DNA of 24,580 nucleotides from Fidelibacterota bacterium (GCA_043822705.1 JBDRBK010000053.1:1-24580); one strand, 5' to 3'. Numbered from the stretch's first letter, positions 1 to 24,580 are shown. Numbers and translations: made by a program. Notes: generated by a model not told the origin, from the sequence alone.

Positions 1-28
1 CATCATCTGGTTTGCCCTGACCCAATGA
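1..28 (+). CDS. 3' end of an upstream CDS (partial, ...IIWFALTQ*)
   Basis: Frame from base 2 reads ATC ATC TGG TTT GCC CTG ACC CAA TGA. The stop (26-28) overlaps the ATG at 25 as ATGA, typical of translational coupling. Only 8 sense codons are visible. Confidence 0.4.
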
Positions 29-3000
29 TCGCTCCCATCGCCCGGCACCTGCGTAATTTCCGGCACGCCGCCCTGAAAACCGACCTGCAGGCACTGGCCT
101 GGTTTGGCTACAGTCTGGCGCTGATGACCACCCTGATCGCGCTGCTGACCGAAAGTGTTTTCTATCTGAGTCCCGGCCTGCGCTTCGGCGCCTGGAAAGC
201 CGGCCTGTTTCTGCTGCTGATCGCGGTCGCCGCCGGACTGGTCCTGGCCGTGCTGATTGCGCTTAACCGGGTCCGACGCTACCGCCCCACCGTGCTGGCC
301 CGGAAGATCGGAGGACTGGTCTTTCCCAAAACCGACACGGTCATCAACGCCCTGCAACTGGAACGCACCCTCGGCGGCAGCAGCGCCCCGGCCCTGTCGC
401 GGGCCTTCATCGACCAGGTCGATTCAACCTTGCAAGCTCTCGATCCAGATACGGTTTTCCCCCGGCAGCAACTACAGCGCTGGAAGCTAACCACCCTCCT
501 GCTGCAAATCGGCTTCGTTCTGACATTATTCCTTTTCTGGACCCCCACCACTTCCGCGATTTATCGCTGGGCCCATCCCCATAGTGAATTCCCGGTGCCG
601 AAACCGTTCCACCTGCTCAGTCACAGCCAGGATATCAGCATTCTGGGGGGCGAAAACATCGAAATCAGTATCCAGAGCATCGGCGCCAGCCCCGATTCCG
701 TCACGCTGGAACTGGTTCCCACCACCGTGCTGGCCGGCGATACTAACCTGACCCGAACCGCACCAGTGCTGCACCGTGTCGCGGCTCAGTCGCCGGGGGT
801 CTATGTGCTGAACCTGACCGAGGTTTACCAGGATTATCGCTACCGGGCTTTCGTGCCGGCCCGGCATTTCTGGCAATCCTGGAAAGAAGTCAGCTCCGCC
901 ACCCACCGGATATCGGTGACCGACCGGCCGGCTTTCGTGGATTTCACGATCACCGTGATTCCGCCGCGCTACACCGGATTGAAAGCCAGTTTCCAGAAAG
1001 GCAACCAGGCCAGCGTGCAGGGCCTGCGCGGATCGACGGTGAGCCTGAACCTGATAGCCAACCGGCCCCTCTCCGGCGGCTTCATCAGTCTCAACGACAA
1101 GCCGCTGCCGCTGACGGTGCGCGGCCGCCGGGCCGAAGGCCAGTTCAACCTGCGTGCGGACGGAATCTTCTCGGTCCATATCAGCGACCGCCGGGGCATC
1201 GCCAACCGCGAGCCGATCAAATACCATTTGCAGATGATTCCCGACCTGCCGCCCGACCTGAAAGTCATCCGGCCAGCGCCGGTGGTGGAACTGGGCGAGG
1301 ATCAGATTCTGCCGCTGCACCTGTCGATCAGCGACGATTTCGGTTTTTCCAAGCTCCAGGTCGGTTATGAAGTCCGTCGCCCGGCCTTCGCCGCCGCCGA
1401 ACCCTACACCGCCATTTTCGCCATCAGCGAAATCGCTCCCGCCACGCCCTCGCAGGAGGTATTTTCAATCTGGGATTTGACTGATCTGGATTTATTTCCG
1501 GAAGACGAGGTTCACTACCATTTCGAACTCTACGACAACGATGACGTCTCGGGACCGAAAAAATCAGTTTCCGCCAATTTTATCGCCCGGCTGCCGTCGC
1601 TGGCCGATCTGTTTGAAAAACTGGAACAGGGCGAAGCCGACCTGTCGCAGGAGCTCGAACTGGAAGCGGACGACCTGGAAATCCTGAACGACAAGCTGGA
1701 GCAGGCCCAACTGGAATTGCTGAAGCGCGAGGATATCAATTGGGAACAACAGCAGGCGCTGCGGGAATCGCTGGAAGAAGCCCGCGAAAAAGTCGAACAG
1801 ATGAAGAATTTTTCCGAAGCGCTGGACCAGTTGGCGGAGTCGGCCGAAAAACACGGTCTCTTCTCCGAGGATATGCTGGAAAAATTCCGCCAGTTGCAGG
1901 AGCTGATAGCGGAACTAATTTCACCGGAGCTGCTGGCCAGCATGGATCGCCTGAGCGAGGCGCTGGATCAGCTCGATCCCCAAGAACTATTGTCGGCAAT
2001 GGAACAATTATCGGCCAATCTGAACCAGATGGAGCAGCAACTGGACCGTTTCCTGGCGATCTTCGAGCGCATCCGGGCCGAGCAGAAAATGGAGGAAATC
2101 CGCGAACGGCTGGAACAGTTGGTCGAACAACAGGCCGGTCTGGATGAGAAAATTCAGCGCGCCGGTCCGGAAACGGAGCCGTCGGACCTGGCCCGGATGG
2201 CCCAGGAAGAACAGCGTAACAGCGAAGAATTCGATCACATCCGTGGGGTTATGGAGCAGGCCGCCGACGCCGTGGAAAAATTCAGCCCGCCGCTGGCCGC
2301 GGAACTGGACCAGTTAAGTCAATCGCAACTGGTCCAAGACGCCGCCGGGGCGCTGAAAAACGCCGGCAATAGCCTGCGGCAGCAGCAGCCCGCCGCTGCC
2401 GGTGGTCAAAGCCGGCAAGCCCTGGCCGACCTGGAACAACTACAGGGCCAATTCGGCGATCTGCAGCAGCGGTTCCAGCAGCAGGAAGTGCGTGCGATGA
2501 CCGACAAATTCCGGGCAGTACTGCGCGACCTGCTGACCGTCTCCAAGTCGCAGGAAAATCTGCAATCGGCCAGCAGTGAATTATCGCGCAACTCGCCGCG
2601 CCTGGGTGAAATGGCCAACCGGCAGCAACTGTTGCAGGACCAGTTGCGTCAGATCATGGGTCAGTTGCTGGATCTGTCCCGCGAGACCTTCGCCGTCTCG
2701 CCCGAGATCGGCCAGGCCGTGGGTATGGCCCATGCCCAGATGCAGGAAGCATCCGGCAGTCTGGAGCAGCGTGACGGGTCCGGCGCCGGTAACCGGCAGC
2801 GGGCCGCCATGGAAGCGCTCAACCGGGCCTCGCTGGCCGTCATTCAGGCCATGCGGGACATGGAGGCAGGCGGTTCCGCCAGTGGTTTCGAGCAATTCCT
2901 GCAGCGCATGCAACAGATGAGCGGTCAGCAGCAGGGCATCAATAACCAGGGCCTGCAACTGGCCCTGGGACAGATGGCGGCCTCAGCCCAACAGGCCTTG

Positions 3001-3450
3001 ATGAAACGGATGCTGCAGGAACAGCAGCAGGTCCGCAAATCGCTGCAGCAATTAATGGATGAAATGCAACAGTCCGGCCGTCAGGGCCTGGGCGATCTGG
3101 GCGGCATCGCCGGCGAAATGGACGAGGTGCTCAAGGACCTGCAGCGTCAGCGCTATACGCGCCAGACCCAGCAGCGCCAGGAGCGAATACTGACCAGGAT
3201 GCTGGACAGCCAGCGTTCCCTGACCCAGCGCGATTACAAGAAAGAACGCACTTCCCGGGCAGCCGAAGCGGCGGTCTTCTCCGGTCCCGGCGGACTGCCG
3301 GCCGATCTGGGCCAGCGCCGCAGCCTGGCGCTGGAAGCGCTGAACCGCGCCCTGAAATCCGGATATCCCCGGGATTATCAGAACATGATCCGGCGCTACT
3401 TTGACACCCTGAGCCAGGACAAGACCCTGGTAACCGAGGAAGCGAAATGA
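25..3450 (+). CDS. DUF4175-like large membrane-anchored coiled-coil protein
   Basis: 1141 aa ORF with about 3 N-terminal TM helices, a beta-rich middle region containing 'SDDFGFSKL' and 'YHFELYDNDDVSGPK', a long Q/E-rich coiled coil, and a C-terminal 'YPRDYQNMIRRYF' motif. This matches my recollection of DUF4175/TIGR02302-like proteins. Confidence 0.7.
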   Translation: MIAPIARHLRNFRHAALKTDLQALAWFGYSLALMTTLIALLTESVFYLSPGLRFGAWKAGLFLLLIAVAAGLVLAVLIALNRVRRYRPTVLARKIGGLVFPKTDTVINALQLERTLGGSSAPALSRAFIDQVDSTLQALDPDTVFPRQQLQRWKLTTLLLQIGFVLTLFLFWTPTTSAIYRWAHPHSEFPVPKPFHLLSHSQDISILGGENIEISIQSIGASPDSVTLELVPTTVLAGDTNLTRTAPVLHRVAAQSPGVYVLNLTEVYQDYRYRAFVPARHFWQSWKEVSSATHRISVTDRPAFVDFTITVIPPRYTGLKASFQKGNQASVQGLRGSTVSLNLIANRPLSGGFISLNDKPLPLTVRGRRAEGQFNLRADGIFSVHISDRRGIANREPIKYHLQMIPDLPPDLKVIRPAPVVELGEDQILPLHLSISDDFGFSKLQVGYEVRRPAFAAAEPYTAIFAISEIAPATPSQEVFSIWDLTDLDLFPEDEVHYHFELYDNDDVSGPKKSVSANFIARLPSLADLFEKLEQGEADLSQELELEADDLEILNDKLEQAQLELLKREDINWEQQQALRESLEEAREKVEQMKNFSEALDQLAESAEKHGLFSEDMLEKFRQLQELIAELISPELLASMDRLSEALDQLDPQELLSAMEQLSANLNQMEQQLDRFLAIFERIRAEQKMEEIRERLEQLVEQQAGLDEKIQRAGPETEPSDLARMAQEEQRNSEEFDHIRGVMEQAADAVEKFSPPLAAELDQLSQSQLVQDAAGALKNAGNSLRQQQPAAAGGQSRQALADLEQLQGQFGDLQQRFQQQEVRAMTDKFRAVLRDLLTVSKSQENLQSASSELSRNSPRLGEMANRQQLLQDQLRQIMGQLLDLSRETFAVSPEIGQAVGMAHAQMQEASGSLEQRDGSGAGNRQRAAMEALNRASLAVIQAMRDMEAGGSASGFEQFLQRMQQMSGQQQGINNQGLQLALGQMAASAQQALMKRMLQEQQQVRKSLQQLMDEMQQSGRQGLGDLGGIAGEMDEVLKDLQRQRYTRQTQQRQERILTRMLDSQRSLTQRDYKKERTSRAAEAAVFSGPGGLPADLGQRRSLALEALNRALKSGYPRDYQNMIRRYFDTLSQDKTLVTEEAK

Positions 3451-5348
3451 GGCGGCGCTCCATCTGGTTGGTGCTGGCCCTGCTGCTGACCGGTCTGCCG
3501 GGACAGGTCCGGGTCGTGCCCATGGGCGCGGCGGCACTGGAAGAAGCTCAGGTGCTGGAACGGCGCGGCGACGTGGAAGCCGCGCGGGAAATCTACCGCG
3601 ACATTCTGGCCGGCAATCCCCGCCACCACCAGGCCTACCAGAATCTGAAGAACAGTCTGGTAGCCGGCGGCGAACTGGACGAGGCGATACAACTGGTCAA
3701 TACCTACCTGGAGAATGCTCCCATGGACCTGAACGCCCGGATCGAGCTGGGCGAATTATACTTCCGCCGGAACGACAAGGAACAGGCTTTCCGGATCTGG
3801 AAAGCGCTGGAGGCGCAGTTAAGCAGCAACCAGAATTTTTACCGCACCCTGATATTCACTTTCGCCCGCCTGTCGCTGCCGGAAGAGATGGAAGCACTGG
3901 CCGACCGGGCCCGCACGCAATTCAACGATGCCGCCTTCCTGGCCATTGATCTGGCCAATTATTATCATTCCCGGGGTGCCGTTGACCGCGCCGTCGATGA
4001 ATTTCTCAATCATCTATTGACCCAGCCGCGGCAACTCAAATACGTGACCGACCGGATTCTGCTGCTGAGCGACGAACCGGAAAACCAGACCGTCATTGAA
4101 AATCGATTACTGACGCGGTTGCCGGAAGATGAACTGCTAGTGCGCCAGGTTCTGGCCGGTTTCTATTTCAAGATACGCCGTTTTGACGACGCAGTCGAGC
4201 AGCACCGGCTGATGGGCCTGAACACCCCGGATGATTTTATCCGCTGGCTGGAGCTGGCCCGCAACCTGCGCCTGGAACGGGAATTCGGGTCCGCCCTGGC
4301 CGCCTACCAGACCCTGCTCCAGAGCGACCTGCAAAAACAGTTACCGGTGCGAGTGGCCGGTGAAGCACTGTTGGGCATGGGCCAGTGCTTCGAGGAACAG
4401 ATCGTTCCCGATGACGCCCATGAACCACTGGTGCGGTTTTTCCCCGATAACCAGATTTTTGCCAGCCACTTTTACGGTGCCCCGGAAATATCGACCGTCC
4501 CGCTGGAGCATTCCTTCCGGCTGTACGATTCGATCCTGGTGGAATTGCCAAAATCCGGGTTTCTGGCCCAGGCGCATTTCCGGATCGGCGAGATCAGGTA
4601 CCGCATCACCCGTGATTTCGACGGCGCGCTCCAGTCCTACCAGGCGGCGCTGGCGGCCCGTCCCGACAATGATTTGCGGCAGGCGTTGCTGCTACGGCTG
4701 GGAGATGTGCAACTGGCCAAAGGCGCGCTGCCGGCCGCCCAGGAACATTTCCTGAAAAACCTCGAAGCGGCGGGGACCGATGAGGCCGCCAATCCATTCC
4801 TGCTGCGGCTGATCCAGACCAACCTTCTGGCCGGCGATGTGGAATCGGCCCTGACCCTGATCGAAACGACGATCGCGGAAACACAGCCGACCCACGCTAA
4901 TTTCAACGACCTGCTGGAAGTCCAGAACCTGATCGCCACCTACTACAGCAACACCAGCGAAAACGACCGGGCCGCCTTCCAGATTTTCCTGCAGGCCGAA
5001 AACCTGATTCGGCAGAATAAACTGAGTCAGGGCGCCCAACTGCTGCAGGCCCTGCGCCGGGAGCAACCGAATCTGGCGCTGATTCCACTGGTCACGTTGC
5101 GGCTGGCGCTGTTGACGGCCCTGACCAGCGATATTACTGCGGCGGTGGATCTGGCCCTGGCCCTGGCCGGGACCGAACTGGCCGACCAGGGGCTGGCGCT
5201 GGCCGGTGAAATCCATGAAATCCGTGCTCACCAACCGGATACGGCCTTAATTTATTACCATCGCGTTCTGGAAGAATACCCGCGCTCGATTCTGGCCGAG
5301 CCGGTGCGTTTTCATATCCGGGCGCTGAATCAGAAACTTGGGAGCTGA
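3447..5348 (+). CDS. Exported tetratricopeptide-repeat protein
   Basis: 633 aa. Signal-peptide-like N-terminus (MRRRSIWLVLALLLTG), several TPR-like helices (ARIELGELYFRRNDKEQA; AQAHFRIGEIRYRITRDFDGALQSY) and C-terminal 'YYHRVLEEYPRSILA'. ATGA overlap with the upstream gene and a GAGGA RBS. Confidence 0.8.
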   Translation: MRRRSIWLVLALLLTGLPGQVRVVPMGAAALEEAQVLERRGDVEAAREIYRDILAGNPRHHQAYQNLKNSLVAGGELDEAIQLVNTYLENAPMDLNARIELGELYFRRNDKEQAFRIWKALEAQLSSNQNFYRTLIFTFARLSLPEEMEALADRARTQFNDAAFLAIDLANYYHSRGAVDRAVDEFLNHLLTQPRQLKYVTDRILLLSDEPENQTVIENRLLTRLPEDELLVRQVLAGFYFKIRRFDDAVEQHRLMGLNTPDDFIRWLELARNLRLEREFGSALAAYQTLLQSDLQKQLPVRVAGEALLGMGQCFEEQIVPDDAHEPLVRFFPDNQIFASHFYGAPEISTVPLEHSFRLYDSILVELPKSGFLAQAHFRIGEIRYRITRDFDGALQSYQAALAARPDNDLRQALLLRLGDVQLAKGALPAAQEHFLKNLEAAGTDEAANPFLLRLIQTNLLAGDVESALTLIETTIAETQPTHANFNDLLEVQNLIATYYSNTSENDRAAFQIFLQAENLIRQNKLSQGAQLLQALRREQPNLALIPLVTLRLALLTALTSDITAAVDLALALAGTELADQGLALAGEIHEIRAHQPDTALIYYHRVLEEYPRSILAEPVRFHIRALNQKLGS

Positions 5349-5349
5349 A

Positions 5350-6600
5350 GTGAACAGACTGATCACCTTGCTGCTGCTGTTGAACCTGGCCGGGGCGCAA
5401 AAATTGCTGATCCCCATGGACCAGGTCCAGAAGGACCACCTGAAAGCCTACGGCATCACTTTCTGGATTCTGGAACAGGATATTAACGTGGAATGGCTGC
5501 TCAATTATCGCGGCGGATCGTTCCTGGTCGATTCCTACGATATGATCCAGCAGGAATGCCGGGTCCGGGGCGTCACCTTCGAAACCGCCGATCCCCAGGC
5601 CGTGCTGGCCGTTTACGGCACGATCGAAAACAATAATATGGACATCGTCCTGCTGGAAAAGGCGCCGCGGATCGCCATTTATTCACCACCCAACAAACAA
5701 CCCTGGGATGACGCCGTTACGCTGGCCCTGACCTATGCCGAAGTACCTTACGATGTGCTCTGGGATGTAGAAGTCCTGGCCGGCAAACTGGACAACTACG
5801 ACTGGCTGCACCTGCATCACGAAGACTTCACCGGGCAGTACGGCAAATTCTACCGCAATTACGCCAGCGCCACCTGGTACATCGAGCAGCAACGGGAATT
5901 CGAGGCCCTGGCCCTGCGGCTGGGTTACAATTCCGTGCACGCCGAGAAAAAGGCGGTTGCTTTCGCCATCCGTAATTATGTCGGGCAGGGCGGTTTTCTG
6001 TTCGCCATGTGTTCCGCCACCGATTCCTACGATATCGCCCTGGCCATGGGCGAAGTCGACGGGGTCGAGATCGTTTACGACAACACGCCCGCCGACCCGC
6101 AGTTACAAAAAAAGCTGGACTACAAACGCACCTTCGCCTTCACCGATTTTACCGTGATCACCGATCCGCTGGTATATGAATATTCCGACATCGATTACCC
6201 ACCAAGCAATAATCCGGTGACCCGCGGCGCCGAGCGCGATTATTTCACCCTGTTCGAGTTCTCCGCCAAGTACGACCCGGTGCCGACCATGCTGACCCAG
6301 AATCACGTGGCGGCCGTCAAGGGTTTCATGGGCCAGACCACCGGTTACCGGCGTCCGCTGGTCAAGAAGCATATCGTCATCATGGGCGAAGATCCGGCCA
6401 GCGAGCAGGTCAAGTACCTGCATGGCAATTTCGGTCAGGGCACGTTCACTTTTCTCGGCGGCCATGACCCGGAGGATTACCAGCATTTCGTCGGCGATCC
6501 GGCCACCGACCTGTCGCTGCACCGCAATTCCCCCGGCTATCGCCTGATTCTCAACAACATCCTGTTCCCCGCCGCCCGTAAGAAAGAGCGCAAGACCTGA
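5350..6600 (+). CDS. Conserved secreted protein with class I glutamine amidotransferase-like fold (family often labelled 'asparagine synthetase B' in FCB genomes)
   Basis: Start moved to GTG 5350 because GGAG lies at 5341-5344 and the TPR gene stops at 5348. Signal peptide-like MNRLITLLLLLNLAGAQ. Motifs 'HLKAYG', 'PWDDAVTLALTYAEVPY', 'DWLHLHHEDFTGQYGKFY', 'GGFLFAMCSATD' and 'GGHDPEDY'. Confidence 0.75.
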   Translation: MNRLITLLLLLNLAGAQKLLIPMDQVQKDHLKAYGITFWILEQDINVEWLLNYRGGSFLVDSYDMIQQECRVRGVTFETADPQAVLAVYGTIENNNMDIVLLEKAPRIAIYSPPNKQPWDDAVTLALTYAEVPYDVLWDVEVLAGKLDNYDWLHLHHEDFTGQYGKFYRNYASATWYIEQQREFEALALRLGYNSVHAEKKAVAFAIRNYVGQGGFLFAMCSATDSYDIALAMGEVDGVEIVYDNTPADPQLQKKLDYKRTFAFTDFTVITDPLVYEYSDIDYPPSNNPVTRGAERDYFTLFEFSAKYDPVPTMLTQNHVAAVKGFMGQTTGYRRPLVKKHIVIMGEDPASEQVKYLHGNFGQGTFTFLGGHDPEDYQHFVGDPATDLSLHRNSPGYRLILNNILFPAARKKERKT

Positions 6601-6613
6601 TCGCTCCGAATTT

Positions 6614-6633
6614 GTAGATCGGGTCTACCCGAT
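6614..6633 (+). repeat. GTAG-headed short palindrome (REP-like, single copy)
   Basis: GTAG followed by ATCGGGT-CT-ACCCGAT, 13 nt after the stop at 6600. Confidence 0.3.
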
Positions 6634-6778
6634 TCAGCCATCCCCGACGCCGTTGACCAGGCAGAAGGGAATCAATCGGATGCAGGGGGAGATGATGTAT
6701 GGGGAGGTGATAATAATGAATTATTGATTATTTTGCATTTAAATTGCATTCAACAATCTATTAAATGAGGAATATATT

Positions 6779-7309
6779 ATGACCGATTTTCAAATTGGAG
6801 TTCAAATAGTGGCCACATCGGTAATGGCAATAACCTCTATAGTTATAGCATGGAATGCACTCAGTATGAAATCAGTCATTGAAGAAAATGCCCGCAGGAT
6901 GGAAAATATTAGTGAGGAAAGCATTAAAATAGCTGCTTGGGAGATAAGATGGAATTTATTTGATACTTTCCGTCTATGGCCAATAAGAGTTCAAAAGTAC
7001 TTACCCTCTAAAGAGCAGGCAATATTGTTCTCTGGCAAAGAAGCAGCAGATTTCATCAATTTAAATGCTATTGAAATGGGATCCGTTATTAAACGATTAA
7101 AACTAGTATTTAACGCAGATCAATTTATTGTTTTATTTCTTGAAAAGTATCAAACAATGATTGAGCCACTCATTTCATTAGAAATTGGTGGTGAAAATAA
7201 AGTTGAAGATGTTAATAAATCGTTAGAACAATTTTTAATATGGGTTAGCGATGAATTCTTCTCCAAAATGGAAGAACGTATGTTGAAGTTAATGAAATTC
7301 GATTTCTGA
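6779..7309 (+). CDS. AT-rich hypothetical protein with an N-terminal TM helix
   Basis: 176 aa ORF with GAGGA RBS at 6767-6771 and a hydrophobic segment at about aa 6-28. GC is much lower than the flanks (sampled 60-mers about 23% and 42%). Confidence 0.7.
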   Translation: MTDFQIGVQIVATSVMAITSIVIAWNALSMKSVIEENARRMENISEESIKIAAWEIRWNLFDTFRLWPIRVQKYLPSKEQAILFSGKEAADFINLNAIEMGSVIKRLKLVFNADQFIVLFLEKYQTMIEPLISLEIGGENKVEDVNKSLEQFLIWVSDEFFSKMEERMLKLMKFDF

Positions 7310-7436
7310 TTATGTAGTAGTCCTATTTAGAAATGGGTGTTGATACACCCGAATTTGGTGTTCCATTGAAATGGAAAAAAGTCTCATTTAATTTGGGCGT
7401 TGATACCTTCCCCCGTCTGTACTTGAAATTTTTTCT

Positions 7437-7480
7437 TTGATCTACCATGATTTTACAATTAAAATCGAACGAACGTTCGA
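7437..7480 (+). promoter_or_regulatory. Sigma70-type promoter with overlapping TetR-like operator
   Basis: TTGATC (7437-7442), 17 nt spacer, TAAAAT (7460-7465). Perfect inverted repeat TCGAACG-AA-CGTTCGA (7465-7480) covers the predicted +1. Confidence 0.7.
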
Positions 7481-7501
7481 ACTGAATATCAAACTTTTAA
7501 A

Positions 7502-8830
7502 ATGACAATGAAAAATCTGAAAACTATCGCCTTAGCCGTATTGATCGCCAATGGGCTGCCGGCCCAGGGAATCTTCGAAAGCGCCGGTAGCGCACCGGCG
7601 GCAACCGCCGAGAATTCCGGGCTAGCGATTAGCGGCTTCGTCCGCAGTACGGCCTATATCAACCGGATCGGTAAAAACGACGGTCCCCAATTGCAGAGCG
7701 GGTACGGCGAAGCAGCGTTGAAATTCCAGGCCACCGCCGGCGACTGGGCCGACGGTTTCACCGAATTGCGCTTTCGTCGCGGTCACGAATACGGCAGCGA
7801 GATCGCCGAATTCGATATTTCCGAGGCCTATGTCAATGCCGCCTGGTGGAAATTCGACCTGCGCTGCGGCCAGCAGATCGTGGTCTGGGGCCGGGCCGAC
7901 GGCTTCAATCCCACCAACAATATCACCCCGCAGAATACCACCGTGCGCTCCCCGGACCCCGATGATATCCGCGGCGCCAATTTTCTGCTGCGGACCCATT
8001 TCAACCTGAGTCCGGCCCTGCGCCTGGAAGCTATCTGGGTGCCGGAATATTCACCGACCGTGCTGGCTTTCGAGCTGGCGGACCTGCCGCAGAATATTGC
8101 CATCGGACCCGGCGTCTATCCCGCTGCGGGACTGGAAAACAGTCTCCGGGCCGGTCGCCTGTCGCTGGAATTGCCGGCCTTTGACGGTTCGATCTCCTAC
8201 GTCAGCGGCTACAATCCCATGCCCGGCATCAAGTTGACGGCGGTCGATATGAATACCGGAGCGGTTACGATTGCTCCGGCCGCTTACAAACAACAGGTCT
8301 TTGGTTTTGATTTTTCCACCGCCGTCGGTTCCTGGGGATTGCGCGGAGAAGCGGCCTACCGCATCCCCGAAGAGACACACAATAGCTTTCCCAATTATTA
8401 TATCCCCTGTGAGGATGCCTATTATGTCATCGGTATCGACCGAATCTGGGGTGATTTGAATCTGATCGCCCAGTATATCGGCCGCTACCTGCCGGATTTC
8501 GCCGACCTGGATCTTACAGCCAATCCAATTTATGGCCCGCTGGAAAATTACAACCGCCTGTTCGCCAACCAGACCGACCAGTGGCGCCACGCCATCAGTT
8601 TCCGCCCGGCTTACAGCCTGTTTTACGAGACACTGAGCCTCGAACTGTTCGGTATGTACGATCTGACCACCAGTGAAATGATGCTGATCCCCCAACTAGT
8701 GTATAAGCCGGCCGATGCATTCACAATCACTGCCGGCGGCAATATTTATTCCGGCGACAGCGGCACTCTCTACGACCTGATCGAAGACAGTTATAACGCC
8801 GTGTATTTTGAACTGAAAATTGCGTTTTAA
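7502..8830 (+). CDS. Outer-membrane beta-barrel protein (DUF1302-like)
   Basis: 442 aa (start may be ATG 7508). Signal peptide, 'EAYVN...DLRCGQQIVVWGRADGFNPTNNI' motif, alternating beta-strand pattern, and C-terminal Phe (YFELKIAF). Context with MMPL and LolA-like genes fits. Confidence 0.75.
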   Translation: MTMKNLKTIALAVLIANGLPAQGIFESAGSAPAATAENSGLAISGFVRSTAYINRIGKNDGPQLQSGYGEAALKFQATAGDWADGFTELRFRRGHEYGSEIAEFDISEAYVNAAWWKFDLRCGQQIVVWGRADGFNPTNNITPQNTTVRSPDPDDIRGANFLLRTHFNLSPALRLEAIWVPEYSPTVLAFELADLPQNIAIGPGVYPAAGLENSLRAGRLSLELPAFDGSISYVSGYNPMPGIKLTAVDMNTGAVTIAPAAYKQQVFGFDFSTAVGSWGLRGEAAYRIPEETHNSFPNYYIPCEDAYYVIGIDRIWGDLNLIAQYIGRYLPDFADLDLTANPIYGPLENYNRLFANQTDQWRHAISFRPAYSLFYETLSLELFGMYDLTTSEMMLIPQLVYKPADAFTITAGGNIYSGDSGTLYDLIEDSYNAVYFELKIAF

Positions 8831-8838
8831 TCTGAATC

Positions 8839-9474
8839 ATGGCTGAGAAAAACGCCCGTGAAATTAAACAGCGGATTTTCAATACCGCCGTAAAACTGTT
8901 CGCCCGCAAATCCTACGGATTGGTGGGCGTTCGTGAAATCGCCGCCGATGCCGGTGTCAGCATTTCGATGATTTCCTACCATTTCGGCGGCAAGGCCGGC
9001 ATCCTGGAAGCAATTATCGAGAAATATTTCGGTCTGTTTACTACCATGTTCAATGCAGCAGTCCGCGATGACCACAGTTTCGAACAAAATGTGCGACGTT
9101 TTTTCCACGGCTTTGTCGACTTGATTCGCAGTGAACGTGATCTGAGCCTGGTCTGGCATTCTGAATTGAACAATGAAATCCCCGAGGTCAGCGATATTAA
9201 ATACCGCCACTTGCTTGAGATGGGTGCCGATGCCAACCGGCTGCTGGGCAAGATCGGTCTCGATATCACCCGCGATGTTGAAACCGTAAATATCATCGGT
9301 TCCGCCATGATTCAGATGATCTACTCGCATTTTACTTCCGGCCGGCTGCTGGATCAGCAGAATGAGACCATTGAATTTGACGACGAGTTCTACGACCGCT
9401 ACGCCGCCATTTTAGCCGATCTATGCCTGAACGGTATAAAAGGCGTGTTTACGGTAAATGAAACGGCCACATAA
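8839..9474 (+). CDS. TetR/AcrR family transcriptional regulator
   Basis: N-terminal HTH 'IFNTAVKLFARKSYGLVGVREIAADAGVSISMISYHFGGKAGIL'. Confidence 0.95.
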   Translation: MAEKNAREIKQRIFNTAVKLFARKSYGLVGVREIAADAGVSISMISYHFGGKAGILEAIIEKYFGLFTTMFNAAVRDDHSFEQNVRRFFHGFVDLIRSERDLSLVWHSELNNEIPEVSDIKYRHLLEMGADANRLLGKIGLDITRDVETVNIIGSAMIQMIYSHFTSGRLLDQQNETIEFDDEFYDRYAAILADLCLNGIKGVFTVNETAT

Positions 9475-9511
9475 AAAGACAAATAATATTGACCGGATAA
9501 TGGACTGACTA

Positions 9512-11779
9512 ATGGCAGATAAAATAATTCGCTTCCGCTGGCCGATAATCATCGGCTTTATCTTGATAACCCTCTTTTTCGGCTGGCAGGTGCCCCGGGC
9601 CAAAATTCAAACCGATTTCGAAACCTATATTCCGGAAGACGTCCCCGCCCGCGTCAACACCGCCGCCCTCGATGATATTTTCGGTGGCTCTGACGTCGTG
9701 ATGATCCTGCTGGAAACCGACGATGTACTGAATCCGGCCACCCTGCAACGGGTGCAGGCGATTTCCCGCCGGGTGAACCGGATCAGGGGCGTCGAACAAG
9801 TGCTGTCACTGTTCGATTCCAAGGATATCCGTGGCGAAGACGGCATGATGATCGTCGAGCCGGCGGTGAAGCGCATCCCAAAAACCGCCGATCAGACAGC
9901 GCAATTGCGGGACGCGCTGCGCAGCAATGATCTGGTGTACGAACTGGTGGTGTCGACCGATTTCAACATGACCGCCGTCATCCTGACCCTGGATGAAACC
10001 ATCGATGACCGGACGATCATCACCGAAATCGACGCCATCATCGCCGATACACCCGGGACTGAAACGGTGCGGATCGGCGGCATGCCGGAAACGCGGCTGT
10101 CGCTGCAACAGGATATCGCCCGCGATTTCATCTTCCTGATGCCGCTGGCGCTGATCCTGATGGTGTTGACCCTGCTGCTGACCTTCCGGCAGTTGCGCGG
10201 CGTGCTGCTGCCGTTCACTGTGGTGATCATGTCGATCCTGTTCGGCATGGGCCTGCAGGTGCTGATCGGCTGGGAAATGACGATCCTGTCAATCCTGTTG
10301 CCGGTGATGCTGATCGCGATTGCCAATAATTACGGCATCCACCTGGTAGCCAAATACCAGGAACTGAATGCCAGCGATGGTTTCAAATCCCGGGAAGAAC
10401 TGGTTAAAAAAGTGTATTCCAGCCTGAGTATCCCGATTCTGCTGACCGGTCTGACGACCATCGCCGGAATCCTGGGACTGCTGTCCCACGTTATGATTCC
10501 GGCCAAACGTCTGGGGATCATGGCGGCGGCCGGCATCGCCTATGCCCTGCTGCTGAGCCTGTTCTTCCTGCCGGCGCTGATGTCGCTGCTGAAACGGCCC
10601 AAATCAAAACTGGTGAAACGCCAATCACAGCGTATCGGCTTCGATAAAGGCTTGTTGCGGTCCGGGAAATTTGTCGCCCGCCATCCGGGACGGATAATCA
10701 CGGCAGTGCTGTTGCTATCGATCGTGCTGACGATCGGAATAGCCTACCTGAAAGTTGATTCCAACATCATCAATTTCTTTCCCGAAAATCACGCCACCCG
10801 GCAAACGGCGCAGATCATCAACGCTCACTTCGGCGGATCCGAAACAATGGCGGTGCTGGTCTCCGGCGATATCCGCGATCCGGCGTTGCTGCAACGCCTG
10901 GATCGTTACTCCGTGGAACTGGAAAAACTGCCGGATGTTGGCAATGTCACCTCGCTCGCCACCGTCGTCCGGGCCATCAGCCGGGCCATGAACGATCCCG
11001 GCGACCCCGGTTATGATAAGATTCCCAACTCCCGGGCAGCAGTGGCCCAGTACCTGGAATTGTACAATATGTCCGGCGACCCGGAGGATTTCGAAAAAAT
11101 CGTCGATTTCAATTATGAAAACGCCCAGATGATAATCAGTATGCGCAATCCCGATGCGTCGGCCATCAAAGGTGTAATCGACGCGGTCGAAAATATCACC
11201 GCCGGCGACCCGGCTATCCGGTTTTTTGGCGGCGCCAGCCTGGTAACAGCCGAACTGGCGGATATTGTCGTCAAGGGACAGATGCTGTCGCTGGCGGTGG
11301 CGATCGTCGTGATTGCCATCATGATGATGCTGATGTTCCGCAGCGTCGTGGCCGGCGTGCTGGCGGCGATTCCGCTGACCGTGGCCGTCAACCTGGTGTT
11401 CGGGCTGATGGGCTACCTGGGCATTCGGCTCGACATCGCAACGGCCATGCTGTCTTCGATCATGATCGGCGTTGGCGTGGATTACACGATCCATTTTCTG
11501 TGGCGTTACCGCCAGGAACGGCAGGAAGGGCAGGCTTACGGCGAAGCGGTGATTCGCACCCTCACCACCACCGGCCGCGGGATCGCCTTCAACGCGCTGT
11601 CGGTGATCCTGGGCTTCGGCGCTTTGATGCTGTCACTTTTTCCACCGATCAAATTCTTCGGCTTCCTGGTGGTCATGTCAATCTTCAGTTGCGTGGTGGG
11701 AGCGCTGATACTGGTCCCGGCCCTGTGCCTGGTGTTCAAGCCGCGTTTCCTCGAACCACAGACGATTAGTAAAAATTAG
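9512..11779 (+). CDS. MMPL/RND superfamily transporter
   Basis: 755 aa with two repeats of TM, periplasmic domain and 5 TM. Motifs 'IAIANNYGIH' and 'GVGVDYTIHFLWRY', plus 'TTGRGIAFNALSVILGF'. Confidence 0.93.
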   Translation: MADKIIRFRWPIIIGFILITLFFGWQVPRAKIQTDFETYIPEDVPARVNTAALDDIFGGSDVVMILLETDDVLNPATLQRVQAISRRVNRIRGVEQVLSLFDSKDIRGEDGMMIVEPAVKRIPKTADQTAQLRDALRSNDLVYELVVSTDFNMTAVILTLDETIDDRTIITEIDAIIADTPGTETVRIGGMPETRLSLQQDIARDFIFLMPLALILMVLTLLLTFRQLRGVLLPFTVVIMSILFGMGLQVLIGWEMTILSILLPVMLIAIANNYGIHLVAKYQELNASDGFKSREELVKKVYSSLSIPILLTGLTTIAGILGLLSHVMIPAKRLGIMAAAGIAYALLLSLFFLPALMSLLKRPKSKLVKRQSQRIGFDKGLLRSGKFVARHPGRIITAVLLLSIVLTIGIAYLKVDSNIINFFPENHATRQTAQIINAHFGGSETMAVLVSGDIRDPALLQRLDRYSVELEKLPDVGNVTSLATVVRAISRAMNDPGDPGYDKIPNSRAAVAQYLELYNMSGDPEDFEKIVDFNYENAQMIISMRNPDASAIKGVIDAVENITAGDPAIRFFGGASLVTAELADIVVKGQMLSLAVAIVVIAIMMMLMFRSVVAGVLAAIPLTVAVNLVFGLMGYLGIRLDIATAMLSSIMIGVGVDYTIHFLWRYRQERQEGQAYGEAVIRTLTTTGRGIAFNALSVILGFGALMLSLFPPIKFFGFLVVMSIFSCVVGALILVPALCLVFKPRFLEPQTISKN

Positions 11780-11791
11780 CAGGAGTAGGTT

Positions 11792-12577
11792 GTGAAAAAA
11801 TCATTAATTGGAATTTTGGCACTGCTTTTCCTGGCGCAGGCCCAGGACAATTTGACCGGTCGCCAGATCATGGAAAAGGCCCGAGATGCCCAGACCCTGT
11901 CGGGCACGGAATATGTCGGCACCCTGATCATCTATGATAAAAAAGGCAACGAACGGACCCGTAAAATCGCCGCCGCGTCCCGCGACTACCCGGAGGAGGC
12001 GGTATCGAAACGGATCATCCGCTTCCTGGAACCGGCCGATGTCAAGGGAACAGCCATGCTGATCTTCGACTACGATGACCGGGACGATGACATGTGGATA
12101 TTCATGCCTTCCCTGCGCAAGACGCGCCGGATCGTCAGTTCCGACAAGGGCAAGAGTTTCATGGGGTCGGAATTTTCCAATTCCGACATGGCGGCGGAGA
12201 ACATGGAGGAATTCACGTATAATCTGCTGGGCGAGGAAAGCTTTGAAGAGACCGATTGCTGGAAAATTGAGGTGTTGCCGGTGGATGAAACCATCGCCGA
12301 GGAAAACGGCTTTTCGCGGAAAATCACCTGGATCGGCAAAAATGATTTTGTAATGCGCCACGCCTTGTTTTACGACCTGTTCGAGGAGCTGCACAAGGAA
12401 CAGACTAATCGGGATGTCCGGCTGCTGGATCCGACGGGTCAGAAATATCAGGCGGCGGAAATGATCATGGTGAATGTCCAGAACGGCCGCCAGTCGATCA
12501 TGCGGATGGACCAGGTGCTGTTCAATCCCGATGTCAAGGATGAGTATTTCACTACCCGGTATCTGGAAAAACCGTAG
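11792..12577 (+). CDS. Outer-membrane lipoprotein-sorting (LolA-like) protein
   Basis: GTG start with AGGAG RBS and signal peptide. Family motif 'FLEPADVKGTAML...DDMWIFMPSLRKTRRIVSSDKGKSFMGSEFSNSD'. Confidence 0.9.
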   Translation: MKKSLIGILALLFLAQAQDNLTGRQIMEKARDAQTLSGTEYVGTLIIYDKKGNERTRKIAAASRDYPEEAVSKRIIRFLEPADVKGTAMLIFDYDDRDDDMWIFMPSLRKTRRIVSSDKGKSFMGSEFSNSDMAAENMEEFTYNLLGEESFEETDCWKIEVLPVDETIAEENGFSRKITWIGKNDFVMRHALFYDLFEELHKEQTNRDVRLLDPTGQKYQAAEMIMVNVQNGRQSIMRMDQVLFNPDVKDEYFTTRYLEKP

Positions 12578-12588
12578 GTGCTGCTGTA

Positions 12589-12620
12589 ATAACTAACAGC
12601 CCTCGAGGGCTGTCAGTTAT
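12589..12620. terminator. 32-bp near-perfect palindrome after the transport operon (possible terminator or REP-like hairpin)
   Basis: ATAACTAACAGCCC-TCGA-GGGCTGTCAGTTAT with one mismatched pair, 11 nt after the stop at 12577. No immediate U-tract. Confidence 0.45.
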
Positions 12621-12637
12621 CCCATGAATATTTTTAT

Positions 12638-12666
12638 TTGACATATATAGAACCTCTATATATATT
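12638..12666 (+). promoter_or_regulatory. Near-consensus sigma70 promoter with PadR-like operator in the spacer
   Basis: TTGACA (12638-12643), 17 nt spacer, TATATT (12661-12666). Inverted repeat ATATATAGA-ACC-TCTATATAT (12643-12663). Confidence 0.8.
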
Positions 12667-12685
12667 TGCTCTACACATTGAAACC

Positions 12686-13033
12686 ATGTCAGACTCCATC
12701 ATCCAAATACCACAACTGGCCAGGTACTGTAACGAGGCACTGATCCTGTCCATGATCGATCGGGGAATCAGTCATGGCTACCAGTTGGCGTTGGAGATCG
12801 AAGAACACAGTCACGGATTTTTCAAGTTTAATCACGGTACGTTGTACCCGATCCTCCACAAGCTGGAACTGGACGGACTGGTTACCGGAAACTGGCATGA
12901 TGAAGGCCCTAAACGTCGCCGGAAGTACTACGAATTGACCGACAAAGGGCGCGACTATCTGAAAAATATATTACGTGAATGGCAATACTTTTACGAACAA
13001 TTTTTCGCCATCACAGAAGATCACGGTAAATGA
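12686..13033 (+). CDS. PadR family transcriptional regulator
   Basis: 'HGYQL...GTLYPILHKLELDGLV...RRRKYYELTDKGR'. Start moved to ATG 12686 because the ORF-track TTG at 12638 is the -35 box. Confidence 0.93.
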   Translation: MSDSIIQIPQLARYCNEALILSMIDRGISHGYQLALEIEEHSHGFFKFNHGTLYPILHKLELDGLVTGNWHDEGPKRRRKYYELTDKGRDYLKNILREWQYFYEQFFAITEDHGK

Positions 13034-13779
13034 ACCGGTTTTCGGAAGTACTGATCCGTATCAATCGGCAATTGGATTTGCCGCAAACAGCCAAATCACG
13101 GGTGCTGCTGGAAATCGCCGCTGATCTCAACGATCTGTATCAATTGTACCACGAGCGGGGGGATGATGAGACTACGGCTCACCGAAAGGCACTGGAAAAA
13201 GCTGGGGTTGGCGATGACTGTCTTAGGGATCTGGAGCGAATTCATCGGACAGGGTTTAGCCGCTGGCTGGGCCGATTTTCCCGGTTCCGGATTTCATTCT
13301 GGGAAAGGTACTTGCTGTTTGCCCTGGCTGCGTTTATGCTTTTGCTGATTCCCCCGGAACTGGACCGGTTTCAGCTGGTGCGGGTGGCCGGTGAATACTT
13401 CTGGATTCAAGCAGGCATATTGCTCGCAGTTCTATTTTTGATCATCTACAAGACCTGGGAACTATATTTGAAACAGGACCATATCATAATCCGCCTCCGG
13501 ATAGGATTAATTTTATTGCCATTTCTGGCTGGCATTAGTTTGCTACTGACGGTGGGAGGTGCAATCGGGGAATTAATGGTCGCTCTGGAGAAATCCATCA
13601 TCGGGCTGGACACATCGCCGCGGTCGTGGCTCTTTCTCTACCACTGGCTGTTCAAGCACTCTTATGCCGGCAGTTTTTCCCTGTTGGTACCCCTGGTTGC
13701 CTTGCTGGGCTGGTTTGGACTGTTCAGCAAGATCGCCACAATTGAAAGGGCCGGGGCAATTCACTTGCTGGCGGAATGA
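13030..13779 (+). CDS. PadR-associated membrane protein (N-terminal HAAS/permease-prefix-like helical domain plus about 4 TM)
   Basis: ATGA overlap with padR. N-terminal 'RVLLEIAADLNDLYQ...G.DETTAHRKA' resembles the helical domains found next to PadR genes, followed by hydrophobic helices. Confidence 0.65.
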   Translation: MNRFSEVLIRINRQLDLPQTAKSRVLLEIAADLNDLYQLYHERGDDETTAHRKALEKAGVGDDCLRDLERIHRTGFSRWLGRFSRFRISFWERYLLFALAAFMLLLIPPELDRFQLVRVAGEYFWIQAGILLAVLFLIIYKTWELYLKQDHIIIRLRIGLILLPFLAGISLLLTVGGAIGELMVALEKSIIGLDTSPRSWLFLYHWLFKHSYAGSFSLLVPLVALLGWFGLFSKIATIERAGAIHLLAE

Positions 13780-13780
13780 C

Positions 13781-14176
13781 ATGATAGAATTCATATCTTC
13801 GACTGGTATCATTATCTGGCCCCTTTGGGTGATTACCCTGGTTATTATTATCATGGCCGTTAGCAAGATTCGGATTCTGTCCGGAGATAACGTTCCATTT
13901 GACCGGGACCTAGCCGGAGAAATCAATGCAATCCTGTTCTGGGGTGTTATAGCACTATTTCTGGGTATCTACGGACAGGTCTGGGTGCTCGGCCACACCC
14001 TCCGCAACCGAGTGGTTCAACCCGAGGGAATCAATCTACGGGAGCTCCTTTTAGGATTGAAAACTTCACTAAATCCATTAGTGCTGGGATTATCGATTCT
14101 ACTGGTAGCGATAATCGTCTGGAGTGTCCTGCGGGTGCGGTTGAGGCAAAAAATTAGGCACATCGATCAAATCTAA
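13781..14176 (+). CDS. Small 3-TM membrane protein, MotA/TolQ/ExbB-like
   Basis: Start ATG 13781, 1 nt after the upstream stop; 131 aa. 'GIIIWPL', 'GVIALFLGIYGQV' and 'GLKTSLNPLVLGL' resemble proton-channel family TM2/TM3. Confidence 0.6.
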   Translation: MIEFISSTGIIIWPLWVITLVIIIMAVSKIRILSGDNVPFDRDLAGEINAILFWGVIALFLGIYGQVWVLGHTLRNRVVQPEGINLRELLLGLKTSLNPLVLGLSILLVAIIVWSVLRVRLRQKIRHIDQI

Positions 14177-14296
14177 AACCGCCCACTGCCAATTTCTGGC
14201 GGTACTGCCAGTTTCTTGTAATTAAAAACCCTTCAATACTCTCAATAGTCAGAGATTAGCAGGAACAGAGACTGACCGTAAAATAGTATCACTAAT

Positions 14297-15544
14297 TTAG
14301 AGATTATCAATGATCGCCGAAGCATACTCCGATGTTTTCAACGGTTTCGTATCGCCCATCAGCCGCGCCAGATCGTAGGTAACTTTTTTCTGCTGAATGG
14401 TTTTCCCCACTGCCGCCACTATTACATCGGCCGCGGCCTGCCAGCGCAGGTGCTCCAGCATCATTACACCGGAGAGCAGGACTGAACTAGGGTTGACCTT
14501 ATCCTGGTTGGCGTACTTGGGGGCCGTGCCGTGGGTGGCTTCGAACAGGGCCACGCGGTCGCCGATATTGGCGCCGGGAGCCAGTCCCAGCCCGCCGACC
14601 TGGGCGGCACAGGCATCGGACAGGTAATCGCCGTTCAGGTTGGGCGTGGCGATCACGTCGTATTCGTCGGTCCGGGTCAGAATCTGCTGCAGCATCGAAT
14701 CGGCGATCCGGTCCTTGATCACAATTTTGCCAGCGGGAATTTTACCGTCGTAGTTTGACCACAGCTCATCTTCGGTGATCGTCCGGTCCGGGAATTCCTC
14801 CCGAGCCACGGCGTAGCCCCAGTCGCGGAAGGCGCCTTCCGTGAATTTCATGATATTACCCTTGTGCACCAGGGTCACCGATTCGCGGTCATGATCAATG
14901 GCGTACTGGATCGCCATCCGCACCAGCCGTTTGGTGGCGGTGACGCTGATCGGCTTGATACCGATGCCGGAATCACTGCGAATAGTCGTACCAAAAGTAT
15001 CGTTCAGGAAGTTGATCACTTTTTTCGCCTCCGCCGATCCTTCGCGCCATTCGATCCCGGCGTAAACGTCTTCGGTATTTTCGCGGAAAATCACCACGTC
15101 CATTTTTTCCGGCTCCCGCACCGGCGAGGGAACGCCGGCGAAATAAGTCACCGGCCGCACACAGGCATAGAGGTCCATCAACTGGCGCAGCGATACGTTG
15201 AGGCTACGGAAACCGCCGCCCACCGGCGTGGTCAGGGGACCCTTCAGGGCCACATGGTAATACTCGATCGCCGCTATTGTCTCGTCCGGCAGATAATTGC
15301 CGTCGTAGCGGGCGGCGGCGCTTTCACCGGCATAGATATCCATCCAAGCGATTTTTTTCAACCCGGCATAGCTTTTAGCGACCGCCGCGTCCAGCACCCG
15401 CCGGGTGGCGCGCATGATGTCGGGACCGATCCCGTCGCCTTCGATCACGGGAATTATCGGATGGATCGGAACAACCAGGTTATCACCATCCCAAGTAATA
15501 CGTTGCCCGTCAGCGGGAATTTTAATTCTGGTAAATGTTTTCAT
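14297..15544 (-). CDS. icd: Isocitrate dehydrogenase (NADP+), homodimeric E. coli type
   Basis: 'EGDGIGPDI', '[17 protein letters not shown]', '[13 protein letters not shown]', 'NLNGDYLSD'. '[11 protein letters not shown]' and 'TYDLAR' carry the NADP-specificity residues K, Y, Y and R. Confidence 0.97.
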
Positions 15545-15547
15545 AAG

Positions 15548-17794
15548 TCAGACCTGTCTTTTTTGGGCGATAAAATTCAAAGCGCTGCCGGCTTTGAACC
15601 ATTCGATCTGCCGCTGGTTGTAAGTATGTTTCAGTTTAATACTCTCCGTCGTGCTATCGGGGTGGCTGACCTTGAGCGTCAGTTGGCTGCCTGGGGCAAA
15701 TTTGGTGAGGCCGGTTATGCCGACCCTGTCGTCGGGACGGATACGGTCGTAGTCCGCCGGATCGGCGAAAGTCAAAGCCAGCAGCCCCTGCTTTTTCAGA
15801 TTGGTTTCATGGATACGGGCAAAACTTTTCACGATGATCGCCCGACCGCCTAGGTGCCGCGGTTCCATGGCGGCGTGTTCGCGACTGGAGCCCTCACCGT
15901 AATTTTCCTCGCCGACCACCACCCAACCGATGCCGCGATCATGGTAACTGCGGGCGACGGCGGAGATGCCATCGACCTGTCCGGTCAACTGGTTGCGGGT
16001 CCGGCCGGCATCACCAGTCTCGGCATTGACGGCGCCGAGGAACAGATTATCGGAGATATTGTCCAAATGGCCTCGGAAGCGCAGCCAGGGCCCGGCCATT
16101 GAAATATGGTCGGTGGTGCATTTCCCCCGTACTTTCACCAGTACCGTCAGATCGCTCAGGTTATGTCCGTCCCAGGCCGGGAAGGGCGTCAGGGCCTGCA
16201 ACCGCTTACTGTAGGCGCCGATCTGAATCGTCGCATCGCCGCCATCAGCCGGTGGTCGAATCAAGCCGCTTTCGCCTCGGTTAAAGCCGTCCGGTGGCAA
16301 TTCATTACCCCGCGGCGGTTTCAGCTTGATCCGCTGGCCTTGCTCATTTTCAATTTCATCGGTAAGCGGATTGAATGACAGCCTTCCGGCAATCGCCAGG
16401 GCGGTCACCAGCTCGGGGCTGCTTACAAAAGCCAGGGTGTTGGGATTGCCGTCATTGCGGCGGGCAAAATTGCGGTTATAGGAGGTGACGATCGTGTTGC
16501 GTTCTGCTTTTTCGGCGCCGACCCGCTGCCACATTCCGATGCACGGGCCACAGGCATTAGCCAGGACCGTGCCACCGAATTCCCGCAGAATCTCCATATG
16601 GCCGTACTGTTCCATTGTGGCGCGAATCTGTTCCGATCCGGGCGTGATGTAAAATTCGGTTTTCGCCTTCAATCCCTGATCCAACGCCTGGCGCACGATA
16701 CTGACGCAGCGCTCGATATCCTCGAAACTGGAGTTGGTACAACTGCCGATCAATCCGGCGCTGACCCGGTCGGGGAAATCTTCGCTGGCGACCGCCGCTT
16801 TCATGCCGGATACGGGCCAGGCGCGGTCGGGTGTGAATGGACCGTTCAGATGCGGCTCCAGTTGGTCGAGGTCGATTTCGATCACCTGATCATAGTATTT
16901 TTCCGGGTCAGCCAGCACTTCCTGGTCGGCGGTCAGATAATCATGCATATCGGCCGTAATATCCGCAATCGGATTGCGGCCGGTGGCGCGCAAGTATGTT
17001 TCCATCCGTGTGTCATAGGGAAATACCGAAGTGGTTGCCCCGATTTCGGCGCCCATATTACAGATCGTAGCTTTACCGGTGGCCGAGATCGAATGTGTTC
17101 CTTCACCGAAATATTCAACAATGTACCCCGTGCCGCCCTTGACCGACACCAGTCCCGCTAGCTTCAGTATCACGTCTTTGGGGGCGGTCCAGCCGGATAA
17201 TTTGCCGGTCAGCTTTACACCCAGCACTTTCGGCCATAACAATTCCCAGGGCATACCGACCATCACGTCGACGGCATCGGCGCCGCCGACTCCGATCGCC
17301 AGCATTCCCAGCCCGCCGCCATTGACGGTATGGGAGTCGGTGCCGATCACCAGGGCACCGGGAAAGGCATAATTCTCCAGCACCACCTGATGAATGATGC
17401 CGGCACCCGGTTTCCAGAAATCCAGACCGTATTTCTGTGAAACACTTTCCAGAAACCGGTATACCTCGTCATTTTGGTCCAGTGCTTCCTGCAGGTCGGC
17501 GGCGGCGCCGACCCGGGCCTGAATCAGGTGATCGCAGTGGACCGAAGACGGCACCGCCACCCGGTCACGGCCGGCGACAATGAATTGCAACAGCGCCATC
17601 TGGGCGGTGGCATCCTGCATGGCCACCCGGTCGGGTCGCAGTTCGGCATAATCCCGGCCGCCGGCAATTTCAGCTGTCGCACCGTGGAAGAGATGGGTAT
17701 ACAGGATTTTTTCACTTAACGTAAGCGACCGCCGGATGATTCCGCGAACGGCATCCAGGTTTTTCCTGTAGTTGTCGTAAAATTCCTGATTCAT
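15548..17794 (-). CDS. acnA: Aconitate hydratase, short mitochondrial-like type
   Basis: 748 aa. '[13 protein letters not shown]', 'HCDHLI', 'KPGAGIIHQ', Fe-S ligands 'IGSCTNSS' and 'NACGPCIG', 'KCTTDHIS', '[11 protein letters not shown]'. GGGAG RBS. Confidence 0.95.
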
Positions 17795-17865
17795 ATCAGC
17801 TCCCTAAAACCCGGATCAATCTTCCGGTTTCGGTTCAAATTCGATTCCCCGTGCATAGCGCCCGG

Positions 17866-19569
17866 TCAGGCGATATGCTGAGCATTCTTGAAAAAGTCAG
17901 CCATTTTCCGATCGACGGTGCGAACATGGGCGGTGAAATGATCCACCAGCATTTGCTTGACCAGAATGACCAGCCGGGTGGTGCCGCCTTTTTCCTTGAA
18001 TTCGTCCCGCAATGAGCAGCACAGTTCCTTGAATTCCTCGTGCTGGCGCTTGTGCTCCTCGTATTCCGGATAATTGTATTTTTCCATGTAATGTTCTTCC
18101 AGCGAAAGGTGCTTCTTTACATAATCCTCCAGGAAGCTAAACAATTCATGGATTTTATGGTCGGCCTTGCCGGTGTGGTAGGCTTCAATCAGCAGTTTAA
18201 GATGTTCCACCAGCGCCCGGTGATCATTATCGATCTCAAAAATACCCACCGACAGACTGTCGTCCCAGTTCAGGGCCAATCCTTCCAGATATTCGGTGGT
18301 GACCGATTTGGGTCGTTCCAGCGAAGCACCTAGCAGGCGCGCCCAGATATACCACGCCAAAACACCCTGAGCGCGGGAAACACCGAATAATACCGTATAG
18401 AAGTCGAATTCCTTAATACCATAGTGATAAAGCACACTTCCGGAATGGGCATCCACATTGGGCCAGGGATTCTTGGCTTTGCCATGAATACGTAATATAT
18501 CGGGAACTACCTCATATAGGTTTGAGACAATTTTAAATAGTTCATCATCGGGAAAATGTTGTAATGCAAATTCCCGCAAAGCGGTATAACGAGGGTCGGT
18601 TTTACGCAATACAGCATGTCCAAAACCAGGAATTAGTCTTCCGGCATTCAAAGTGTCCCAGACATATTTCTCAATTTCCTTCTTGGTTGGTGTATGATTA
18701 CCGATTTCCTGACGCATTTTTTCGATCCAGTGCAAAACCTGTTGGTTCGCCATGCCGTGCAGTGGCCCTGCCAAACCATTTAGTCCCGCCGAGAAGGCAT
18801 AGAAGGGATCGGACAGGGTTGAACCGACCAATTGGACCGTATGGGCGGTTACATTGCCGCCTTCATGATCAGCATGCAGAAACAGAAACAGGCGCATAAT
18901 TTCATATACTTCTTTATCCTTAATACCCATCATGTAAGCCAGGTTAGCGGCCCAGTCTAAATCGGGGTGCGGATCAATCCGTATGCCATCCTTATAGGTA
19001 CGACGATAAATATAGGCTGCAATTGTTGGCAGTTTCGCCAAGATACTAAGACTGTCTTCCAGGGCGGGCTCCCATAAGTCCTTACGGACCATTCCTTTTC
19101 GAAATTGCCGGGAAAACTCCGATGTTCCCTGCAATGTCAGCAATGCCAGAGATAATTGCGTCATGGGTGATAATTCTTTGGGTAAATTATCCAGTGTTGT
19201 AAAAACATATTCAGGGACTTCACTATATTTTTTATATTCGTTCTGAATGTCTTGTACGTCATCTTCAGTGGGAAGATTTCCGGTCAGCAATAAATAAAAC
19301 AGACCCTCGGGCAGTGGCTGACTACCTCCTTTAACCGAAGGTAACAGCTCTATTAATTCCGGCAGGCTATAACCTCGGTAGCGAATTCCTTCATCGGGAT
19401 CAAGCATGGAAGTTTCGCAGATCATACTTTTTACACCCCGCGTACCGCTGTAAATCTGTGCAATCGAGACATCCGACACTTTTACATCGCCATAATTGGT
19501 GACCAGATGATTAATTCGGTTTTTCATTGGATCTACCAGCCTGGTCAATTTCTCTTTGAAAGTAGGCAT
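17866..19569 (-). CDS. gltA: Eukaryote-type (Si)-citrate synthase with C-terminal bacteriohemerythrin domain
   Basis: aa 1-~430: 'LDPDEGIRYRG', 'LHADHEGGNV', 'GLAGPLHG' (H271), 'IPGFGHAVLRKTDPRY' (H318), 'NPWPNVDAHSG' (D373), 'ERPKSVTT'. aa 434-567: hemerythrin with H450, H487/E491, H506/H510, H548/D553. AGGAGG RBS at 19574-19579. Confidence 0.93.
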   Translation of the reverse strand: MPTFKEKLTRLVDPMKNRINHLVTNYGDVKVSDVSIAQIYSGTRGVKSMICETSMLDPDEGIRYRGYSLPELIELLPSVKGGSQPLPEGLFYLLLTGNLPTEDDVQDIQNEYKKYSEVPEYVFTTLDNLPKELSPMTQLSLALLTLQGTSEFSRQFRKGMVRKDLWEPALEDSLSILAKLPTIAAYIYRRTYKDGIRIDPHPDLDWAANLAYMMGIKDKEVYEIMRLFLFLHADHEGGNVTAHTVQLVGSTLSDPFYAFSAGLNGLAGPLHGMANQQVLHWIEKMRQEIGNHTPTKKEIEKYVWDTLNAGRLIPGFGHAVLRKTDPRYTALREFALQHFPDDELFKIVSNLYEVVPDILRIHGKAKNPWPNVDAHSGSVLYHYGIKEFDFYTVLFGVSRAQGVLAWYIWARLLGASLERPKSVTTEYLEGLALNWDDSLSVGIFEIDNDHRALVEHLKLLIEAYHTGKADHKIHELFSFLEDYVKKHLSLEEHYMEKYNYPEYEEHKRQHEEFKELCCSLRDEFKEKGGTTRLVILVKQMLVDHFTAHVRTVDRKMADFFKNAQHIA

Positions 19570-19762
19570 TCTTCCTCCTATTCTGTTAAAGTATAGATGG
19601 TGTTTACACCAAATCCGTTACACAGTCTTTAAAATTAAACCGATAAGCGAAATGAAACGGATTCTGGTCCCCCCGGTCGAAATTACTAATTTATTGATTG
19701 ATAAAACATATGGTTCCTGAAAATTTTTCTGGCCAAGTGGCAAATAATAATCATATAATCAC

Positions 19763-19794
19763 GGCAGGGACAACTCGGGAGAGTCGTCCCTGTC
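19763..19794 (-). terminator. Probable intrinsic terminator or hairpin downstream of the acyl-CoA ligase
   Basis: GGCAGGGACAACTC-GGGA-GAGTCGTCCCTGTC, 14-bp arms with 2 non-Watson-Crick pairs. On the minus strand it is followed by U/A-rich GTGATTATATGATTATTATTT. Confidence 0.55.
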
Positions 19795-19804
19795 AATCTC
19801 TACA

Positions 19805-19833
19805 GGATGCCAGCCTTCCAAGGAATGGCATCC
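19805..19833. repeat. Imperfect palindrome or hairpin
   Basis: GGATGCCA-G-CCTT-CC-AAGG-AA-TGGCATCC, 18 nt beyond the fadD stop. Confidence 0.45.
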
Positions 19834-19851
19834 GACACAAATAAAAGAAAG

Positions 19852-21546
19852 CTACTGCTTCTTCGCCAGTTCTTCGGCCCGCAGTTCCTTGCGCAACACT
19901 TTGCCGACCGCCGATTTAGGCAAGTCAGAACGGAATTCGACCTCCACCGGCCACTTGTATTTAGCCAGCTTGTCGTGGCAGAATTCCAGCATTTCTTCGG
20001 CGCTGGCGGTCTGGCCTTCCTTGAGAACGATGAATACCTTGGCCGATTCGCCCCGTTTGGGGTGGGGTATACCGATCGAACAGGCTTCCATCACTTTGGG
20101 ATGCTCGTAATAGACTTCGTCAATTTCCCGCGGGTAGACATTGAACCCGCCGGAAATGATCATATCCTTCTTGCGGTCAACGATGAAAAAGTAGCCGTCC
20201 TCATCCATAGTGGCGATATCGCCGGTAAAAAGCCAGCCGTCCCGCAGTGTTTCGGCGGTGGCCTCCGGACGGTTATGGTACCCGACCATGACCTGCGGAC
20301 CGCGCATGATCAGCTCTCCGGATTCACCGACCGGCATTTCCTTCAAACCGGTATCCAGATCGACGATCCGGCACTCGGTATCGGGAATCGGTACGCCGAC
20401 ACTGCCGATCTTGCGCTCACCGCCGGCGAAGGGATTGATATGCGTCACCGGGCAGGATTCGGTCAGGCCGAAACCCTCCACGATCACGGCGCCGGTGGTC
20501 TTTTCGAATTCCTGGATCACTTCCACCGGTAGCGGGGCGCTGCCCGAGAAGCAGCCGTTGATGCAGGTCATGTCCACCTTGCCGGCTTTGGGATGATTGA
20601 GGATGCCGATATACATCGTCGGCACCATCGGTGCGAAGGTCGGCCGGAATTTGGCAATCGCCTCCAACAGGGCCTCCGGTTGCGGCTTGGGAATTAATAT
20701 ATTTGTCCAGCCGTAATAGATCGCGAAATTCATCGAAGTGGTCAGGCCGAACACATGGAAAAACGGCAGGGCGCCCAGCATGATTTCCTCGCCGGGATTG
20801 AACTGCGGGAACCAGGAGGCGATCTGCTGGACCTGCTTGCTCATATTGCCGTGGGTCAGGATCACGCCCTTGGAAACGCCGGTGGTGCCGCCGGTATACT
20901 GGTAATTGATCGGATCGTCAAAACTGACCGGTGTATTGTCGTGCAACGGTTCGTATAGCGCCAGCAACTCCTTCCAGCGATAGACATCAGCCGCCTCTTT
21001 TACGTCCGCTGCCAGCTTCTTTTTCTTGCCTACCAGGGGAAACAGCAGCGATTTCGGGAACGGCAGGTAATCACCGATGGACGTATAGATAATCTGTTTT
21101 ATGGTCGTTTTCGGCCGCAGGTCGATCATCCGGTTGCCCAGCAGATCCAGGGTTATCAGGACTTTGGAATTGGAGTCGTTGAACTGGTGCTCCAGTTCCC
21201 GGTCGGAATAGAGCGGATTGTTCATTACCGTCACCGCTCCGATCCGCATGATGGCATAGTAGGCGGCGGCGGCGGGAATCAGGTTGGGCAGGACAATTGC
21301 GACGCTGTCACCTTTCTTGACACCGAAATCGGTCAGGACGGCGGCCAGCCGGCCCACCATTTCATCCAGCTCCTTGAAAGACAGCTTGAAGCCCTGGAAA
21401 ATCAGGGCCGTGCGGTCGGGAAACCGGTCAACGGTTTCTTTGAAGAAATCGGGCAGTGCGACTTCCCGGTAGTCCAGGACCGGCGGGACGCCGGGCTCGT
21501 AATTCTTTAACCACGGTTTCTGGGCATACTCGATCTGTGAACTCAT
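19852..21546 (-). CDS. fadD: Long-chain fatty acid--CoA ligase
   Basis: AMP-binding motifs 'YQYTGGTTGVSKG', 'EGFGLTE', 'TGDIATMDEDGYFFIVDRKKDMII', 'GKVLR'. Start moved to ATG 21546 because GGAGGT RBS lies at 21551-21556. Confidence 0.92.
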   Translation of the reverse strand: MSSQIEYAQKPWLKNYEPGVPPVLDYREVALPDFFKETVDRFPDRTALIFQGFKLSFKELDEMVGRLAAVLTDFGVKKGDSVAIVLPNLIPAAAAYYAIMRIGAVTVMNNPLYSDRELEHQFNDSNSKVLITLDLLGNRMIDLRPKTTIKQIIYTSIGDYLPFPKSLLFPLVGKKKKLAADVKEAADVYRWKELLALYEPLHDNTPVSFDDPINYQYTGGTTGVSKGVILTHGNMSKQVQQIASWFPQFNPGEEIMLGALPFFHVFGLTTSMNFAIYYGWTNILIPKPQPEALLEAIAKFRPTFAPMVPTMYIGILNHPKAGKVDMTCINGCFSGSAPLPVEVIQEFEKTTGAVIVEGFGLTESCPVTHINPFAGGERKIGSVGVPIPDTECRIVDLDTGLKEMPVGESGELIMRGPQVMVGYHNRPEATAETLRDGWLFTGDIATMDEDGYFFIVDRKKDMIISGGFNVYPREIDEVYYEHPKVMEACSIGIPHPKRGESAKVFIVLKEGQTASAEEMLEFCHDKLAKYKWPVEVEFRSDLPKSAVGKVLRKELRAEELAKKQ

Positions 21547-21795
21547 TGATACCTCCCCAATTGATTTAGGTTGCAACAGTTCCGATTTTAATGTTAAGTG
21601 TTTGATTAGTCTAACTATGTACGGCATATTTAGCAAATGAAAAAAAACAGGCTACCACGATTTATTCCAATGCGTCTAAAACTTGTCGCCAGAACTCCAC
21701 GTGGATAACTTCCGCCCGTATAACTGCGACTATATCGAAAAATACGGAACAGGTCTAATCCACCCTATCTTTAATCAATTAACCATGAGAAAGCT

Positions 21796-23325
21796 ATGTC
21801 AGAAATTACCCGACGAGAATTCGTCAAGGTATCCGGCTCCGGTCTGGCGCTGGCATCATTGTCGGGGATTTTACCCGGCGTGATGGGCTGCGCCTCCAGC
21901 AAGACCGCGGCGGCCACCTTGACTTTCGAACGCTTCGGCATCGACACGGAGACGATCCGCAAAGTTCTGGCCGAAGCGTTGATCTACGGCGGCGATTTCG
22001 CCGATATATTCTTTGAGAATTCCATTTCCAACTCGATCCGCCTGGAAGACAATATCGTCAACTCCGCCAGTACCACAATTACCCTGGGCGTCGGTATCCG
22101 GGTGTTGAAGGGCGACCAGACCGGTTATTCATTTACCGAAGATCTTTCGCTGGAAAGCATGCAGGCCGCCGCCCGTACCGCCGCCAATATTGCTTCCGGA
22201 ACCAAAAAAGTGCCGCCGCAGGAATACCGGCCGCTGGTCCTGCCGAATTATTACCCCGTGGAACTGTCCTGGGAGCAGGTGGGCATCGACCGGCGCGTCA
22301 ATATAGTCAAAGCCCTGGATGAGGCGACATTCGCCCGGGATTCCCGGATCATCAAAAACTACGTCGGGTTCCATGATACTGAAAAATATATTCTGGTGGC
22401 CAATTCCGAAGGACAACTGACCAGCGATTACCAACCTCTGCTGCGAGTCGGCGTTTCCTGTACCGCCGAACAGAACGGCCAGCGTGAGACCGGCTGGTTC
22501 GATTATTCCATGCGTGACGACATCGACTTCCTGACACCGGAACGACTGGAACGGCTCCCGCGGGAAGCGGTCCGGCGGACGGTTATACTGTTCGATGCCA
22601 AACCAGCCCCCGCCGGCGAGCTGCCGGTGGTCATGACGCCGGGAAGTTCGGGAATCCTCCTGCACGAGGCCATCGGCCACGGCATGGAAGCCGATTACAA
22701 CCGGATCAATTCGTCGGTCTATGCCGACAAGCTGAATAAACCGATCGCGCCCGAATTCATTAATATCGTCGACAGCGGACTCAATCCCAATCTGCGCGGC
22801 TCGCTTAATGTGGACGATGAGTGCTCGCCCACGGAAGAGACTGTTCTGGTGGAAAACGGGATTCTGAAAACCTACCTGCACGACCGGATATCCGCTCAAC
22901 ACTACAGCGTCCGGTCGACCGGCAGCGGACGGCGCGAATCGTTCAAACACTATCCCCGGCCGCGGATGCGCAATACCTACATGCTGAACGGCCCGCACAC
23001 CCGCGATGAAATCATCGCCAGCGTCAAGTACGGCATCGTGGCCGATGATTTCACCAACGGCCAGGTCAATATCGGACCCGGCGATTTCACTTTTTACGTG
23101 AAATCAGGGTCGCTGATCGAAAACGGGAAAATCACCGCCCCGATCAAGGATGTCAACATCATCGGCAACGGACCGGAAGTCCTGGAAAAGGTGACCATGG
23201 TCGGCAACGATCTGGCCATGGCCGAGGGCGGCTGGATCTGCGGCAAGGGCGGCCAGTCGGTGCCAGTGTCGCACGGACTGCCAAGCGTCTTGGTTTCATC
23301 GATAACAGTCGGTGGAAGGGGGTAA
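21796..23325 (+). CDS. tldD: TldD metalloprotease subunit with N-terminal Tat signal
   Basis: 'GDFADIFFE', metal motif 'LLHEAIGHGMEAD', 'PRMRNTY', C-terminal 'CGKGGQSVPV'. N-terminus 'TRREFVK' is followed by a hydrophobic stretch and 'VMGC'. Confidence 0.92.
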   Translation: MSEITRREFVKVSGSGLALASLSGILPGVMGCASSKTAAATLTFERFGIDTETIRKVLAEALIYGGDFADIFFENSISNSIRLEDNIVNSASTTITLGVGIRVLKGDQTGYSFTEDLSLESMQAAARTAANIASGTKKVPPQEYRPLVLPNYYPVELSWEQVGIDRRVNIVKALDEATFARDSRIIKNYVGFHDTEKYILVANSEGQLTSDYQPLLRVGVSCTAEQNGQRETGWFDYSMRDDIDFLTPERLERLPREAVRRTVILFDAKPAPAGELPVVMTPGSSGILLHEAIGHGMEADYNRINSSVYADKLNKPIAPEFINIVDSGLNPNLRGSLNVDDECSPTEETVLVENGILKTYLHDRISAQHYSVRSTGSGRRESFKHYPRPRMRNTYMLNGPHTRDEIIASVKYGIVADDFTNGQVNIGPGDFTFYVKSGSLIENGKITAPIKDVNIIGNGPEVLEKVTMVGNDLAMAEGGWICGKGGQSVPVSHGLPSVLVSSITVGGRG

Positions 23326-23328
23326 CTC

Positions 23329-24580
23329 ATGAATAAAATCGAATTAGCCCAATGGGTTCAGGATAATGCCCGCCAGCAGGGCGCCGGCGATAGTTCAGTG
23401 ATCATCAGCAACAGCCGTTCGATCGATATCGAATACCGCGACGGCAACATCGACAAACTAAAAGAATCGACGGAACAGTCACTGGCCATCGAGCTATTTG
23501 CCGAAGGTAGATACTCCACCCACACTACCAACGATCTGCGCCAGCCGGCCCTGATGAAATTCATCGCCAATGCCCTGGCTATGACCCGCTACCTGAGCGA
23601 GGACCCCTTCCAGGCGCTGCCCGACCCTAAGTTGTATGAAGGCCGCCCGGAAGCCGACCTGGAATTGTTCGATCGGAATTACCCGGCGGTCGAAACCCGC
23701 CAACGCGTCGATATCGCCCGGCAGATGTACGATCACATCCGCCACAAGGATGACCGCATCGTTTCGGTGACCTCCTATTTCAGCGATTCCCATAATGAAA
23801 ATGTGCATCTGAAATCAAACGGCTTTCTGGGTACCTACGAAAGCTCCTGGTTTGGGGCCGGCGCCGAGGTGGCGCTGGATGACGGCACCGGCAAGAAACC
23901 CCAGAGCTGGCAGTACCTGGTGGCCCGCCACCTGCAGGACCTGCCGGACTTCAACCAGATCGCTGCTGAAGCGTTGCAGCGCACCCAGGATTCCGTCGGG
24001 CAGTCCAAAATCGCCAGTGCCAGTATGCCGATGATCCTGCAGAATGACCAGGTCCGGGGACTGGTCGGTCGGATCTGGAGCGCCCTCAAGGGTGGCAATA
24101 TCCAGCAGAAGGAATCCTTTCTGGATGGCAAGCTGGGCAGCAAAATCGGTTCGGAACTGTTAACTATCGTGGATGACCCGACCGTCATTCGCGGCCTCGG
24201 CAGCCGTTATTACGATGGCGACGGCATTGCCGCCAAGGTAATGCCGGTGATCGAAAAAGGCGTACTCAGTAACTACTATATCGATGTCTATTACGGCCGC
24301 AAACTGGGTATGGCGCCGACGACCGGCGGTTCCAGCAATGTCACATTCGCACTGGGAAAGCGCTCCGGCACTGAAATCGAGCGCGATATTGACCGGGCGA
24401 TCCTGGTGACCGGCTTCCTGGGCGGCAATACCAACGATACCACCGGTGATTATTCCCTGGGCGTTTCGGGCTGGCTGATCGAAAACGGCCGGCGCACCAA
24501 GCCGATCAATGAGATGAATATCTCCGGTAATTTCACCGACCTGTTGAATCAACTGGTGGAAGTCGGCAACGATCCCTTCC
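23329..24580 (+). CDS. pmbA: PmbA/TldE subunit (partial, runs off the window)
   Basis: Missing from the ORF track because it has no stop in the window. Manual translation from ATG 23329 stays open to the end: MNKIELAQW...'SFLDGKLGSKIGSELLTIVDDP...GSRYYDGDG...IEKGVL...GGNTNDTTGDYSLGVSGWLIENG...ISGN'. No HExxxH motif, as expected for PmbA. Confidence 0.9.
   Translation, partial: MNKIELAQWVQDNARQQGAGDSSVIISNSRSIDIEYRDGNIDKLKESTEQSLAIELFAEGRYSTHTTNDLRQPALMKFIANALAMTRYLSEDPFQALPDPKLYEGRPEADLELFDRNYPAVETRQRVDIARQMYDHIRHKDDRIVSVTSYFSDSHNENVHLKSNGFLGTYESSWFGAGAEVALDDGTGKKPQSWQYLVARHLQDLPDFNQIAAEALQRTQDSVGQSKIASASMPMILQNDQVRGLVGRIWSALKGGNIQQKESFLDGKLGSKIGSELLTIVDDPTVIRGLGSRYYDGDGIAAKVMPVIEKGVLSNYYIDVYYGRKLGMAPTTGGSSNVTFALGKRSGTEIERDIDRAILVTGFLGGNTNDTTGDYSLGVSGWLIENGRRTKPINEMNISGNFTDLLNQLVEVGNDPF

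Follow-up and report, generated by a model that had tools for sequence, protein, structure and literature searches.

The window analysed here, a stretch of 24,580 nucleotides taken as a whole, carries on its minus strand a gene in which a citrate synthase (CS) is fused to a bacteriohemerythrin domain (Hr), referred to below as CS-Hr. The gene and its neighbours are as follows:

14297..15544, minus strand: NADP isocitrate dehydrogenase (IDH; Pfam, NCBIfam), 3 nt after the aconitase gene
15548..17794, minus strand: mitochondrial-type aconitase (TIGR01340, 1113 bits), 71 nt downstream of CS-Hr
17866..19569, minus strand: CS-Hr fusion gene, an uninterrupted open reading frame of 567 codons plus stop
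19680..19692, minus strand: palindrome-like, AT-rich conserved motif AAATTAGTAATTT, located roughly 110 nt upstream from the CS-Hr start codon
19852..21636, minus strand: FadD-like acyl-CoA ligase (Pfam, NCBIfam), 282 nt upstream of CS-Hr

The order CS-Hr, aconitase, IDH is retained in all five relatives that have enough flanking sequence. A promoter and terminator scan had little to say: it returned 13 promoter-like sites against 7.3 expected, and no minus-strand terminator between CS-Hr and aconitase. The FadD-like ligase, whose position is retained at two related loci (L018 and L019), probably forms its own transcription unit. Between this gene and CS-Hr, the motif AAATTAGTAATTT shows 11 invariant columns at the same place in 6/6 species, and it might, with some doubt on our part, be considered a candidate promoter element or operator. 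Rfam gave 0 matches anywhere in the window. A single RNA-library contig (X4) of 176 nt is identical to positions 18730-18905, which is too little for claiming transcription.

The fusion gene begins with an ATG codon preceded, 5 nt on its 5' side, by AGGAGG, and it has 567 codons in 7/7 species of family f1, whose sequences align without gaps. The single unbroken frame of 567 residues described by an earlier sequence-only reading of this DNA is thus borne out, on the minus strand. In the encoded protein, Pfam recognises exactly two domains, Citrate_synt and Hemerythrin, each above its gathering score. The parts of the gene referred to in what follows are:

18274..19569, minus strand: citrate (Si)-synthase domain of the eukaryote type, residues 1-432 (Pfam, NCBIfam, alignment to 8XXD)
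18265..18285, minus strand: junction, residues 429-435, EGLALNW (alignment; bridged by contigs of DNA runs X2 and X3)
17866..18273, minus strand: bacteriohemerythrin domain, residues 433-567 (Pfam, NCBIfam, 2AVK alignment, models)
18220..18222, minus strand: ligand H450 (alignment to DcrH-Hr, conservation in the fused set)
18097..18111, minus strand: ligands H487 and E491 (HxxxE), with L488 between them (same alignments)
18040..18054, minus strand: ligands H506 and H510 (HxxxH; alignments)
17911..17940, minus strand: H544, followed by ligands H548 and D553 (HxxxxD; alignments)

The synthase part matches PF00285 over residues 42-421 (E 7e-99, 331.6 bits against a cut-off of 27) and the NCBIfam model for citrate (Si)-synthase, NF007128, with 587 bits (cut-off 344); the TIGR01793 equivalog for eukaryotic CS scores 593 bits, slightly under its cut-off of 619.75. 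Residues H271, H318 and D373 and the substrate arginines R327, R399 and R419 are invariant in 12/12 aligned sequences and have counterparts in the alignment with the solved synthase 8XXD, whose catalytic His/His/Asp match the first three, so that the eukaryote-type CS with intact catalytic residues that had been claimed for this protein is confirmed by both profiles and alignment. We take H274, H320 and D375 to be the catalytic equivalents in pig CS. Likewise R419, located in an ERPKS motif, presumably corresponds by homology to pig R421, the arginine that completes the citrate/oxaloacetate site of the partner subunit. Six positions of the CS domain (C51, L139, F228, F230, Y427, and L431) are common to 12/12 fused sequences and are present in less than 5% of the 110 unfused sequences compared; Y427 and L431 directly precede the junction. 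The dN/dS ratio of this part is 0.02-0.09, as calculated from the 10 of 21 pairs with unsaturated dS (dS was saturated in most pairs). We propose that the domain is a working citrate (Si)-synthase, predicted to be a homodimer.

The C-terminal part is recognised as Hemerythrin PF01814 over residues 442-552 (E 9e-12, 46 bits against a cut-off of 25.3) and, in NCBIfam, by the bacteriohemerythrin model NF033749 (94.8 bits, cut-off 84) and by TIGR02481 (94.9 bits, cut-off 51.75). Its seven di-iron ligands pair one to one with His, Glu, and Asp residues in 2AVK, the hemerythrin domain of DcrH (E 9e-11), residues which we take to be the iron ligands of that structure, and all seven are invariant in 12/12 fused sequences. 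The ligand set in canonical spacing announced by the sequence-only reading is therefore upheld; the hemerythrin domain that it describes stands as well, the single slip being the W of WDDSLSVG, which is residue 435 instead of 434. When modelled alone from 99 aligned sequences, the domain forms a four-helix bundle (pLDDT 93.8), and in the full-length model its helices span residues 444-465, 469-497, 503-527, and 531-562. The best 14 Foldseek matches of the Hr model are all hemerythrins, the nearest being DcrH-Hr (TM 0.82-0.85, rmsd 1.9-2.2 A) and invertebrate hemerythrins. The dN/dS of the domain is 0.05-0.13 in the 5 of 21 pairs with unsaturated dS, and this low ratio indicates that the domain has been kept by purifying selection.

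Two residues beside the ligands depart from the family pattern. Next to the second ligand His, 88 of 92 stand-alone relatives have Phe where CS-Hr has L488, and four residues ahead of the sixth ligand, 90 of the 92 have Trp where CS-Hr has H544. Both substitutions are fixed in 10/10 fused sequences from Marinimicrobia, and the two remaining fused proteins, P0008 and P0009, retain F and W. To judge from invertebrate hemerythrin structures, positions 488 and 544 presumably line the O2 pocket. Hence the consensus hydrophobic Phe/Trp pocket is found in P0008 and P0009 and is lacking in the Marinimicrobia clade, and because H544 and L488 lie beside the iron ligands, normal O2 binding is not to be assumed. 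These ligand-adjacent changes (W to H544, F to L488), as read from the alignments, are a new observation of the present analysis. Taken together, profiles and ligands support the assignment of the Hr part as a probable O2-binding or sensor-type bacteriohemerythrin, with nothing pointing to NO specifically; its iron loading and O2 reactivity are predicted.

The company kept by related domains is also informative. A HMMER search with the Hr domain gave 13,766 matches at E <= 0.001, in which the sole fused representative is the protein of the window and the next best matches are 24-40% identical. Among the 150 nearest Hr relatives there are about 35 long (>300 aa) multi-domain proteins, and the 29 of these that were scanned are all chemoreceptors, HD-GYP, GGDEF-EAL, cyclase, kinase, SpoIIE phosphatase, or PAS/GAF proteins, or tandem hemerythrins; no metabolic enzyme partner was found among the 29.

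The two domains of CS-Hr are joined almost directly. In the alignment, unfused CS relatives stop where residues 431-434 would be, and residue 435 is the conserved Trp of hemerythrins, which is nearly invariant in the stand-alone ones (as W4); therefore the linker has at most about 5 residues. The Hr domain begins 16 residues after R419. The full-length AF2 model, built from 12 sequences, is weak (pLDDT 71.6, pTM 0.67, with residues 416-431 below 50), so the packing of CS against Hr cannot be read from it.

The junction has been recovered repeatedly. A 1233-nt contig from DNA run X2 spans 17863-18668 with 33 substitutions and no gaps, and a contig from run X3, a separate DNA run of the same study, spans 18209-18484 with no indels reported; neither a junction of chimeric origin nor a hidden stop is therefore seen around 18270-18290, the signs that the sequence-only reading had named as refuting. 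Pieces from a further run, X1, possibly the source sample, are identical to the window and leave 17981-18439 uncovered. In a collection of 5.8 billion proteins, the fusion is represented by nine clusters (P0001-P0009) of 55-100% identity from four sources, the nearest matches after them being unfused synthases of 431-441 aa with 60-63% identity. A word search with the Hr region among proteins of 311-993 aa retrieved the fused family alone (7 matches).

Among 401 sampled genomes of the phylum, the fusion is present in seven, all of them in one family of uncultured Marinimicrobia, f1: the genome of the window and six of the eight other f1 genomes, which are six further species with full-length orthologues of 78-83% identity. 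The two non-carriers of the family belong to genus g4 (G003 and G007) and have an unfused CS, that of G003 being 46% identical to the CS of the window and that of G007 being matched by two fragments only. Unfused synthases of this type run through the rest of the order, with 43-50% identity to the CS of the window, and the unfused ones of other classes of the phylum show 56-62%. In a CS-domain tree of 57 rows (quick IQ-TREE, LG+G4, with SH-aLRT support alone and no bootstraps), all nine fused proteins fall into a single clade (SH-aLRT 99) with P0008 and P0009 as basal lineages, and the order's own synthases, including that of G003, group apart as a long-branch clade (support 100). The simplest reading of this topology would be that the two domains fused once and that the fused gene then displaced the native synthase across most of family f1. 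The GC content of the gene is below that of its neighbours in every species checked (by 2-7 points in the relatives), which fits a foreign origin without proving it. As to possible precursors, no hemerythrin gene was found near unfused CS genes at any of 17 loci (within about 3 kb, or about 1.5 kb at five of them), so a split-gene precursor arrangement was not found. A metagenome scan with P0008 gave 80 loci, all with unfused CS (best 69%). One metagenome match reaching residue 468 (L072) was rejected as a fusion, since it is an unfused CS of 434 aa. As judged from alignments and tree, CS-Hr is a conserved design, old and of one origin.

In the genome of the window (G000; 93% complete, 6% contamination), CS-Hr is the single PF00285 match, and hence ATP-citrate lyase and citryl-CoA lyase are not found there. 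In the six other carriers it is also the sole CS-like match, save for a 34-residue fragment in G006; absences from genomes refer here to drafts that are 81-99% complete. Since CS-Hr is the only CS found, any effect of the Hr domain, whatever its kind, touches all citrate synthesis. The same genome encodes a single cytochrome bd oxidase and a stand-alone hemerythrin, and its POR_N-type 2-oxoacid:ferredoxin oxidoreductase genes number at least four; neither a heme-copper oxidase nor the C-domain of 2-oxoglutarate dehydrogenase was found in it. Altogether, six of the seven carriers have a bd or heme-copper oxidase: bd in G000 and G006, and a gene of the heme-copper (COX1) family in G002, G004, G005, and G008. 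A cbb3 oxidase was identified in G004 only, where it is accompanied by ccoP and ccoG and shares a contig with the fusion gene, at a distance of about 10 kb. No oxidase was found in the remaining carrier, G001 (87% complete). This outfit is, as far as gene content can tell, that of a microaerobe respiring traces of O2 alongside oxygen-labile enzymes.

The reading that we prefer, with a probability of roughly 0.45, is that the Hr domain tunes citrate synthase in response to O2 or redox. The interpretation given by the sequence-only reading, that the domain may tune the synthase, is supported in part, by an architecture that is real and conserved. The di-iron site would change state with O2 or with cell redox, from deoxy-ferrous to oxy or met-ferric, and this change would be relayed across the short junction and reach the R419-bearing C-terminal arm of CS. 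The entry of acetyl-CoA into the cycle could in this way track the availability of electron acceptors in a microaerobic organism. Tuning is rated the most likely function by analogy with hemerythrin-switched enzymes and because the junction is rigid and lies beside an active-site arm; in two characterised proteins with an Hr domain, the redox state of the di-iron site has been described to switch the fused catalytic domain (PMC9388753). A stricter version, in which the fused di-iron site directly sets CS activity as a one-component post-translational switch, is put forward more tentatively. We infer a coupling between Hr and CS, the sign of its effect not being inferable. Such a switch might even shift the balance of the enzyme between making and cleaving citrate, which is conceivable because the nearest solved relatives are reversible synthases of the roTCA cycle. 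Several observations fall in line with tuning, namely the intact catalytic and ligand residues, the fold match of the Hr model to DcrH-Hr, the low dN/dS of the Hr domain and the constant 567 codons, the near-absent linker, the fusion-specific Y427 and L431 by the junction, the status of CS-Hr as the only CS found, the 29 scanned multi-domain Hr relatives (signalling proteins or tandem hemerythrins), and the high-affinity oxidases in six of seven carriers. Others do not: the genome profile, with its 2-oxoacid:ferredoxin oxidoreductases and an adjoining aconitase, suits protection equally well, the pocket residues H544 and L488 are off consensus, and G001 is a carrier in which no oxidase was found.

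Protection is indeed the best of the alternatives, and we consider it unlikely rather than negligible. The Hr domain would act as a local O2 scavenger or shield guarding the oxygen-labile [4Fe-4S] aconitase and the 2-oxoacid:ferredoxin oxidoreductases, the kinetics of CS being unchanged and fusion to an abundant CS merely setting dose and location. This would suit a genome with at least four POR_N-type genes in which 2-oxoglutarate dehydrogenase was not found, and a conserved gene row with aconitase 71 nt downstream of CS-Hr. Moreover, HerA and HerB of Campylobacter jejuni are described as protecting Por and Oor against O2 damage (PMC4257069), and a preprint describes hemerythrin genes clustered with O2-tolerant por/oor genes (10.64898/2026.09.02.748891). 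However, a stand-alone hemerythrin, such as the one that G000 has, would suffice for this task, and one O2 per protein amounts to little buffering. A shield also leaves unexplained the fixed near-zero linker, the constant gene length, and the fusion-specific CS residues on the side of the junction.

Another explanation, which we regard as improbable, is centred on iron. The domain might be an iron gauge that folds only when loaded, so that the stability or activity of CS would follow the iron supply, or it might donate iron for rebuilding the aconitase cluster, a role that has been proposed for YtfE/RIC. The hemerythrin domain of FBXL5 offers a parallel for the gauge, its folding being dependent on iron loading. 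Citrate chelates iron, the enzyme that follows depends on an Fe-S cluster, and the order of CS-Hr followed by aconitase is conserved; in addition, YtfE is quoted as keeping aconitase and fumarase active (PMC4257069). Against both variants, the ligands and the best-matching family point to O2-binding bacteriohemerythrins (NF033749 above its cut-off), and DcrH-Hr and invertebrate hemerythrins are closest in structure. No RIC/YtfE family appears among the 25 NCBIfam matches listed, and ScdA_N was not found with Pfam.

Still less probable is a reactive di-iron site, in which H544 would turn an O2 carrier into a site activating peroxide or O2, for example a peroxidase-like detoxifier. What speaks for it is that H544 and L488 replace a near-universal Trp and Phe throughout the ten Marinimicrobia fused sequences. 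Yet the basal P0008 and P0009 retain W and F, so a reactive H544 site was not the cause of the origin of the fusion, and the engineered His of DcrH is at another position (I119; 3WHN). Finally, a chimera made in assembly, or a neutral fusion whose added domain is decaying, can practically be dismissed, since the draft state of G000 (218 contigs, 6% contamination) and the GC content of the gene (0.46, against 0.55-0.58 in its neighbours) are outweighed by fused orthologues in six other genomes and nine protein clusters of four sources, by independent contigs bridging the junction, by adjoining genes syntenic with those of relatives, and by invariant ligands with a dN/dS of about 0.1.

Each domain of CS-Hr is a textbook family, and draft genomes already make the fused sequences public; it is the combination that is apparently undescribed. 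The sequence-only reading knew of no characterised hemerythrin fusion to a central carbon enzyme, and none was found in the literature either: no published description of a CS-hemerythrin fusion came up in the literature on both together, mostly judged by title, and the literature on hemerythrin architectures, on citrate synthase in Marinimicrobia, and on hemerythrins joined to metabolic enzymes yielded none either. The word citrate is absent from the main text of a survey of hemerythrin architectures (PMC4919030), whose 56 architectures sit in its Figure S2. CS-Hr is therefore a hemerythrin domain of the sensor type with a new kind of partner. Should the one-component switch proposed above be real, CS-Hr would be the first case of a hemerythrin sensor with a central metabolic enzyme as its output. 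The known ways in which O2 controls the TCA cycle of bacteria are transcription factors and damage to Fe-S enzymes. A sensor welded to the sole CS would be, if true, a direct and fast route for O2 onto the entry of the Krebs cycle. For hemerythrin research, CS-Hr would be a good test system owing to the simple colorimetric assay of CS and its known open and closed structures. From an ecological point of view, it bears on how a Marinimicrobia lineage of groundwater and biofilms may cope with fluctuating low O2.

Comparison with known systems places each half of the protein. For the CS part, the best solved matches are the enzymes of Thermosulfidibacter takaii (8XXD) and Desulfurella acetivorans (8XU1, 8XU2, 8XXC), which have the same catalytic residues; with solved synthases, the match covers residues 4-430 (E 9e-165 and 1e-154). 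The naming of 8XXD as the T. takaii enzyme, and of the D. acetivorans entries likewise, follows 10.1101/2024.11.06.622199. These two are known reversible (roTCA) synthases, to which CS-Hr is likened by sequence alone, and they, as well as the pig and human mitochondrial enzymes, lack a C-terminal domain, unlike CS-Hr. With respect to physiology, C. jejuni resembles the carriers: it is microaerophilic and has Por/Oor as well as an Fe-S aconitase, and in it HerA and HerB protect TCA-linked Fe-S enzymes (PMC4257069); however, HerA and HerB are separate small proteins, not attached to an enzyme. YtfE/RIC shares with CS-Hr a hemerythrin-like di-iron fold and, according to the same source, a tie to the upkeep of aconitase and fumarase (PMC4257069), but belongs to another family with another ligand pattern, and the listed NCBIfam matches of CS-Hr include no RIC model. 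The closest parallel for the Hr part is DcrH-Hr, its best solved match in sequence and fold, which has the same seven ligands and is also C-terminal on a larger protein. The two differ in their partner, which is a signalling module in DcrH and a central metabolic enzyme in CS-Hr, in sequence (only 25-26% identity), and in the pocket, where the Marinimicrobia domains have other residues in place of the Trp and Phe. How the Hr domain activates its partner in DcrH is described as still unclear (PMC9388753). In DcrH, in Bhr-DGC and likewise in Bhr-HD-GYP, as in CS-Hr, the hemerythrin domain is covalently joined to an output domain; the outputs of hemerythrin signal transducers are MCP, GGDEF, HD-GYP, kinase, and cyclase modules, whereas that of CS-Hr is citrate synthase.

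The leader of the fused citrate synthase–bacteriohemerythrin gene (CS-Hr) contains the following element:

Window 19680-19692, minus strand: AAATTAGTAATTT, an AT-rich and nearly palindromic motif located about 110 nt 5' of the CS-Hr start

In the leader comparison, 11 columns of this motif are invariant in all six species, and a second conserved block, TGTAAC, is found about 45 nt upstream, while the remainder of the 200-300 nt leader shows little conservation among the same species. The motif could constitute a promoter element or an operator. The gene itself (17866-19569) also differs in composition from its neighbours aconitase, IDH and FadD, with a GC content of 0.46 vs 0.55-0.58 and a GC3 of 0.49 vs 0.67-0.72. 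In all relatives checked, the GC content of CS-Hr is likewise below that of the neighbours, by 2-7 points.

Other genes in the window are organized as follows:

Window 25-5348, plus strand: genes for a DUF4175 protein (1141 aa), a TPR protein (633 aa) and a 420-aa ORF, in succession
Window 21796-24579, plus strand: two tandem TldD/PmbA-family metallopeptidase genes, divergent from the FadD-like gene

The DUF4175 and TPR genes overlap by 4 nt, and a Pfam search with the 420-aa ORF that follows them gave zero matches. The TldD/PmbA-family pair is kept in two loci of relatives carrying CS-Hr (L018 and L019).

Elsewhere in the window's own draft genome (G000), and in that of a relative with CS-Hr (G004), these features were located:

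L116 (G000:C211) 4325-4756, minus strand: stand-alone bacteriohemerythrin, 143 aa (NF033749, 127.6 bits)
L116 (G000:C211) 4778-7018, minus strand: 746-aa protein, directly upstream of the former
L114 (G004:C26:6500-13600), ORFs 1922-4042, 4221-4997 and 5002-6420: cbb3-type oxidase cluster and P-type heavy-metal ATPase

The 143-aa protein is the sole hemerythrin of G000 besides CS-Hr; its 746-aa neighbour had zero NCBIfam matches at E ≤ 1e-10. The G004 cluster comprises a fused CcoN/O (1279 bits), a CcoP-like protein and CcoG. A P-type heavy-metal ATPase accompanies it, and both lie about 10 kb from CS-Hr on one contig. In G000, cytochrome bd is found in place of the cbb3-type oxidase.

One unfused citrate synthase, on a metagenome contig, adjoins this ORF:

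L072 9381-13994, minus strand: 1537-aa ORF whose start resembles acyl-CoA synthetase

In three loci from other classes of the phylum (L024, L025 and L033), the unfused enzyme is encoded between aconitase and IDH genes, the aconitase being of a different type (31% identical to that of the window); therefore, the citrate synthase/aconitase/IDH neighbourhood recurs, with gene order and aconitase changed.
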